A stretch of 64,000 bases of DNA. Source: Burkholderiales bacterium (GTDB lineage Bacteria > Pseudomonadota > Gammaproteobacteria > Burkholderiales > Nitrosomonadaceae). The translations under genes and the position numbers were made by a program. Positions 1 to 64,000 of the stretch are shown here, in pieces. Below the pieces are notes generated by a model, which had not been told where the DNA came from, did no database searches, and saw only the letters and a program-made list of their open reading frames with translations. The stretch's first letter is position 1. Every line of letters begins with the position of its first letter. The stretch spans positions 24,667 through 88,666 of the forward strand of contig JACKLU010000009.1 of the NCBI GenBank assembly GCA_024235735.1, given 5' to 3'.

Positions 1-924
1 CAGCAGCGGTAACAGGAAAACATAGCCAATAACCGATATGGCGCCGGACAGAAGGCCGATTCCAAATGCGCCCGTCGGTGAAACGACATCGCATACCGAT
101 CCTATGCCGACACCGCCGGCCAGAGCGGCATTCGCCATATCCACCATCGATGTCTTGCCGCCATTCAGTTTGTAACTCAAAAAATAGGTCGCAATCGTTG
201 CACCAGACAGCGCCAGCAAAGTATTGGCAATCACTTGCGGCATGTCCTCAAGCGGCGATAGCGCTGTGGCGAAGCTTGGCCAGAAAAGCCACAGCACCAT
301 AGAGCCCAGCATCGCGAAACGATCCGATGTGGGATCCGATTCGATCGGTTTGCTGCGTTGATACTGTGTGGTCAGTACGATGGACATCGCCAGGCCGAAA
401 TAGGCGCCAAACGCATGAATGACGATCGATCCGGCCGTATCCTGGAAACCGTCGGTCAAACCGAGAGCATTATCCAGTACGATCCATTCATTGAGCAGAT
501 AAAGCGGCACCAATAAAAGCGCCAGCAGCGCATACTGAAATACGCGTAGCCGCCCAAGCACGGCGCCCATGGCGATTAAGGCGGCGGCCACTGACAGTTC
601 GGCAAATAAAATGGCATCGAGGGTATGCGGTGACAGTGCATGTCCGAAAATGCCGTTGGCGCGCAATAAAACATAGAGCGGCAATCCGGTTGCAACAACG
701 AGATAGGTGCCCGTCACCGCGCCAAAACCATAGCGGCGGACAAAAACCATCAAAAAGCCGAAACCGACCAGCAGCATGGCGAGAATATGAATGATGTAAT
801 TGTATTGCGCGACAGTGCGCGCCTCACTCATAACCGCTATCTCTTCAGCGCTGGCCCAGCAACTGAAGCTCAGCAAAAATAAACCCGCTGCACCCAGCAG
901 CATCAAGCTATGGCATTTTTTCAT
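1..924 (-). CDS. Rh50-type ammonia/ammonium (possibly CO2) channel, Amt/Rh family; 3' part runs off the left window edge
   Basis: Manual translation from ATG at 924 (absent from the ORF track because there is no stop in the window): MKKCHSLMLL...AQYNYIIHILAMLLVGFGFLMVFVRRYGF...IHAFGAYFGL...SDRFAMLGSMVLWLFWPSF...DMANAALAGGVGIGS. This closely resembles N. europaea Rh50 as recalled. Confidence 0.92.
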   Translation of the reverse strand, partial: MKKCHSLMLLGAAGLFLLSFSCWASAEEIAVMSEARTVAQYNYIIHILAMLLVGFGFLMVFVRRYGFGAVTGTYLVVATGLPLYVLLRANGIFGHALSPHTLDAILFAELSVAAALIAMGAVLGRLRVFQYALLALLLVPLYLLNEWIVLDNALGLTDGFQDTAGSIVIHAFGAYFGLAMSIVLTTQYQRSKPIESDPTSDRFAMLGSMVLWLFWPSFATALSPLEDMPQVIANTLLALSGATIATYFLSYKLNGGKTSMVDMANAALAGGVGIGSVCDVVSPTGAFGIGLLSGAISVIGYVFLLPLL

Positions 925-1549
925 ATGAATTTCCTTGTATTATCAACCTATAGATGCATCCTATAAGGTATTTCTTGAAAGAAAAATACTATTGCTGTTC
1001 TAACTCAAGCAATTCCTTGCCTGCGCGTCTGCCCTATCTAAGTCATCGTAGCGAGCCAGATGGGAAAAGCGGATACGGATTTTCTCGATTTTGCGGTGCA
1101 TCGCGAGATTAGTAGTAAAGAAGAAGTTTCGCGACGCAAAAATTGAGTAAATATAAACCGTTATCTCATTGGTGCAGTAGATGAGTCTTTAACCCGGCGG
1201 ACGCCTAGAGTCTGAACGCAATTTCCCATTTAAACAATAGGGTTATGCAAATTTGAAGAAAATAATTCTAGAGACATTTGTAGAATACCCACGCCATGGT
1301 TTCTAACGCATTGTTTTTAATATTCTGAAATTTCATAAATGCCACTGGAGCTGGTTCGCGTTGTTTTTCTGTTTGGACGCTACCAGCATCTAGTCAGTCG
1401 CCTGTTTTCGGGAAAATAATCGATTCGGGATTGAAATTTTATTCCTGGTATATCGGTGGCATGCGTGAACTGTTGCTGTAAGGATTTTTGCATGACATTG
1501 TGTGAGATCGGTGTGACGCAGTTGCTGCTGTTTCTTTCTGTCAGACTTT

Positions 1550-2872
1550 TCAATGTTTATGGTTGGTTTTTACTGCGATCGACTTATTGGAATGTGTATT
1601 GAATAATTGATAGAACTTAGGTTCGTTTGCTTGAACCAGCAGTTTGTAAAGATCCTGGTTGGTCAGTCCACGTTCAAGTTGTAGCAGTAAGGCGGCAAGG
1701 CCGGTAACATGAGCGGTGGCCATTGAATTGCCGGAAATGAAGTCGTAAGCGCCGTTGGGGAGCGTAGTAAGGATCTGTTCTCCAGGAGCCGGAACAGTCT
1801 GTGTATGGGTTTTATGGGATGTGCGAAACATGTGAGTGTGGCTTTGCACGCTGATGACACCCGGGTGGTGTGCCGGGAAGCCGGATTGGTTATCTTGCCG
1901 GTCAGTTTGAGAAGCGATGATAATGATGTCTTGTTGAATGGCTTTCTCGATCAGTCTGGCTAGAAGGGGATCGTGGGGTCCGGTTAAGCTTAAATTGATT
2001 AAGTCTACATTCATGTCTATGGCGGTGTTAAGCGCCAATGCCAAAGTAAAGCTGTTGCAGACTGCGTCGAGGCTACCTTCGGATATTTCCCAACAAGCTT
2101 TCATGGCAACGATACGACTGTCAGGCGCCAAGCCCACTATGCCCTGTCCATTGTTTGCTTTGGCGGCAATGATGCCGGCAATTGCCGTGCCATGCCCGTC
2201 ACTGAAAAAATCAACGGATTGATGGGTGACAAAATCCTTGATGACGTTAATCTGACCTTCCAAATCCGGATGTTTTATGTCTACGCCAGTATCAATAATT
2301 GCTATTGTTATATTTTTACCCGTTGCCTGATTGTGTATTTTTCCCAAATTGAACGGATGAATGCTTGATTGCAGCCGGTAATACGGGTCGCTGTATTCTT
2401 TACCCAGGACTTTAAACGTAGACATCAGCTGAACATTATCGATTCGGTTGTCATTGGATAATGCGGTGATGATTTCAGCGATTGACTGGTTTTCATTGAC
2501 CAGATAGACAACACAGTGTTCACCAATTTCACTGATCGACCACTGTGTAAGCAGTGTTAATTTGTAATCCGCCTCGATGTTGGCGGCAATTCTTTCGCTC
2601 CAGGACGAACTACCATAATCGCCCCTTTTGCGATAGGCATGATTAAATTGGCCGATAGGAATGCGATTGATGTGCTTGTCGGAATAGGTGACCAGAATAA
2701 TACGGTCAGTATAGTTGATATCAAATAGCAATGGATCGATTACCAAATCCTGCTTGGCGCTGACTGGCAACACCGAAGCGCCCAGAGTTACAAACAATAA
2801 CGTAATCAATAACAGCAATTTTTTTAAATGGGCTATTAACATAGCAGACTCATTCGGATGAAAGTGAGACAT
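1550..2872 (-). CDS. Secreted subtilisin-like (S8) serine peptidase with N-terminal propeptide
   Basis: Triad motifs IAIIDTG, HGTAIAG and SGNSMA (GTSMA variant); INLSL; hydrophobic signal peptide. The true start may be a few codons downstream. Confidence 0.9.
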   Translation of the reverse strand: MSHFHPNESAMLIAHLKKLLLLITLLFVTLGASVLPVSAKQDLVIDPLLFDINYTDRIILVTYSDKHINRIPIGQFNHAYRKRGDYGSSSWSERIAANIEADYKLTLLTQWSISEIGEHCVVYLVNENQSIAEIITALSNDNRIDNVQLMSTFKVLGKEYSDPYYRLQSSIHPFNLGKIHNQATGKNITIAIIDTGVDIKHPDLEGQINVIKDFVTHQSVDFFSDGHGTAIAGIIAAKANNGQGIVGLAPDSRIVAMKACWEISEGSLDAVCNSFTLALALNTAIDMNVDLINLSLTGPHDPLLARLIEKAIQQDIIIIASQTDRQDNQSGFPAHHPGVISVQSHTHMFRTSHKTHTQTVPAPGEQILTTLPNGAYDFISGNSMATAHVTGLAALLLQLERGLTNQDLYKLLVQANEPKFYQLFNTHSNKSIAVKTNHKH

Positions 2873-3554
2873 GCGCTAGTTCGGCAAAAATGACCTGCGC
2901 ATTGTTACGCAATGCACTAATGGCATCAGTTGTTTCCATAGCATATTTTTGTTCGCCATCTATGAGAATTTCATAAACACCGTTTTTGTATGGTCCATTT
3001 ACGATGTGACCGTAAACACTGCTTACGATAGTGTCGATTTGCGCCTTGTCCGTGTCATCTGTAAAAATCACTCGTATTAAGTTGGGTTTTTTACTTTTCT
3101 GAAGCGGTGCAGACGACTGAGCCAGAGTCCGGTATTCGTTTCCCGATAAGGTTTGTTCATGCATTGCATTGAATATAAATGTCGTTGTCATCAGCAGTAT
3201 GCAAAAAACCAGCGCGAAACTTTTTCTTGAAACTGGGAACTGAAAGAAAAGTTTCTGAAAATTATCGAGCTTTTTGCGAAAAAGCGCTAATTGAGAAACC
3301 GGCTGCGTTTCAATGCGCTTTTTCAGTTGATTAAACGACGCGTTGGACATTTGTTGCATCAGCTCTGCCTGCTGGATATTGTCGTAGACTTGGCGTTGCT
3401 GTTTTAATTCAATTCGGCACGTAATACATGTTTTGATGTGGCTCTCTACCCGTGCTTGTTCCGCAGCGCTCAGCGTTCGGTTGATGAACCAGGGCAAAAG
3501 ACTCCATACCGCACGATGTTCATGATTACTATTGATTTTGCTATTCACTGACAT
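2850..3554 (-). CDS. Membrane-anchored zinc-binding (ZAS/zf-HC2) anti-sigma factor with periplasmic C-terminal domain
   Basis: LLPWFIN...HIKTCITC (HxxxCxxC), a single TM helix, directly downstream of the ECF sigma gene. Confidence 0.85.
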   Translation of the reverse strand: MSVNSKINSNHEHRAVWSLLPWFINRTLSAAEQARVESHIKTCITCRIELKQQRQVYDNIQQAELMQQMSNASFNQLKKRIETQPVSQLALFRKKLDNFQKLFFQFPVSRKSFALVFCILLMTTTFIFNAMHEQTLSGNEYRTLAQSSAPLQKSKKPNLIRVIFTDDTDKAQIDTIVSSVYGHIVNGPYKNGVYEILIDGEQKYAMETTDAISALRNNAQVIFAELAHVSLSSE

Positions 3555-3569
3555 CTTTAGTTCCTGCCC

Positions 3570-4160
3570 TTAGTCTTCCTGAAGTGATTTTGCCAGAATT
3601 CTTCGAGCATGAAACATTCTGGTTTTTACGGTGTTTTCCGGACATTGCATAATTTCGGCGATTTCATTGTAGTGGAGGCCCTGAAAATAAGTCATTTCAA
3701 CGACTGCACGCTGCTCAGCCGACAACTGAGTGAATGCGACTTCCAGCCAGTTACTGGTTTCTACCTGAGAAATCCACTGCGTGCTTTTATCAGGAAAATA
3801 ATCCAGTTCATCATCAAATTCAACAGACCGGTCTTCATCCGCCATTGATTTCTCGACTCTTTTAAGCGCTTTGAAGTAAGCAATACCAAGTATCCAGGTT
3901 GACGGGCGGCATGTCTGGTCATAAGTTGAAGCTTTTTCCCAAACAACATACATGACATCATTAATAATTTCTTCGATATTGTTCCGCGTCCGCGTAATGC
4001 GAAAAATAAATTGAAACAATCGACTAAAATAAAGCTGATACAGTTGTTCGAATGCCTTTTCGTTTCCTGCAGCTGTTTCAGTAATTAACTGCTGCTCTCT
4101 TGCCCGCATCCTGGGTGAGGCATAAATACTTTCTTTATTATTTCCGGGCGATGTGGCCAT
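3570..4160 (-). CDS. ECF-type RNA polymerase sigma factor
   Basis: Region 2 (AFEQLY...EEIINDVMYVVW...STWILGIA) and region 4 (LSAEQRAVVEMTYFQGLHYNEIAEIMQCPENTVKTRMFHARR). Confidence 0.93.
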   Translation of the reverse strand: MATSPGNNKESIYASPRMRAREQQLITETAAGNEKAFEQLYQLYFSRLFQFIFRITRTRNNIEEIINDVMYVVWEKASTYDQTCRPSTWILGIAYFKALKRVEKSMADEDRSVEFDDELDYFPDKSTQWISQVETSNWLEVAFTQLSAEQRAVVEMTYFQGLHYNEIAEIMQCPENTVKTRMFHARRILAKSLQED

Positions 4161-4251
4161 GATTCATTTTTATTGAGACGCTGTCATTTTGGTTGCACAT
4201 ACCCGTTAATTCCAGGGCGTAATATAAATAGTTCAATGCATAGCAAAAAAA

Positions 4252-4989
4252 TTAGATTCCAAAAGTGATCGAGAACAGTATGCGATTACCGACCGCATCA
4301 GGTTCGAATTGCCAATCCAGGGAGGTGATTTGTTCTGAAGCGGCGTGAGCAGAGCCGTAGTAACGTAAATCGATGCCTATATTGGGCGAAAAGTGTATGG
4401 TAAATCCTGAAGCCCAATAGACATAGTCATAATGCAGATTCTTTTTTTGTTTGTTGTAACCCAAAGTACTTGAAAATTCGATGGAATCGGTAATGGGGTA
4501 TCGTCCGGTCATTTCATAACTGAATGACATATGTTTCTGATTATAACCATTTTCAGAAAAAGCGAGGCCCAATGTCAGCAAATCGCGAAAGTGCGTCACG
4601 AAATAAAATTCGTTGTAATCAGCCTGTCTGCCAAAAATGTTTCCATTATAAATATAACGATTCCATTCGAGGTTAAATCGCCAGTCTCTGGCTATTCGAT
4701 ATGCGTAACCAAAGTAAGGCCTAAATTCCAGTTTTGAGCGGTTTCCGAAGTCATGATCGGCAAAGTTAACTGAGGATAAAAAGGATCCTAGATAAAAACC
4801 GGTTTTGAATTCGTAATCAATATTGGCTTGAATGGATGGTTTTTTATCGCTTTTAGTATAGCCACGCCAGAAATAATCAGTTGTTCCCGTCAAGCTTGCA
4901 TTTAATTCGGCATGGCAGATGGCTGTGCTAAAGAGTAGTGGTGCGCAAAATAATAGCAGCTGTGCCAAATTGATGAAGGACATTTTCAT
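4252..4989 (-). CDS. TorF/TIGR02001-like outer-membrane beta-barrel (putative porin)
   Basis: Signal peptide; TTDYFWRGYT...PSIQANIDY...GFYLGS..S.V signature; alternating beta-strand pattern; C-terminal FSITFGI. Confidence 0.8.
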   Translation of the reverse strand: MKMSFINLAQLLLFCAPLLFSTAICHAELNASLTGTTDYFWRGYTKSDKKPSIQANIDYEFKTGFYLGSFLSSVNFADHDFGNRSKLEFRPYFGYAYRIARDWRFNLEWNRYIYNGNIFGRQADYNEFYFVTHFRDLLTLGLAFSENGYNQKHMSFSYEMTGRYPITDSIEFSSTLGYNKQKKNLHYDYVYWASGFTIHFSPNIGIDLRYYGSAHAASEQITSLDWQFEPDAVGNRILFSITFGI

Positions 4990-5482
4990 TTAGCAAAGAC
5001 ATCGAAAGGAAGCTTAAACAACAAGCAGATATGGATAAACACTCTGCCAGTATTGATTCTGAGCAATTACGCGCAAAAAAATGATTTATGAACCATGGAC
5101 TTGGATTTGTGGGTGAAAAATTTTTCATTATAGAACAGAAATTAAATAACTTAAATGTACTTCGATACAGTACTTCGATACAAATAATGAAAAACGACAG
5201 AAGTTAATGAGAACTATTATATATTTTGAACCTTTTGGCAGATTAACCGGATATACCGTATGTTAAAGGTACACATGTGTATAGGTACTTGTAATCGAGA
5301 GATGAAATAAATCTTTGAATTTATTGCCTTAACTAATTATTAAGAAAATCAATTATTTCGTTCAGTAATGCACTTATCAAATTATTGTTTGCAAGTTGAA
5401 GTGATTGACAACTTTTCGGTTACAAATTGACTGGGCCGTTTTAGTGCTTTTACCGGTACGGTTTCTAAATAAGAGAAATGAT

Positions 5483-7291
5483 ATGAAAAAATTATTAATC
5501 ATGATTGTTTTGATGGTTCTTCCGGGGTTTGTCTGGGCTAAAGGGGGCGATCGGCGGATCACTTTTGAATTAAACGACGGACCGGGTAACTGGTATAGAA
5601 ATGCAAATGGCCCGGTAGCCGGATTGGGTTCGCTTGCCGTAGGTACGCCGGGTGTTGAAGTTGTTTTCACAAGAGACGACTCCAATACCGTGCATACTTA
5701 TACCAGCCTGCTTTATCCGACTGGTGCTAGAAATATGCCTTTTGATACCGATCCCCAAAAAGGCAGTGAAAGTATCACGTTAAGGACGCCTGGCTTGTAT
5801 GTCTTTTTCTGTCAGGTGCATCCCTACATGCTCGGCGCAGTGATCGTGGATGATCCGAATACCAAAGGTCTCGACCTCGGTGAAACGATTACGTTGATTA
5901 ATGGCATTACCGTGCCTACCAGCAGCGATCTGGCAACACGCCTGCTGCGTGGTTTTATGGTATTGACCGAGCCGGGTAACTGGCAAAATTTCTCCTCTTC
6001 CGATCCATGGCATATTAATTATCCAAGTGTTCCTGTACGCATTACGGGGGGCGCAGTGATTGATCTCGCTAGCGTGCTAGAAGCCCGCTATGGCAACGAT
6101 ACTGCATTGCCATCGCTGCTGACTCCTCCACCGGGTGTAGGCGAAGTCTGGGTAAACACGCAATTTGAGAAAACTGCCAACAAACGCAAGCCGGGAGCGG
6201 CTGCTGTAGTTGATGCAACAACCTGGCAAGTAAAACGCAAGGTTTTCTTGCCGGATATCGAGATGAACAATCCGCACAATATGTGGACCGACCGCGATCA
6301 AAACCTCATTTATGTCACGGAATGGTTTGACAGCAAACTGACGATATTTGACCGAGTGTCCGGGCAGCTTATTGACCGGCTTCAGGTTGGAGAAGCACCG
6401 GCGCATGTCATGACGCGTGTAGATACCGATCAACTGCATGTTTCTATCAACGGTTCAGACGGGAATGAATCGGTCGTCGAGTTGTCACCGCTTGCTGGCG
6501 GCATTGAACGACGCATTGACGTCGGTCGGCCTGGTCCGCATGCGCATTGGATGGGACATGATGGCGGCACTATGGTAACCCCTAACGTATTTACCGGAGA
6601 CTCAACCATTTATGACTTCGTGCGAGATGGTATTCAGGATATCGTTCCAACCGGTAGCGATGAAGCGCATCCTATCGCAACGGGGATGATGCCCGATTCC
6701 AGTAAATATTACGTTGCCAACTTTCTGGATAGTACATTCACCGTTATTGAAACCGCAACAGGAAAGGTTTTAAAAACTATCAACCTGTTACAGAACTATG
6801 ATCCTGTTAGTGGCGCGATAACTGGGCCCGTTGGCGGTTTGCCGATTCAAACCCCGGTCAGTCCGGATGGCATTGCCATGGTAACGGCAAATATTTTGAC
6901 CGATACCATAACTATTGTGGATACCAAAACGGATACGCTGGTAGCTTCACTGTCTTGTGACGCCGGGTGTCATGGTGTGCAATTTGGCGCCAAGAAAGGC
7001 GGCGGCTATTATGCCTATGTCAGCAGTCAATCAGCCAATGTGTTGCAAGTAGTCGATATCGATCCTAACGGTGACGGCAATCCGAATGACGCTAAAGTCG
7101 TCGGCAGAATTTTGCTGACATCGGTTTCAAACACTGCGTCAGATGACAGGATTACGGCGCATGATGGGATGGGGGGTCAGGGGTTGTTGCCTATTCCGGT
7201 GGTATATAACGGCTGGGTGCAGAATCTGCCGAAAAGCTGGAAAGACCAATTAACACCTCAGCAGCGTGATCCATTAAATTCATCAAAATAG
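5483..7291 (+). CDS. Secreted protein: N-terminal type-1 copper cupredoxin domain plus YVTN/YncE-like beta-propeller
   Basis: ATG at 5483 after AAGAGA, signal peptide MKKLLIMIVLMVLPGFVWA. T1 Cu ligands VHT...CQVHPYM. Propeller repeats (YVANFLDSTFTVIE, VTANILTDTITIVD) with His at blade starts. Confidence 0.82.
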   Translation: MKKLLIMIVLMVLPGFVWAKGGDRRITFELNDGPGNWYRNANGPVAGLGSLAVGTPGVEVVFTRDDSNTVHTYTSLLYPTGARNMPFDTDPQKGSESITLRTPGLYVFFCQVHPYMLGAVIVDDPNTKGLDLGETITLINGITVPTSSDLATRLLRGFMVLTEPGNWQNFSSSDPWHINYPSVPVRITGGAVIDLASVLEARYGNDTALPSLLTPPPGVGEVWVNTQFEKTANKRKPGAAAVVDATTWQVKRKVFLPDIEMNNPHNMWTDRDQNLIYVTEWFDSKLTIFDRVSGQLIDRLQVGEAPAHVMTRVDTDQLHVSINGSDGNESVVELSPLAGGIERRIDVGRPGPHAHWMGHDGGTMVTPNVFTGDSTIYDFVRDGIQDIVPTGSDEAHPIATGMMPDSSKYYVANFLDSTFTVIETATGKVLKTINLLQNYDPVSGAITGPVGGLPIQTPVSPDGIAMVTANILTDTITIVDTKTDTLVASLSCDAGCHGVQFGAKKGGGYYAYVSSQSANVLQVVDIDPNGDGNPNDAKVVGRILLTSVSNTASDDRITAHDGMGGQGLLPIPVVYNGWVQNLPKSWKDQLTPQQRDPLNSSK

Positions 7292-7408
7292 TTTTTTGTT
7301 AACCAGTTTTCATCCATGAACATAACTCTATAAATTAATTGTGATAATTCATGAAAATAGATGAGAATTCCAGTGGAAAGGTATGCAATTGTAGCCAAGA
7401 CAGTGATT

Positions 7409-7452
7409 GGTTCATCCGGCAAGTGCGTACTTGCCGGATGAACCGATTTTTT
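7409..7452 (+). terminator. Rho-independent terminator-like hairpin downstream of the cupredoxin gene
   Basis: Perfect 16-bp stem GGTTCATCCGGCAAGT-gcgt-ACTTGCCGGATGAACC followed by GATTTTTT. Confidence 0.7.
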
Positions 7453-7508
7453 GTTGAGATACTGGCGATGGACATCGGAGGAACTGGCCTTTCATTTGAT
7501 GGATTAGT

Positions 7509-7804
7509 CACTGCTGTCCCGCTAATTTTCCTATCAAAACAAAGTTGGTTGGTTATCATATTCGTATTGACTAGTAGGTGGATCGCCTCGCAGCAGTGTC
7601 ATGAGATCACGTTTTTCAAACAGATTGAGCTGCAATAACCGTATTATCTGCTGCATGCTGATCTGAATCGTTGACTGGAATTTGATGAACGCGATCAGTA
7701 AATAGACGCACAATGCGATCCAGATTTGCGTCATGACGGCATTTTTGCTGGTTCCGACAAATGATTTGATTTTAAGGTTCTGTTTGATCCATTTGAAGAA
7801 CATA
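7509..7804 (-). mobile_element. IS4-family transposase 3' remnant with its terminal inverted repeat
   Basis: FFKWIKQNLKIKSFVGTSKNAVMTQIWIALCVYLL is typical of an IS4 C-terminus. End sequence TTAGCGGGACAGCAGTG finishes at 7509. The 5' part is missing. Confidence 0.8.
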
Positions 7805-8563
7805 TCGAAGAAACCGAACAGCGCATCGCACGATTCGACCAGCATTTGCTCACTGGATTGGAAAGCGAACGCAACTGGCTGGTGTTATTACAAACCTTAC
7901 TCGGCATTGATCTCATCGGTGCAGCCATGTTATTAGTAGAAATTGGCAACGATATGGATGCCTTTGGCAGCGCGGATCGTCTGGCTTCCTGGGTCGGCAT
8001 CTGCCCAATAACGAATCGGCAGGCAAACATAAATCCGGATGAACACGAAAAGGCGACAGGTATGTCCGTCGTCTTCTGTGTGAGTTTGTTCATGCCGCCA
8101 GCCGAGCCACTTCTGCATTCAAGGCAAAGTTCCAGTCACTCATCGTGCGGCGTGGGTACAAACGATCCATCATCGCACTACTGGGATACAAAATACTGCG
8201 TACCATTTTCTTCGAGACCTTTGCACGGCTACTGCGCGGCACGATAATCGCGTTAAAAATTTGCGAAAAATGCTCATTTACCCCGTGTAAACTCCGCTTT
8301 TTCGCAAATTTTTGCCTTATTCTCGCACCGCTCATGACACCGTGCAAAGGTCTCTCTTCATGTTCAAGCGGCGCGAATATTACCGGGACAGCGCCACTGA
8401 CTACGAGAAGATTTCTGTTCAGCGTAATGCCGCACGCTGGATAAAGACGCTGATTCGGCACGGTTTAATCAAACCAGCCCAAGTCTGATTAAATGCCAAT
8501 TCTAATATGACCTTGACTGGTCAGGATTATACTCGCCTGATTGGCTGTTTCTTTCACGTTAAA
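7805..8563 (+). pseudogene. IS110-family recombinase/transposase C-terminal remnant, frameshifted and interrupted by a MITE
   Basis: LLQTLLGIDLIGAAMLLVEIGNDMDAFGSADRLASWVGICP, then after a frameshift RRLLCEFVHAASR...RRGYKRSIIA, and after the MITE YRDSATDYEKISVQRNAPRWIKTL. The right-end position is approximate. Confidence 0.8.
8214..8354. mobile_element. 141-bp MITE, copy 1
   Basis: 15-bp perfect TIR GAGACCTTTGCACGG/CCGTGCAAAGGTCTC; 5-bp TSD TCTTC (8209-8213, 8355-8359); near-identical copy at 25101-25241. Confidence 0.92.
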
Positions 8564-8796
8564 TTTGCACTTATTTATACGAATCCGCTTGGTGTGTTCT
8601 GGGATGATTCAAAAGAAGGGAAGAACGGAAGATTAAAATGCTGTTAGAACGTTCTCGGATGCGGGCGGGTTGCACTGAGTTAACACTGATTTCAGTACAA
8701 CCCTGTTTTATGAAGATTCAACACTCTTTTTCCAATGATAAAAGGATTTCATTACAAGAAGTTGCAATTAGAGGATTTTTTTCTCGAGAGAAACGA

Positions 8797-8961
8797 TCAG
8801 TAATTTCCGATTATTTCCCGTCGAATATCCTTGTCGTCAAAATAGCTGTCATCATCGGCACATTCCATTTCGTCGATAATTCTCGCCACACGACTATCCT
8901 CGAAAAGATCTTCAACAACACAATCGTCATCAAACTTGTCAAAAGAAAATTCAATTTTCAT
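8797..8961 (-). CDS. 54-aa highly acidic small protein of unknown function
   Basis: AAGGAGG SD before ATG at 8961. MKIEFSFDKFDDDCVVEDLFEDSRVARIIDEMECADDDSYFDDKDIRREIIGNY (19 D/E). A candidate promoter lies upstream. Confidence 0.65.
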   Translation of the reverse strand: MKIEFSFDKFDDDCVVEDLFEDSRVARIIDEMECADDDSYFDDKDIRREIIGNY

Positions 8962-9002
8962 TTTAAACACCTCCTTGATTAAACTGGGCAAATCTATTAG
9001 AC

Positions 9003-9052
9003 ATCAATTAGCGTATCTGTAAAAGCGAAGAAAGTCAGTGATTTATCCCACA
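9003..9052 (-). promoter_or_regulatory. Candidate class II CRP-type promoter for the small acidic gene
   Basis: AGTGA-tttatc-CCACA at 9037-9052 (2 mismatches to TGTGA-N6-TCACA), centred 41.5 nt upstream of the TSS (9003) implied by -10 TACGCT (9015-9010, minus strand). Confidence 0.5.
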
Positions 9053-9239
9053 ATTCCCTTTTTGGGTGTGCAAGTAATTCTTTCTGGGAAGGAAACTGTC
9101 GTTTCCTGCGCTGTCCTGTCGGGTCGTCAGATTCACTTATTTCAGGAAAATCAATCCTATGCTAGTATTTAACCTAAACTGGGAATCCAGGTTTAAGGAT
9201 CTGGCCAATACATGAATAATAATCTGGGGAGAGCAATGG

Positions 9240-9962
9240 ATGCCTACACTGCGCCAAATTCCAATTGACCGGGCATGTGCGATGCTTTCGGCCATAAAGG
9301 AATTTCACGACCTGTCCGCTTCTGATCTGGAAGAGATCGCCAGGCAGTGCAGCTGGTATCGTTATGAAGAAAACGAAGAAATTGTACATTTTCAGGATAA
9401 ATCGAACAGTGTCTTTTTTATTGCTCAGGGCGACATAAGAGTCACTTATCATGCGTTATCCGGGCATGAAGTCATTCTGTGCGATCTGACAACCGGAGAA
9501 ATGTTTGGCGAATTAACCGCAATCGACGGAAAGTCCCGCTCGGCGACAGTCATCGCCAGAAACAGCGTACTGCTGGCCTCCCTGACAGCTATTGATTTCA
9601 AAAATGTTATCTATGCCAGCCGTCAGGTGGCCGAGGCCATACTCAAACGGCTTGCGAGTGAAGTGCGCCGATTAACAGAGCGCGTTTACGATTTCAGCAC
9701 ACTCGCTGTCAGCAACCGCATACAGGCTGAACTGTTGCGTCTGGCGAAAAACCATATGACGGGCCCCAATGTTGCGGTTGTCTCTCCTTCTCCGACACAC
9801 TTTGATATCGCCAATCTGGTCAGCACGCACCGCGAGGCCGTAACGCGAGAACTCAGCAATCTGGCCCGCAACAACCTGATTTTGCGGAAAGGGCATGATC
9901 TGCACATTCTGGATGTGGCAAGACTGACGGATATGGTCAATCTGGTGCGCGGCAGTAGTTGA
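9240..9962 (+). CDS. Crp/Fnr-family transcription regulator (CRP-like)
   Basis: cNMP pocket FGELTAIDGKSRSAT; HTH with CRP-type recognition helix THREAVTRELS; no FNR Fe-S cysteine cluster. Confidence 0.9.
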   Translation: MPTLRQIPIDRACAMLSAIKEFHDLSASDLEEIARQCSWYRYEENEEIVHFQDKSNSVFFIAQGDIRVTYHALSGHEVILCDLTTGEMFGELTAIDGKSRSATVIARNSVLLASLTAIDFKNVIYASRQVAEAILKRLASEVRRLTERVYDFSTLAVSNRIQAELLRLAKNHMTGPNVAVVSPSPTHFDIANLVSTHREAVTRELSNLARNNLILRKGHDLHILDVARLTDMVNLVRGSS

Positions 9963-10439
9963 GTAAACCCGGGTTGCCGGCGCGTGCACTCGATGTACAG
10001 ACGATTTTTTCTCTGTTTTTATACCTTTCGCAGGTTCCGGGCAGAATTTTCCAGTTCTTCCTTGTTCATCGCCCCATTCCTATTCTTCGGTTAAACAATT
10101 AATTCGAATGGTGAATCACACGATGGTATTTAGGATTAAGGGATCTGGCTGATTTACAATAAACCCCGTTCAGCGAATGTTAGGCGATGGTAGTTCGAGA
10201 GGGCTAAAGTCGACACGTGCATAGCCAAGCGGCATTGACCATGTCAACCGGTTCAAAGCAGCTTTCCAGTTTTTTATCGGCATTACCCAGTTTCTGGAAG
10301 CTTCTTGAATTGCCGGAAAAATGATTTTTTTGGTGTGATCTGAAGTGTTCTGGTCTTCATGGAATCCGCAGTTTCATAAAATTAATCAATGAAATTGAGG
10401 ACGAAAGATGGAGAAATTACCCCGTACAGGATGTAACCA

Positions 10440-10850
10440 GGGATTCACCAGTGAGCACGAGAGATTTATAGTGCAAAACGCCCGCGTAATGATTTGGCAG
10501 ATCAGGGTGTGCAAACGATACCGTATCAGTCCGAACATTACGACAGAAACTGGGTTTGTGTTGCAAGTAAAAACGGTAGCTTAAGGTGACAACCGACTCC
10601 GGGCATCTATTCGCCAATTGCCCCTGATGTTTTGAGTAGGAATTTGCAAGTAGCGCCTGAAAAAGCGTGAGCGAGCGATATCAGTGTGCCGCAGCAAATC
10701 CTCGTTCAAGTGTCTAAAACGCTTAGATGACATCAAAATCGGAGAGCGATGTTGCTTCGGTATCAGCAGGCAGTGCCTGCTGATAGACTGCATGGTGCCC
10801 AGCATAGAGGCGGTGCGAGTCTGATTCAGGCTTTTACGTTGAGCTGCGGG
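10440..10850 (+). pseudogene. Heavily degraded IS3-family transposase OrfB fragment
   Basis: Stitched across frames: IHQ*AREIYSAKRPRNDLADQG / LGLCCK*KR*LKVTTDSGH / SPIAPDVLSRNLQVAPEKA*ASDIS. These match IS3 OrfB segments; many stops and frameshifts. Confidence 0.6.
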
Positions 10851-11108
10851 AATCTTCGATGGCAATGCTAAGGGAAAGACACAAATGCAATTATATAAGG
10901 TCGACAGTGCCGAAGTGCCATCAAGGGGCGGAACTGTCCGTAGTAGCGTTGAAATGACTGTAATGGTCATGGAGCAAAGGGTCGGCGTTATTCAACCGAA
11001 ATTTTCGGTCAACAGCCATGTAATGGTCGGTTAAATTATTATGAGTTCAGGGTTTTTCATAAATAAGAAAGCAATTTTAGAGGTAAATATTCTTCGACAT
11101 TATTCATT

Positions 11109-12239
11109 TTATCCGTAAACATCTTCATTGAACTGACATTGTATTCGTTCGATCTCGGCGCGATGTTCGATGAGTGCGTTGACGCAGTCGACATCGAGTT
11201 TTTCTCCGGCTAATTGTCTGAGTGTGTCGAAGGCCCGATCGTTGCTCCAGGCTTCCTTGTATGGTCGGCGTGAAGTCAGCGCGTCGAAGATATCGGCGAC
11301 TGCCACAATGCGTGCTTCAAGCGGAATATCGTGATTGATTTTGCCGCACGGATAGCCACTGCCGTTGACTGCTTCGTGGTGGAATTCGGCAATGTTTCTC
11401 AGGATATCGATATGCGCAATACCGTCCAGGCTGAAGTTTGCGACGATTTCATCGATCATTTCCCGGCCTCTGCGCGCATGCGTGTTCATGATTTTTCGTT
11501 CTGACGCACTCAGTGGCCCCGGTTTTAACAGAATACTGTCCGGAATGGCGATCTTACCGATGTCATGCAGCGGCGAAAACATAAAAACATATTCGATATA
11601 CTCATCGTTAAGCTGATATTGTCTGGCCAGCGATTGCGCTATCAACCGGCTGTATCGCGACATGCGATCCAAATGGCTGCCTGTTTCGGGGTCACGCAGA
11701 TGGGTGATCTTTCCGGTAGTTTTCAATGCGGCGTTCATCACATGAATGGTGGACAATTCACTGATGACCATCAGCGCGATCAGATGGCCAAAAACATCAA
11801 GTTCTCTGAGCGCTTTTTCGGTAAACACATTGGTTTGGTACGAATTGAAGAAAAGAAACCCGATAAATTCGCCCCCGTGAAACATCGGCATGGTATAACT
11901 GGCGGCATAGCCTTGGCGACCGATGCGCTTGGTATGTTCCTGGTTGCCTTGCTCAAAAGTAATCAGGTTATTGACAACGCGGGGGCGCTTTTTTTCCAGT
12001 ATTTCCTTTAGCGACCTCGCCTGATTCAGCGGTATTTGGTAGTTATTCAATGGATTGTCTTCACCGCTGCTGTCGATATAAGTTCTTAGAACATGGGTTT
12101 GTGAATCGAATAACGTCACGGCAATGCGTGCTACAAAATCAAGATTCTGTTGAATAACCCGATGCGCGCTGACAAGCTTGTCTTTCAACGGCAAATGGCT
12201 GTTTAAATCTTCCAGTGCATCTCTATGATTAAACATCAT
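11109..12239 (-). CDS. GAF + HD-GYP domain protein (cyclic-dinucleotide phosphodiesterase-like)
   Basis: ETGSHLDRM, LHDIGK, HHE..NGSGYP, ARIVAVADIFDALTSRRPYK; N-terminal GAF. Start placed at MMFNH (12239); the ORF track extends to 12410. Confidence 0.88.
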   Translation of the reverse strand: MMFNHRDALEDLNSHLPLKDKLVSAHRVIQQNLDFVARIAVTLFDSQTHVLRTYIDSSGEDNPLNNYQIPLNQARSLKEILEKKRPRVVNNLITFEQGNQEHTKRIGRQGYAASYTMPMFHGGEFIGFLFFNSYQTNVFTEKALRELDVFGHLIALMVISELSTIHVMNAALKTTGKITHLRDPETGSHLDRMSRYSRLIAQSLARQYQLNDEYIEYVFMFSPLHDIGKIAIPDSILLKPGPLSASERKIMNTHARRGREMIDEIVANFSLDGIAHIDILRNIAEFHHEAVNGSGYPCGKINHDIPLEARIVAVADIFDALTSRRPYKEAWSNDRAFDTLRQLAGEKLDVDCVNALIEHRAEIERIQCQFNEDVYG

Positions 12240-12676
12240 CGGAATAATCGCTTGTATTTGGAAAGGCGGTGGTTTGAACAGTCCTGTCCAGATTAGCTTT
12301 CTCAATACAGAAAAAAGAGCACCCTTGAAAACAAAGGTGCCTGATTTTAGGGGAGAAATGAGCAGGTTGGAGTCCAAGGGAGTAAAGACCACAAGCTGCT
12401 TGACTGCCATTGTACCGCTAATACTGATATACGATTGCTCGAATAATCATCGGTTTGCATGCCATTTCTGGGGATCGGGGTGTATGCTGTGCGCTGCGTG
12501 TAAGAAATCGTAGTCTGGACCTTGTATTAGAGCTATTGCTTGTCTGCCGTTTTCTGGTCGCGCTTGAGTTCGAGCTGTAGACAAGGAATAATGCAATCTC
12601 GGTAGAGAAAGAGCTGATCAGCGGTTTATGGGAGCAATCGAAATCTTAACGCAGGTGGAAAAGAGAGAGCAATGAA

Positions 12677-13900
12677 ATGGCGAATTTTAAACAAATAGCT
12701 GATTTTGATGTTGCCCGGTATAGGGGTGTCCGTTCCGGGCTGGGCAAGTGCGCCGACGGATTCTTCCGGGATTTTTTTGTCGGCCATGACAATGCATTAC
12801 CGGATGAAAGATTGCATGGCGCTTTCGATTGGGACGGCGAGATCGTTTACGTTCCATGCGGTTACGAATCCGCATTTAATGCATGGTCAAGCATCGGCCG
12901 TTTTTTGAAACATGTTCAAAGCAATCATCATGATGCTAGCCGGAAAGTCTGCTTTGTCAGGTATTGTACTGGTGTTGTTGATGGCGGCATCATTTTTGGC
13001 AATGACCGAATAATATTTTCAGCCTCCGTGCACACAAGTACAGCAGTACAAAAAATTTTTGAGACAAAGGAGGGTTGCACGATTGATGTGCATTCTTTGT
13101 CGGTTACAGCTGATGGCACAATTGTTTTTAAGGCCGATCATGTTTTGTATATCCTGTCGCGTTCCGGCAATGCCATAACCGGGTATGTTACGCAGCCCAT
13201 TCCTTTGAATTCCGGGATAAACAGGATCAAGCTTTTAGAACACAGACTGGATAGTGATTTTTCTTATGTGGCCGCCTGCGAAGCAAGAAAATCCGCTGCA
13301 AAACTTGGAGAGTCTGCGAAGTTATGGTTGGTCAGTCTGAAAAGCAGCAGTGTGATCAATCGACTTGAAATGGAGAGTATTCTCGATTTCAGCCGGCATC
13401 CCTACAAACCTGAGCTAGTTGTTCTGGGACAGAATAAATTGACTTTGCTTTCGCTGCCGGATCTAAAGACAGTCCGGTCTGTAGCATTGCCTTTTGCAGG
13501 TGGAAATCCTGACCCGGTATGCGCCAATGCTGTCTATAGTCCTAACGGTCAGTATTTTGCTTTGACGTACGCGGGCAATGGCGATGTGGAAATTCGTGGC
13601 GCAGGTACTCTGGAAACTGTTTATACACTCAATGGACGGGGCTTTCCATTGGTCGATATGGCTTGGGACAGTACGGGAAATTATCTGGCGTGCAGATTCG
13701 CGGTACTGTTCGATCCGGTCAAATTCGAGTTGACGGTTTTCGATATCCGTTCACAGGAAATAGTTTTTGACATCACCATCAATCATCAGAAAGAGACAGC
13801 AGAGAAGAGTCCTGAAACGGTTTTCAGATGGTCGCCTCGTGCCACGGAACTTGCCTGTTTAATCGACAATCAGAGAATCCGGATCTATAAACCGGCATGA
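12677..13900 (+). CDS. Hypothetical protein with WD40-like beta-propeller C-terminal region
   Basis: 407-aa ORF with SD; repeats AVYSPNGQYFAL, MAWDSTGNYLA, FRWSPRATELA. Confidence 0.6.
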   Translation: MANFKQIADFDVARYRGVRSGLGKCADGFFRDFFVGHDNALPDERLHGAFDWDGEIVYVPCGYESAFNAWSSIGRFLKHVQSNHHDASRKVCFVRYCTGVVDGGIIFGNDRIIFSASVHTSTAVQKIFETKEGCTIDVHSLSVTADGTIVFKADHVLYILSRSGNAITGYVTQPIPLNSGINRIKLLEHRLDSDFSYVAACEARKSAAKLGESAKLWLVSLKSSSVINRLEMESILDFSRHPYKPELVVLGQNKLTLLSLPDLKTVRSVALPFAGGNPDPVCANAVYSPNGQYFALTYAGNGDVEIRGAGTLETVYTLNGRGFPLVDMAWDSTGNYLACRFAVLFDPVKFELTVFDIRSQEIVFDITINHQKETAEKSPETVFRWSPRATELACLIDNQRIRIYKPA

Positions 13901-13977
13901 GAAGATCATATTGTGTCCGGTTTGCTGTAAAATAGGCAACAAGAGGTACCATTCTTTTCGCAGCATCTTCAAATACC

Positions 13978-15048
13978 GTGAATGATCATTATCCAGACCG
14001 TACGCATACGACAGATTCCATAACATCGCTTTCTTATCGTGAAGCCGGTGTTGATATTGATGCCGGCGATCGCTTTGTTCAAAATATCAAACCTTTTGCT
14101 AGACGAACATTGCGGCCGGAAGTGCTGACTGGTATCGGCGGATTCGGTGCGTTGTTTGAAATTTCTAAAAACTACCGTAATCCGGTGCTGGTTTCCGGGA
14201 CGGATGGGGTGGGTACCAAACTGAAGCTTGCGTTCCAGTTAAACAGGCATGAAAGTATCGGCGTTGATCTGGTTGCCATGAGCGTTAACGATATTCTGGT
14301 GCTTGGTGCGGAGCCATTGTTTTTTCTCGACTACTTTGCCTGCGGCAAGCTCGATGTCGATGTTGCAACGGTGGTTGTCAGCGGCATAGCCGCCGGTTGT
14401 GAACAGGCGGGCTGCGCACTGATTGGCGGTGAAACCGCGGAAATGCCGGGTATGTATCCGTTCGGTGAATATGATTTGGCCGGATTTGCGGTTGGTGTCG
14501 TCGAGAAAACGCAGATTATTGATGGCGCGAAGATTGCGCCGGGTGATGCCATTATCGGCTTGGCGTCAAGCGGCGCGCATTCCAACGGTTATTCGCTGAT
14601 TCGAAGCATCATCGGTAGTCATTCTGTCGATCTGGATCAGGATTTTCATGGTAAACCGCTGAGCGATGCCTTGATGGCGCCGACGCGGATCTACGTCAAA
14701 CCTTTGCTGGACTTGTTGAAACAGCTTCCGGTCAAGGGTATGGCGCATATTACCGGTGGTGGGTTGATTGAAAATCTGCCGCGTATTTTGCCCGCGTATA
14801 CCCGTGCCGTGTTGCATAAAGACGCTTGGATCATGCCGCCGCTTTTCAGTTGGCTGCAACAGCTGGGCAATGTGAGCGACGCCGAAATGTTGCGCGTTTT
14901 TAACTGCGGCATCGGTATGGCCATCGTTATATCTGCTGATCAGGCGGATGCCGCCATGCAGCATTTGCATGCATCGGGCGAAACGGTCTGGCGTATTGGA
15001 AAAATAACCGAGCGTGCAGCCGATCAATCCGCAATCGCTATAAAATAA
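13978..15048 (+). CDS. purM: Phosphoribosylformylglycinamidine cyclo-ligase (AIR synthase)
   Basis: [49 protein letters not shown]. Confidence 0.97.
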
Positions 15049-15082
15049 ACCTATTTATAAGCGATTCTGGTAACAGTATTGG

Positions 15083-15721
15083 ATGGAAACGCTCGTTATT
15101 TTGATATCCGGTCGTGGCAGTAACATGCAGGCATTACTGGAAGCCGGCCTGCCGATTAATCGTGTTGTGGTGATCAGCAACGATCCTGATGCTGAAGGAT
15201 TGAAAATAGCCGCATCTTTAGGTGCTCTTGTTGCATGTATTGATCACCGTAATTTCCAGAGTAGGGAAGCGTTTGACGCCGCGCTGGCCGACGAAATCGA
15301 TCGTCATCAACCGGATCTGATCGCGCTCGCCGGCTTTATGCGTATTCTTACCGACGGTTTTGTGCTGCGTTATCAAGGCCGGCTGCTCAATATTCATCCA
15401 TCGTTGTTGCCGGCCTATCCTGGTTTGCAGACGCACCGGCGCGCACTGCAGGATGGTGTTAAAATTCATGGCTGTACAGTGCATTTTGTAACAGCAGCGG
15501 TTGATCATGGGCCTATCGTGATTCAGGCGGCTGTACCCGTTATGCCTGATGATACACCTCAGATACTGGCCAGCAGGGTGCTGCAAGCGGAGCATCGTAT
15601 CTATCCACAGGCTGTGCGCTGGTTTTTTCAGGAACGACTCAAACTTTCCGGGCAGATGGTTACTGTGTCCCGTGCAGTGGTTCACGATTCGGTTATTTAT
15701 TCGCCAGGATTACAAGATTGA
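15083..15721 (+). CDS. purN: Phosphoribosylglycinamide formyltransferase
   Basis: ISGRGSNMQA, LAGFMRIL, NIHPSLLP, GCTVHFVT, DHGP; follows purM. Confidence 0.97.
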   Translation: METLVILISGRGSNMQALLEAGLPINRVVVISNDPDAEGLKIAASLGALVACIDHRNFQSREAFDAALADEIDRHQPDLIALAGFMRILTDGFVLRYQGRLLNIHPSLLPAYPGLQTHRRALQDGVKIHGCTVHFVTAAVDHGPIVIQAAVPVMPDDTPQILASRVLQAEHRIYPQAVRWFFQERLKLSGQMVTVSRAVVHDSVIYSPGLQD

Positions 15722-16518
15722 AAGTGAAATCTATCTTCCTGTTTTTCTTTCTTTTGAGTTTCGCTATGCCGGTTTATGCGGATGAAGCGACAAGCCGGTC
15801 CGCAATACTGAAATCCGGTAAAATGCCGACGCGTATTCATGTGGATTACACGGTCACGACCGGTATTGGCAATGGCGAGTTGAGTGAAATTGTGGATATC
15901 AGCCAGGAGATTGATGCGCATACTTTCAATATTTCGAGTAATGCACAGGCCACCGGCATCTTCAAAGTCATTAAACCCGGTAACATCATACGTAACAGTC
16001 GTGGCCTGATAACCGATAAAGGCTTGCAGCCGGATTATTATTCCGATCAGCGCGCCAACAAAGAACCCAGTCTGGCGTTATTTGACTGGGAAAAAAAGAT
16101 CCTGACACTCAGACACGAGGGTAAGGAAACAACAGAGTCTTTGGCGGCAGATACATTGGATCGATTGAGTTTATCCTATCATTTTATTTTTATGCCACTA
16201 ACGGAAGTAAAAGACAAAATGCAAACCGGCAAGCTGTTCAAGATTCATGTGACAGACGGTCGCAGTACGCAGCTGATGCGATTCAAGATCAGCAATGAGA
16301 AACTGGATACCCCTGTCGGCAGGTTGGATACACTTGTATTAACGAAATTATATGATCGGGATGATTCCATGCGGAGAAAAATATGGCTGGCGCCGGACTA
16401 CCATATGATACCGGTTCGTATTCAGTCGGTTGAAAAAGACGGACTAGAAGTGGACAAAATGATTGCCGGAATCAATCTCGGCTACGATAAACCCGGCGTA
16501 GCCTGCTGCAGACGCTAG
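15718..16518 (+). CDS. DUF3108-like exported protein
   Basis: Signal peptide; GLQPDYY...FDW...TLDRLS...KIWLAPDYHMIPVRI pattern; overlaps the purN stop. Confidence 0.7.
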   Translation: MKVKSIFLFFFLLSFAMPVYADEATSRSAILKSGKMPTRIHVDYTVTTGIGNGELSEIVDISQEIDAHTFNISSNAQATGIFKVIKPGNIIRNSRGLITDKGLQPDYYSDQRANKEPSLALFDWEKKILTLRHEGKETTESLAADTLDRLSLSYHFIFMPLTEVKDKMQTGKLFKIHVTDGRSTQLMRFKISNEKLDTPVGRLDTLVLTKLYDRDDSMRRKIWLAPDYHMIPVRIQSVEKDGLEVDKMIAGINLGYDKPGVACCRR

Positions 16519-16554
16519 TCATTCACGCTAAAACATAATCTCTATTCATCCTCC

Positions 16555-17817
16555 ATGTCTTTGAATCCTTTATTGTTGGATAAAACGGTTGTTGCCCTGC
16601 GGACGATTCTACCGCTTGAATATCCGGCGGATGCTGTATTGCGGCGGTTTTTTCAGGAGAATCCGAAGCTTGGCGCGAATGATCGCACATTCATTGCGGA
16701 AACCGTATTCGAGATTTTGCGACACCGTTTGTTTCTGGAACATAACATCGATAGCGCGACGCCGCGAGCGTTGTTACTGGCCTATCTGGTTCGATTCAGT
16801 GGTGTTAATCTGCGCGAAATTAAGCACTGGGCAAAAGATTCCGAGATTAAATGGCTGAAAAGCATGAAAGCGGTTGTTATGGAAACGCAACCATTGACTG
16901 TACAGGCGGAATTTCCGGACTGGTTGATAGAAAAATTAAAACTTTTCATGTCTGACGCTGAAATTCTCAAACTGGGTTTGTCATTACAGAAAAGTGCGCC
17001 GCTGGATTTGCGCGTCAATACACTGCTGGAGAAACGTGAGCAGGCGCTGGCAGTGCTGACGCAGGAAGGTATTAAGGCTGAAGCCATGGCTTTCTCGCCG
17101 TGCGGTATCCGCTTGCGTGATAAATCAGCGATTAATCGCCATCCATTGTTTCTGTCGGGAAAGATTGAAGTACAGGATGAAGGCAGTCAATTGCTGGGTT
17201 ATTTGCTTGCGCCTAAACGGGGGGAAATGGTGGTTGATTTTTGTGCCGGAGCAGGCGGCAAGACGTTGCTACTGGGCGCACTCATGCATTCCAAGGGACG
17301 GTTGTATGCGTTTGATACTTCAGAAAAACGACTGAATAATCTAAAACCGCGTCTAAAACGTTCCGGTCTGTCTAACGTGCATATTCAGCGCATTGCGAGT
17401 GAGAGCGATATCAGACTCAAACGCTTGCAGGGAAAGATCGATCGCGTGCTCGTCGATGCGCCATGCAGCGGATTGGGTACATTGCGACGCAATCCTGATT
17501 TGAAATGGCGTCAGTCCGGGCGCAGTATTGAAGAACTGAAGGTCAAGCAGGCTTCGATTCTTTCCGCCGCCGCTGCGCTGGTTAAACCGGGCGGGCGGTT
17601 GGTCTACGCGACATGTAGTTTTTTGCCCGAAGAGAATCAGGAAATCATCGCCGGTTTTATCGAAAAAAACCCTGGATTCGAGTTATTAAATTGTGCCGAG
17701 TTATTGGCGGAGCAGAGGATTTCCATTCTGACCGACCAGTTTTTGCAATTATCACCTGCCACGCATCAGACTGATGGTTTTTTTGCCGCTGCGTTAATGC
17801 GCAAGAACGAATCTTAA
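16555..17817 (+). CDS. RsmB/NOP (Fmu/Sun)-family RNA cytosine-C5 methyltransferase
   Basis: VQDEGSQ, DFCAGAGGKT, VDAPCSGLGTLRRNPD, YATCS, TDGFFAA. Confidence 0.9.
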   Translation: MSLNPLLLDKTVVALRTILPLEYPADAVLRRFFQENPKLGANDRTFIAETVFEILRHRLFLEHNIDSATPRALLLAYLVRFSGVNLREIKHWAKDSEIKWLKSMKAVVMETQPLTVQAEFPDWLIEKLKLFMSDAEILKLGLSLQKSAPLDLRVNTLLEKREQALAVLTQEGIKAEAMAFSPCGIRLRDKSAINRHPLFLSGKIEVQDEGSQLLGYLLAPKRGEMVVDFCAGAGGKTLLLGALMHSKGRLYAFDTSEKRLNNLKPRLKRSGLSNVHIQRIASESDIRLKRLQGKIDRVLVDAPCSGLGTLRRNPDLKWRQSGRSIEELKVKQASILSAAAALVKPGGRLVYATCSFLPEENQEIIAGFIEKNPGFELLNCAELLAEQRISILTDQFLQLSPATHQTDGFFAAALMRKNES

Positions 17818-17833
17818 CGGCGTTTCAGAAAAA

Positions 17834-20497
17834 TCAAGTAACTGAAGTCTTGTTGTTTTCCAGCGAGTGCAGCAGTGCTGGCAGAATAATCAGCACACAG
17901 ACGAGTGTCAATATAACACCCGCCAGCAGCAACAATCCCATGCTTGCCGTACCTTGATGCTGTGAAAAAATCAGGCTGCCGAAACCGGCCATTGTCGTTA
18001 AAGCGCTGTAGAAGATGGCGCGGGCTGTGCTGGTATGTAGCAGATTTTCGTAAGCTTCGCCGGTACTGCGGCCTCTGTGAACCATATGCACACTGCAATC
18101 AATGCCGATGCCAAGGATGAGCGGCAGGGCGATCACATTGGCAAAATTAAAGGGTATGCCGAGTAGAACGGTGCTGGCGCCGGTAAACAAAGCTGCCAGC
18201 AATAATGGAATTAATACCAGCGCCGTTGATTTAACGCTCTTGAGCAGTACCAGAAGTGCGGTAATTACGCCGATCAGCGCCAAAGAGAATGCATGAATAA
18301 ATGCATTCACAACCGCCTCTCCGGCTTCCAGACTGATGACCGGCACACCGGTTGCACCCGGCGTTATTTGCTGTACGGCGCGCACAAAGCGAGTCAGGGC
18401 ATCATTGTCATCAATGTTTTCAGCCGGATAAATTGCGATGCGAAAAATATGATTATCGCTGAGCCAATGCGTTTTGACGGATTCAGGTATGTTTTTCCTG
18501 TCGAAAGGCTCAGCCTGTAAGGCAGTTTGCAGTCGATGGATAGATTCCGGCAGAAGGTGCAGCAGATCATGCGTTACAGCGGATAACAGTTGTACCTGCA
18601 TTTCGTGATCTTGAGTTTGGTCAAGCCGTGTCAGCAGTCTGGACAGCGATGCATGCAGGGCATGCGCCTTATTTATCGCGGCATGTGAGGGCTGCTCATT
18701 GACCAGCCGATCCAAAGCCAGTTGCAGTTCCTGCAAGGCAGTTCGCTGCGCGTTGACATCAATTGCTTTTTGCGCCACTGGCGCAAATGTTATCGGACCG
18801 AGCGTCATCGCCATTTCTTCTATGAGCGCCATTTTTTCGTCCTGATGATCCGGTACCATGTCGAGCAATGTCACCACTTTGTCGACTTCAGGCAAGGCGG
18901 CGAGTTGTTGTACAAGCTGTTCGACGTCAGTCTGGTCGTCTTCCAGCGCGATAATATGCCAAGGCGAATCATCGGCATTTTTCAGCAAGTCACGGAAAGT
19001 CTCTACCGATTCGACGCGCGGATCGTTCAGATTGAGCAAGTTGTAGTCGAAGCGAATGTACGGTAAGGCCAGCAGGGATAGTAAAGCGGCAAAGAGAGTT
19101 AGGGTATAGACTGTTCTGCGCGAGTGCCCAGGCCATTCCAGCATGCGATGAACGGGTTCTATGATGATGAGTGGTTTGATTGTTCGAATTGGAAAATAAC
19201 GCTGTAACGCGGGTGCTACGGTCAGTGTTACCAATAGACTGATGATCATTCCCGAGCCCGAGATTAAACCAAGTTCGGCTACGCCGTCATACGTTGTCGG
19301 CATGAAAGCATAAAACCCGATTGCGGTGGTTATCGCGCAAACCATTAAAGCGCGACCAATATCGCCGCTGGCCTTCGGTAATGTGTCCGTTACTGGCAAA
19401 CCGGTTCGGCGGACTTCTTCATGCCGCAATAAGAAATGGATGGCATAATCCACGCCAAGGCCAATATAAAGCACGGCAAAAGCGATGGATATCAGATTCA
19501 GATGGCCGACTGCAAAAGTGGCAAACGCGGCTGTCAGCAGCAATCCAAGAATAAGGCTGAACAATACGGTCATGATCGCACCAAAGGTACGCAGCGCGAT
19601 CAGCAACACCGCAATGACCAGTACAAGCGCAAGTATGCCGGCATCCTGTGCGCCGCGCATCGCGCTGTGCAGCTCGTCGTAAGCCAGTGCTGCTTCACCG
19701 GTAATACGCAGTTTTACGGATGACTCTGTGGTGATGCCAAGATTGCCGGCGGCTTCGCGGATAGCGTTCATCGGCTGTTCTGCGGCGAATAATTGAGCGT
19801 AATCGAGCTTCGGTCGTGTCAGAATGATTTCCTGATAGCGGTCAGCCTGTTGTTCGCCATCGAGTAATATTTGCCATGACAACGCGCGTGGCGTGTTCGC
19901 AAGTTGTGCATCCAGCGTCGAACTGACGCCGCTGAAAACGGCGCCCAGATCCAGATTTCTCCCGCGGATCATTTCATCGGCCGCTTCTGTCAACACAGAT
20001 GCAAAAGTATCCAAAGCTGGATTTTCCGATAGGCGCGCGATCAGTGGCTGTGCGGCTGCAAGGCGATCGGTGATTTTTTCAAGCTCGGCAATATCCTTGA
20101 AAAGCAGGCCGTTCTGCTCAAAGAAGGCGTCACCGCTCAGATAGTTAGTTTCATAAAAATGCGCGCCATCATTGTGCAGATATTCACTGAGTTGCTTCGC
20201 GGCAGCATGCGCCTGCTCGGGTGTTGGCGCTTCGACAACCAGAAGAAACGCGTCTTCAAACTGCGGAAATGCTTCTTTATAACGCTTGTGGTTGACACGG
20301 AAGGGTACTTCTTCGGATAACATATCTGTCGTGTCGGTATGTATGCCCAGATTATTCGAGGTATATACAACGCTGGCGACAGCAATGATGATGCTTAATA
20401 AAATGATCCAGATTGCTTTTTCATAGGAGAAAGCCGCCCAGCGCGCAAAGAAGCGATAGTCTGCGCCATGTGTAGTGTCCACAAAAATTCCTTTCAA
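17834..20497 (-). CDS. hpnN: Hopanoid-associated RND/MMPL transporter
   Basis: Two MMPL halves (GLGVDYAIH, GIGIDCSVH); adjacent to hpnM/hpnB/hpnH. Confidence 0.85.
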   Translation of the reverse strand: MKGIFVDTTHGADYRFFARWAAFSYEKAIWIILLSIIIAVASVVYTSNNLGIHTDTTDMLSEEVPFRVNHKRYKEAFPQFEDAFLLVVEAPTPEQAHAAAKQLSEYLHNDGAHFYETNYLSGDAFFEQNGLLFKDIAELEKITDRLAAAQPLIARLSENPALDTFASVLTEAADEMIRGRNLDLGAVFSGVSSTLDAQLANTPRALSWQILLDGEQQADRYQEIILTRPKLDYAQLFAAEQPMNAIREAAGNLGITTESSVKLRITGEAALAYDELHSAMRGAQDAGILALVLVIAVLLIALRTFGAIMTVLFSLILGLLLTAAFATFAVGHLNLISIAFAVLYIGLGVDYAIHFLLRHEEVRRTGLPVTDTLPKASGDIGRALMVCAITTAIGFYAFMPTTYDGVAELGLISGSGMIISLLVTLTVAPALQRYFPIRTIKPLIIIEPVHRMLEWPGHSRRTVYTLTLFAALLSLLALPYIRFDYNLLNLNDPRVESVETFRDLLKNADDSPWHIIALEDDQTDVEQLVQQLAALPEVDKVVTLLDMVPDHQDEKMALIEEMAMTLGPITFAPVAQKAIDVNAQRTALQELQLALDRLVNEQPSHAAINKAHALHASLSRLLTRLDQTQDHEMQVQLLSAVTHDLLHLLPESIHRLQTALQAEPFDRKNIPESVKTHWLSDNHIFRIAIYPAENIDDNDALTRFVRAVQQITPGATGVPVISLEAGEAVVNAFIHAFSLALIGVITALLVLLKSVKSTALVLIPLLLAALFTGASTVLLGIPFNFANVIALPLILGIGIDCSVHMVHRGRSTGEAYENLLHTSTARAIFYSALTTMAGFGSLIFSQHQGTASMGLLLLAGVILTLVCVLIILPALLHSLENNKTSVT

Positions 20498-20554
20498 GCG
20501 ATAAAAGAGCAGAAACTGAGTATGTAATTTGCTGTTTGGACTGTATTGAGATGC

Positions 20555-21205
20555 TTATTCGGTGTGTTCTGCTTCGGCTATCTTGACTTGCAGCATGTCG
20601 ATGAGTGATTGGAATCCATCGCGTTGCATGATTGACCGGTATTCGCTGCGTTTTATTGCCAGATCACTGACACCATCAAACAGGATGTTAATGATCATCC
20701 ATTTTCCATCGGTATGGTGCAGTACATAATCAAAATTAACGATATCGCCATTATTTTGTATGAGCTGACTGCGCACCAGTTTTTGTTCGCGCGGCAAATC
20801 GCGCTGCTCGATAAAATTGAATTGCTCGCCGTCATACTGTTTAAACTGTCCGGCATAGGTCACGATGCTGAGTTGGCGGAATGTTTCAATGATTGAATCG
20901 TGCTGTTCCTGATTTAGCGTGTTCCACAGCGTTGCACCAATAATTGTCTTGATGATCAGATCAATATCATGCGTTCGCTTGACTACGGGGGTCAGAAATT
21001 CCACGCGACCGGAGAAGCCCAGTTGCGCGCCATTACGCATGGATTGTAATAATGACTGCTGAAGATCATATACTGCTGCGTAAGCACTATCCGGCTCTGG
21101 TTCTTGCGCGTTCGCGATTTTAATGACCGAAATGAATGGCAGAAGAATAATGCTGATCAGAATCAACATCCACGGTAATTGTTTAATGATCTGTTTTGCT
21201 TTCAT
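20555..21205 (-). CDS. hpnM: HpnM / MlaC (Ttg2)-family periplasmic lipid-binding protein
   Basis: VNFDYVLH...WMIINILFDGVSDLAIKRSEYRSI. The start position is uncertain. Confidence 0.8.
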   Translation of the reverse strand: MKAKQIIKQLPWMLILISIILLPFISVIKIANAQEPEPDSAYAAVYDLQQSLLQSMRNGAQLGFSGRVEFLTPVVKRTHDIDLIIKTIIGATLWNTLNQEQHDSIIETFRQLSIVTYAGQFKQYDGEQFNFIEQRDLPREQKLVRSQLIQNNGDIVNFDYVLHHTDGKWMIINILFDGVSDLAIKRSEYRSIMQRDGFQSLIDMLQVKIAEAEHTE

Positions 21206-22325
21206 AGTGACGATCTTTCCAGCGCGCACGCTCTCCCCGCCAGTAGCGTATTGCAGACGTCCATGTCATGGCAAGATACAGTGCGCCAGTAAAAGGGAGT
21301 GCAAAAGTCCATAAGGGGGAACGGCGGTAATATTTTAAGGTTGGTTTGTAGGCATAAAACATTGCTGCACAGGCAATCAGACTGATCATATAAGTTTTCG
21401 GATCAGGCGGCAATAAGAACGCAAAAGGTGCAAGCCAGAACATCGAGAGCATGATAACCGTGCACAATAGTAATAAAAACAGTGAGTAATTGAGTTGGGT
21501 ATAAGCTGTACGCGCAACCATTTCCCAAATTGGTTCGAGTCCTTGATAACCGCGATGGCTGCGCGCGGCATGACTCAGTCCCAACCAGATATTCTTGCCG
21601 GAATGTTTGATGCGCGCGGCCAGCGTGCAATCGTCAATGAGTGCATCATGCAGACTGCTGAAGGCACTGACAGAGCGCAACGCCTGGGTTTCGACCAGTA
21701 TGCATCCTCCTGCGGCAGCGGCCATTCGTGAATCCGGTTTGTTGGTCAGACCAAAGGGATAAAGCAGTTTGAAAAAAAAGATAAATGCGGGCATTAACAT
21801 GCGTTCAACAAGGGTATCCATCGGTGGCATCGCCATTAGCGATACCATTGAACGGTTTTCAGTTAACACCTTATTTTTTAGTGTTGGGATAATGCCTTGT
21901 GATAATGTGATATCCGCATCGAGCAGCAGTGTATAGGGCGTAGTGACATGTTTCAAACCTTGCTCGAGCGCCCAGAGTTTGCCGCTCCATCCCGTCGGCG
22001 GCGTGGTTCCTGCTATCACCTGTGCGCCTTTTAGGCGGGCAAGTTGTGCGGTTTCATCGGTTGATTGATCATCGATTACGATAACTTGTAAGCCTTCGCC
22101 TTGTAGCTTTAAACCGTCGAGTGTGTGTTGAATATAAGATGCTTCATTACGTGCCGGAATTAGCACCGTGACGTCGTTTAAATTTTGGTTAAGCTGATGC
22201 CCAAAATCGGGTTCAATCTGTTCTCGCGTGCTGATCGGTTGCCACGGAAGTAACAGAAGGGACAGCCAGCAGACTGTCCCGAAAGCGCCGCCATACATGA
22301 CGCTGTATAGTAACAATTCAGCCAT
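21183..22325 (-). CDS. hpnB: Hopene-associated GT2 glycosyltransferase
   Basis: IPARNEA, DDQSTD, GWSGKLWAL, LDAD, AAAGGCILV, LIDDC, WEMVARTAYTQL. Confidence 0.85.
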   Translation of the reverse strand: MAELLLYSVMYGGAFGTVCWLSLLLLPWQPISTREQIEPDFGHQLNQNLNDVTVLIPARNEASYIQHTLDGLKLQGEGLQVIVIDDQSTDETAQLARLKGAQVIAGTTPPTGWSGKLWALEQGLKHVTTPYTLLLDADITLSQGIIPTLKNKVLTENRSMVSLMAMPPMDTLVERMLMPAFIFFFKLLYPFGLTNKPDSRMAAAAGGCILVETQALRSVSAFSSLHDALIDDCTLAARIKHSGKNIWLGLSHAARSHRGYQGLEPIWEMVARTAYTQLNYSLFLLLLCTVIMLSMFWLAPFAFLLPPDPKTYMISLIACAAMFYAYKPTLKYYRRSPLWTFALPFTGALYLAMTWTSAIRYWRGERARWKDRHYESKTDH

Positions 22326-22382
22326 TACATTTTATGTGGTCCATGCCGATCATCCAGTGATACCGCAGGGAAGTAAGTTCGA

Positions 22383-23507
22383 TTATTTGTTGGTATTAGA
22401 AATGGTAACAGGAATATCAGCGAGTTTATTTGCTTTTTTGCCTTCATTGACCGCCCATTTTGGTATGGGCTCAGCGACCATTTCTCCCGTTGTTTTGGGG
22501 CCTTTCACAGACATCACAAAGGCTTTCCAAGGGTTATGTAACGTATCTTCCACAGCGGTTGCTTCATAGCCGCAGTGCGCCATGCACTGCGCGCATTTAG
22601 GATTGTTGGCGTTGCCGTACTTTTCCCATGGTGTGGTGTCGAGCAATTCCTGAAAAGTTTTGACGTAACCTTCGTCGGACAGCAGGTAACATGGCTTCTG
22701 CCAGCCGAATACATTGCGTGTCGGATTTCCCCATGGTGTGCACTTGTAATCCTGATTACCTGCCAGAAAATCCAGATAAAGCGCAGAATGATTGAGCCGC
22801 CATTTGCGCTTCAGTTTTTTACCCAATTCAAAAATGCCCCGGAATAGCCGTTTGGTATCCGCGCCTTTGATGAAGACATCCTGTCTGGGTGCGTGTTCAT
22901 AGCTGAACCCCGGTGCGATTGTGACACCCTCCACGCCCAATTCGGTTACATAATCCAGAAACTCGGCGACATCCTCTGGTGTTTCTCCTTGAAACAGGGT
23001 GCAGTTAACGGTCACGCGAAAGCCTCTATCCAAGGCTAATTTGATAGCTTCAACCGCGCGCTCAAAAACACCTTCTTGGCATACCGAAGCATCATGGCGC
23101 TCTTTCATACCGTCGAGATGCACCGAGAAAGTCAGATACGGCGAAGGCGAGTAATCACCCATACGCTTCTTGAGCAGCAGCGCGTTTGTGCAAAGATAAA
23201 CATACTTTTTGCGCTTGATGATTCCTTCAACAATGCGCGGCATGTCTTTATGCAGCAGCGGTTCTCCGCCGGGGATTGAAACCATGGGAGCGCCGCATTC
23301 ATCGACTGCCTGCATGCATTCTTCATATGAAAGGCGCTTGTCCAGAATTTCTTCGGGATGTGCAATTTTTCCGCAGCCGGCGCATGCCAGATTGCAGCGA
23401 AACAACGGCTCCAGCATCAGTACTAAAGGGTATTTTTTAACACCTTTAATTTTTTGTTTGATCAGATAGCTACCAACGGCAATCTGTTGGCGTAATGGAA
23501 CTCCCAT
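22383..23507 (-). CDS. hpnH: Adenosylhopane synthase, radical SAM
   Basis: LMLEPLFRCNLACAGCGK, C-terminal CAQCMAHCGYE; GGAGG SD before ATG at 23507. Confidence 0.93.
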   Translation of the reverse strand: MGVPLRQQIAVGSYLIKQKIKGVKKYPLVLMLEPLFRCNLACAGCGKIAHPEEILDKRLSYEECMQAVDECGAPMVSIPGGEPLLHKDMPRIVEGIIKRKKYVYLCTNALLLKKRMGDYSPSPYLTFSVHLDGMKERHDASVCQEGVFERAVEAIKLALDRGFRVTVNCTLFQGETPEDVAEFLDYVTELGVEGVTIAPGFSYEHAPRQDVFIKGADTKRLFRGIFELGKKLKRKWRLNHSALYLDFLAGNQDYKCTPWGNPTRNVFGWQKPCYLLSDEGYVKTFQELLDTTPWEKYGNANNPKCAQCMAHCGYEATAVEDTLHNPWKAFVMSVKGPKTTGEMVAEPIPKWAVNEGKKANKLADIPVTISNTNK

Positions 23508-23954
23508 GGTTAAAACCTCCAAAATACTTCATTAAACGACGAATTGATTTTTTTGTTCAGAGTTGATGGCGTGTAGCGAGTTGCAGCCAGAGTCAAAATT
23601 ATATTCAATTCGTTAAAACTGTTTCGGGTCTGTAAATGCTGAAAGAGTGACGTAGATTTGATCCATTGCTTTTCTTGTTGTGCTTGTGGATTTATTGTGA
23701 AGGCAATGGATCTTGTTTTTTTGCGGTTTCAGTCAGCAATATAATTCATTATACAGTTTATTGACAGTGGTGATATTGATCGGTACCGGATCTCTTTTTC
23801 GTTTTGTATGAAAACAACAGTGTTCGTATTTTTGAAAAAATATGCGGTATGTTTGGCAATATCAGCTGTCTCGGCTTCTGTTGCACGCCAGGAGACACCA
23901 AAAGAAATAATCAGGACTCCTGGCTGAATAAGGTGTTGTACTGATTGGGAATTT

Positions 23955-24581
23955 TTAGTAATCCACACCAAGTGCGCGAAGAGTCTCTTTGGTTAATTCT
24001 CCGGAAGCCAGATTATTGTTCTGTTGAAAGCTTTTTAAAGCTGCCAAAGTTCTGGGGCCACTGACTCCGTCGGCTGGTCCGGGTTTATAGCCGGCATTTG
24101 CAAGCGCCTGCTGCACCTTGCGAATCAGATTGGGTGTGGCTGCGACAACTTCGTCAGCATCATCAATGATTTCGGCAACTGCCGCGCTGGCATCTTCCCT
24201 AAAATCAACGATAGTCTCTTGTGTTGTTGTAATGCTGTCTTCAAGGGCGCTTATCATGGTATCCGCGGATTCATTGACAGCTTCTTCAGCTGCGTCAAGA
24301 CCTTCGTCAACTGATTCTGAGAATCCATCAAGAACACCTTCCATCGATGCAATTTCATTCTCTGAGTCGAAATCACCAAATGTTTTTATTTCTTCTACAT
24401 TTTCCAGACTGGTTAATGGCTCAGGCGCAATGACAGTCTCTCCAATTTCTTTGGTATTCATTCCGACTTGTCCATTTTCCGTCGAATCTGTGTTTTCCCC
24501 ATTGCCGCATCCCGATAAAAGAACAACAGCTAACAAGAAAACAACTCCCGTTGATAAGCTTCTAATTTCAAGTGATTTCAT
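23955..24581 (-). CDS. Acidic lipoprotein with C-terminal peptidoglycan-binding domain
   Basis: GGAGG SD; lipobox LLSGC; PG_binding_1-like IRKVQQALANAGYKPGPADGVSGPRTLAALKSFQ. Confidence 0.8.
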   Translation of the reverse strand: MKSLEIRSLSTGVVFLLAVVLLSGCGNGENTDSTENGQVGMNTKEIGETVIAPEPLTSLENVEEIKTFGDFDSENEIASMEGVLDGFSESVDEGLDAAEEAVNESADTMISALEDSITTTQETIVDFREDASAAVAEIIDDADEVVAATPNLIRKVQQALANAGYKPGPADGVSGPRTLAALKSFQQNNNLASGELTKETLRALGVDY

Positions 24582-25100
24582 TGATACATCCTCCGTAAGT
24601 TTGGAAATAACATCTTCAACCGCCACCATGATAATAATAGCTGAGACTTTTGCAAAACTCTATTTCATGAAATTTGAAATAACGAAAATAATGGGTTAAT
24701 TAAATTTAAAAAGACTTGGATTTAAGTAATAAGAGCAATTAATTTCCGGCAAATGCAAGGAATACAGTCGTTATTGTAAAAATACACGACTTTCGTTCAT
24801 AGATATTTTGATACTTGAATTGTGCGAGTGTTTTAATAAATGTAGATGAACATCGCCATTAAAAGTGAAAGTAATACACTCTTATTTATAGACTAATATT
24901 ACAGGGTTTCTCTAAAAATCCAGATTTTTCTACGACACTTTGTTGTTCAAAAAATGTTTTCTTACATATCAATTATATGCTGAGTCAATACTCATAGTCT
25001 TGTTATGTGCCTCAAAATTGAGAAAATCTGCGATCGTTCTTCCACACGGCTTGCTACGATTGCTTGAGTCAGACAAACTCCCAATCTATATGTATATCAT

Positions 25101-25241
25101 GAGATCTTTGCACGGCTACTACGCGGCACGATAATTGCGTTAAAAATTTGCGAAAAATGCTTATTTACCCCGTGTAAACTCCGCTTTTTCGCAAATTTTT
25201 GCCTTATTCTCGTACCGCTCATGACGCCGTGCAAAGGTCTC
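25101..25241. mobile_element. 141-bp MITE, copy 2
   Basis: TIR GAGATCTTTGCACGG/CCGTGCAAAGGTCTC; 5-bp TSD ATCAT (25096-25100, 25242-25246); 6 substitutions versus copy 1 by manual alignment. Confidence 0.92.
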
Positions 25242-25362
25242 ATCATAATTGACAGTGATGTATTTTTCCGCTGAAAAATGCTGAAAGCAGAGTTATAAAA
25301 AAACAAATTTTGAGGTACGATGCTTAGCCTATTTGTGAGCCTTACTTACTTGTGAATATCTA

Positions 25363-26184
25363 ATGCGTCGAATTACTATTGCAAAAAAGCCGCTTATTAT
25401 GGGGGTGATTAACATTACTCCGGATTCCTTCTCAGACGGCGGTAAATTTTTCTCGACTGATGCTGCGCTGCAACAAGCAAAAAAACTTATCGATGAAGGC
25501 GCTGATATTCTGGATATTGGTGGTGAATCCACTCGGCCTGGCAGTGTATCGGTTGAGGTTGACGAAGAAATGAGGCGCGTATCGCCATTACTGGAAATGC
25601 TGGTTAAAGAAAACATACCGGTTTCGGTTGATACTTCCAAGCCCGAAATCATGCAATACGCTATAACTGCGGGAGCAGCCATGATCAATGATGTAAATGC
25701 TTTGCGCGCTCCCGGTGCTTTGGAAGCGATAGCGGCAAGTGACTCGGTTGCAGTGTGTATGATGCATATGCAGGGTAAACCGTCCAGTATGCAGGATAAT
25801 CCAGAGTACGTTAACATTATCGATGAAGTGATGACTTTCCTTAGTGAACGCATTCAGGCTGGAATGGCGCACAGCATAACGCGTGACCGCATAATTATTG
25901 ATCCCGGTTTTGGTTTTGGTAAAACTTTGCAGCATAATCTTCAACTGTTGAGAAATCTGAAACAATTTAGTCGGCTTGGAGTTCCCGTTATGGCTGGAAT
26001 TTCACGAAAATCAATGCTTGGGATGATAACCGGAAATCCGGTCGATCAGCGCGTACACGAAAGCGTAGCAGCTGCTATGCTTGCTGTAATGAATGGTGTG
26101 AACATAGTGCGAGTGCACGATGTAAAGGCAACTCGGGACGCATTGGCAGTTTATCATGCCATGCAAGATGCGGATATGGGATAA
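25363..26184 (+). CDS. folP: Dihydropteroate synthase
   Basis: MGVINITPDSFSDGG, DIGGESTRPG, SVDT, DPGFGFGK, SRKS, VRVHDV. Confidence 0.96.
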   Translation: MRRITIAKKPLIMGVINITPDSFSDGGKFFSTDAALQQAKKLIDEGADILDIGGESTRPGSVSVEVDEEMRRVSPLLEMLVKENIPVSVDTSKPEIMQYAITAGAAMINDVNALRAPGALEAIAASDSVAVCMMHMQGKPSSMQDNPEYVNIIDEVMTFLSERIQAGMAHSITRDRIIIDPGFGFGKTLQHNLQLLRNLKQFSRLGVPVMAGISRKSMLGMITGNPVDQRVHESVAAAMLAVMNGVNIVRVHDVKATRDALAVYHAMQDADMG

Positions 26185-26193
26185 ATTATTGCA

Positions 26194-27576
26194 TTGAAGG
26201 ATAAGACATTGGGAAAAAAGCTTTTTGGTACTGATGGCATCAGGGGGCGGGTGGGTGAAAATCCGATTACTCCCGAAAAAATTTTACATCTCGGCTATTC
26301 TGCGGGAAAGGTATTTATTGCCATGGATTGGCATCTTAAAAAAGGTGAGCGCCCTGTTGTGCTGATAGGAAAAGATACGCGTGTATCGGGCTATATGCTG
26401 GAATCCGCACTGGAGGCCGGGTTATCGGCGGCTGGTGTCGATGTACTTTTGTCAGGACCCATGCCAACGTCAGCGATTGCTTATCTGATCCGGGCGCTTA
26501 GATTGCAGGCCGGTATTGTTATTTCAGCATCACATAATTTGTTTGAAGACAATGGCCTCAAATTTTTCTCGCAAGACGGTGTCAAGCTGCCGGATGAAAT
26601 AGAGGCGCGTATTGAGTCCGGGATAGAATCACCAATCAAAACCATGCCTTCCGCTCAGTTGGGGAAGGTGCAGCGAATTAAGGATGCGAGTGGACGCTAT
26701 ATAGAGTTTTGTAAGAGCACTTTTCCGTATCAGCTTGATTTGAGAGGGTTGCGTATTGTTGTTGATTGCGCGCACGGTGCGACCTATCACATTGCTGGGC
26801 ATGTATTCCACGAACTTGGGGCAGAAGTTATTACCATTGGAGTTGAACCTAATGGTCTGAATATAAACTATGAATGCGGTGCGACACATTGTGCTGCGCT
26901 GCAGGATGCAGTTAAATTACATCGGGCTGACTTGGGTATAGCGCTTGATGGTGATGGTGATCGAGTAATCATGGTTGATGAATACGGTACATTATTCGAT
27001 GGCGATCAGTTGGTTTATATTATTGCTAAACATCGGTTTCAACAAGGAAATCTCAAAGGTGGAGTCGTTGGTACGTTAATGACTAATCTGGCTATTGAGA
27101 ATGGTTTGAAGCATCTATCAATTCCGTTTCTGCGCGCGAAGGTCGGAGATCGCTATGTAATGGAGAAGTTGTGCGAGAAAGATTGGTATCTGGGGGGCGA
27201 AAGCTCCGGACACATCATTTGCAGGGATAAGCACACTACTGGAGACGGTATTATTTCTGCTCTGCAGGTTTTGTATGCCTTACGCGATAATAATCAGACA
27301 CTTTCTGAATTGTTGAAAGAAATTAGGTTATACCCGCAACGGTTAATTAATGTAAAAGTAAATCGATCGTTTAAATTCAGTGAAGACAGTTTGATTCAAA
27401 ATGTGATTAGAGAGGCCGAGCTGGATTTGAATACGAAGGGTCGTGTACTGCTGCGCGCATCGGGTACCGAGCCTGTGATTAGAGTGATGGTTGAAGGAGA
27501 ATCTGATCAGAAAGTGAATTTTTGGGCGAATCGGATAGCTGACGTTGTTCAGAAAAACTGCAGTATCTCGGATTAG
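26194..27576 (+). CDS. glmM: Phosphoglucosamine mutase
   Basis: [34 protein letters not shown]; follows folP. Confidence 0.96.
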
Positions 27577-27600
27577 ATTTTTCGGTGTATATGAAAAGGT

Positions 27601-27634
27601 TTGTCATTAAAATGTAACAAATTTGTCATACAAT
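27601..27634 (+). promoter_or_regulatory. PHO box (three 11-bp-spaced half-sites) and -10 element of pstS
   Basis: TTGTCAT-taaa-ATGTAAC-aaat-TTGTCAT followed by TACAAT (27629-27634). Confidence 0.8.
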
Positions 27635-27677
27635 GCGCCCACTGATTGAAAGTCTAATCTTTGGAGAGTGAATAGAG

Positions 27678-28682
27678 ATGTTTAAATTGTTAAGTAAGAA
27701 ATTAACCGGAATCGGTGTTACTTTAGGTTCGTTTGTTTTTTGTTTTAATTTGGCGCATTCCAGTCCCATTGTCAGAATAGACGGCTCGAGTACTGTTTAT
27801 CCGATTACTGAAGCTGTTGCGGAAGATTTTCAAATTGCAAAACGCGGTACAGTACGTGTTACCGTAGGCATTTCCGGCACCGGTGGCGGGTTCAAAAAAT
27901 TCTGCCGTGGTGAGTTGGATATCGTCAATGCCTCTCGCCCAATCACTGAGCTGGAAATGGAATCTTGCAGAAAAACCGGGGTGCAATATGTTGAAATGCC
28001 TATCGCGATCGATGCGTTGACGGTTGTCGTGAACCCACGAAATACGTGGAGTAGAGCCATGACTGTTGATGAACTCAGGCAATTCTGGGAGCCAGCCGCA
28101 CAAGGTAGAATAAACAATTGGAATCAGGTCAATCCTGCATGGCCGAACGAGAGAATCAAATTGTTTGGACCCGGCGCGGATTCCGGGACCTTCGAGTATT
28201 TTACCGAAGCAATAGTTGGGCGGGCAAAATCCAGTCGGGGTGATTTTACGGCGTCTGAGGATGATAATGTTCTGGTGCAGGGTGTGGCCAGTGATATGTA
28301 TGCATTGGGTTTTTTTGGATTTGCCTATTATATTGAGAATAGTCGACGCGTGAATGCGGTCGCAATAGATAGTGGCAGCGGTGGAGTATTGCCATCAGCG
28401 CATACTGTGAAAGATGGAAGTTATCAGCCATTATCTCGACCGGTATTTATTTATGTAAATGCGCGTTCGACGACGAAGTCTGAAGTACGCGATTTTGTTA
28501 AATTTTTTATGGATAACGCAGTCGAGTTAGTATCTGAGGTAAAGTATTTTCCACTCTCGCTTAATGTCTATAAGTTGAATCTTGAAAATATGGAAAAAAA
28601 TAAATTGGGCAGCGTATTTGCTGGTCAATCAGAAGTGAACGTTAATATTGAGGAAGTAATGAAGCATGATGCGCGATTATAA
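27678..28682 (+). CDS. pstS: Phosphate ABC transporter substrate-binding protein
   Basis: IDGSSTVYPI, SGTGGGFKKFC, DSGTFEYF, YQPLSRPVFIYVN; PHO box upstream. Confidence 0.93.
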   Translation: MFKLLSKKLTGIGVTLGSFVFCFNLAHSSPIVRIDGSSTVYPITEAVAEDFQIAKRGTVRVTVGISGTGGGFKKFCRGELDIVNASRPITELEMESCRKTGVQYVEMPIAIDALTVVVNPRNTWSRAMTVDELRQFWEPAAQGRINNWNQVNPAWPNERIKLFGPGADSGTFEYFTEAIVGRAKSSRGDFTASEDDNVLVQGVASDMYALGFFGFAYYIENSRRVNAVAIDSGSGGVLPSAHTVKDGSYQPLSRPVFIYVNARSTTKSEVRDFVKFFMDNAVELVSEVKYFPLSLNVYKLNLENMEKNKLGSVFAGQSEVNVNIEEVMKHDARL

Positions 28683-28690
28683 TGAGATAA

Positions 28691-28848
28691 AGGCAATTCT
28701 AAAAAATCCGGCATAATCCGGCATATTGCGTCAACAATATTTTGTTGCGCGCATAAATGTTTGCCCATGCCTCAATTATAAGCTGCGCGCACATTCTTGC
28801 TTGCGCTTCGCTTCGTTTTGTTTAAAACGCTGAATTATATAGGTGCCT
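28691..28848. repeat. Possible degenerate MITE/footprint
   Basis: Ends AGGCAATTCTAAAAAAT and (reverse complement) AGGCACCTATATAATT; similar TTTAGAG(G/A)T(G/T)C end-like motifs at about 11075, 38885 and 60869. No TSD seen. Confidence 0.3.
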
Positions 28849-29124
28849 GAATTCAGGGTTAATTAGAAGGCAGATTCAAGACTGTGTCAAAATACTCCAC
28901 CCAAATTGGCATCGTTCTATCACTTTGGCTTGCTTAATTCCTGTAGATTGTTTTTTCTTATGCGGCCGGTTTTTTTACGGCAATAAAATCGTTCAATTAT
29001 TCTGTATAAATTTGTTATACAATCCTTTGTTGTCTTGCTCGAGCAGTATTGCCGGGGATATAAAATAAAGTATAACGTAACGAATTGATTGTATTTTTTG
29101 TAAAGATAAAAAACTGGAGAAAAT

Positions 29125-29880
29125 ATGAAGGATATATCCAAACATAAATGGGTGACAAAATTGGGCGGTGTTGTTTTAGCCTCGTTCTTGGTGGCGCCTG
29201 CTTACGCACAGCTTATGCTCGCGCACGAAGGGCATCACGATGCGGGTGGATGTGAAATAAAAAATGGCGAATTTCCTATCGCATTCAGCGCCTATGAAGT
29301 ACCTGAAGGTGATATCCCGCCATTGCATTCATATTGTAAAAATATTCCCACACCTGGAAAAGTACAACTGACTGTTGAATTGTCTGACTGGGATTCGCGA
29401 GAGATACCACTGGCTGTTCGATTGGTCGAGGCGGGGCATGATCATCATGGCGTTCACGCCAGCCATGGAGATAATAAGGCATCATCTGGAGATAAAGCTG
29501 ACTCTGATCATGGTGGGCATGATATGCATGATCATGACGATCATGTGATGGAACATGAGGGGCCCGGTCATTCAGACCCAAGCGCTGCGGAGCATGGTAT
29601 AAACTACATCCCATACATGAAGCACTCTTCAGGTATTATTGTGGTTTCAGCAGATTTAAAGAAAGGGAATTATGAGGTACTTCTGGAAAGAAAAGATGAC
29701 GCTGGGAAAGTAGTCGTGGCTGGACGTATACCGTTTGCAGTTGGTGGGAGTGGGGGTGGTCACGCTGGTCATGGCGGTGGATTCGGGGTAATGGAAATCA
29801 GTCTTCTGATTATCGTTGCTGGCGGTGCCGCTTTCTATTATATGAATCGCAAAAAGAAAGATAATGAAAATAAGTCGTAG
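29125..29880 (+). CDS. PmoD/AmoD-AmoE-like periplasmic, C-terminally membrane-anchored protein with His-rich insertion
   Basis: Signal peptide; GGCEIK...FSAYE...YCKNIPTPG.V.L.VELSD..SREIPLAVR...P..KHSSGII follows the PmoD/AmoD pattern as recalled; 21 His; C-terminal TM plus RKKK. Confidence 0.7.
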   Translation: MKDISKHKWVTKLGGVVLASFLVAPAYAQLMLAHEGHHDAGGCEIKNGEFPIAFSAYEVPEGDIPPLHSYCKNIPTPGKVQLTVELSDWDSREIPLAVRLVEAGHDHHGVHASHGDNKASSGDKADSDHGGHDMHDHDDHVMEHEGPGHSDPSAAEHGINYIPYMKHSSGIIVVSADLKKGNYEVLLERKDDAGKVVVAGRIPFAVGGSGGGHAGHGGGFGVMEISLLIIVAGGAAFYYMNRKKKDNENKS

Positions 29881-29917
29881 ATATGTGTAATGTGTTTACT
29901 AATCATTAGAAAACGAC

Positions 29918-29946
29918 TTGACAGAGAAAAGTTGAGGCAGTAGTCT
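29918..29946 (+). promoter_or_regulatory. Sigma70 promoter of the hao operon
   Basis: TTGACA-N17-TAGTCT, implying a 5' leader of about 170 nt. Confidence 0.7.
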
Positions 29947-30125
29947 GGGTATTCGAAGAAGAAGTGCTGTGAGGTGCTGTTCTGAGGAGTGAGGCTATGA
30001 TTTGATGGTTGGCGCGCGGGATGTTATGCGGAAGCCATTGAAGGTAGAGAGGGCGGCGAAGGCACGGAGAAGAGGGTTAAGAAGGACCAATTGGGAATAA
30101 ACAGGAAAACATAAAGGAGAGAGAG

Positions 30126-31835
30126 ATGATTTCCAAGCTATGGCATAAATTGGCCATGTTTGCGGGCGCAATGGCGCTGGCTGGAGCTGCGCATGCGGCA
30201 GTACCGAGCGTGCCGGATGTAACGTATGAAGCACTGGGTTTGGACAGGAGCGCGACGCCGAAGCAATTGCACGAAGCGCTGGTGAAGCGTTACAAGGATC
30301 CTGAGCAAGGGTACGGGAAAGGCACGATGGGAGATTACTGGGAGCCGATCCAGCTGAGTACATACATGGATCCGGCGACCTTTTACGAGCCGCCGACATC
30401 GATGAGAGACAAAGCGGAACGTAAGGAATGCGTAGAGTGTCACACGGATGAATCGCCGGTATGGGTTAATGCATGGAAGAAGAGCACGCATGCGAATCTG
30501 GATAAAGTGCGCGCATTGAAGCCGGAAGATCCGACATATTACAAAAAAGCGAAACTTGAGGACGTAGAGAAGAATCTGCGTTCATTGGGTTACTTGAAAG
30601 AAGGCGAACCGCTGAAGGAAGTTGGCTGTATTGATTGTCACGCGGGGATTAATCAGCAGGGCAAGATTGACCACAGCAAAGACCTGATCATGCCGACGGC
30701 GGACGTATGTGGCAAATGCCACCTGCAGGAATTTGCCGAGCGTGAATCCGAGCGCGACACCATGATATGGCCGAACGGACAATGGCCGGATGGACGTCCT
30801 TCACACTCGCTGGACTACAAAGCCAACGTAGAGACCACGGTATGGGCGGCGATGCCGCAACGTGAAGTGGCCGAAGGCTGCACGATGTGTCACTACAACC
30901 AGAACAAATGCGACGGCTGCCATACCCGGCACGAATTCTCAGCGGCGGAATCCCGTAAACCGGAAGCCTGCGCGACCTGCCACAGTGGTGTAGATCACAA
31001 CAACTGGGAAGCGTACTCCATGTCCAAGCACGGCAAGATTGTTGCGATGCTGGGCGACAAATGGAACTGGGAAGTTGAGCTCAAAGACGCCTACAGCAAA
31101 GGTGGACAGACAGCGCCGACCTGCGCGGGTTGCCATATGGAATTTGAAGGCGAGTATGCGCACAACATGGTCAGGAAAATCCGCTGGGCGAACTATCCGT
31201 TTGTACCCGGCATAGCCGAGAACATCAACAGCGAATGGTCGGAAGAAAGACTGGATGCATGGGTAATTACCTGCACCCAATGTCACTCAGAGCGTTTCGC
31301 ACGTTCCTATCTTGATCTGATGGACAAAGGCACGCTGCAGGGACTGGCGAAATACCAGGACGCGCACGCGGTCGTATCGAAACTGTACGAAGAAGGACTG
31401 CTGTCAGGACAGAAGACCAACCGTCCGAATCCACCGGCGCCAGAGAAGCCTGGATTCATGATCTTCACACAGCTGTTCTGGTCGCAGGACAACAACCCGG
31501 CGTCAATGGAGCTCAAAGTACTTGAAATGGGCGAAAACGATCTGGCCAAAATGCACGTAGGTTTTGCGCACGTCAACCCGGGCGGCTGGACATACACCGA
31601 AGGTTGGGGGCCGATGAACCGTGCATACGTTGAAGTACAGGACGAAAACACACGGATACGTGAAATGGTTGCATTAAAAGAACGCGTGGCCAAACTCGAA
31701 GGCAAACGCACAAGCTTACTCGACCTTGACAGCACGGCAGAGAAGATTTCGCTGGGCGGTTTAGGTGGCGGCATGCTGCTGGCTGGTACATTAGCACTGG
31801 CGGGCTGGCGCAAACGTAAGCAAAGCGAAGCTTGA
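30126..31835 (+). CDS. haoA: Hydroxylamine oxidoreductase (octaheme, oxidative type)
   Basis: Eight CxxCH motifs; cross-linking Tyr context GGWTYTEGW; signal peptide; C-terminal hydrophobic tail. Confidence 0.98.
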
Positions 31836-32878
31836 TACCCGCAGAGACAACCGATCGCGACGCGCAAGCGAAGCGGTCGGGAAATAAACTACTCCCGTCA
31901 TTAGGACTGCTCCTGGTGACGGGAGGTTTGGTTTTATTGGGATGGGTTGCGTATACCACGTGGATCAAACCGGTAGACGCGCCCTATCATTATCAGCACG
32001 TATCGACTGGAAATCCGCAGCAATATCCCGATCTCGAACTGGACGACTGGCCAGAGCTCACCATCAATCGGTATGATGTCATCGTGCCAGACATAGCCAA
32101 GCCCATAGCACAAGCCACCGTAGCACAACGTGAAAACAGTGCGCCGGTATTGATCAAATGGCAAAACAACAGTAAAGAAATACTGCATACACTGGACTGG
32201 AAATCAAGCGAACTCAGTGCGTTGGCCAAAGCGATCAAGCAATACGCGCCCAGAGATGCATTACTGCTGGCGTGGTGGGATCTATCACAGCAATTGAACC
32301 TGCTGACCGAATACGAAACCCTGTTCACCAATCACCTGAAAGAACCGCAAATCATACCGCAGCACTGGCTGAAATACAGCCGGGCGATAGACGCTTATGA
32401 GAATGCGTTCTGGCAAAACAAAGCACAGCGGAAAGAAATCGAAAACTTCGGGCAATTCAGCCTTGCACTGGCATCGAAACCGGAAGAAGGCGTGCCGATG
32501 CTGCGCAAACTGATCGGATCCGACCGTGAAGCCTATCTGATAGTGCATGTCACCGACCTGTACAAACTGGGGCTCATGTACCCGGAAAGAATAGGCGTCG
32601 CATACCAGAACTTTCCGTTAAGCGGGAACATACACGGCATGATCAATCACATGAAAGTGCAGCTCAAAGAAAACGACTTTGACACCTACACCCTGCAATC
32701 GATCACGGACTCAGAGATCAGAGTATATTTTCTAAGCGATGAAGAAAGCAGTCAGTCCCTGCTTGCGCAAATGCTGCCTTTCACCGACAAACCCGCGCCA
32801 ATGGAACTGGAAGCACTCGAGCTACTCTATCAGAGAGGAGGCTACTGGTTATACAAAATACCTGGAGAACGGGGATAG
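31832..32878 (+). CDS. haoB: Hydroxylamine oxidation protein HaoB (orf2)
   Basis: TTG start overlapping the haoA stop; N-terminal TM; LLAWWD motif; canonical position between haoA and cycA. Confidence 0.92.
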
Positions 32879-33040
32879 AGAAAAGCGTCACAGTCATATA
32901 GAATAGCGCGCTGGCGAAAGAACAAAATCGGAACCAGAACTAAAGCGCGCGAACCGATCCCGGATGACCTTTACAGCGACGGGGGATAGCGTAAAATAAG
33001 CGGCATACCAACATGAAATAAAAAAGCACAAGGAGGAAGG

Positions 33041-33769
33041 ATGAAACACCCAATAACTTACATACTGGCGCTCATAGCGCTATTTGCGTTTTTTCCGGGC
33101 ACAGTAGCGGCGGATTTTGAAGGGCGTAAGAAATGCAGCTCCTGCCACAAATCCCAGGCCAAAGCGTGGGGAGAAACGGCGCATGCCAACGCGATGGAAT
33201 CACTCAAGGCAGGCGAGCGCAAGGAAGCAAAAGTCAAAGCTGGACTGGATCCTGACAAAGATTATACGCAGGACAAAGACTGCGTCGGTTGTCACGTGGA
33301 TGGCTGGGGAGAAAAAGGCGGTTACACGATAGAGAAACCTAAAAAAATGCTGGCGGCAGTTGGCTGTGAATCGTGTCACGGGCCAGGCAAGAAATATCGT
33401 GGCGATCATCGCAAAGGCGGTCAGGCATTCGAGAAATCAGGAAAGACCACCCAACGGTCCGTACTGTCGAAAAAAGGACAGGACTTTCACTTTGAAGAAT
33501 CCTGTGCTTCGTGTCACCTGAACTATGAAGGATCGGGCTGGAAAGGAGCGAAAGCGCCCTATACGCCATTTACCCCGGAAGTTGACGAGAAATACCGGTT
33601 TGACTTTGACAAAATGGTAAAGAATGACAAAGCGATGCATGCGCACTACAAACTGGATGGTGCATTTGTAGGCGAACCGAAATTCAAATATCACGACGAA
33701 TTCCAGGCCAACGCACAGGAAGGCGAGAAAGGCGGGGATGACGACGAAGATGATGGCGATGACGACTAA
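33041..33769 (+). CDS. cycA: Cytochrome c554 (tetraheme)
   Basis: CSSCH, CVGCH, CESCHGPG, CASCH; KAPYTPFTPEVD. Confidence 0.96.
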   Translation: MKHPITYILALIALFAFFPGTVAADFEGRKKCSSCHKSQAKAWGETAHANAMESLKAGERKEAKVKAGLDPDKDYTQDKDCVGCHVDGWGEKGGYTIEKPKKMLAAVGCESCHGPGKKYRGDHRKGGQAFEKSGKTTQRSVLSKKGQDFHFEESCASCHLNYEGSGWKGAKAPYTPFTPEVDEKYRFDFDKMVKNDKAMHAHYKLDGAFVGEPKFKYHDEFQANAQEGEKGGDDDEDDGDDD

Positions 33770-33781
33770 AGGGAGACCCGA

Positions 33782-34456
33782 ATGACCGTATTACAGAAAG
33801 GCGCGATCGGAACGTTACTGACCGGGGCGCTGCTTGGGATCGTACTGATTGGGGTAGTGTTTGGAGGAGAAGCGGCGCTGTCGACGGAAGAATTCTGCAC
33901 GAGCTGCCATTCGATGACGTACACACAGGACGAATTGAAGGAATCGACGCATTATGGCGCACTGGGCGTCAATCCTGGCTGCAAGGACTGTCATATACCG
34001 CAGGGATTCAGGAATTTCCATCTGGCGGTATATACGCACGTTGTGGATGGAGCGCGGGAATTGTGGCTGGAGCTGGTGAATGATTATTCGACGCTGGAGA
34101 AATTCAATGAGCGTCGCTTGATCATGGCGCACGATGCGCGGATGAATCTGAAGAAATGGGACAGTGTGACCTGTCGGGATTGTCATAAGAACCCTGATCC
34201 GCCGGGAGAAGATGCGCAGGCGGCGCACAAGCGGATGGAAACGCATGGAGCGACGTGTATAGATTGTCATCAGAATCTGGTGCATGAAGAAGCGCCGATG
34301 ACGGATCTGGATGCGAGCCGGGAGCAGAAGAAGCTGGTATTGAAGGCTGACGGCTGGGATGACTGGGATGGGGCAGACGAGGACGATGAAGACGACGAGG
34401 ACGAGGATGAAGACGACGATGAAGACGACGATGAAGAAGATGAAGACGATGATTAA
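33782..34456 (+). CDS. cycB: Cytochrome cM552 (NapC/NirT-family tetraheme quinone reductase)
   Basis: N-terminal TM; CTSCH, CKDCH, CRDCH, CIDCH; poly-D/E tail. Confidence 0.96.
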   Translation: MTVLQKGAIGTLLTGALLGIVLIGVVFGGEAALSTEEFCTSCHSMTYTQDELKESTHYGALGVNPGCKDCHIPQGFRNFHLAVYTHVVDGARELWLELVNDYSTLEKFNERRLIMAHDARMNLKKWDSVTCRDCHKNPDPPGEDAQAAHKRMETHGATCIDCHQNLVHEEAPMTDLDASREQKKLVLKADGWDDWDGADEDDEDDEDEDEDDDEDDDEEDEDDD

Positions 34457-34704
34457 GTCTTTTTGTTCTCGTTCTTAAAACATGAGTTTTAAGAACTGAT
34501 CGAATTTTCAAATGGGTTAAAATTTTTGCATGTAATTCCTGTGGCTAGCTAGCGCCGCACCGGCATGAACAGATTTAAATCGAGTCATGCTGGTGCATGC
34601 GTAAAGCTTCCGGTGAATAAGGCAATAAATTAAAAGTATTAGCGCTCTATGGGTAATAGAGTTATATGAAGCATTATTTCCTTTAGCGTATCCAAAGCTT
34701 AATG

Positions 34705-34728
34705 ACCCGCATCAGCGGGTTTTTTTTT
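34705..34728 (+). terminator. Rho-independent terminator immediately before the next gene's SD
   Basis: ACCCGC-atca-GCGGGT followed by a T-run to 34728. Confidence 0.75.
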
Positions 34729-34738
34729 GAGAGTTTCA

Positions 34739-35494
34739 ATGTTAAATCACTTGTCACATCCGGAGATGCAATATCCGCATCGTAGTCGAGATTATTTTAT
34801 AGCCGGATTTACTTTTTTTTGTGTTGCAGTAAGCCTCGTCATTGATGGCAGTGCAAGTCTAGAAACGCAGAACCTATTGGGCGTCATTGCGTGGATTTTT
34901 TTATTTGCACTTCTTGTCGGGGAAAATAGAGAAGTAAGAATGCAAGTGGTTATCGCTGTTGCGTTTGCAACTGCCGGCGAACATTTTGCCTCCATTTATA
35001 TGGAAGGTTATACCTATCGCTTTGGAAATGTACCGCATTATGTTCCACCAGGTCACGGCATGGTTTATTTAACGGCCGTTGCGCTGGCACGATCAGGTTT
35101 TTTTCAAATGCATGCGCGCAAAATAGCAATTTTTGTATTTGTTACAGGTGGATTATGGTCGGTCTGGGGAATCAGCGGAATACCTGAGCAAGGTGATCAG
35201 GTAGGCGCATTTCTTTTTGTGATTTTTGTAATATGCGTACTAAAAGGACGGTCGCCTTTAGTTTATCTGGGGGCTTTTTTCATTTGCACATGGCTCGAAA
35301 TTGTTGGAACGGCTGCTGGCACCTGGAAATGGGCGGAAATTGAACCGGTATTCGATTGGTCGCAGGGTAATCCGCCAAGTGGTGTTGCAGCTTGGTATTG
35401 CTTAGTTGACGCGGTTGCAATTGGATTTGCGCCGATCTGTCTGCGCGGATTGAAAAAAATTACAAATTGGTATAAAAGATCGATCATCAGTTGA
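34739..35494 (+). CDS. Conserved multi-pass membrane protein downstream of cycB (possibly the AOB 'orfM')
   Basis: About 7 hydrophobic segments; GEHFAS...YTYRFGNVPHYVPPGHG and GNPPSG motifs; start placed at ATG 34739 after GAGAG. The orfM identity is recalled, not verified. Confidence 0.7.
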   Translation: MLNHLSHPEMQYPHRSRDYFIAGFTFFCVAVSLVIDGSASLETQNLLGVIAWIFLFALLVGENREVRMQVVIAVAFATAGEHFASIYMEGYTYRFGNVPHYVPPGHGMVYLTAVALARSGFFQMHARKIAIFVFVTGGLWSVWGISGIPEQGDQVGAFLFVIFVICVLKGRSPLVYLGAFFICTWLEIVGTAAGTWKWAEIEPVFDWSQGNPPSGVAAWYCLVDAVAIGFAPICLRGLKKITNWYKRSIIS

Positions 35495-35548
35495 TACGTG
35501 ATTGTGAAATTGAATGATTTTAGATAATTCTAAATTAGGAAAAAACAA

Positions 35549-37456
35549 GTGACTGTAATTCGATTACCGGACGGCTCGGAAAGAGTATTTGAACATCCTG
35601 TGACCGTAATGGATGTGGCAGCCTCAATAGGAACAGGACTAGCACGCGCAGCTATAGCAGGAAAGATCAATGGCAAATTGGTCGACCTTGATCGACTGAT
35701 TAAAGAAGATAGTGAACTCACAATTATTACAGAGAAAGATGCTGAGGGTCTTGAAATTATCAGGCATTCCAGTGCACACCTTTTAGCGCATGCGGTAAAA
35801 GAATTATTTCCAGAGGTACAAGTAACTATCGGGCCAGTGATTGAGGATGGTTTTTATTATGATTTTTCTTATAAACGTCCGTTTACGCCGGAAGATCTTG
35901 ATGCGATAGAACATCGAATGCTTGAAATTAGCAAGCGAAATATCAAAATCGAGAGAAAGGTTTGGGAACGCTCAGCGGCAATCAGTTTTTTTAAACGACT
36001 GGGTGAGCACTATAAAGCACAGATTATTGAATCGATACCCGGCGAGGAAGATTTGACACTGTATACGCAGGGGAATTTTACCGATTTATGTCGCGGCCCT
36101 CACGTTCCGAATACTTCCAAGCTCAAAATATTTAAGTTGATGAAAGTTGCTGGAGCGTATTGGCGGGGCGATTCAAAAAATGAGATGCTTCAAAGAATCT
36201 ACGGAACGGCATGGACAACAAAGAATGATCAGAATGATTATTTGCACAAACTGGAAGAGGCGGAAAAAAGAGATCATCGTAAAATAGGTAAACAGCTGGA
36301 TTTGTTTCATACACAAGATGAAGCGCCTGGCATGGTATTCTGGCATCCGAAAGGATGGATACTGTGGCAGCAAATAGAGCAGTATATGCGGTGTGTGCAG
36401 AATGAAAATGAGTACCAGGAAATTCGCACCCCCCAGGTTCTGGACAAGGAATTGTGGAAGCAGTCCGGTCATTGGGATAATTTTCGTGAAAATATGTTTA
36501 TCACGGACACCGAAGATCGAAGCTTTGCGATTAAACCGATGAACTGTCCGGGGCATGTGCAGATCTTCAAGCAAGGACTCAGAAGTTATCGCGACTTACC
36601 AATGAGACTCGCTGAATTTGGCTCGTGTCATCGTAACGAGGCTTCTGGGGCACTGCACGGTATTATGCGTGTTCGAGGTTTTACGCAGGATGATGCACAT
36701 ATTTTTTGCACGGAAGATCAAATTCAGGGCGAAGTAGTGAAGTTTATAAACTTGTTAAAGTTTGTTTACGCAGATTTCGGATTTAAGGATATTCTGGTCA
36801 AACTGTCGACGCGTCCGATTAAACGCGTGGGTACAGATAATCAGTGGGATAAATCAGAAAGCGCACTAGAAGCCGCGCTCGATCAAGCAGGATTGGAGTG
36901 GGAATTGCAGCCGGGAGAAGGCGCATTTTACGGACCAAAAATAGAATTTGCATTAAAAGATTGCATTGGTCGAATATGGCAATGCGGTACACTGCAGCTG
37001 GATTTTTCCATGCCTGAACGCCTGGGTGCGGAATATGTTGCAGAAGACAATACACGACAAGTGCCGGTTATGTTGCACAGGGCTATTTTAGGGTCGCTGG
37101 AACGTTTTATCGGAATTTTAATAGAACATTATGCCGGTGTATTTCCTCTGTGGTTGGCCCCGATTCAGGTTGCTGTATTGAATATATCCAAGGGGCAAGC
37201 AGAATATGTGGAGAAAGTGACAAGAGAATTAAAACGGTGTGGGTTCAGAGTGATACAAGACTTGAGAAATGAGAAAATAACCTATAAAATCCGTGAGCAC
37301 AGCTTACAGAAGCTTCCTTATCAAATTATTGTAGGTGACGCGGAAGTAAATGCTAATCTGGTTTCTGTGCGTATTCGTGGCGGAGAAGATTTAGGTCAAA
37401 TGTCGCTAGAAAATCTGATTAAGCGTCTTAAAAAGGAAGTTGAATTAAAGCAATGA
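35549..37456 (+). CDS. thrS: Threonine--tRNA ligase
   Basis: TGS domain, [33 protein letters not shown]. Confidence 0.98.
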
Positions 37457-37486
37457 TTTTTCATTTAGATTATATGGAGAATTGCC

Positions 37487-38056
37487 ATAGTACAAGAAAA
37501 GGCAGCGCGCATAAATGATGAAATAGATGTGCCAGAAGTACGCTTAATTGGCTTGGACGGTGAGCAGATGGGTATAGTGATGCTGGCTGAAGCCAATGAG
37601 CTGGCTGAAGAAGCAGGAGTGGATCTGGTCGAGATAGCGCCAACAGCACAACCTCCAGTTTGTCGGTTGATGGATTATGGAAAGTTTCGTTATCAAGAAA
37701 GTAAACGAAAACATGATGCGAAACTGAAACAAAAGCAGGTACAAATAAAGGAAATCAAATTTAGACCTAATACGGATGAAGGCGATTATCGAATCAAGTT
37801 ACGCAATTTGATAAATTTCTTGAACGATGGTGATAAAGTCAAGGTAACACTCCGGTTTCGTGGTCGTGAGATGGCGCATCAGGAATTTGGTGTGCGTATT
37901 CTTGAGCGCGTAAGAGATGATCTGGACTCTTATGCGACAGTAGAGCAATTTCCAAAAATGGAAGGCAGACAAATGGTGATGGTGTTATCACCAAAGAAAA
38001 AGGAAACGAAAACAAGTAAAACAAAAACAGCGACCAGTGATTCCATTCCAACATGA
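37487..38056 (+). CDS. infC: Translation initiation factor IF-3 with non-canonical ATA start
   Basis: GGAG SD 7 nt before an in-frame ATA at 37487 ([13 protein letters not shown]..), upstream of the track's GTG at 37529; [17 protein letters not shown]. Confidence 0.93.
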
Positions 38057-38209
38057 TGGTCAGGTCAATAGATGTTTTTTTATGATTGTGTGTCTACAGG
38101 GGCATGTAGTATTAGAAGTGAACGTATTACAAGTGATGAAGGGTTATAAAAGTTTTTCATAAATAATATGGAAACACCTGAAGTCATATTATAAAAGGAG
38201 GGTATAGCA

Positions 38210-38407
38210 ATGCCTAAAATGAAGACTAAAAGCAGCGCGGCAAAACGCTTTAAAGTTCGCGCTAGCGGAAGTATTAAACGTGCGCAGGCTTTCAAGCGTC
38301 ATATACTGACAAAAAAAACGACAAAGAATAAACGACAACTCAGAGGAATAACCAGTGTTCATCCCAGTGATGCTTCGTCGGTTCATTCAATGTTGCCTTA
38401 TGCATAG
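38210..38407 (+). CDS. rpmI: 50S ribosomal protein L35
   Basis: [15 protein letters not shown]...HILTKK. Confidence 0.97.
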
Positions 38408-38419
38408 GAGTGTTGATCA

Positions 38420-38779
38420 ATGCCTAGAGTAAAACGTGGTGTTACGGCGCATGCGCGACATAAAAAAATTCTCAATCTTGCAAAGGGGTATAGAGGGCGT
38501 CGTAAGAATGTATATCGAATTGCCAAGCAAGCAGTGATGAAAGCTGGACAATACGCTTATCGTGACAGGCGTCAACGTAAACGGCAATTCAGAGCATTAT
38601 GGATTGCGCGTATCAATGCGGCAGCACGGGAATGCGGATTGTCCTACAGCGTTTTTATGAATGGTTTGAAAAAAGCAAGCATTGGAATCGATAGAAAAGT
38701 ATTGGCTGATTTAGCAATATTTGACAAAATTGCTTTCGAGAAAATTGTTGAACGGGCTAAAGAAAGTTTGGCTATCTGA
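38420..38779 (+). CDS. rplT: 50S ribosomal protein L20
   Basis: MPRVKRGV...AKGYRGRR...[24 protein letters not shown]. Confidence 0.98.
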
Positions 38780-38798
38780 ATATTTTCTCAACAGAAAT

Positions 38799-38834
38799 AG
38801 GGAGGTGTTGGGTTTGACCCAAACCTCCCTTTTT
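38799..38834 (+). terminator. Terminator after rplT
   Basis: AGGGAGGT-gTTGGGT-ttg-ACCCAA-ACCTCCCT followed by TTTT. Confidence 0.75.
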
Positions 38835-39015
38835 ATATTGACCATGAGCGAGTGTGCGTAATTGGATTTTTCCGGAACCTGGCATTTTTAGAGGTTGCAA
38901 TTATTACTTAGTAAGTCATTGATGAGCAGCAAAGGGGAGGGCTCTGGTGTTGCTGGAGTACCAAAGGGTTTGAAGTGAAGTGAATTGTACAGTTTGAATA
39001 AAATATTGAGCTTAG

Positions 39016-40041
<1,026 letters not shown>

Positions 40042-40077
40042 CAAGATCATTGTGATTTCATAATAAGTATAAAGGCC

Positions 40078-42444
40078 ATGAAATTTTCTGAAAGTTGGTT
40101 GCGGACTTTTGTAAATCCGGATTATACGAGCGATGAGCTTGCTCATGCGTTGACTATGGCTGGTTTGGAAGTCGAAAATTTAGAACCTGTTGCCGCTTCG
40201 TTTGAGCATGTTGTCGTGGCCGAAGTGCTGGGCGTCGAGAATCATCCGGAAGCGGATCGATTAAAGATTTGTCAGGTCAGCGTTGGAGAGCATGCGAAGG
40301 AACCACTACAGATTGTCTGTGGCGCTCCAAATGTAAAACCTGGCATTAAAGTGCCGTGTGCGCTGATTGGTGGAAAGTTGCCTGGTATTGAAATAAAGAA
40401 GGTGAAACTACGCGGTGTCTTGTCGTTTGGAATGTTATGTTCGGCACGGGAACTGGGAATCAATGAAAATGCGGACGGATTGATGGTCCTGCCTGACGAT
40501 GCACCAACGGGTCAAAATTTTCGTGACTATTACGCACTAAACGATAAGGTTTTTACGCTAAGTCTGACACCGAACAGAGCCGATTGTTTGAGTGTTTATG
40601 GGATTGCGCGGGAAATCTCCGCGATTACCGACACACTGTTGGCGCCGTTAAAAATAAGTCATGCGTCTGAAGAAATCCCCGATAAGATCGAAGTGCATAT
40701 TAAGGCACCCGATGCATGTCCTCTGTATTGTGGCCGTATTATTCGAGGCATCAATTTGAATGTTGATCCACCTCTGTGGATGAAACAGCGACTGGAAAGA
40801 AGTGGTTTGCGCTCAATCAATGCTGTGGTCGATACGACTAATTATGTTCTGCTTGAAACGGGGCAGCCAATGCACGCATTTGATTTAGCCAGATTGGAGG
40901 GTGCGATCCGGGTGCGCTATGCGGAAGCAGGAGAAAAGATAACACTGTTGAATGACAGTGAGATAGTACTCACGCCTGATATGTTATTGATTGTGGATGA
41001 TTATAAACCTTTGGCATTGGCCGGTATTATGGGTGGATTGGAAAGTGCTGTAGTATCGGAGACAGTCGATATTTTTCTGGAATGTGCATTTTTTATCCCG
41101 AATTGTATCTCGGGTAAATCATTTACACTTGGTTTTAGTTCGGATTCTGCTCACCGATTTGAACGCGGTGTCGATTTTGCGGCAACTCGCAGCGTGCTCG
41201 AATATGCGACTGAACTCATTCAGTCGATCTGCGGTGGCAAGGTTGGGCCGGTAATTGAAACGAAGTATCAATTACCCGAAAGGCGTCAGGTTGCAGTTCG
41301 TTCTGATCGTGTCAGGCGTGTGTTGGGCATTTCGCTGACTACTGACCAAATCTTTGAATACTTTAAACGCCTGCAATTTGTGTTTTCGGAAAACGATGGG
41401 ATTTTTTATGTAACACCGCCAAGCTATCGATTTGATCTTGTCATTGAAGAAGATTTCATCGAGGAACTGGCGCGCATTCATGGTTATGATGCCATTCTGG
41501 CACAGCAGCCAAGGGCAGAGCTCTCGATGTTGGCGGTTCCGGAAAAAAAGCATACACCTGCAGCAATCAAGCAGATGCTTGTTATGCGAGATTATCAGGA
41601 AGTGGTCAATTATGCTTTTGTGGATGAATTCTGGGAACGAGATTTGTTGCAGAACAGCCGTCCGATTGTACTAAAAAATCCGATTGCTAGTCATATGAGT
41701 GTCATGCGCAGTGGCTTGATCGGGGGGCTGATCGCTAATCTGCAGTTTAATCTGAATCGCAAACAGGACCGGGTGCGTTTGTTTGAAATGGGGGGATGTT
41801 TTGAGTGCGATTCGAACGGGAACTATCGTCAGTTTGATAAATTAGCAGGACTGGGATGCGGCGACGTGTACCCTGAACAATGGGGAGAATCGGCGAGAAC
41901 GATTGATTTTTTTGATTTAAAGGCCGATATTGAAGTGCTATTTCATGCGCGCGAATTGAATTTTCAACCAGGATCGCATCCTGCATTTCATCCGGGTAAA
42001 TCAGCCAGAATTATTGTGGAGCAGAATTTTGCCGGATGGCTAGGCGAGTTGCATCCGCATTGGCAGAAAAAATTTGACTTGCCTCGATCTGTTGTTCTGT
42101 TTGAACTTTCGCTTGACTGCTTGCTGCCGAAGTCATTGGCGCATGCAAAAGAAATGTCTAAATATCCTCCTGTTAGGAGAGATATCGCAATTACTGTCGA
42201 TAATCAAGTTGCAGTACAGTCGCTTTTGGATGTGATGCAAGAAAATAAACCGGAGATAGTAACCGAAATCGTCTTATTTGATATGTATCGTGGAAAATCT
42301 GTTGGCGAAAAAAGAAAAAGTCTCGCGTTCAGAATCCTGTTGCAGGATATTGAGAAAACACTGACCGATGAAGAGATTGATAATGCAATATCCAGCCTGC
42401 TTCATGTTCTTGAACTAAAATTTTGTGCGACATTAAGAGTCTGA
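40078..42444 (+). CDS. pheT: Phenylalanine--tRNA ligase beta subunit
   Basis: MKFSESWLR, LTPNRADC, HRFERGVD, FDX-ACB domain at the C-terminus. Confidence 0.98.
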   Translation: MKFSESWLRTFVNPDYTSDELAHALTMAGLEVENLEPVAASFEHVVVAEVLGVENHPEADRLKICQVSVGEHAKEPLQIVCGAPNVKPGIKVPCALIGGKLPGIEIKKVKLRGVLSFGMLCSARELGINENADGLMVLPDDAPTGQNFRDYYALNDKVFTLSLTPNRADCLSVYGIAREISAITDTLLAPLKISHASEEIPDKIEVHIKAPDACPLYCGRIIRGINLNVDPPLWMKQRLERSGLRSINAVVDTTNYVLLETGQPMHAFDLARLEGAIRVRYAEAGEKITLLNDSEIVLTPDMLLIVDDYKPLALAGIMGGLESAVVSETVDIFLECAFFIPNCISGKSFTLGFSSDSAHRFERGVDFAATRSVLEYATELIQSICGGKVGPVIETKYQLPERRQVAVRSDRVRRVLGISLTTDQIFEYFKRLQFVFSENDGIFYVTPPSYRFDLVIEEDFIEELARIHGYDAILAQQPRAELSMLAVPEKKHTPAAIKQMLVMRDYQEVVNYAFVDEFWERDLLQNSRPIVLKNPIASHMSVMRSGLIGGLIANLQFNLNRKQDRVRLFEMGGCFECDSNGNYRQFDKLAGLGCGDVYPEQWGESARTIDFFDLKADIEVLFHARELNFQPGSHPAFHPGKSARIIVEQNFAGWLGELHPHWQKKFDLPRSVVLFELSLDCLLPKSLAHAKEMSKYPPVRRDIAITVDNQVAVQSLLDVMQENKPEIVTEIVLFDMYRGKSVGEKRKSLAFRILLQDIEKTLTDEEIDNAISSLLHVLELKFCATLRV

Positions 42445-42661
42445 AAAATGATTCATTTGTCATATAAAATTATGAATATAAATGAAAAAATAATAATATA
42501 GCAGCTAATCTTTTGTTGATAATTGATATAATAAAAACTATATAGTGTTAATTAGCATGCTGAGATAGCAAGACATGGGGGCGAAAAATATCTCAACGCG
42601 TAAATCATAGTACAGCACTATTTTAAGAAGAATTTAATCTGATAACTATGCGGAGAAAAGA

Positions 42662-42973
42662 ATGGCTCTAACTAAAGCTGAATTGGCTGATTTGTTATTT
42701 GAAAATGTTGGACTGAACAAACGTGAAGCGAAGGACATGGTCGAGTCTTTCTATGAGGAAGTTCGTATAGCATTGGAAAAAGGCGAAGGCGTCAAATTAT
42801 CAGGTTTTGGCAATTTTCATTTGCGAACTAAACCGCAGCGGCCTGGCCGTAATCCTAAAACCGGAGAAGAAATACCGATTACCGCGCGACGCGTTGTGAC
42901 GTTTCATGCCAGCCAGAAGCTTAAAACCATGGTTGAACAGAATTATCATGGAAAACAAGAAAGCAACTCATAG
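42662..42973 (+). CDS. ihfA: Integration host factor alpha
   Basis: [38 protein letters not shown]. Confidence 0.97.
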
Positions 42974-43343
42974 ATTTCCACCGATTCCGGCGAAACGCTA
43001 TTTTACAATTGGCGAGGTTGGCGTGTTATGCGGCGTCAAACCTCATGTTTTGCGTTACTGGGAACAAGAGTTTACACAGCTGAGACCCGTTAAGCGCCGT
43101 GGAAACAGGCGCTATTATCAACATCAAGAAGTCTTGCTGATCCGTAGAATCAGAGAACTTCTATATGATCATGGATTCACCATCAATGGCGCCCGAAGCC
43201 GGCTGGAGCAGAACGATTCAGGCGCAAAATCCTCACAAATGGCGATTTCCGGAGTGCGACAGGGACAAGCGGAATCGCCGGTTGATCTGAGCTACTTACG
43301 CAACGAGCTTCAGAGCATAATAGCTTTTTTAGCAACCAAGTAA
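42948..43343 (+). CDS. MerR-family regulator conserved downstream of ihfA
   Basis: [11 protein letters not shown]...[12 protein letters not shown]...RRGNRRYY; overlaps the end of ihfA. Confidence 0.88.
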
Positions 43344-43414
43344 GCTGTCGTGAGTATATGTTGACTTATCTCATGTGTTTAATATTCTGCTTGTTTGCTA
43401 TAATCCATTATAAG

Positions 43415-43491
<77 letters not shown>

Positions 43492-43733
43492 TGATTGGAT
43501 ACACATTCTGATAGCTTTCTATCGCTTCCCGATTTAAAAGAATGATTCAAATCATTAACAGATTCTGTGCTTGTTTATACTTATCGCACTTCATATTTGA
43601 TATCAATATGTTTCACCGAACGAAAGTAGGGTGAAGGGTATTACAATAAAAGCGGACTGGATACGAAAGATTTGATCAATCGCACTTCATTTTTCTTGAT
43701 TCGGTTTCCGATTTTATAGATAACAATTCAATA

Positions 43734-44495
43734 ATGCGTATTTTAGTCAGTAATGATGATGGCTATTTTTCACCAGGATTGGCATGTCTGGCCGAAGCAC
43801 TATCCAGCGTGGCCGAAATCATAGTAGTAGCGCCAGAGCGTGACAGAAGCGGCTCAAGCAATTCCTTGACATTGGATCGACCACTAAGTTTGCGTCGTTC
43901 GTCCAATGGATTTTATTATGTCAATGGAACACCAACGGATTGTGTTCACCTTGCGGTTACCGGTATGCTGGATGTACTGCCCGACATGGTTATTTCAGGC
44001 ATCAATGATGGTGCGAATATGGGAGATGATACGATTTACTCCGGAACTGTTGCTGCTGCAACGGAAGGATTTTTATTGGGCGTGCCCTCGCTGGCAGTAT
44101 CTTTGGCTGATGTCACCAAGGGATGCTATGCTACAGCAGCGCGAGTAGCGGTCAATATGGTTAAGCGGTTTAAACAGAATGAGTTGAAAATTCCCATTTT
44201 GCTGAATATCAATGTTCCTGATGTTGAATACGACCAACTTGAGGGTATCAAGGTAACACGATTAGGCCGGCGACATAAAGCCGAACCGGTAATCAGATCC
44301 CTAACTCCGCGTGGAGATACTGTATATTGGGTGGGTGCGGCTGGTGCTGCGCAGGATGCGGGTGAGGGGACGGACTTCGATGCTGTACGTTGCAATCATG
44401 TTTCAGTTACACCGTTGCAAATTGATTTGACACGATTTGACCAGATGGGGTTTGTGAGTGAGTGGCTGAGCAGGCAAGCATCACTCGATGAATAG
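43734..44495 (+). CDS. surE: 5'/3'-nucleotidase SurE
   Basis: [32 protein letters not shown]. Confidence 0.96.
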
Positions 44496-44588
44496 GTCAT
44501 TATGGACTCAAGTAGTGTTGAGCGATATAACAAAACATCATGTATTCATGAAGTTAGAATTGCCCTGTAACGCAGTGGGTAGTAGTCG

Positions 44589-45251
44589 GTGAATATGCAT
44601 CTTTTAGGCATAGGAATGACATCGCATCGAACGCGTATGCGTATGATTGAGCGCCTTCGCGCTCAAGGTATTACTGACGAAGTTGTATTATCGGTTATGG
44701 GCGCAATTCCGCGCCATCTTTTTGTCGAAGAGGCGCTAGCCAGTCGTGCATATGAGGATGTAGCTCTGCCGATTAACTACGGACAGACAATTTCCAGTCC
44801 ATGGATGGTGGCGCGTATGAGTGAGTTGTTGCGAGCCAATTCAGCGCTCAATAAAGTATTGGAAATTGGTACTGGCTGTGGTTACCAGACTGCTGTACTG
44901 GCAAGATTGGCGAGATTGGTTTATTCAATTGAGCGTATAGGGCCATTATTAACAAAAACACGCATTCGTTTACACAAACTTCAGGTCAGAAATATTCATT
45001 TGAAGCATGCTGACGGATTACTAGGGTTGTCTGATGCTGCTCCGTTTGATGGTATTATCATGACTGCTGTCACAACGCATATACCCGATACGCTGCTGGA
45101 ACAGTTGGCTGTTGGCGGAAAAATTGTTTTTCCCCGGGGCAGTCAAAAGCAGAATTTATGTATTATTGAAAGAAATTCGCAAGGCTACGCAGAAAAAATA
45201 CTGGAAGAGGTAAATTTTGTTCCCATTATATCCGGCGTTGTTAAAAAATAG
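44589..45251 (+). CDS. pcm: Protein-L-isoaspartate O-methyltransferase
   Basis: IPRHLFV, GQTISSP, VLEIGTGCGYQTAVL, APFDGII. Confidence 0.94.
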   Translation: MNMHLLGIGMTSHRTRMRMIERLRAQGITDEVVLSVMGAIPRHLFVEEALASRAYEDVALPINYGQTISSPWMVARMSELLRANSALNKVLEIGTGCGYQTAVLARLARLVYSIERIGPLLTKTRIRLHKLQVRNIHLKHADGLLGLSDAAPFDGIIMTAVTTHIPDTLLEQLAVGGKIVFPRGSQKQNLCIIERNSQGYAEKILEEVNFVPIISGVVKK

Positions 45252-45270
45252 TGATGCTGAGGAAATTGCG

Positions 45271-46308
45271 ATGGATAATAATCAAGAATTATTGAAAACC
45301 GGTATCCGAGGGATGTCGGTCGCTATAGTCTGGCTGTTATTTTTTTCATGGTTAATTACTGGTTGTGAGACGACAAAAGGACCGGCGCCTGTTGCTGAGC
45401 GTGCTGCTGTTCCGACTACTGTCCCAGAAAGGACGATGAATGTCCCGTCTTCTGAGCAAACTGATTCATTTTATATTGTGCAACGGGGGGATACGCTTTA
45501 TGGTATTGCGCTCAAGCATGGCATTAGTCAGAAGGATTTGGCAGAGTGGAATAACATAAACGACCCGCACTCCATTAGACCAGGGCAACGCATTAATTTG
45601 TCGCTGACTTCCGGAAACGCGGGGCCGGTGCTATTCGCGGTACCACATCAATCCACGATGCCGATCGTGGATTCGTCCTTGGACTTGACTGGAAATGCGG
45701 TTGATTCGACTCAATATCCGGCATTAGAAGGAACTGCATCGCAGGCAGTTAAGACATCACCAAAAGCCCTAAAACTGCCTTACTCGGAGCAGAATGTGGC
45801 GCTTTTGCAGCATTCTGCCAATCCTTCCTTGAGCGTAGCTGATAGAGAGCAGGTTGTTTCTTCTGGAGCGGGCACGCGAATCGAGAATGCACCCAATCCG
45901 CCTGTGGAAAGCACCAGTCTGGCTATGCATGCCCCGGCGGTGTCAAATTGGATCTGGCCGACAAGTGGTCAATTACTTTCTTCTTTTTCGGCTAATTCCA
46001 AGGGGCTGAAAATCTCTGGACAAATGGGACAAGCCATTGTGGCTACCGCTGCGGGGGAGGTGGTTTACAGCGGCGATGGATTGCGTGGATATGGCAATCT
46101 TATCATTATTAAGCATAATGATACCCTTCTAAGCGCATACGCGCATAACAGCAAATTGCTTGTAAAAGAAGGAGAAACCGTTACACAGGGACAACAAATT
46201 GCAGAAATGGGAAGCACTGATACTGATTCTCCACAGCTGCACTTTGAAATCAGGCGGCATGGGAAGCCGGTTGATCCCATGGAGTTTTTACCCGTAAATC
46301 CAGGATAA
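45271..46308 (+). CDS. nlpD: LysM/M23 lipoprotein NlpD
   Basis: Lipobox LITGC; LysM YIVQRGDTLYGIA; M23 GYGNLIIIKH...SAYAHN...LHFEIR; surE-pcm-nlpD synteny. Confidence 0.9.
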   Translation: MDNNQELLKTGIRGMSVAIVWLLFFSWLITGCETTKGPAPVAERAAVPTTVPERTMNVPSSEQTDSFYIVQRGDTLYGIALKHGISQKDLAEWNNINDPHSIRPGQRINLSLTSGNAGPVLFAVPHQSTMPIVDSSLDLTGNAVDSTQYPALEGTASQAVKTSPKALKLPYSEQNVALLQHSANPSLSVADREQVVSSGAGTRIENAPNPPVESTSLAMHAPAVSNWIWPTSGQLLSSFSANSKGLKISGQMGQAIVATAAGEVVYSGDGLRGYGNLIIIKHNDTLLSAYAHNSKLLVKEGETVTQGQQIAEMGSTDTDSPQLHFEIRRHGKPVDPMEFLPVNPG

Positions 46309-46327
46309 TTTCAGGTAATTTCGCTGA

Positions 46328-46786
46328 TTGCAATACAGCTTAAAGCCGCACAGGCAAGTTTCTGCAGTTGTTCACCTTAAACCTTCCAGACAACTGACAT
46401 GCATGCTCATTATGGCGCATTGCGCTGTTATACCTTTGGTGTGGCTATTGACAGCAGCGCTCAGCTTCAAGTTTGCGATCATGCTTATGGTAACGATCAG
46501 CTTGTATTACTATTTACGACAAGATGCGCTGCTTAATTTTCCGTGTTCAGTGGTCTCGTTCACATTAACTGATGGAAAAAGCTGTGTACTGAAAATGCGC
46601 AATGGCAGCGAGAAGGAATGTGCTGTCTTGGCAATCTCGTACGTTTCCGCTTATCTAACTGTGCTGATTCTGCAACCCGTTTGCTATTGGAATTTTCGAA
46701 GTGTGATTATTCTTCCGGATAGTGTTGATGCCGAGGAATTCCGGCGGCTAAGAATATTGCTTCGCTGGAAATGGAAGCATGTCTGA
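46328..46786 (+). CDS. YgfX/CptA-like inner-membrane protein
   Basis: Two N-terminal TMs; C-terminal ILPDSVDAEEFRRLRILLRW. Confidence 0.7.
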   Translation: MQYSLKPHRQVSAVVHLKPSRQLTCMLIMAHCAVIPLVWLLTAALSFKFAIMLMVTISLYYYLRQDALLNFPCSVVSFTLTDGKSCVLKMRNGSEKECAVLAISYVSAYLTVLILQPVCYWNFRSVIILPDSVDAEEFRRLRILLRWKWKHV

Positions 46787-46874
46787 GTTTATGAATAAAA
46801 ATAGCGCATGGAAAAGACGTTAGTCAGAATCTTCATGCGCCACTTTTACTTTTTGAGTATTTGTTAAAGTTATT

Positions 46875-47234
46875 TCAGCGCATTTTCCATTCTTTATAGG
46901 TTGTTTCGCGATCGAAATTGTCCCAGACATAGCTGGGTTGAACAATGGGTGTCGTTGGTACTGGGAAAGTTGCGATATCCAGTGCGCCTGAAAGACTGCG
47001 ACCAACACTGTGAAACAGACCGGTGAAAAGACCTGCGGTCATTCCATATGTTGCGCCATGTCTACGGCCGGTTATTATCATGGTTTTCGGAATTTCTACA
47101 AAACCCGTGACTGCGTTAGCTATACCGGTACCCAATTTTTCACCAACTTTTGTTGAGTAATTGTGCGCCATGACACTGGTGGGGAGAAGTGTCAATGCTG
47201 CGAATAGCAGAAAAATACGAATCAATTTATACAT
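46875..47234 (-). CDS. TIGR04073-like (exosortase-system-associated) exported protein
   Basis: KLGTGIANAVTGFVEIPK...GRSLSGALDIATFPVP; signal peptide. Confidence 0.65.
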   Translation of the reverse strand: MYKLIRIFLLFAALTLLPTSVMAHNYSTKVGEKLGTGIANAVTGFVEIPKTMIITGRRHGATYGMTAGLFTGLFHSVGRSLSGALDIATFPVPTTPIVQPSYVWDNFDRETTYKEWKMR

Positions 47235-47302
47235 GAAAAAAGCCTTTTTTAAGATGTAAATGAGTCAAAAATATATCAGCTGTTCTGATTGCTGTTATTT
47301 GA

Positions 47303-47809
47303 TTAATCAGATTTTTGTTTCAAGAACCGCATAATCCTTTCAACTTCAGAACCTATCTGGTGATACGGATAATTTTGTTTTTCCAGTTCTGTTCTAATTA
47401 GAAAGGACATTTCCAGAACGAGCAGCTCCATCGTATTTTTATCACCTTTCGATATCGCCTCCTGATATTCTTTCTGGAAGCGGTTAATTGCGTCCATCAT
47501 TTTGGTATTGTTTTCATCAGTCGGCAAAATAGAGCTGAGTTCATATTTCAGATTGCTGGACAAATTGGCCGGTGTTTCATTTGTAACGGTCTGGGTATCA
47601 GGGGGGAAGAGTTTGTTTAAATGAATTGAACTCATGATTAGAACAACGCCGGAAAGTATTGTGGTGAGAATGAACCGCCAGATGCCGTATGTTTTTCCAA
47701 AAAAATGAATCGTTTTTGTTTTCTTGAAATTGAGGCGAATGAGTGCAGATAATCCAATAAAAAATATAATGGCCCCTGCGGCCATTATGAAAGGTACAAT
47801 CGGATTCAC
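47303..47809 (-). CDS. Hypothetical membrane protein (2 TM plus helical domain)
   Basis: 168-aa ORF, ATG start, two hydrophobic segments. Confidence 0.55.
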   Translation of the reverse strand: MNPIVPFIMAAGAIIFFIGLSALIRLNFKKTKTIHFFGKTYGIWRFILTTILSGVVLIMSSIHLNKLFPPDTQTVTNETPANLSSNLKYELSSILPTDENNTKMMDAINRFQKEYQEAISKGDKNTMELLVLEMSFLIRTELEKQNYPYHQIGSEVERIMRFLKQKSD

Positions 47810-48045
47810 AGTTTTTTTACTCCCTGAATGTCTTATTTATCATTTAGTTATGCTGTGTTGGAAGCAGAAAGGCGCACTGTTTTCTCAGTACAGTAATTAT
47901 CATCAAATAATATGCGCATATCAGCGAGCTATTTTAGCTTAAAACCTGCAATTAGAAATATGGATTATTTTTGTTCGCGGATTCAATTGAGATGGCCGTT
48001 CACAGAACGTAATTAGAAAAAGCGAATGAACGGCCTTCAAATTAA

Positions 48046-48591
48046 TTACTGCGGTGGTGGGGGTGGTGGATTGCCAGGCGGCGGCGGTGGTGGCGTAAAC
48101 CCAGGGGGAGGGGGTAAAATTTTTACAGGCTGGGGTGAAACTGAAGATTGTTCATTGGAGAATCTCCCTGTGACGGGAACCCGGTGCCCTTTTGCATACA
48201 TGCATTGGATATAATTGATGTCATATCGATATTGAGCTTCATAACCCGAAGTTCTCGATGTGCCAGATCCGGCCAGACCTCCAGCGAGCAGGCCGGTTCC
48301 GGCGCCAATTGCGGCGCCTTCTCCACCGCCAAGCGCGGCGCCTGCCGCAGCACCTAAGGCAGCGCCTACAGCGGCGCTTTCAACACCACTGGAAACAGAG
48401 GCATCTCTTGGCGTGATTCCTCCAATTTGGGCATACGCATAACGCCTGCATTCGTAATCATCGTAGCGGAATTGTTCAAAATTTTTATTGGCGCCGGGTA
48501 ATACCATAATGCTCGGACTGTTGGGCAGGCTGACACAGGCAGCAAGGAATGTAGCAGCAACCGGATAAAGTAATTTGCGGATAGTAAACAT
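48046..48591 (-). CDS. Glycine-zipper lipoprotein with poly-Pro tail (copy B')
   Basis: Lipobox LAAC; GAALGAAAGAALGGGEGAAIGAGTGLLAGG; YIQCMYAKGH; PPPPGFTPPPPPPGNPPPPPPQ. Confidence 0.8.
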   Translation of the reverse strand: MFTIRKLLYPVAATFLAACVSLPNSPSIMVLPGANKNFEQFRYDDYECRRYAYAQIGGITPRDASVSSGVESAAVGAALGAAAGAALGGGEGAAIGAGTGLLAGGLAGSGTSRTSGYEAQYRYDINYIQCMYAKGHRVPVTGRFSNEQSSVSPQPVKILPPPPGFTPPPPPPGNPPPPPPQ

Positions 48592-48607
48592 ATTTCATAC
48601 CTCTTGA

Positions 48608-49030
48608 TCATTGTTGAGTCGGCGGTGCGGGATCTACCCGCTGCCAGCCACCGGGGCACTGTTTAACATAGGGGTAATAGCCTTCGGGGTTGGTGCAGTA
48701 GTACCAGTAATGCGTTTGTGATTGAGTCGCTGGAGGCGACTCTTGCTGCTGAATATAAACCGGTGGTGTCGGAGATACTATAACCGGCGGTGTTGCAGGA
48801 ACGACAATAGGAGGCGCACCATAAAAAGGTGGATAAAAAAAGGGATCATAATACCCATAACCACCATAACCACCATAACCACCATAACCACCATAACCAT
48901 CATAGAAACCTGGGTAACCTAAGTTTATTCCAAAACTGAAGTGATCAAAATGCCCGCCATGTGCAGTTGCAAAATGACTGGTAATAAGCGTCATTAGTGT
49001 AAAGATGGATAACAGGGAAAATTTTTTCAT
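48608..49030 (-). CDS. Exported Gly/Tyr/Pro-rich protein with C-terminal YYC-NP-GYYPY-C-GW motif (copy A')
   Basis: Signal peptide ending ATA|HGG; (GYG)5; YWYYCTNPEGYYPYVKQCPGGWQRV. Confidence 0.75.
   Translation of the reverse strand: MKKFSLLSIFTLMTLITSHFATAHGGHFDHFSFGINLGYPGFYDGYGGYGGYGGYGGYGYYDPFFYPPFYGAPPIVVPATPPVIVSPTPPVYIQQQESPPATQSQTHYWYYCTNPEGYYPYVKQCPGGWQRVDPAPPTQQ
48855..48899. repeat. In-frame 9-bp tandem repeat x5 (CCATAACCA), encoding GYG repeats on the minus strand
   Basis: Five perfect units counted directly. Confidence 0.9.
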
Positions 49031-49156
49031 AAAGGCATTCCTGCTTAAGCTGAAGTTAGGAAGTTATTAATGATAGCTGTTGATAGTATGTTCTGATCAA
49101 ATCATCCTTAAATCGAAGCTGTGAGTAAGTGGGAGATCAATGAGCCTGGTTTGCGT

Positions 49157-49687
49157 TTATCGGTATATTGGCGAAGGCGGATACCCTGGCGGGACAATAT
49201 TTCGACTGCTGCCATAGGCGTCATTCTGAAAGGTGCCGGCAACAGGAACATGATGACCTTTCGTATACATGCATTGTATATAGCCGTGATCATAGCGCTG
49301 TTGATGGATCAGGCCGGAAGTTCTGGCATTGTCCGAGCCAACTAATCCGCCGGCCAAAACACCCGTACCCGCACCGATAGCTGCCCCTTGTCCACCACCT
49401 AAAGCAACGCCGGCGATTGCACCCAGTGCAGCACCAATAGCGGCGCTATTAAAGCCGCTATTAACTACCGCCCCTTTTGCCGTAGTGCCGCCAATTTGTT
49501 CATGAGCGTATTGCCGGCAAAAATAATCATCGTGACGGAATTGATCAAAATTTTTTCCATCTCCAGGTAAGGCCATAACGCTCGGGCCATCTGGCATGCT
49601 AATGCACGCGGCTAAAAGTAGCAGGGGTAAGGCGCTAAAAATAAACTTCAAAATTGATCGCATCACCGATATCTCTTTTGCATTCAT
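49157..49687 (-). CDS. Glycine-zipper lipoprotein (copy B)
   Basis: ATG overlaps the upstream stop (TAATG); lipobox LAAC; paralogous to 48046-48591 (MALPG..KNF.QFR.DD..CR, YIQCMY.KGH.VPV.G). Confidence 0.8.
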   Translation of the reverse strand: MNAKEISVMRSILKFIFSALPLLLLAACISMPDGPSVMALPGDGKNFDQFRHDDYFCRQYAHEQIGGTTAKGAVVNSGFNSAAIGAALGAIAGVALGGGQGAAIGAGTGVLAGGLVGSDNARTSGLIHQQRYDHGYIQCMYTKGHHVPVAGTFQNDAYGSSRNIVPPGYPPSPIYR

Positions 49688-50259
49688 TATTGTGGTGTAG
49701 GTTGGGGTGCTACTTGCAGCCACCCTTCGGGGCATTGCTTGATGTATGGATAGTAACCTTCCGGGTTGCGGCAGTAATACCAGTAACTGGTTTGTACGGG
49801 TTGTGCTTGTGAAGTGGCAGGTGTTTCGCGCTGGATATAAATGACAGGCGCCGAAGGCGCAATGATTGAAGGAGAAGAATAATAATAACTACGCGGATAA
49901 TAATAAGCGCCAGGATAGCGATAGCGGTATGAATAAGGATAGCTGGGATAGCTATAGTATCCGGAGCCAAAAAAACCTGGCCCAAATAAGCCCGGGCCGT
50001 AGAATCCACCGAAGCCGATTCCAAGATTATAATGGCTGTGGCCACGATTAAAATGCTGATGGCCGCCGCTAAAACCACCGCCTCTTCCCGTGTCGCTGCC
50101 TCCGCCAATGACACTGCCTTCGCCATGACCACCTCTTGCCCACACTGGATGATTAATGGTTAATCCAGTCAATAGCAACATGAAGCATAAACCTGTCCAT
50201 TTTTTTGTATCAGTCCATGGATAGCTTTTGGTGGGGGTGCTGTAAATTGACTTTTCCAT
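49687..50259 (-). CDS. Exported Gly/Tyr/Pro-rich protein (copy A)
   Basis: Hydrophobic leader ending VWA|RGGHG; Y-rich middle; YWYYCRNPEGYYPYIKQCPEGWLQV. The start is uncertain. Confidence 0.75.
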   Translation of the reverse strand: MEKSIYSTPTKSYPWTDTKKWTGLCFMLLLTGLTINHPVWARGGHGEGSVIGGGSDTGRGGGFSGGHQHFNRGHSHYNLGIGFGGFYGPGLFGPGFFGSGYYSYPSYPYSYRYRYPGAYYYPRSYYYSSPSIIAPSAPVIYIQRETPATSQAQPVQTSYWYYCRNPEGYYPYIKQCPEGWLQVAPQPTPQ

Positions 50260-50445
50260 ATTTTCAGACTCGAAGATCATATGACGCGCATGTTAAAACG
50301 TGCAACCTGAATCAGAACTGAATGAAATTTCTATTTCCCAAAACCTGCGCTAAAACAGGTATCATAAAGCATTTGAACAGAATCACTGACAATCGTTTTA
50401 CCGTTATCGGTAATTTTTTTGTTTTATTCTTTAGGAGAAATTAAT

Positions 50446-51315
50446 ATGTCGCAGAAACATCCGGTTATCGCTGTTACCGGATCGTCTGGTGCAGGAACAT
50501 CGACGGTCAAAAATAGTTTTGAGCATATTTTCCGGCGTGAGAATTTGAAAGCCGTTGTCGTTGAAGGGGACAGTTTTCATCGCTATGATCGTGAAGCCAT
50601 GAAGGCAGCTGTTGCCGAATCAGAGAAAAACGGGGGGCGAGCGATTAGTCATTTTGGCCCAGAAGCGAATGAATTTGAGAAACTGGAGGCCTTATTCAAA
50701 GAATACGGTGAAAGCGGTTCCGGACAAACACGTTTATATCTGCATAATGAAGAAGAAGCGGCGCCTTGGAATCAAAAGCCAGGTACATTCACGCCTTGGA
50801 CGCCTGTTGCATCAGGCTCTGATCTCCTTTTTTATGAGGGTTTGCATGGTGGTGTTAAGAGTGATACCGCTGATGTTGCAAAATATGTGGATCTACTGGT
50901 GGGGGTCGTGCCAATCGTCAATCTGGAATGGATACAAAAAATATTCCGTGACACCAACGCGCGAGGTTATTCAGCCGAAGCAGTTACACATACCATTCTA
51001 CGCCGCATGCATGATTACGTGCACTATATAACACCGCAGTTTTCGCGTACGCATATTAATTTCCAGCGTGTACCGACAGTGGATACATCCAATCCATTTA
51101 TCGCCAGGGAAATTCCCACACTTGACGAGAGTCTGGTCGTAATCCGGTTCAGAAATCCGAAACAAATTGATTTCAGGAATCTTTTGGCATTGATTCATGA
51201 TTCATTTATGTCACGTCCAAATACGATTGTTGTTCCAGGCGGTAAAATGGGCATGGCGATAGAATTGATTCTGACGCCATTGATTACGGAACTTGTTGCC
51301 AAAAGCAGAGCTTAG
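50446..51315 (+). CDS. prk: Phosphoribulokinase (Calvin cycle)
   Basis: IAVTGSSGAGT, EGDSFHRYDR, LFYEGLHGG, INFQRVPTVDTSNPF; AGGAGA SD before ATG 50446. Confidence 0.96.
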   Translation: MSQKHPVIAVTGSSGAGTSTVKNSFEHIFRRENLKAVVVEGDSFHRYDREAMKAAVAESEKNGGRAISHFGPEANEFEKLEALFKEYGESGSGQTRLYLHNEEEAAPWNQKPGTFTPWTPVASGSDLLFYEGLHGGVKSDTADVAKYVDLLVGVVPIVNLEWIQKIFRDTNARGYSAEAVTHTILRRMHDYVHYITPQFSRTHINFQRVPTVDTSNPFIAREIPTLDESLVVIRFRNPKQIDFRNLLALIHDSFMSRPNTIVVPGGKMGMAIELILTPLITELVAKSRA

Positions 51316-51468
51316 TTCTTGTTTTTATATTTTTGTTGCGGCAATACATTGACGAATCAGGTTAACAGGTTACCATCGCGGCCATTGATCTGATTCGGAA
51401 TCAGCTTCCGGTTCTCAATTCAAGAAATCCATTCAATGGATTAATTCCATTGATATTATTATTTTTTT

Positions 51469-53679
51469 ATGAATTCCTCTCTGCTTGCTGGCTTAAATCC
51501 TCAACAACTGGAGGCCATTACGCTGTCAGAACAATCAGTGTTGGTGCTTGCAGGAGCCGGTAGTGGAAAAACCCGAGTCCTCACTACGCGCATAGCCTAT
51601 TTGATTCAGACCGGTAAAGTCAGTCCATACAGCATACTCGCCGTCACGTTTACCAACAAAGCAGCTAAGGAAATGCTGGTGCGTATCAATGCCATGTTAC
51701 CGATCAATACGCGTGGTATGTGGATTGGAACGTTTCACGGTTTGTGTAATCGCCTGCTGCGTACACATTATCAGGAGGCTGGATTGCCACAGGCATTCCA
51801 GATTATTGATATCGCGGATCAATTGGCAATGATCAGGCGGATTCTGAAAGCTCTCTCGGTTGATGACAAGCGTTTTCCGCCACGCCAGGTGCAATGGTTC
51901 ATCAACAACGCGAAGGAAGCCGGGCGGCGTGCGGCCAATGTTGTTGCAGATGATCCGTATACCCGTCATTTGCTTGAATTTTATTCAGCATACGAGCGAC
52001 AGTGCGATCGCGAAGGCGTGGTTGATTTTGCAGAATTGCTGTTACGCAGTTATGAAATGCTCAGTCGTAACGAGGTTCTGCGTGAGCATTACCGGGAACG
52101 GTTTGACCATATTCTGGTGGACGAATTTCAGGATACCAACCGACTTCAATATGACTGGCTGAAATTACTGGCCGGGGCTGACGCTGATCGCCATCCGGCC
52201 GCAGTCTTTGTTGTCGGTGACGACGATCAAAGCATTTATGCTTTTCGGGGGGCGGATACTGGGAATATGAAAAGTTTTGAACATGACTTTGGTGTTACTA
52301 AAGTTATCAAGCTGGAACAGAATTATCGTTCGCATGGCAACATCCTTGCGGCTGCCAATGCTGTTATTGCGCGTAATACCGATCGACTCGGGAAACATCT
52401 ATGGACAGCAGATGACCAGGGAGAATTATTGCGCGCGTACCGTGGCTTGAATGATTTTGATGAAGCCAGCTTTATTGTCGATGAAGTCAGAGCTTTGCAA
52501 TCGGAAGGTATACCGTTGGCGCAGATGGCCTTGTTATATCGCTCCAATGCGCAATCCAGAGTGCTTGAGCATAGTCTTTTTAATGCTGCGCTACCATATC
52601 GTGTATACGGTGGCATGCGGTTTTTTGAACGCATGGAAATTAAGCATGCATTGGCGTATTTGCGTTTGATCGCTCATCCGGATGATGATAATGCTCTGTT
52701 GCGTATCATTAATTTTCCTGCGCGCGGTATTGGTGCCCGTTCCCTCGAGCAATTGCAGGATGCCGCGCGCCAGCAAGGTTGCAGCTTGTGGACGGCAGCG
52801 ATTCAAAAGTGTGGTGGCGACAGTCATGCTGCTGCCGGAAGCAACGCTAAAGGCTTGACCGGATTTGTCGGTCTGATTCTGTCAATGCGGCAGGATTGGG
52901 AGAGTCTGCCCCTGCCGCAGATTGTGGAGCGTGTGCTGGTTCAGAGCGGCTTGATATCGCATTACAAAAACGAGCGTGATGGCGCCGACAGGCTTGAGAA
53001 CCTGCATGAACTTGTTAATGCGGCAACCATCTTTGTACACGAAGCGGATGATGATAATTTGATGGCCTTCCTGACGCATGCTTCGCTGGAAGCCGGTGAA
53101 CATCAGGCCGGGAGTGGTCAGGATGCCTTACAACTTATGACTGTGCATGCAGCCAAGGGGCTTGAGTTCCACACTGTTTTTCTGAGCGGATTGGAGGAAG
53201 GACTTTTCCCGCATGAAAACAGTTTGAATGATATCAATGGGTTGGAAGAAGAACGGCGTTTGATGTATGTTGCCATGACACGCGCACGCCGCCGCTTATA
53301 CCTGACTTTGGCGCAGAGTCGAATGTTGCATGGACAGACACGTTATAATATTCCATCGCGGTTTCTGGACGAAGTGCCGGAAAAGCTTCTGAAATGGTTA
53401 AGTCCAGCTGTCGGAGTGAAAACGAATGATAATTTCGTTGTCGCAGATTCGGCTAATGATTTCCGTTACAATCGTGCAATCCAAAGAAATTCGCTCAATC
53501 AATCTTCAGGGAATGCTGCGCAGTGGCGAATCGGCCAGATTATCCGGCATGCCAAATTTGGGGAAGGCGTGATTATTGCTTATGAAGGTGCAGGCAATGA
53601 TGCGCGTGTGCAGATAAAATTCAATGACGTCGGGATCAAATGGCTGATGTTGGAATACGCAAAACTGACGCCCGTATAA
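51469..53679 (+). CDS. uvrD: DNA helicase II
   Basis: AGAGSGKT, TFTNKAA, DEFQDTN, GDDDQSIY, QNYRS, EERRLMYVAMTRA, C-terminal Tudor-like domain. Confidence 0.93.
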   Translation: MNSSLLAGLNPQQLEAITLSEQSVLVLAGAGSGKTRVLTTRIAYLIQTGKVSPYSILAVTFTNKAAKEMLVRINAMLPINTRGMWIGTFHGLCNRLLRTHYQEAGLPQAFQIIDIADQLAMIRRILKALSVDDKRFPPRQVQWFINNAKEAGRRAANVVADDPYTRHLLEFYSAYERQCDREGVVDFAELLLRSYEMLSRNEVLREHYRERFDHILVDEFQDTNRLQYDWLKLLAGADADRHPAAVFVVGDDDQSIYAFRGADTGNMKSFEHDFGVTKVIKLEQNYRSHGNILAAANAVIARNTDRLGKHLWTADDQGELLRAYRGLNDFDEASFIVDEVRALQSEGIPLAQMALLYRSNAQSRVLEHSLFNAALPYRVYGGMRFFERMEIKHALAYLRLIAHPDDDNALLRIINFPARGIGARSLEQLQDAARQQGCSLWTAAIQKCGGDSHAAAGSNAKGLTGFVGLILSMRQDWESLPLPQIVERVLVQSGLISHYKNERDGADRLENLHELVNAATIFVHEADDDNLMAFLTHASLEAGEHQAGSGQDALQLMTVHAAKGLEFHTVFLSGLEEGLFPHENSLNDINGLEEERRLMYVAMTRARRRLYLTLAQSRMLHGQTRYNIPSRFLDEVPEKLLKWLSPAVGVKTNDNFVVADSANDFRYNRAIQRNSLNQSSGNAAQWRIGQIIRHAKFGEGVIIAYEGAGNDARVQIKFNDVGIKWLMLEYAKLTPV

Positions 53680-53781
53680 TTTCATTCGTTCTATTTTGGG
53701 CGACCACCCAGCCTGTTCTTTCTTCTTTTGGGTATAAAGTTGCGGAACAAACGCTGGGGGAAAGTAGCAATACCCGTTTAT

Positions 53782-53979
53782 TTACTCTTTGTTTTTCTCT
53801 AAAGCATTGCATTTGTCAATGAATGCCTGACGGGCGGTTTCGTCATTTTTAAACTCCGCCAGTGATTTTTCCATGCCTCTTCCCGAACAATTCACCGTAT
53901 TTGCCTCTGGCAGGCCGTCGCAGCCGATTAGAACGATGCTGAGCCCAAGAATACAGGCGACATTCCCTTTAAATTTCAT
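53782..53979 (-). CDS. TrbK-like entry-exclusion lipoprotein (orphan)
   Basis: AAGGAGA SD; lipobox LIGC; PEANTVNC...RQAFIDKC resembles the PEVNDENC...QQAFSSLC pattern of ICE TrbK proteins as recalled. Confidence 0.6.
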   Translation of the reverse strand: MKFKGNVACILGLSIVLIGCDGLPEANTVNCSGRGMEKSLAEFKNDETARQAFIDKCNALEKNKE

Positions 53980-54755
53980 TTGGTTTCTCCTTTGTAAATG
54001 AACGATGACTGGTGCTGTGAGTTCGATTTTATTAAATCGTTTTATGCGATTCTACCGGTGAATCGAATATTGATATTCTACCTGAATCTCTGCGGTCTGA
54101 GAATTTTGGTGAATAAACCGGACCAGAAGCGTTTGTGGTTAATGTTTAAATGTGTAATGCCGATACCAATAGACGTATTTTTATGATTCTTATCCAAAAT
54201 GCCCACGCTACGTTTCAAAATTATTTTATCGAAAAAAAAGGAAGGATCCACGCTAGCTGACACACATTTGAGCGATCTGAAACGAATCATCGCAAAATTG
54301 TTTAACCGGTTTGTTAACAGCGATCTGCTGCCTTATATGATGGCACCCTTGGCCTTTCTGGCATTAATGTATCTGGAGTGGCTTTATTTGACTATGTTAT
54401 GATGCACATTCTGGTCTACGGGTTCGCGATCAGAGCCACCCAAGCTGCTGGTAATGTCATGTAGTTTCAGACCCGCGAGAACTGGAACCATAGCTACATC
54501 TTTTTTGGTTTTCCATCTCAACCGCTCAAGTTGTTCAACTGTCATTACCGTTTTTTGGAAAAGCGACTGAAAGAGACCTTCCTGTTCAGTTTTTTTGAGC
54601 TATGCCGACCGTCTCCGTCCGGGATTGTTTAGCCTGCTTTAAACATTTTTCTGCCGTACCTGATGCGATACTACAAGTTCATCCGAAATTCGCCGCCATC
54701 CAGTAAACGTTCCGGAACGAAAGCCTCTTTGCAATTTCTGTCGCCATGACATGCG

Positions 54756-55034
54756 TTACTCCTCCCACCAATAATCCGGCGGCAAGAAATGAAATAATAA
54801 TTTTGCGTCTTTTTTCATATTTTTTCCTGATTTGAAGCGACCAATGTTAAATCTTTGCGCAGATTGGAGGCCAAACATGAAGCTATTTGGTTGACTGTCA
54901 GCGCACTCAAAATAAACAATCTTTTCTGTGGTTTTTTCCACTTCAAGCGGAAATGTGGGGGAATCAGGGTTGTTCCAGGAAGCAAAAAGAGAGAATAAAA
55001 ACTGGTATAAATCAATTTTGACTGTTATGCTCAT
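54756..55034 (-). CDS. Hypothetical 92-aa protein
   Basis: ATG-started ORF with protein-like composition but no clear SD and no recognised motif. Confidence 0.35.
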   Translation of the reverse strand: MSITVKIDLYQFLFSLFASWNNPDSPTFPLEVEKTTEKIVYFECADSQPNSFMFGLQSAQRFNIGRFKSGKNMKKDAKLLFHFLPPDYWWEE

Positions 55035-55122
55035 GAACAGTTAAATGATAACTATCTGCTTATAAGAATAAAAAAATTAATCTCTATGTCACTGATGCCA
55101 CAGCGCGAAGAAAAAGAAAAAA

Positions 55123-56355
55123 ATGGAAGTTGCCGACCTTAAAATTCTGCTCGTCGACGATGACACATTTATACTGAAGCTGTTGACCAAGATGCTCGTC
55201 AATCATGGTTTTAAATCAATTGAGGCTTGTGATAACGGTCCTGATGCGCTAAAAAAAATCGACCATCCCCAAACGCGTCCTGATTTGATTCTGTTGGACC
55301 TCAATATGCCGGATATGGATGGTATTGAGTTTGTTAGGTATTTGGTCGAACGGCGCTATCAAGGCAGTCTGGTGCTTGTCAGCGGAGAAGACGAGCGCAT
55401 GCTGAAAACAGCGGAAAAGCTGGTGCATGCCCATCAGATTACGATGCTGGGATATCTCCACAAGCCGGTCAGTCCGGACAAACTGGTTAATCTGATAAAA
55501 AAATGGGCGCCGCCGGAGGGAAATCATCGAATAACTCCGCTGGCTAAAAAAAATTATGATGCCGCAGCTTTGAAAAGCGCGATATCCAATCGAGAGTTGG
55601 TGAATTATTATCAGCCCAAGGTAGCTGTGAAGACTGGTGCAGTGATTGGCGCTGAGACCCTGGTGCGTTGGCGGCATCCAACTGATGGGCTGGTATTTCC
55701 AGATCAGTTTATTAAAACGGCGGAGCAAGAGGGGCTGATCAACGACCTCACTTCGCTGGTGTTGAGCCAAGCATTGGCGCAGGCCAGAGTCTGGCATGAA
55801 AGTGGTTACGCATTACGGGTGGCGATCAATGTTTCCATGGACAATTTGGCATCGCTGAATTTCCAGGACCTTGTTGTCAATCTTGCGATTGACAACGGTC
55901 TCTCGCCTCAAAACATTGTACTCGAAGTGACGGAAAGTCAATTAATGAGTGCGGACGCGCGGGTGCCCTTGGAAATTCTGACGCGATTACGGCTGAAACG
56001 CTTTCATCTGTCGATTGATGATTTCGGCACCGGTCATTCGTCAATGGCGCAGCTACGCGATATTCCTTTTGATGAACTCAAGATTGATCAAGGCTTTGTC
56101 CATCGCGCCTGGGCGGATGAGACATTGCGCGCCATCTATGATGCAAGCCTTTCCATGGCTAAGCAGTTGGGTATGGAAGTTGTGGCGGAAGGTGTTGCAG
56201 ATGAAAAGGACTGGCTTTTTTTGCAACAGACAGGTTGTGACTATGCGCAGGGTAATTTTGTATCCAAACCGTTACTGGCGGATGACTTTGTATCGTGGAT
56301 GCATGAGTGGGATAATCGTGTCCGGCAGGGGAAGCTGCTAAGCGATTCTGCCTAG
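55123..56355 (+). CDS. Response regulator receiver + EAL c-di-GMP phosphodiesterase
   Basis: LLVDDD...LLDLNMPDMDG receiver; YQPKV, ETLVRW, EVTES, IDDFGTG, ELKID, AEGV, QGN. Confidence 0.92.
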   Translation: MEVADLKILLVDDDTFILKLLTKMLVNHGFKSIEACDNGPDALKKIDHPQTRPDLILLDLNMPDMDGIEFVRYLVERRYQGSLVLVSGEDERMLKTAEKLVHAHQITMLGYLHKPVSPDKLVNLIKKWAPPEGNHRITPLAKKNYDAAALKSAISNRELVNYYQPKVAVKTGAVIGAETLVRWRHPTDGLVFPDQFIKTAEQEGLINDLTSLVLSQALAQARVWHESGYALRVAINVSMDNLASLNFQDLVVNLAIDNGLSPQNIVLEVTESQLMSADARVPLEILTRLRLKRFHLSIDDFGTGHSSMAQLRDIPFDELKIDQGFVHRAWADETLRAIYDASLSMAKQLGMEVVAEGVADEKDWLFLQQTGCDYAQGNFVSKPLLADDFVSWMHEWDNRVRQGKLLSDSA

Positions 56356-56499
56356 CACAGCACACCGCTGCATTATTTGCAAAAGACATTGAATTCGCCG
56401 ATTTTCATTTATTGATTTATTCTATTATTATTGAATTCCATAGCGCTTAATTAGCAAGAAGAAACGCTATGGAACAAAAGTTATGGAATAAAAACCAGC

Positions 56500-56691
56500 C
56501 TAATAGGCCGAATCTGAATCAATTGATCTGGCTTTTCCGCCTCCTTCCTGATCGCCCGAAGGTATTTGGTGGAATGGCTGAATGGTTTTGCCATAGGCAT
56601 CTGGATCAGGTGTTTCCGGTGCAGTGGGCCGGCCCCCGCACGCAATCAATATCAGAGCAATCGATAAAGCTAAAAAAATTCTAAATTTCAT
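56500..56691 (-). CDS. 63-aa small lipoprotein of unknown function
   Basis: AGGGGAG SD; MKFRIFLALSIALILIAC lipoprotein signal; FNR-type promoter upstream. Confidence 0.7.
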   Translation of the reverse strand: MKFRIFLALSIALILIACGGRPTAPETPDPDAYGKTIQPFHQIPSGDQEGGGKARSIDSDSAY

Positions 56692-56732
56692 AAAACTCCC
56701 CTTGTACGCATTATTGAATTTGCTTTTAATAG

Positions 56733-56781
56733 CAGGTGCATACTATCGATTAAGATTCCGAGTGATATTGATCTTAATCAA
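56733..56781 (-). promoter_or_regulatory. Class II FNR/ANR/DNR-type promoter
   Basis: Perfect TTGAT-CTTA-ATCAA (56768-56781) centred 41.5 nt from the TSS (56733) implied by -10 TAGTAT (56745-56740, minus strand). Confidence 0.75.
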
Positions 56782-56856
56782 ACAACTCCTTTGGGAAGAG
56801 GAATGTAAATTACGCGAAGCGGAATAAAGCAGCTTTTGAAGAAAGTCGGTGAAAAG

Positions 56857-57993
56857 CTACGGTCTCAAATTGTCATTTGTAAATACCGCAATCTGATTTC
56901 TGCCGCCTTCTTTGGCCTGATACAAGGCTGCATCTGCTCTGGCGAGCAATAGTGTGCCGATTGACTCGCAATTCGGTTTCTCCTGCGGCGATGATGGGCA
57001 GAAATTTTTCAGATTGGCCATGCCAATCGAAATGGATACTCGAAATTGTTCACCCTGGAAATCGTATAAATTTGAGTAAACCGACTGACGCAAACGCTCG
57101 GCTATTTCGTGAGCAGATTGCAGTGATGTTGCCGGAAGCACAACGACAAACTCTTCTCCGCCGTAGCGCGCCACGATGTCACAGGCGCGTATCTGCATTT
57201 TTATCAGACTGGCTGTGCGTACTAAAACATCATCGCCGATCTGATGGCCATAGGTATCATTAATGCGTTTGAAAAAATCTACATCGAGAAACATGCACAC
57301 CAGATCGTCTTTCCAGCGCAGACTGCGAGCGATTTCGTCCTTTAGGCGCAGATCAAAGTAACGGCGGTTATAAACCCGCGTCAATACGTCCTGATAACTG
57401 ATTTCCCTGAGCCGTTGTTGATTGAGGCAGTTTTCAATGGCGACTGCGATCATGGCGGATAATTTTTGCAGAAAAAACGTGCCAATGCCCTGTGGATAGC
57501 GTTTCGCATCATCACTCAGAAGCAGTAAGGCACCGATAATACGCTTTCTCCGCATCAATGGAAGATATGCGGCACTTTTGAAAGGTGCTTTATTGTTCAG
57601 GCCAGTGATCATCCAATGGCATTTTTCAAGGACATCTGCGCCTGTTAATGATACCTTGTCTAATGTATCAATAATTCTGGAATCTTTGACGGTATCAAGT
57701 ATCCGCAGCCTGTTTTCATGGTTCGTTCGGGTTTTTTCATCCTGATCGAAGAACAGGCGCGCCGTATCCTTATGCTGATCAATGAGACACAGCACAACGT
57801 CCTGCAATTGAAAGCGCACTTTCAGTTGTGAAAATAATAAATAGCGCAATTCTGTTGGCGTGTTCGCATCGATAATTTCAAAACCGAAAGTTTCGTACTG
57901 CGTCTGCTTTTTTTCGTTATCCCTGGCATGCCGGATCAAATCATCAAGCTTGGTTTGCAGCAGACTATTTTTAATATGACCGGGGATGTTCAT
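56857..57993 (-). CDS. DUF484/GAF-like + GGDEF diguanylate cyclase
   Basis: DVLTRVYNRR, DVDFFKRINDTYGHQIGD, I-site RACD, RYGGEEF. Confidence 0.9.
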   Translation of the reverse strand: MNIPGHIKNSLLQTKLDDLIRHARDNEKKQTQYETFGFEIIDANTPTELRYLLFSQLKVRFQLQDVVLCLIDQHKDTARLFFDQDEKTRTNHENRLRILDTVKDSRIIDTLDKVSLTGADVLEKCHWMITGLNNKAPFKSAAYLPLMRRKRIIGALLLLSDDAKRYPQGIGTFFLQKLSAMIAVAIENCLNQQRLREISYQDVLTRVYNRRYFDLRLKDEIARSLRWKDDLVCMFLDVDFFKRINDTYGHQIGDDVLVRTASLIKMQIRACDIVARYGGEEFVVVLPATSLQSAHEIAERLRQSVYSNLYDFQGEQFRVSISIGMANLKNFCPSSPQEKPNCESIGTLLLARADAALYQAKEGGRNQIAVFTNDNLRP

Positions 57994-58046
57994 TTTGTGA
58001 TTTCTGACTTGTCATGCCAGCGGATTATCGCATATCCGTCAAGTCC

Positions 58047-58889
58047 TTAACATAGATTTTGTTGGTCAGTACATGTTCTTTCCTGCAGCATGCGAACAAT
58101 CCACCAGATTGCCAGCGCTGCTATCAAATGCTTCAACGTGTGACCGCTGACTATCTGTCCCAGAGTGAAAATCTGCTGATCCAATGTTTCAGCTACTTTT
58201 GCCAGCGCGTAAAACCCAATGGCCTGGAGTACCCTGTTGCCGTGTGTGTAAGCGGTGGGCAGCATCAGACTCAGGAGTGCTATGAGCAATAATGAATAAA
58301 ACTGTATGACAATATAAAAATTCAGATTGCCGGCACCCTGCTGCTCGCTCCAATACCAGTACAATACGCTTGCCGCGCCGATTGACACGAGCACCGGCAA
58401 TAAATGAAACCCCAGTTTGGGATCGACACGTTCGGACAATGTCGCTGCAAGCAGCGCCATAATGCCGATTGCGATGGGCAGGCGATCCCAGAGCAGTGCC
58501 GTATTATCGGGGTGCCAATGGTAACAGGCTGATCCCAGGGCGGTCATGACAATGCTGAGAAAAAAAATCCGATACGGCCACACTTCCGCGGAAGTTCTAA
58601 ACGGCCGCCGATTGAATTCATGCCTGCTGCCTGTTATATGTCGAAGACAAAATAGGCCTGCGATGCCGCTGAACAAAATGGCAAGGTTGGAGGCCACGTT
58701 CATGAAATTAGGTATGCCCAGCAGCCGCCGCTGATCGGCAAATCCGTGGTAATCATGGGGCTGCGCGATCGGCGGCAATGCAGCTGCGCTCAGTATAACA
58801 AGGAAAGAAAATGCGCCTAGAAAATATAATAGCCGCAGTGTTTCTCGATTCAGTTTATGCGGGCCTTTTGTATAATCGGTTTCAGTCAT
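58047..58889 (-). CDS. CREST-superfamily (ceramidase-like) membrane hydrolase
   Basis: HGFADQR...NVASNL, GSACYHW, WDRLP, GHTLKH; start overlaps the radA stop (ATGACTGA). Confidence 0.75.
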   Translation of the reverse strand: MTETDYTKGPHKLNRETLRLLYFLGAFSFLVILSAAALPPIAQPHDYHGFADQRRLLGIPNFMNVASNLAILFSGIAGLFCLRHITGSRHEFNRRPFRTSAEVWPYRIFFLSIVMTALGSACYHWHPDNTALLWDRLPIAIGIMALLAATLSERVDPKLGFHLLPVLVSIGAASVLYWYWSEQQGAGNLNFYIVIQFYSLLLIALLSLMLPTAYTHGNRVLQAIGFYALAKVAETLDQQIFTLGQIVSGHTLKHLIAALAIWWIVRMLQERTCTDQQNLC

Positions 58890-60234
58890 ACATCCGCCCA
58901 ACAGCATCTCGTACATTATTAACAGCGATGATTTCCATACCGGCGATGGATTGTTTCGGTTTATTCGCCTGAGGAATGATGGCGCGGGAAAATCCAAGTT
59001 TGGCGGCTTCCTTTAATCGCTCCTGCCCGCGCTGAACGGGACGGACTTCACCTGCGAGTCCTACTTCGCCGATAACCACCATTTTTTCCGCCAACGGTTT
59101 GTTTTTCAGCGAAGAGACAATGGCCAGCAAAATGGCCAGATCCGCGCCGGGTTCCGCAATTTTGACGCCACCGACAGCATTGACGAAAACATCCTGGTCA
59201 AAACAGGGAATACCGGCATGACGGTGCAACACGGCCAGCAGCATGGCTAACCGGTTTTGTTCCAGACCAACGCATAAACGTTTGGAATGCGGTGCACGCG
59301 CCTCGTCGACAAGGGCTTGTATTTCAACCAGCAGCGGGCGCGTGCCTTCCTGCGTCACCATGACACATGAACCGGCCACCTGACCACCATGATGCGACAG
59401 AAATAAAGCCGATGGATTTTTGACTTCGCGTAGCCCCTTCTCGCTCATGGCGAAGACACCCAGCTCATTGACCGCGCCAAAACGGTTCTTGAAAGCGCGG
59501 ATCAGGCGGAAGCTTGAATGCATATCGCCTTCGAAATATAAAACGGTATCCACCATATGCTCGAGAACACGGGGCCCTGCCAGAGCGCCTTCTTTTGTCA
59601 CATGACCGATGAGAATGATCGCAGTGCCGCTGGATTTAGCTTGCCGTGTGAGTTGCGCGGCACATTCGCGTACTTGCGCGACTGAGCCGGGGGCGGACTG
59701 AAGTATTTCCGAATAAATCGTTTGAATCGAGTCAATTACAACTATGCGGGGTTGATGCGCATTCAACGTTTGCTGTATTTTTTCCAGCTGTATTTCTGCA
59801 AGGAGGGGTACGGATTGGACATTGAGCGCGAGTCTTCTGGCGCGAAGCGCTACCTGTTGGGCGGATTCTTCGCCACTGACATACAGTACTTTGCAGTCAA
59901 TAGACATTTGCGCCAGCGCTTGCAGCAATAAGGTGGATTTACCGATACCTGGATCACCGCCGAGCAACACAACGCCGCCGCGCACCATGCCGCCGCCGAG
60001 CACGCGATCCAATTCGGAAATGCCGGTGGAATAGCGCGGTTCTTCCTGCGTTTCAATATCACACAGATTTTGCACCTGGTCTGTATCGGATACCGGACTG
60101 AAACGTGATATTTCTTTTTCGGTCACGGTTTCAACAAGTGTATTCCATGACTGGCATTGCGGGCATTGGCCCTGCCATTTCAAGGTTTGTCCGCCGCATT
60201 CGGTGCATACATAGACTGATTTTTGTTTAACCAT
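58882..60234 (-). CDS. radA: DNA repair protein RadA (Sms)
   Basis: CTECG...CPQC zinc finger, GGDPGIGKST, KNRFG, Lon-like C-terminus. Confidence 0.97.
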   Translation of the reverse strand: MVKQKSVYVCTECGGQTLKWQGQCPQCQSWNTLVETVTEKEISRFSPVSDTDQVQNLCDIETQEEPRYSTGISELDRVLGGGMVRGGVVLLGGDPGIGKSTLLLQALAQMSIDCKVLYVSGEESAQQVALRARRLALNVQSVPLLAEIQLEKIQQTLNAHQPRIVVIDSIQTIYSEILQSAPGSVAQVRECAAQLTRQAKSSGTAIILIGHVTKEGALAGPRVLEHMVDTVLYFEGDMHSSFRLIRAFKNRFGAVNELGVFAMSEKGLREVKNPSALFLSHHGGQVAGSCVMVTQEGTRPLLVEIQALVDEARAPHSKRLCVGLEQNRLAMLLAVLHRHAGIPCFDQDVFVNAVGGVKIAEPGADLAILLAIVSSLKNKPLAEKMVVIGEVGLAGEVRPVQRGQERLKEAAKLGFSRAIIPQANKPKQSIAGMEIIAVNNVRDAVGRMYD

Positions 60235-60267
60235 TAGCAATCCGCCAGACGATAGGGGGACAGCAAT

Positions 60268-60825
60268 TTACGCCTGACTATCCGTATAGACTTCCGCCAT
60301 TTTGAATGATTTGCCCTGCGCATCTTTGGCGGAAAGCGCCGGTTCCCTGTCAATAGGCCAGTCAATAGCGAGGGTGGAATCGTTCCAGATAATGCAGCGC
60401 TCATGTTCAGGCGCCCAATAGTCGGTAGTCTGGTACAGAAATTCGGCGTAATCCGAAAGCACGACAAATCCGTGCGCGAACCCTTCCGGTATCCAGAGCT
60501 GCTTTTTGTTCTCGGCGCTCAGTATTTCACCCACCCATTGACCAAAAGTCGGCGAAGCATGGCGTAGATCTACCGCTACATCGTATACTTCGCCCGCGAC
60601 GACGCGCACAAGTTTGCCTTGCGGTTGCTTTATCTGGTAATGCAAGCCGCGCAATACATTTTTCATCGAGCGGGAATGATTGTTTTGCACGAAAGCTACA
60701 TGCCTGCCGATGATCTGATCAAATTGCCGCTGATTGAAACTTTCATAGAAGAAGCCGCGCGTATCGCCAAAAACTTTGGGTTGCAGGAGATAAACATCGG
60801 GTATTGCCAGTTGTGTCGCATTCAT
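60268..60825 (-). CDS. rmlC: dTDP-4-dehydrorhamnose 3,5-epimerase
   Basis: FGDTRGFFYE, LRGLHYQ, QGKLVRV, GFAHGF. Confidence 0.95.
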   Translation of the reverse strand: MNATQLAIPDVYLLQPKVFGDTRGFFYESFNQRQFDQIIGRHVAFVQNNHSRSMKNVLRGLHYQIKQPQGKLVRVVAGEVYDVAVDLRHASPTFGQWVGEILSAENKKQLWIPEGFAHGFVVLSDYAEFLYQTTDYWAPEHERCIIWNDSTLAIDWPIDREPALSAKDAQGKSFKMAEVYTDSQA

Positions 60826-60882
60826 ATCGTTAGTCACCACGGATATTGGTCAACTGAGGGTTTATAGGTTTAGAGATGCCCT

Positions 60883-61812
60883 TTAATGTTTGCGTTGGAG
60901 AACTTGCAGCAGATACTGACCGTAACCGTTCTTCGCCAGGGGCATGGCGAGTGCCTCCAGCTGTGCGGCATCAATCCAACCCTGATGAAAAGCAATTTCT
61001 TCCGGGCAGGCAATTTTCAACCCTTGCCTATGCTCTATCGTCGCTACAAAATGACTCGCTTCGAGCAGTGATTCGTGTGTTCCGGTATCCAGCCAGGCAT
61101 AACCGCGTCCCATGATTTCGACATTCAGCGTTGAATGCTCCATGTAAATCCGGTTTACGTCCGTGATTTCCAGTTCATTGCGATGCGAAGGCTTGATGCT
61201 TTTGGCGTAATCAACAACATTGCGGTCATAAAAATATAATCCGGTTACAGCATAGTTCGATTTCGGATTCAGCGGTTTTTCTTCCAGACTCAGTACCTGC
61301 CCCTGTGTGTCAAATTCCACTACGCCGTAACGTTCGGGATCTTGCACATGATAAGCGAAAACACTGGCGCCGGATGTTTTCTGCATGGCGTTGGCCAGCA
61401 AGTGACAAAAATCATGGCCGTAGAAAATATTGTCACCTAGAACTAGCGCTGAACAATCATTGCCAATGAAAGATTCGCCAATGAGAAAAGCCTGTGCCAG
61501 TCCACCCGGCTCGGGTTGAACCGCATAAGCGATATTCAATCCCCATTGACGTCCGTCGCCGAGCAGCAGTTCATAATCGGCGATATCCTGCGGTGTTGAT
61601 ATAATCAGCAGATCGCGCATACCAGCAAGCATCAATGTGGTGAGGGGGTAATACACCATGGGCTTGTCGAAAACCGGTAACAGCTGTTTGGAAACGGCCT
61701 TGGTCACCGGGTAAAGTCTTGTTCCTGAACCACCGGCAAGCACAATTCCCTTTCTGTGCGGTATCTGTTGTTGAATACTATTTTCTTTGGTCTGTTGTGT
61801 TGATTGCGTCAC
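60883..61812 (-). CDS. rmlA: Glucose-1-phosphate thymidylyltransferase
   Basis: [41 protein letters not shown]. Confidence 0.96.
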
Positions 61813-62046
61813 TTCGTTTATTCCGTTAAATCAGAATGGTGCGACAGGGTATGCGAGCAGATGTCAATTCAAACGCGCGTGCCGGATGTTGATCAACATA
61901 AGCAGCATGGAGTGACTCCGCTGACTGATTAAGTGAAATGCGCATTGTATACTATATTAACTTGCAGCGAGAATCGCTGCTCCAGACTTAAAATTAGGCA
62001 TCGCAATGAGAAACATGAACGGGGTGTTGAATAAATCGCAGCTACC

Positions 62047-63747
62047 ATGATTCAGACACACTATTACCGACGTCTTGCAAGCATGATGACAGCCTGCAGG
62101 CATTCTTTTTTATGGGCCTTGTCGGCCATGATGATCATGGCGGTAATAATGGCCTTCCTGCCGATGCAGATTCAACACATACTGCGCGCCGCTTTTGTCG
62201 AGCAGGACGAATCATACGCACAAACCGCACTGCTCGTTTTTATTGTACTTATCATTATTTACAGTGTTTCCGGATATGTCGGTCAGTACTGGATGAGAAA
62301 AGCAGACAAGCAGCTCGTTATGCAATTGAACAGCGTATTGTTTGACAAATTGCTTCATCTGCCTGCGCAGTACTATCAATCTTTAAGCGAGAATCATGCT
62401 GCTCAGACGGTATTACATCAGGTTCGGACGATATCGAGGACGAGCATGCAGGCGCTGACGGTATTGATGCGGGATACGTTTGCGGTTTCAGGACTCATTG
62501 CATGCCTTTTTTATTTGAACAGGGAAATTGCGATGCTGATTTGCTTGCTGATTCCTTTTGTTTTTCTGATGCTTCAGATTACAGCCGGCCAGCAAAATCG
62601 CTTTCCTGATGCCACGATGCAAAACGCCGAATCGGATAAGACCGAACTGGCTGGCTGTTTGCACCGTTGTCTTGAGAACTTTCGCTATATCCAGTTATTT
62701 GGCGGGCAACAGCAGGAGTGCCAGCACCTCGACAGTAATGCACAATCCATTCTGAACAGTGAGAATCAGCAAAATGACTATAAGGCGTTCGTTGCAATGC
62801 TCTGTCAGTTATTGATTGCCCTGATCGTCATAGCGATGGCTTATTTGCTGATGCAACAGGTTATTGACAAGACATTATCGATCGACCAGGCCGGCGCTTT
62901 TATCGCCATCATGCTGTTACTGATAATGCCCGTCAGTCGTCTGGCCGGAGTGTCTCATGTGCCTGAATTGATGCAGCGACAACTGGAACAATTGTTTGCA
63001 GTGTTTGATCTTCCCGCAGTATCAATGAATGGGGCTGTCAGCTTAACGGAAGTACGCGGAGAATTAATACTGAATCAGGTGCATGTGCGGTGTAGTGAAA
63101 AAGCGTCTTGCCAGACGTATACGCTCGATTTGAACATCAAGCCAGGGGAGACGATCGCTCTGGTTGTTGATGACAGCGCGGCAAGATTGCTGCTCATGGA
63201 TTTGCTGCTGGGTTTCAGCCCACCGGCAACGGGCGAGATAAAACTGGATGGACAGGACTACGGCCAGATCAGACGTTGCGATTTGCTTGCGCAGTTTGCC
63301 GTCATTTCCGGTATTCCGATTATTCTCGGCGATTGCATCGCGGATAATATTGCTTATGGCGATACCGGTTGCGCGCATGAAGCGCACATTATGCAGACAA
63401 TCCGGACAACCGGGGTTGCAGGTTTTGTGCGTGACATGCCGGAGGGCTTGCAGACACGAATCGATGGCAATGACGCGCGCCTGACGCGCAAGCAATGGCA
63501 GCTTGTTGCTGTCGCACGGGCATCTCTGAGAAATCCACCGATCCTAATCATCGATGATCTCTGGCCGCGGCATGTGCAGGAATTGACTGACGATGTATTC
63601 AAAGCGCTTACAGAAGTAATGCGGAACCGAACAACGATTCTGCTGCTACCGGCTATGCCGACCTGTCGGGAAGGCATTGACCGGATTCTGCTGTTGGAGA
63701 CAGGAGAAATCGTTATTCCCGGCGAACAGCGTAACTCCCACCGATGA
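62047..63747 (+). CDS. MsbA-like ABC half-transporter with a degenerate (predicted inactive) nucleotide-binding domain
   Basis: 6-TM domain plus NBD scaffold (PGETIAL, GEIKLDG, DNIAYG, MPEGLQT, ARASLRNPPILII), but Walker A, Q-loop, signature, catalytic Glu, D-loop and H-switch are all substituted. Confidence 0.8.
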   Translation: MIQTHYYRRLASMMTACRHSFLWALSAMMIMAVIMAFLPMQIQHILRAAFVEQDESYAQTALLVFIVLIIIYSVSGYVGQYWMRKADKQLVMQLNSVLFDKLLHLPAQYYQSLSENHAAQTVLHQVRTISRTSMQALTVLMRDTFAVSGLIACLFYLNREIAMLICLLIPFVFLMLQITAGQQNRFPDATMQNAESDKTELAGCLHRCLENFRYIQLFGGQQQECQHLDSNAQSILNSENQQNDYKAFVAMLCQLLIALIVIAMAYLLMQQVIDKTLSIDQAGAFIAIMLLLIMPVSRLAGVSHVPELMQRQLEQLFAVFDLPAVSMNGAVSLTEVRGELILNQVHVRCSEKASCQTYTLDLNIKPGETIALVVDDSAARLLLMDLLLGFSPPATGEIKLDGQDYGQIRRCDLLAQFAVISGIPIILGDCIADNIAYGDTGCAHEAHIMQTIRTTGVAGFVRDMPEGLQTRIDGNDARLTRKQWQLVAVARASLRNPPILIIDDLWPRHVQELTDDVFKALTEVMRNRTTILLLPAMPTCREGIDRILLLETGEIVIPGEQRNSHR

Positions 63748-63804
63748 GACGTTAAGTGTCGGAATATTTTACACGCATCGCGCAAAAAAGCCGGAGTAGG
63801 CGGA

Positions 63805-63893
63805 GTAGGCTGGGTTAGCGAAGCGTAATGCAGCATTGCCATGATGTCCACCGCAGTGTTTACGTTGGAGTTCGCAAACTCACCACCAATTTG
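63805..63893. repeat. Degenerate inverted REP-like doublet
   Basis: GTAG-GCTGGGTTAGCGAAGCGTAATGCAGC and the opposite-orientation GTTGGAGTTCGCAAACTCACCACCAATT resemble GTAG-class REP palindromes. Confidence 0.45.
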
Positions 63894-64000
63894 TGCGGTT
63901 ACGCGATTCGGGGAAGGCGAACACCGTGATCCCAACATCATCCCGCACATTTCCGCCGCTACAGACCAAAACTGTCGAAAAATTTTACAATTTCACGTTA

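Follow-up and report, generated by a model that had tools for sequence, protein, structure and literature searches.

The locus considered here, a perfect FNR-type palindrome upstream of a 63-codon reading frame with a lipoprotein signal, raises the question of whether palindrome and gene form one regulated unit, and, if so, which regulator reads the palindrome and what the small protein might do. The window, as the whole 64-kb stretch of DNA that was analysed is called below, belongs to an activated-sludge Nitrosomonas; the DNA runs in which the locus is present are metagenomes from activated sludge and wastewater. The elements of the locus, all of them on the minus strand, are listed in the order in which they would be read.

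56768..56781, minus strand: FNR-type box TTGATTAAGATCAA, a perfect TTGAT-N4-ATCAA with its centre at 56774.5 (from a scan of the window; conserved in orthologous and paralogous loci, as counted below).
56740..56745, minus strand: -10 hexamer TAGTAT, 22 nt past the box (read from the sequence; same spacing in relatives).
56733, minus strand: predicted transcription start, placed 7 nt downstream of the -10 hexamer, with the box centre at -41.5.
56692..56733, minus strand: 42-nt 5' leader with the Shine-Dalgarno sequence AAGGGGAG at 56696-56703 (read from the sequence).
56500..56691, minus strand: 63-codon lipoprotein gene, with its stop codon TAG at 56500-56502 (ORF call, homologues, codon-position entropy).
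56641..56691, minus strand: predicted signal peptide, amino acids 1-17 (K2, R4, hydrophobic core), ending in the lipobox L-I-A-C, of which the Cys18 codon lies at 56638-56640 (translation, alignment).
56503..56640, minus strand: putative mature 46-residue peptide CGGRPTAPETPDPDAYGKTIQPFHQIPSGDQEGGGKARSIDSDSAY (subfamily-A alignment; without a predicted fold).
56485..56511, minus strand: terminator-like hairpin (56511-56495) and T-run, overlapping the stop codon (scan; the weakest part of the unit).

The initial annotation had described a perfect TTGAT-N4-ATCAA in class II geometry to a -10 TAGTAT, a 42-nt leader, a Shine-Dalgarno sequence and a 63-aa reading frame with a lipoprotein signal, and all of these were found where it had placed them. 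The palindrome, preceded by GTT, reads from 56781 to 56768 on the minus strand; the 22-nt spacer TATCACTCGGAATCTTAATCGA separates it from TAGTAT, and the predicted start at 56733 puts the centre of the palindrome at -41.5. The Shine-Dalgarno sequence (56703-56696) is followed by TTTT and by the ATG at 56691, a gap of 4 nt. A promoter scan predicted no sigma-70 promoter with a -35 element on the minus strand of the window, and the hexamer 17 nt upstream of TAGTAT is ATATCA, which matches a -35 element at three of six positions. A weak alternative -10 hexamer, TATTAA (56731-56726), would move the start to near 56719 and the box to -55.5; in the aligned promoters it is not conserved in other lineages. 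On the reading of its sequence, the promoter is a putative class II FNR site, an ordinary element of a known type.

The palindrome is the sole perfect TTGAT-N4-ATCAA within the 64-kb window. By itself, a single perfect match in a stretch of this length lacks significance: 25 of 100 shuffles of the window contained at least one, and when one mismatch was allowed, ten matches were found in the window against 5.4 expected. The leader was also searched for structured RNA. Short inverted repeats after the start had looked lineage-specific and compensatory, but RNAalifold found no consensus pairs and the folding energies equalled those of shuffled sequences (mean z = -0.1), and a conserved leader hairpin was rejected. 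No Rfam family was found in the leader or the intergenic region at E <= 1.

With one genome scanned for each species, 65 loci orthologous to the window gene (subfamily A) were recovered, 64 of which include upstream DNA. A perfect TTGAT-N4-ATCAA is present in 59 of these 64, at -89 to about -150 from the ATG; most lie at -89 to -105, and the positions near -150 belong to two loci at which the tblastn match begins within the ORF. Two further loci carry TTGAC in one half-site. The remaining three have no recognisable box, and their genes are altered as well: two (L051 and L065) carry frameshifted ORFs, and the third (L064) combines a degenerate box with a shortened C-terminus. Across the 369 kb of subfamily-A loci only two other perfect boxes occur. 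The spacing is kept together with the box, TAnnnT lying exactly 22 nt past it in 53 of the 61 aligned subfamily-A promoters, window included, for example as TATTCT, TAATCT or TACTAT. Across about 90 species-level loci the half-sites are constant and the N4 spacer and both flanks drift; constant half-sites without compensatory change argue for a protein-binding site and against an RNA helix.

The surroundings of the gene differ between lineages. GGDEF and EAL neighbours are confined to the closest relatives of the window, and their synteny, shared by these relatives only, was discarded as a functional clue; other lineages have a Mut7-C-like gene, a 424-aa gene or mutL at the flanks. Because the neighbours change between lineages, box and gene can be said to travel as one unit. 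Among the FNR-box targets seen in Nitrosomonadaceae, it seems to be the one conserved most consistently.

More distant profile matches make up a paralogous subfamily B, characterised by the motif SPDPxxYG(K/Q/T)(T/V)IxPDH(H/N/K)(I/V)P. In the genome scan, subfamily B came to 27 loci, which belong to Nitrosospira, Nitrosovibrio and N. marina and, as a second copy, to subfamily-A-bearing Nitrosomonas. Every one of the 26 with upstream DNA has a box, at -89 to -147; 18 of these boxes are perfect, and variant half-sites (TTGAC or GTCAA) occur in some loci of the family. A hexamer with A2 and T6 stands at the same 22-nt spacing in 25 of the 26 promoters, and CAnnAT is found in 24. The box proposed in the initial annotation is thus kept in relatives of both kinds (59 of 64 orthologous loci with a perfect box; 26 of 26 paralogous loci with a box, 18 of them perfect). 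Over all loci together, 77 perfect boxes stand before family genes and three elsewhere in 753 kb of related loci, and it is this conservation with the gene that lifts the box above chance.

Transcripts were found at the window locus and in relatives. Metatranscriptome contigs matching the window span 56469-56719, 56336-56718, 56532-56719, 56602-56712 and 56483-56699. No RNA contig among them reaches 56720-57050 or joins the upstream GGDEF gene; the lipoprotein gene is therefore transcribed on its own, and read-through from its upstream neighbour does not account for the transcript. The 5' ends at 56718/56719 leave 14 nt to the predicted start (56733), and the transcription start of the window is bracketed rather than pinned. 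Contigs of about 190-250 nt lie within 56469-56719, compared with about 245 nt predicted from start to terminator, and 3' ends at 56469-56483 lie near the terminator-like hairpin. This hairpin is short and composed of G+C; a conserved intrinsic terminator was considered and dropped, as only 7 of 59 orthologous loci passed a strict scan.

The sharper boundary comes from N. oligotropha Nm45 (L008), whose ATG is at 3001, with the box occupying 2906-2919 and the -10 hexamer 2942-2947. An RNA contig here spans 2955-3209, its 5' end 1 nt off the predicted +1 (2954), so that the centre of the box falls at -41.5 or -42.5. Culture transcriptomes of N. communis gave whole-region contigs at high depth and hence little boundary information; in one run a contig break was seen, with the downstream contig running from 2959 against a predicted +1 at 2949.

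These observations bear on the simplest alternative, namely that the palindrome is a chance or leftover sequence and that the ORF owes its expression to a constitutive promoter or to transcription running on from the GGDEF gene. The frequency of perfect boxes in shuffled windows (25%) would allow for this, but the explanation is hardly credible given the excess of boxes before family genes (77 against 3), the fixed spacing from box to -10, the failure of the promoter scan to predict a sigma-70 promoter with a -35, the RNA contigs that never bridge to the GGDEF gene, and the persistence of the box-gene pair amid differing neighbours. A second alternative concerns the identity of the regulator. 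The sequence TTGAT-N4-ATCAA is common to FNR, ANR, DNR and FixK sites. Together with the TTGAC or GTCAA variants at some loci, this would accommodate another CRP/FNR-family factor with an E--SR helix, of the NO-sensing DNR/NnrR or the FixK type, and a response to NO or nitrite instead of O2. Such a factor is considered unlikely, since the divergent gene that adjoins the lipoprotein gene in nine species encodes an FNR whose Cys cluster is complete, two surveyed Nitrosomonas metagenome-assembled genomes (MAGs) contained FNR with no DNR or NnrR reported (PMC8510549), and the only CRP-family gene of the window has a CRP-type helix.

The gene in question, an ORF at 9240-9962, is the sole CRP-family gene of the window, and the initial annotation had judged it an improbable partner for the box. 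That judgement holds: the product is without an N-terminal Cys cluster, its recognition helix HREAVTR is of the CRP type (RE...R), its best model is CRP, and the FNR model, with its cut-off of 228, gives it 18.5 bits. A tblastn search found no FNR gene within the 64-kb window or in the first 65 loci. The candidate was found in the wider lineage. In nine species of Nitrosospira/Nitrosovibrio, fnr and the subfamily-B gene are divergently oriented and the box lies between them. Over its full length the Nitrosovibrio FNR shares 42% identity with E. coli FNR (E = 3e-69); its Cys residues line up with C20, C23, C29 and C122, its helix reads ETISR, and it passes the NCBIfam Fnr model with 237.6 against the cut-off of 228. 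Fnr orthologues (63-70% identity, Cys cluster, ETVSR helix) are annotated in several Nitrosomonas genomes. An annotated Fnr occurs together with the subfamily-A lipoprotein in JL21, Nm33 and Nm84; Nm58 has an annotated Fnr and a member of the lipoprotein family found by protein search; and in one Nitrosomonas MAG the Fnr and lipoprotein genes lie on the same 3.2-Mb contig.

FNR in this lineage has been described previously. N. europaea-like and N. oligotropha-like MAGs both encode a four-Cys FNR, and predicted FNR sites were reported before 65 genes in the two, many of them hypothetical; the fnr gene of the N. oligotropha-like MAG has a site of its own, TTGATTCAGATCAA, and is expressed more strongly in anoxic phases (PMC8510549). 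The box strings of the lipoprotein loci are absent from Table S6 of that study, in which the orthologue is not identifiable. The sites that this table gives for genes on the minus strand bear no apparent resemblance to FNR boxes.

Regulation of the lipoprotein gene by FNR is, in sum, well supported by comparative and transcript evidence, and the class II activator site in front of a small lipoprotein gene that the initial annotation had proposed finds support in the conservation of the box, its spacing, the RNA 5' end of N. oligotropha and the FNR of the lineage. The response to O2 and the function of the protein are what we infer from sequence.

The full 63-aa product is MKFRIFLALSIALILIACGGRPTAPETPDPDAYGKTIQPFHQIPSGDQEGGGKARSIDSDSAY, with the N-terminus MKFRIFLALSIALILIAC. 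It has the features demanded by a pattern of the PROSITE PS51257 type, that is a charged n-region, a hydrophobic core and a lipobox [LVI][ASTVI][GAS]C, and Cys18 is invariant across all family members. A search of 5.8 billion proteins gave homologues in 58 clusters at 59-98% identity, all of about 63 aa and all unnamed proteins of Nitrosomonas. When 1.84 billion representative proteins were searched with a profile, only 23 clusters came up at E <= 0.001, of which 21 are small proteins and two are weak matches to long, multi-stretch proteins. The organism-named profile matches are all Nitrosomonas; the placement of the distant ones in Nitrosospira comes from the genome scan. The family was found only in Nitrosomonadaceae, the betaproteobacterial ammonia oxidisers, and the lipoprotein matches no Pfam or NCBIfam model. 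The target family is new, and the promoter type was already known. One remark of the initial annotation, that the gene is easily missed by annotation, did not survive: the exact window protein has been called on contigs in 145 blocks of a public collection, among them GenBank JADZAR010000006.1 (Nitrosomonas sp. SJ634), so that gene callers have not overlooked the gene but have merely left it unnamed. Its relatives are annotated as 'hypothetical protein'.

Conservation in the homologue alignment is far stronger in the mature part than in the signal peptide. Invariant residues of subfamily A are P22, P25, P28, P30, Y33, G34, T36-P39, H41, Q42, P44, Q48-G50 and Y63. Among 39 orthologues without gaps, the columns of the mature part have an entropy of 0.14 bits at the first codon position, 0.10 at the second and 1.18 at the third, and this concentration at the third position indicates strong purifying selection on the protein. 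AlphaFold2, run with 27 sequences, reached a pLDDT of 64 and modelled the signal-peptide helix alone; it predicted no fold for the mature 46 residues, and on this model the mature peptide looks disordered. A disordered yet nearly invariant peptide suggests a docking peptide, and one with no fold of its own and a nearly frozen sequence most likely acts by docking as a linear motif.

The reading that we prefer, with a probability of roughly 0.78, is that the locus is a monocistronic unit in which a promoter dependent on an FNR-type activator drives a small lipoprotein specific to ammonia oxidisers of the Nitrosomonadaceae. The activator would be an FNR like that seen in relatives, whose N-terminal Cys cluster would hold a [4Fe-4S] centre and whose E--SR recognition helix is the same as in E. 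coli FNR. By the paradigm of E. coli, Neisseria and Pseudomonas, it would dimerise when O2 is scarce, and binding to the palindrome about 41.5 nt upstream of the start would then replace the missing -35 and recruit RNA polymerase, for which the observed geometry is suited. A short transcript spans the lipoprotein ORF alone, as the RNA contigs show. The precursor is predicted from its sequence to be exported, lipidated at Cys18 and cut by signal peptidase II, leaving the 46-residue peptide tethered to a membrane and facing the periplasm. In E. coli, Gly at position +2 directs a lipoprotein to the outer membrane, and this membrane is the probable one here, given the Gly at +2. The near-frozen stretch Y-G-K-T-I-Q-P-F-H-Q-I-P ... 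Q-E-G-G-G-K most likely docks as a linear motif, when O2 is limiting, on a partner in the periplasm or in a membrane.

Two known lipoproteins offer more specific proposals for this partner, both of them weak hypotheses and neither a family membership. LptM (YifL) is a lipoprotein associated with the oxidative maturation of LptD (PMC10567701). The window protein might accordingly be the LptM counterpart of the Nitrosomonadaceae, a small lipoprotein of the outer membrane binding LptD/LptE and aiding oxidative maturation of the LPS translocon, with an FNR boost when O2 limits the formation of periplasmic disulfides; this is doubtful, but with a little in its favour. Like LptM, the precursor has about 65 aa, a Gly after the lipidated Cys, a Pro-rich mature part that looks disordered, and a C-terminal Tyr. 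Some members bear the name 'YifL' in IMG, and 13 of 20 members give weak matches to the NCBIfam LptM model. The gene order lipoprotein-(GNAT)-dapF-DUF484 of subfamily B in L074, L078, L088 and L092 (the last being N. marina) corresponds to the E. coli order lptM-dapF-yigA, so that in four species the subfamily-B gene occupies the position of lptM; next to the window gene lies a DUF484-GGDEF gene, and uvrD is found at a distance of 3 kb. The lptM-type neighbourhood upstream of dapF occurs solely at those four loci, however, and dapF is not near the window gene, whose neighbours are the DUF484-GGDEF and REC-EAL genes. The curated models speak against the proposal: the E. coli LptM control passes both, with 33.9 bits on PF13627 (cut-off 27.3) and 44.5 on NF047847 (cut-off 27.7), whereas the window protein has no Pfam match and reaches 11.7 bits on NF047847, and the best family member 18.4 against 27.7. 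The weak matches fall mainly on the signal peptide and lipobox, as they do with many unrelated lipoprotein models, and the mature peptides are without similarity (shuffle p >= 0.36). Unlike LptM, the family is without the motif CGxKGPLYxP, it is limited to ammonia oxidisers although the job of LptM is a general one, and it is preceded by an FNR box that is absent from E. coli lptM. With both curated models failed and no pairwise similarity, membership in LptM was rejected.

AmoE, a small lipoprotein subunit of the ammonia monooxygenase (AMO) of N. halophila, was seen by cryo-EM as chain D of 9LEG, where its residues R21, P22, Q24, L26, E28, E30, Y34 and I37 contact AmoA/B/C (PMC12804982). By analogy, the window protein could be an AmoE-like accessory subunit, its lipid-anchored N-terminal segment docking in the periplasmic cleft of AmoA/B/C to give an AMO specific to O2 limitation. 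Searched against the PDB, the family profile matches chain D of 9LEG best (E = 0.0013), and the similar mature start C-G-R/K-P-S/T ... P-E-T ... A/N-Y-x-K is the very segment with which AmoE contacts AMO; the conserved residues follow the same order, C-G-(G)-[RK]-P-[ST] ... P-E-[ST] ... A-Y-x-K-x-I. Pairwise shuffle tests with subfamily A gave p values of 0.0015 to 0.06, both families are confined to ammonia oxidisers, and O2 is a substrate of AMO. We nevertheless regard the proposal as improbable. Aligning the mature parts with hhalign joined six columns only, at 12% probability, and once the first five residues were removed p rose to 0.06-0.34. The family is without the Cys-rich C-terminal motif CPHG...NGNCLKEG of AmoE, and AmoE homologues co-occur with it in the same genomes. 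The FNR box that precedes the family was found at none of 70 AmoE loci, and no perfect box occurs in their 256 kb. Homology to AmoE was not retained, as the PDB profile match rests on the signal peptide and six mature residues and the shuffle tests are marginal. It is likewise improbable, in the broader form of the proposal, that the lipoprotein and its paralogue are accessory subunits specific to O2 limitation which dock, AmoE-like, by a lipid-anchored N-terminal segment on the periplasmic face of AMO or on another enzyme specific to ammonia oxidisers; if they do dock on AMO, they would retune ammonia oxidation as its co-substrate O2 runs short.

To return to the FNR-activated lipoprotein unit as the preferred reading, its closest parallels are the class II FNR/ANR promoters, such as that of aniA, an FNR-activated gene of N. 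gonorrhoeae for an outer-membrane lipoprotein (PMC1802743), and those of E. coli FNR targets. Shared with them are a consensus box about 41.5 nt upstream of the predicted start, the lack of a usable -35, a -10 hexamer with A2 and T6, a lineage FNR with Cys cluster and E--SR helix, and a box before fnr itself, as in autoregulation. In contrast to these systems, the host is an obligately aerobic chemolithotroph, and in place of the usual respiratory-enzyme targets of FNR/ANR stands a 63-aa protein known from sequence.

To our knowledge, the FNR regulon of ammonia oxidisers is known solely from motif scans, most of which end in 'hypothetical proteins'. The sensing of low O2 by these organisms matters for nitrous oxide emission and for how low-aeration wastewater treatment is designed, and the unit is a candidate reporter or marker transcript, in cultures and metatranscriptomes, for FNR activity and thereby probably for O2 limitation. 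Its promoter is also a clean one for the biochemistry of Nitrosomonas FNR. The partner of this lineage-specific envelope peptide, be it the LPS translocon, AMO or another, may reveal a new adaptation to low oxygen. The unit occurs in two paralogous forms across Nitrosomonas, Nitrosospira and Nitrosovibrio, and in some species it is linked to fnr.

Small lipoproteins paralogous to that of the window form a second subfamily (subfamily B, 27 loci, L066-L092), and all 26 of their genes with upstream DNA are preceded by the FNR-type box known from subfamily A, the orthologues of the window lipoprotein. Subfamily B (for example L068 2501-2662, L091, and L092 from N. marina) carries the motif SPDPxxYGxxIxPDH(H/N)(I/V)P; some 82-aa members have the DHN(V/I)P..DR motif doubled. 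The hosts are Nitrosospira, Nitrosovibrio and N. marina, and in Nitrosomonas this form is present as a second copy. At L068 the lipoprotein gene has a regulator gene as its neighbour:

L068 1621-2361, minus strand: bona fide fnr, divergent from the subfamily-B lipoprotein gene

The same divergent pair is found in L069-L071, L073, L075, L077, L086 and L090. The intergenic region is 140 nt long and contains a single box. From this arrangement, the one shared box would probably serve both fnr autoregulation and activation of the lipoprotein gene. The window itself carries an orphan regulator of the same family, which lacks the Cys cluster and scores far below every equivalog cut-off:

9240-9962, plus strand: CRP/FNR-family regulator, recognition helix CRP-like (RE...R)

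Homologues of AmoE, the AMO accessory lipoprotein (PDB 9LEG), were found at 70 Nitrosomonas loci (L100-L169), and none of the 70 has an FNR box. They occur in two forms, together in many genomes: a long form with the AMO-docking segment CG(R/K)PSQALPETEKxNYEK, and a short form (C-S/G-x-ADMGDP...) without that segment, in which the C..G.DGNGNCLKEG motif is retained.

At the two subfamily-A loci without a box, L051 (3001-3190) and L065 (3001-3166), the ORF is also frameshifted. The L051 contig was binned in a Flavobacteriales MAG, and its frameshift may be an assembly error.

The neighbourhood of the window lipoprotein gene includes the following features:

56857-57993, minus strand: DUF484-GAF-GGDEF diguanylate cyclase gene, upstream
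55123-56355, plus strand: REC-EAL phosphodiesterase gene, convergent, downstream
53782-53979, minus strand: second small lipoprotein ORF, 65 aa (MKFKGNVACILGLSIVLIGCDGLPE...), Asp at +2

Genes of c-di-GMP turnover thus lie on either side of the lipoprotein gene, a bracket common only to its closest relatives (L001, L002, L051 and partly L065). The 65-aa ORF, between uvrD and the REC-EAL gene, had no match in a Pfam search; a gene call for it exists in public assemblies. In L074, L078, L088 and L092 (about 2500-5050), the order small lipoprotein-GNAT-dapF-DUF484 mirrors lptM-dapF-yigA of E. coli, but these lipoproteins, unlike LptM itself, do not pass the LptM models (PF13627 and NF047847).

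In L004-L061 the predicted transcripts share a conserved motif, (A/C)TCGT(T/C)GTAACAAAA, at roughly positions +1 to +20. The lineages of oligotropha, ureae and communis have it immediately 3' of the -10 hexamer, whereas it is missing in the window's lineage. It forms no stable hairpin, and may act either as a second operator or through its place in the initial transcribed sequence. In N. communis, about 105 nt upstream of the lipoprotein gene (L053 2653-2760) constitute a multi-copy element, which has no match in Rfam and is covered by dozens of RNA contigs with differing flanks, at a very high depth that reaches about 46,000.

What the first reader, a model, noticed from the sequence alone, without database searches (positions are those of the whole stretch)
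62047..63747. Full-length MsbA-like ABC protein with all six ATPase motifs destroyed
Seen against the MsbA consensus: Walker A GxSGxGKS > VDDSAARL; Q-loop VSQ > ISG; LSGGQ > LTRKQ; Walker B ILDE > IIDD; D-loop SALD > RHVQ; H-switch AHR > LPA. Yet the 566-codon frame, TMD and scaffold residues are intact. Ordinary heterodimeric exporters lose only part of one site; losing both the Walker and signature halves would leave neither site canonical in a dimer. Inference: a pseudo-ATPase acting as a regulator, passive flippase/scramblase or lipid sensor, divergent from rmlAC; alternatively a gene in early decay.
Basis: partly seen in the sequence, partly recalled or inferred. Interest (0 to 1): 0.68.

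Follow-up and report, generated by a model that had tools for sequence, protein, structure and literature searches.

The report
ATPase-dead MsbA orthologue in ammonia oxidisers
This Nitrosomonas gene descends from the lipid A flippase gene msbA at the same chromosomal position, has lost every ATP-binding and hydrolysis motif, and is still kept intact by selection across the whole Nitrosomonadaceae family, so it is a working "pseudo-ABC transporter" and not a decaying gene.

Summary
Window 62047-63747 (+) is an intact 566-codon ORF with an MsbA fold in which the A-loop, Walker A, Q-loop, X-loop Glu, signature, catalytic Glu, D-loop and H-loop are all replaced. It is not early decay. About 60 species-level Nitrosomonas genomes, including cultured N. 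marina, N. aestuarii, N. ureae, N. oligotropha and N. communis, carry an intact copy in the same position that also lacks the motifs. dN/dS is 0.16-0.30 in 22 pairs, and the dead NBD (0.11-0.33) is as constrained as the TMD. No real frameshifted copy was found.

All degenerate proteins form one clade (bootstrap 100/100). They form a graded series running from canonical MsbA, through partly degenerate forms in uncultured Nitrosomonadaceae and in Nitrosospira/Nitrosovibrio, to Nitrosomonas; this window scores lowest of the proteins tested. A chain of shared neighbours shows the gene is the positional orthologue of canonical msbA.

The former catalytic positions now vary freely. The NBD scaffold, the Walker B Asp and both coupling helices remain conserved.

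Best reading: an ATP-independent MsbA descendant that works without an adjacent partner. Its exact role is unknown. I could not determine whether these genomes also hold a canonical MsbA, and that is the decisive open point.

The parts
62047..63747 (+). Full ORF (566 aa plus stop): MsbA-fold half-transporter with a dead NBD
   Evidence: AF2 model with pLDDT 74 and pTM 0.72; the top 12 PDB fold hits are all MsbA, TM 0.63-0.67 over about 565 columns
62047..63021 (+). Transmembrane domain (aa 1-325), six long helices; PF00664 matches aa 27-296
   Evidence: dN/dS 0.17-0.36
62350..62382 (+). Coupling helix 1 region (LLHLPAQYYQS), conserved in both the degenerate family and canonical MsbA
62680..62718 (+). 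Coupling helix 2 region (FRYIQLFGGQQQE); G219, G220, Q221 and E224 are at least 88% conserved in the family and in canonical MsbA
63037..63744 (+). Degenerate nucleotide-binding domain (aa 331-566); the scaffold is kept and the catalytic residues are lost
   Evidence: dN/dS 0.11-0.33
63085..63099 (+). A-loop slot VRCSE (canonical FTYPG; the adenine-stacking Tyr is lost)
63166..63192 (+). Walker A slot VDDSAARLL (canonical GRSGSGKST): no Gly-rich loop, no Lys, acidic instead
63301..63315 (+). Q-loop slot VISGI (Gln becomes Gly)
63346..63360 (+). NIAYG, a scaffold motif that is (near-)invariant in the family and in canonical MsbA
63424..63474 (+). FVRDMPEGLQT plus the X-loop slot TRIDGND. The FxRxMPxGLxT part is shared with canonical betaproteobacterial MsbA; the X-loop Glu is lost
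63481..63501 (+). Signature slot LTRKQWQ (canonical LSGGQRQ): Gly-Gly is replaced by Arg-Lys
63541..63558 (+). Walker B slot ILIIDD: the Mg-binding Asp is kept (50/52 in the family); the catalytic Glu becomes Asp
63565..63576 (+). D-loop slot PRHV (canonical SALD)
63643..63654 (+). H-loop slot LLPA (canonical IAHR; His becomes Pro)
61813..62046 (.). 234-bp divergent intergenic region shared with rmlA; the simple scan found no sigma-70 consensus match inside it
58882..61812 (-). Conserved divergent neighbours rmlA (60883-61812), rmlC (60268-60840) and radA (58882-60240), syntenic in nearly all Nitrosomonas loci
63748..64000 (.). Downstream region that diverges between strains about 100 nt after the stop. 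It is an insertion hot spot in relatives, lying before the convergent wbpM-GT4 genes

Best explanation
The gene encodes a functional descendant of the lipid A flippase MsbA that cannot hydrolyse ATP and most likely cannot bind it: a 'pseudo-ABC exporter'. It arose once at the base of the Nitrosomonadaceae, from the msbA gene that sits in the LPS/O-antigen neighbourhood. It lost the ATP machinery stepwise and is inherited vertically.

Shown:
- It has a full MsbA fold.
- Every nucleotide-contacting motif is gone except the Walker B Asp.
- It is under purifying selection in both domains.
- The coupling helices and the NBD scaffold that docks them are conserved, while the old catalytic positions drift freely.
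- No partner ABC gene is adjacent.

Inferred:
- It acts as a homodimer.
- Its NBDs serve as a nucleotide-independent structural and coupling module that holds the intracellular loops.
- Its TMD still handles an envelope lipid or glycolipid without ATP. This could be downhill (facilitated) translocation of lipid A-core or an undecaprenyl-linked sugar, pulled by downstream ATP-driven steps such as Lpt. It could instead be a non-transport role in the same pathway.

Speculative: acidic residues in the old P-loop and basic residues in the old signature may pair across the dimer and replace ATP as the 'glue'.
For: - Motif loss.
- Fold.
- Family-wide intact copies in the same position.
- Selection: dN/dS is 0.16-0.30 overall, 0.17-0.36 for the TMD and 0.11-0.33 for the NBD, in 22 pairs. 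In the pairs where they were measured, rmlA, rmlC and radA give 0.03-0.13; close canonical MsbA pairs give 0.13-0.22.
- Single origin: bootstrap 100/100, sister to canonical Gallionella/Sulfuricella-type MsbA.
- Graded TIGR02203 scores: 806 and 780 (canonical), then 605, 560, 510, 392, 354 and 291 (this window).
- Positional orthology chain. The canonical P0334 and the partly degenerate P0303 share the upstream genes TauE-EVE-ZapA-TonB receptor. P0303, Nitrosospira L088 and Nitrosomonas share the downstream convergent wbpM-GT4. A Sulfuricellaceae genome has rmlA-rmlC..GT4-wbpM-msbA with a canonical msbA.
- Catalytic slots have 1.4-3.2 bits of entropy against 1.42 for the rest of the NBD; the Walker B Asp has 0.24.
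- Coupling-helix and scaffold residues are conserved.
- No second ABC_membrane gene lies within 10 kb.
- Contigs from RNA runs cover the gene at depths similar to its neighbours.
- GC content matches the neighbours.
- Basic residues fill the signature GG slot in 40/52 members against about 12 expected, and acidic residues occur in the P-loop slot in 50/52.
Against: - The gene evolves 4-5 times faster than its housekeeping neighbours. Across Nitrosomonas it is 31-81% identical where radA is 82-97%.
- The lipid A-binding ring R78/R148/K299 is invariant or conservatively substituted (R148 > K, one G) in the canonical outgroups but is not conserved here; this window has Y/R/S. That argues against an unchanged lipid A flipping role and leaves the substrate open.
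- No biochemical data exist.
- Transcription evidence comes only from patchy metatranscriptome contigs that may include DNA.
- The homodimer state and any transport activity are inferred.
- The charge-pairing idea rests on counts from related, non-independent sequences and has no structural test.
- Whether a canonical MsbA exists elsewhere in these genomes is unknown, so I cannot say whether this protein replaced MsbA or was freed by a paralogue.
Confidence: 0.6

Rival explanations
1. Silent partner. The protein heterodimerises with a canonical half-transporter encoded elsewhere (a second MsbA or another ABCB-type protein) and modulates it. Its Arg-Lys signature would face the partner's ATP-loaded Walker A, giving one crippled site and one dead site.
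For: The signature slot is consistently basic (40/52), so it could contact a gamma-phosphate held by a partner. The coupling helices and NBD scaffold are conserved. Heterodimeric exporters with one non-catalytic site are common (PMC7756269). The loss of the lipid A-binding ring implies that something else flips lipid A.
Against: Heterodimeric ABC exporters are, from general knowledge, nearly always encoded by adjacent genes. Here no second ABC_membrane gene lies within 10 kb in about 60 loci. In such a dimer neither site would be canonical, which has no known precedent. No candidate partner was identified.
Confidence: 0.2
2. Sole flippase. These bacteria have no canonical MsbA, and this protein is still the lipid A-core flippase, now working without ATP as a facilitator. 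Lipid A synthesis on one leaflet and Lpt extraction on the other would supply the driving force.
For: The gene is the positional orthologue of msbA and forms a single vertical clade. NCBI's pipeline names the partly degenerate form 'MsbA' in Nitrosomonadaceae MAGs. No canonical hit named Nitrosomonas or Nitrosospira appeared among 80 genome loci or two 120-row homology lists. At least one Arg of the R78/R148 pair is kept in most members.
Against: The absence evidence is weak. The lists were saturated by Gallionella-type proteins, and the genome scan used family-specific peptide patterns. The lipid A ring is not conserved. The protein evolves much faster than expected for an essential single-copy function. 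From memory only, curated databases list an MsbA for N. europaea; I could not verify this.
Confidence: 0.15
3. Gene in decay: a pseudogene, or a gene drifting neutrally that happens to be still open.
For: The catalytic motifs are destroyed. Evolution is 4-5 times faster than in the neighbours.
Against: The ORF stays open at full length (545-580 aa) in about 60 species across synonymous divergence above 1. dN/dS is 0.16-0.30, with no upper confidence limit above 0.44 for the whole gene. The scaffold and coupling helices are conserved. The only apparently broken copy (L025) lies in an assembly where radA and rmlA are broken as well.
Confidence: 0.02
4. The NBD still binds or hydrolyses a nucleotide through a non-canonical site.
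For: The Walker B Asp is retained (50/52). The oligotropha/ureae clade keeps a G....EK[NT] remnant and ILILDE.
Against: In this window's clade the A-loop Tyr, the P-loop Gly residues and Lys, the Q-loop Gln, the catalytic Glu, the D-loop and the H-loop His are all gone. These positions are among the most variable in the domain, which is the opposite of what a preserved site would show.
Confidence: 0.03

Closest known systems
MsbA, the lipid A-core flippase (E. coli and others; TIGR02203; PDB 3B5W, 5TV4, 6BPL, 8DMO)
   Same: It is the best sequence model and the best structural match, with the same length and architecture of six TM helices plus a C-terminal NBD. It is the positional orthologue, by a chain of shared neighbours. 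The coupling helices, NIAYG, FxRxMPxGLxT, ARA, the Walker B Asp and NRTT are conserved.
   Different: It scores 291 bits against a cutoff of 602. All ATP-binding and catalytic motifs are replaced. The lipid A-binding ring R78/R148/K299 is reduced to R148 only. The C-terminal tail is shortened. It is about 22% identical to E. coli MsbA and 28-30% identical to the canonical MsbA of sister families.
Heterodimeric type IV ABC exporters with one degenerate site (TM287/288, TmrAB, BmrCD, LmrCD; eukaryotic ABCC/CFTR, TAP)
   Same: They are natural examples of ABC exporter NBDs with non-consensus catalytic residues that keep a structural or regulatory role (PMC7756269).
   Different: In those proteins only one of the two composite sites is degenerate. 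Both Walker A loops are intact, and the degenerate site still binds ATP tightly. The two halves are encoded together. Here both halves of the site are lost in one polypeptide, including the P-loop, and no partner gene is adjacent.
SbmA/BacA peptide transporters
   Same: From general knowledge, they show that an ABC-exporter-type transmembrane fold can work without ATP, since they are driven by the proton gradient.
   Different: SbmA has no NBD at all and belongs to a different family; no SbmA_BacA Pfam hit was found here. This protein keeps a complete NBD under purifying selection.
PglK / Wzk ABC flippases of lipid-linked oligosaccharides
   Same: They are homodimeric MsbA-like half-transporters encoded among glycan biosynthesis genes. 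Here the neighbours are rmlAC and wbpM-GT4.
   Different: PglK needs ATP hydrolysis. The PglK model NF050066 scores 95 bits against a cutoff of 1000. The glycan-gene neighbourhood predates the motif loss, so it does not point to a PglK-like role.

Membership tests
MsbA (NCBIfam TIGR02203 equivalog) | Whole-protein HMM score at or above the curated cutoff (602 bits) | tested here: not met
   291.3 bits. The graded series runs 806 and 780 (canonical), then 605, 560, 510, 392, 354 and 291.
MsbA (NCBIfam TIGR02203 equivalog) | MsbA-type fold: six TM helices with domain-swapped coupling helices plus a C-terminal NBD | tested here: met
   AF2 model with pLDDT 74. The top 12 Foldseek PDB hits are all MsbA, TM 0.63-0.67.
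MsbA (NCBIfam TIGR02203 equivalog) | Walker A GxxGxGK[ST] | tested here: not met
   VDDSAARL
MsbA (NCBIfam TIGR02203 equivalog) | ABC signature LSGGQ | tested here: not met
   LTRKQ
MsbA (NCBIfam TIGR02203 equivalog) | Walker B Asp-Glu, D-loop SALD, H-loop His, Q-loop Gln, A-loop aromatic residue | tested here: not met
   Only the Walker B Asp is kept. The changes are E>D, SALD>PRHV, H>P, Q>G and Y>C.
MsbA (NCBIfam TIGR02203 equivalog) | Basic ring that binds the lipid A phosphates (E. coli R78, R148, K299) | tested here: not met
   Y / R / S in this window. The ring is invariant or conservatively substituted (R148 > K, one G) in 29 canonical outgroups.
MsbA (NCBIfam TIGR02203 equivalog) | Orthology to msbA by descent and position | tested here: met
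   Monophyletic, sister to canonical betaproteobacterial MsbA, bootstrap 100/100. Supported by the synteny chain.
MsbA (NCBIfam TIGR02203 equivalog) | ATP-dependent lipid A-core flipping activity | not testable with these tools
   Needs ATPase and flippase assays or complementation of an msbA conditional mutant.
ABC type IV exporter superfamily (Pfam PF00664 + PF00005) | Both domain models above the gathering score | tested here: met
   ABC_membrane 86.9 bits (cutoff 28); ABC_tran 32.8 bits (cutoff 25).
Heterodimeric ABC exporters with one degenerate site | A partner half-transporter gene adjacent in the same operon | tested here: not met
   No second ABC_membrane gene within 10 kb in the window or in about 60 loci. 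Only a MacB-type ATPase lies several kb away.
Heterodimeric ABC exporters with one degenerate site | Intact Walker A, so the degenerate site still binds ATP | tested here: not met
   The P-loop is absent.
PglK-type lipid-linked oligosaccharide flippase (NF050066) | HMM score at or above the cutoff (1000 bits) | tested here: not met
   94.9 bits
Pseudogene | Disrupted frame or dN/dS near 1 among orthologues | tested here: not met
   Intact in about 60 genomes. dN/dS is 0.16-0.30. The L025 breakage is an assembly artefact.

The most novel reading that the evidence does not exclude
Betaproteobacterial ammonia oxidisers have no ATP-driven MsbA at all. The only MsbA orthologue in the family has shed its ATPase step by step and now moves lipid A-core, or another envelope glycolipid, across the inner membrane without ATP. 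It would be driven by substrate supply and by downstream Lpt extraction. That would be an energy-saving re-engineering of an otherwise universal, essential ABC machine in energy-limited chemolithotrophs.
Probability: 0.15. Interest if true: 0.92.

Novelty: new variant of a known kind. Interest (0 to 1): 0.72.

Why it matters
ABC exporters are defined by ATP-driven NBD dimerisation. Known 'degenerate' cases lose catalysis at only one of two sites and still bind ATP there (PMC7756269). Here a full-length exporter has lost both halves of the site, and selection still preserves its NBD as strongly as its TMD. The family also offers a natural series of intermediates, from canonical through partly dead to fully dead.

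That makes two questions directly testable:
- What does an ABC NBD do when it cannot bind nucleotide?
- Can an MsbA-type TMD operate without ATP?

The finding also matters for annotation. Public pipelines label these proteins 'MsbA' (KO or PGAP) or give them generic ABC names. Metabolic reconstructions of nitrifiers may therefore assume an ATP-driven lipid A flippase that this gene cannot provide. If no canonical copy exists in these genomes, LPS export in a globally important group of nitrifiers works differently from the textbook pathway.

Tried and rejected
1. Search for a canonical msbA in the same genomes. None of these attempts was conclusive.
- Large ORFs of the 64-kb window: none is an ABC exporter.
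- Within 10 kb of about 60 loci: only a MacB-type ATPase.
- Homology searches seeded with the intermediate P0129 and with the nearest canonical protein P0334: no canonical hit was named Nitrosomonas or Nitrosospira, but both 120-row lists were saturated by Gallionella-type MsbA.
- Contigs of two isolate assemblies (X49, X60) laid on canonical msbA loci at 80% likeness: the built-in controls rmlA and rmlC were not detected, so the method is too insensitive. The only hit in msbA of L076 was the degenerate gene's own contig.
- Literature and supplementary tables of Nitrosomonas omics papers: nothing usable.

2. A sphingolipid link, suggested by the 'ceramidase-like' neighbour and PMC11324152: no connection to this gene.

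3. Pseudogene reading: rejected.

4. Horizontal transfer: GC is 0.49 against 0.51 for the neighbours, and the phylogeny looks vertical. Rejected.

5. Promoter and terminator consensus scan: uninformative.

6. A homodimer AlphaFold run was not attempted. The tool returns no coordinates or contacts, so it could not test the interface idea.

7. dN/dS for distant canonical pairs appeared inflated (0.4-0.7), which I attribute, without testing, to synonymous-site saturation or codon bias in GC-rich genomes. Only the close pairs (0.13-0.22) were used as reference.
Full report
**Observation.** Window 62047-63747 (+) is an uninterrupted ATG-to-TGA frame of 566 codons.
- Pfam finds a strong ABC_membrane domain (aa 27-296, 86.9 bits) and a weak ABC_tran domain (aa 360-504, 32.8 bits, cutoff 25).
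- Of all NCBIfam models the best is the MsbA equivalog TIGR02203, at only 291 bits against a cutoff of 602.
- In 29 canonical MsbA sequences from sister lineages these positions are invariant or nearly so.

**Organism and setting.** The window carries a hydroxylamine-oxidoreductase-type multihaem cytochrome. The exact protein occurs only in activated-sludge and wastewater metagenomes, and its named relatives are Nitrosomonas. The gene is divergent from rmlA-rmlC-radA. Its GC content (0.49) matches those neighbours (0.51).

**Not a decaying gene.**
- A profile scan of one genome per bacterial species returned about 55 distinct Nitrosomonas copies. They include cultured N. marina Nm22 and Nm71, N. 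aestuarii Nm36, Nitrosomonas sp. Nm51, N. ureae Nm13 and N. oligotropha Nm45 and Nm75.
- All copies are full length (545-580 aa), sit next to rmlA-rmlC-radA, and lack the canonical motifs.
- An exhaustive profile search added N. communis, Nitrosovibrio sp. Nv4 and uncultured Nitrosomonadaceae.
- Pairwise Nei-Gojobori dN/dS is 0.16-0.30 in 22 pairs spread over all clades, and no bootstrap interval for the whole gene rises above 0.44.
- The TMD gives 0.17-0.36 and the dead NBD gives 0.11-0.33, so the NBD is at least as constrained as the TMD.
- In the pairs where they were measured, rmlA, rmlC and radA give 0.03-0.13. Close pairs of canonical MsbA give 0.13-0.22.
- The single apparently broken copy (L025) lies in an assembly where radA and rmlA are also split across frames, so it is an artefact.
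- Contigs from several metatranscriptomes cover parts of the gene at depths similar to its neighbours. This is compatible with transcription but does not prove it.

**What it is in evolutionary terms.** Canonical MsbA proteins from Gallionella, Sulfuricella and related lineages are the nearest intact relatives, at 27-30% identity to the window protein. All degenerate proteins form one clade in 100 of 100 neighbour-joining bootstraps. Within that clade the motif state is graded:
- An uncultured 'Nitrosomonadaceae bacterium' group keeps the Q-loop Gln and Asp-Glu (or Glu-Glu) in Walker B. It has Walker A GSSDDSKN, signature LSRGQ and H-loop Arg.
- Nitrosospira and Nitrosovibrio have SFQTSSAA or GFRGSAA, and LSAGQ or LTSGQ.
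- The oligotropha/ureae clade keeps only G....EK[NT] and ILILDE.
- The window's clade has lost everything but the Walker B Asp.

Scores against the MsbA model fall in the same order:

| Protein | TIGR02203 bits (cutoff 602) |
|---|---|
| L060, canonical (Sulfuricellaceae) | 806 |
| P0133, canonical | 780 |
| P0129 (Nitrosomonadaceae MAG) | 605 |
| P0135 (Nitrosovibrio sp. Nv4) | 560 |
| L088 (Nitrosospira) | 510 |
| P0013 (oligotropha clade) | 392 |
| P0138 (N. communis) | 354 |
| This window | 291 |

The 605-bit form sits just above the cutoff, and NCBI names that form 'MsbA' in the MAGs.

**Positional orthology.** A chain of shared neighbours links the window gene to canonical msbA:
- The canonical protein closest to the degenerate clade (P0334) and the partly degenerate P0303 share the upstream genes TauE-EVE-ZapA-TonB receptor.
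- P0303, Nitrosospira L088 and nearly all Nitrosomonas loci share the downstream convergent wbpM-like dehydratase and GT4 transferase.
- A Sulfuricellaceae genome has rmlA-rmlC..GT4-wbpM-msbA on one strand, with a canonical msbA 12 bp after wbpM.

So the window gene is the direct positional descendant of msbA and not a stray paralogue.

**What is kept and what is lost.**
- The former catalytic slots are now the most variable part of the NBD, at 1.4-3.2 bits. The rest of the NBD averages 1.42 bits, and these slots have 0-0.5 bits in canonical MsbA.
- Conserved features are both coupling-helix regions (LLxLP..Y and R.I.L.GGQ..E), NIAYG, F.R.MP.GLQT, Q....ARA, the Walker B Asp, NRTT and IDRI. Most of these are shared with canonical betaproteobacterial MsbA.
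- The lipid A-binding ring (E. coli R78/R148/K299) is invariant or conservatively substituted (R148 > K, one G) in the canonical outgroups but not here: Y/R/S in this window and R/Q/Q in the oligotropha clade.
- The AlphaFold model (pLDDT 74, pTM 0.72) matches MsbA structures best.

**Mechanism.**

Shown:
- The protein cannot use the canonical ATP site.
- It is maintained by selection in both domains.
- The TMD-NBD coupling interface is preserved.
- No partner ABC gene is adjacent.

Inferred:
- It works as a homodimer.
- Its NBDs act as nucleotide-independent structural and coupling modules.
- It performs an ATP-independent task on an envelope lipid or glycolipid.

Speculative: basic residues fill the old Gly-Gly slot of the signature in 40 of 52 members against about 12 expected. 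Acidic residues occur in the old P-loop slot in 50 of 52. These could pair across the dimer in place of ATP. The counts come from related sequences and have no structural test.

**The open point.** I could not establish whether these genomes also encode a canonical MsbA. All five routes tried were inconclusive: the window, locus flanks, two homology searches, isolate contigs laid on canonical msbA (with failed sensitivity controls), and literature plus supplements. The fast evolution and the loss of the lipid A ring suggest that another protein flips lipid A. The positional orthology, and the absence of any canonical hit named Nitrosomonas or Nitrosospira, keep the 'sole MsbA' case alive. A single hmmsearch on complete genomes would settle it.

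**Comparison with known systems.** The protein works like none of the described ABC exporters.
- The review of degenerate sites in type IV (formerly type I) exporters describes only cases with one degenerate site, which still binds ATP (PMC7756269).
- My literature searches found no full-length exporter with both sites dead.
- It is not a member of the MsbA equivalog family by that family's own score and motif criteria, although it is MsbA's orthologue by descent.
- SbmA/BacA shows that an exporter-type TMD can run without ATP, but it has no NBD.

**Verdict.** This is a real, conserved, previously undescribed variant of a known kind: a family-wide, stepwise-evolved pseudo-ABC exporter derived from MsbA. 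Interest is high for ABC transporter mechanism and for envelope biogenesis in nitrifiers.

Noticed in passing
window 63748-64000; L007 11839-12856; L095 11945-12450; L010 12034-20000: The stretch between the ABC gene and the convergent wbpM gene is an insertion hot spot. It holds an IS110-family transposase in the 81% relatives, a ParD/ParE pair in a 78% relative, and a luciferase-like plus lanthipeptide-synthetase-like block in a 51% relative. Strains carrying the identical protein diverge about 100 nt after the stop, and all six metagenome contigs end there.
   Followed up: partly
P0129 cluster (e.g. MEE8530550.1): NCBI names the partly degenerate form (Walker A GSSDDSKN, signature LSRGQ, H-loop Arg) 'lipid A export permease/ATP-binding protein MsbA', because it scores 604.7 against a cutoff of 602. 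JGI also assigns the MsbA label to fully degenerate members. These annotations imply an ATPase that the sequences cannot support.
   Followed up: partly
window 58047-58997 (-): A membrane protein with a weak, sub-threshold Ceramidase (PF05875) match is conserved next to radA in nearly all Nitrosomonas loci and evolves fast (dN/dS 0.12-0.33). The longest ORF overlaps the radA 3' end by about 116 nt; gene callers on other contigs use a later start (286 aa).
   Followed up: no
window 30126-32878 (+): A hydroxylamine-oxidoreductase-type multihaem cytochrome (PF13447, 517 bits) is followed by a 348-aa ORF with no Pfam hit. This marks the organism as an ammonia oxidiser.
   Followed up: no
window 55123-56355 (+) and 56857-57993 (-): A response-regulator-EAL protein and a convergent GGDEF protein (c-di-GMP turnover pair) lie a few kb from the ABC gene. 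They are syntenic in the close relatives.
   Followed up: no
L025 (JAWKNJ010000007.1, labelled Flavobacteriales bacterium): The contig has Nitrosomonas gene order (radA-rmlC-rmlA / ABC), but every gene is split across reading frames. It is probably a mis-binned, indel-rich assembly.
   Followed up: yes
window 61727-62440, RNA run X31: A 714-nt contig from an RNA library spans the rmlA 5' end, the whole divergent intergenic region and the first 400 nt of the ABC gene at uniform depth. This is either DNA carry-over or a transcript running through the divergent promoter region.
   Followed up: no
L007 18018-21198; L095 18219-21400: A MacA-MacB-type tripartite ABC efflux set (membrane fusion protein, ATPase, FtsX-type permease) lies about 6-8 kb downstream of the ABC gene in several Nitrosomonas genomes. 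It is the only intact ABC ATPase near the locus.
   Followed up: no
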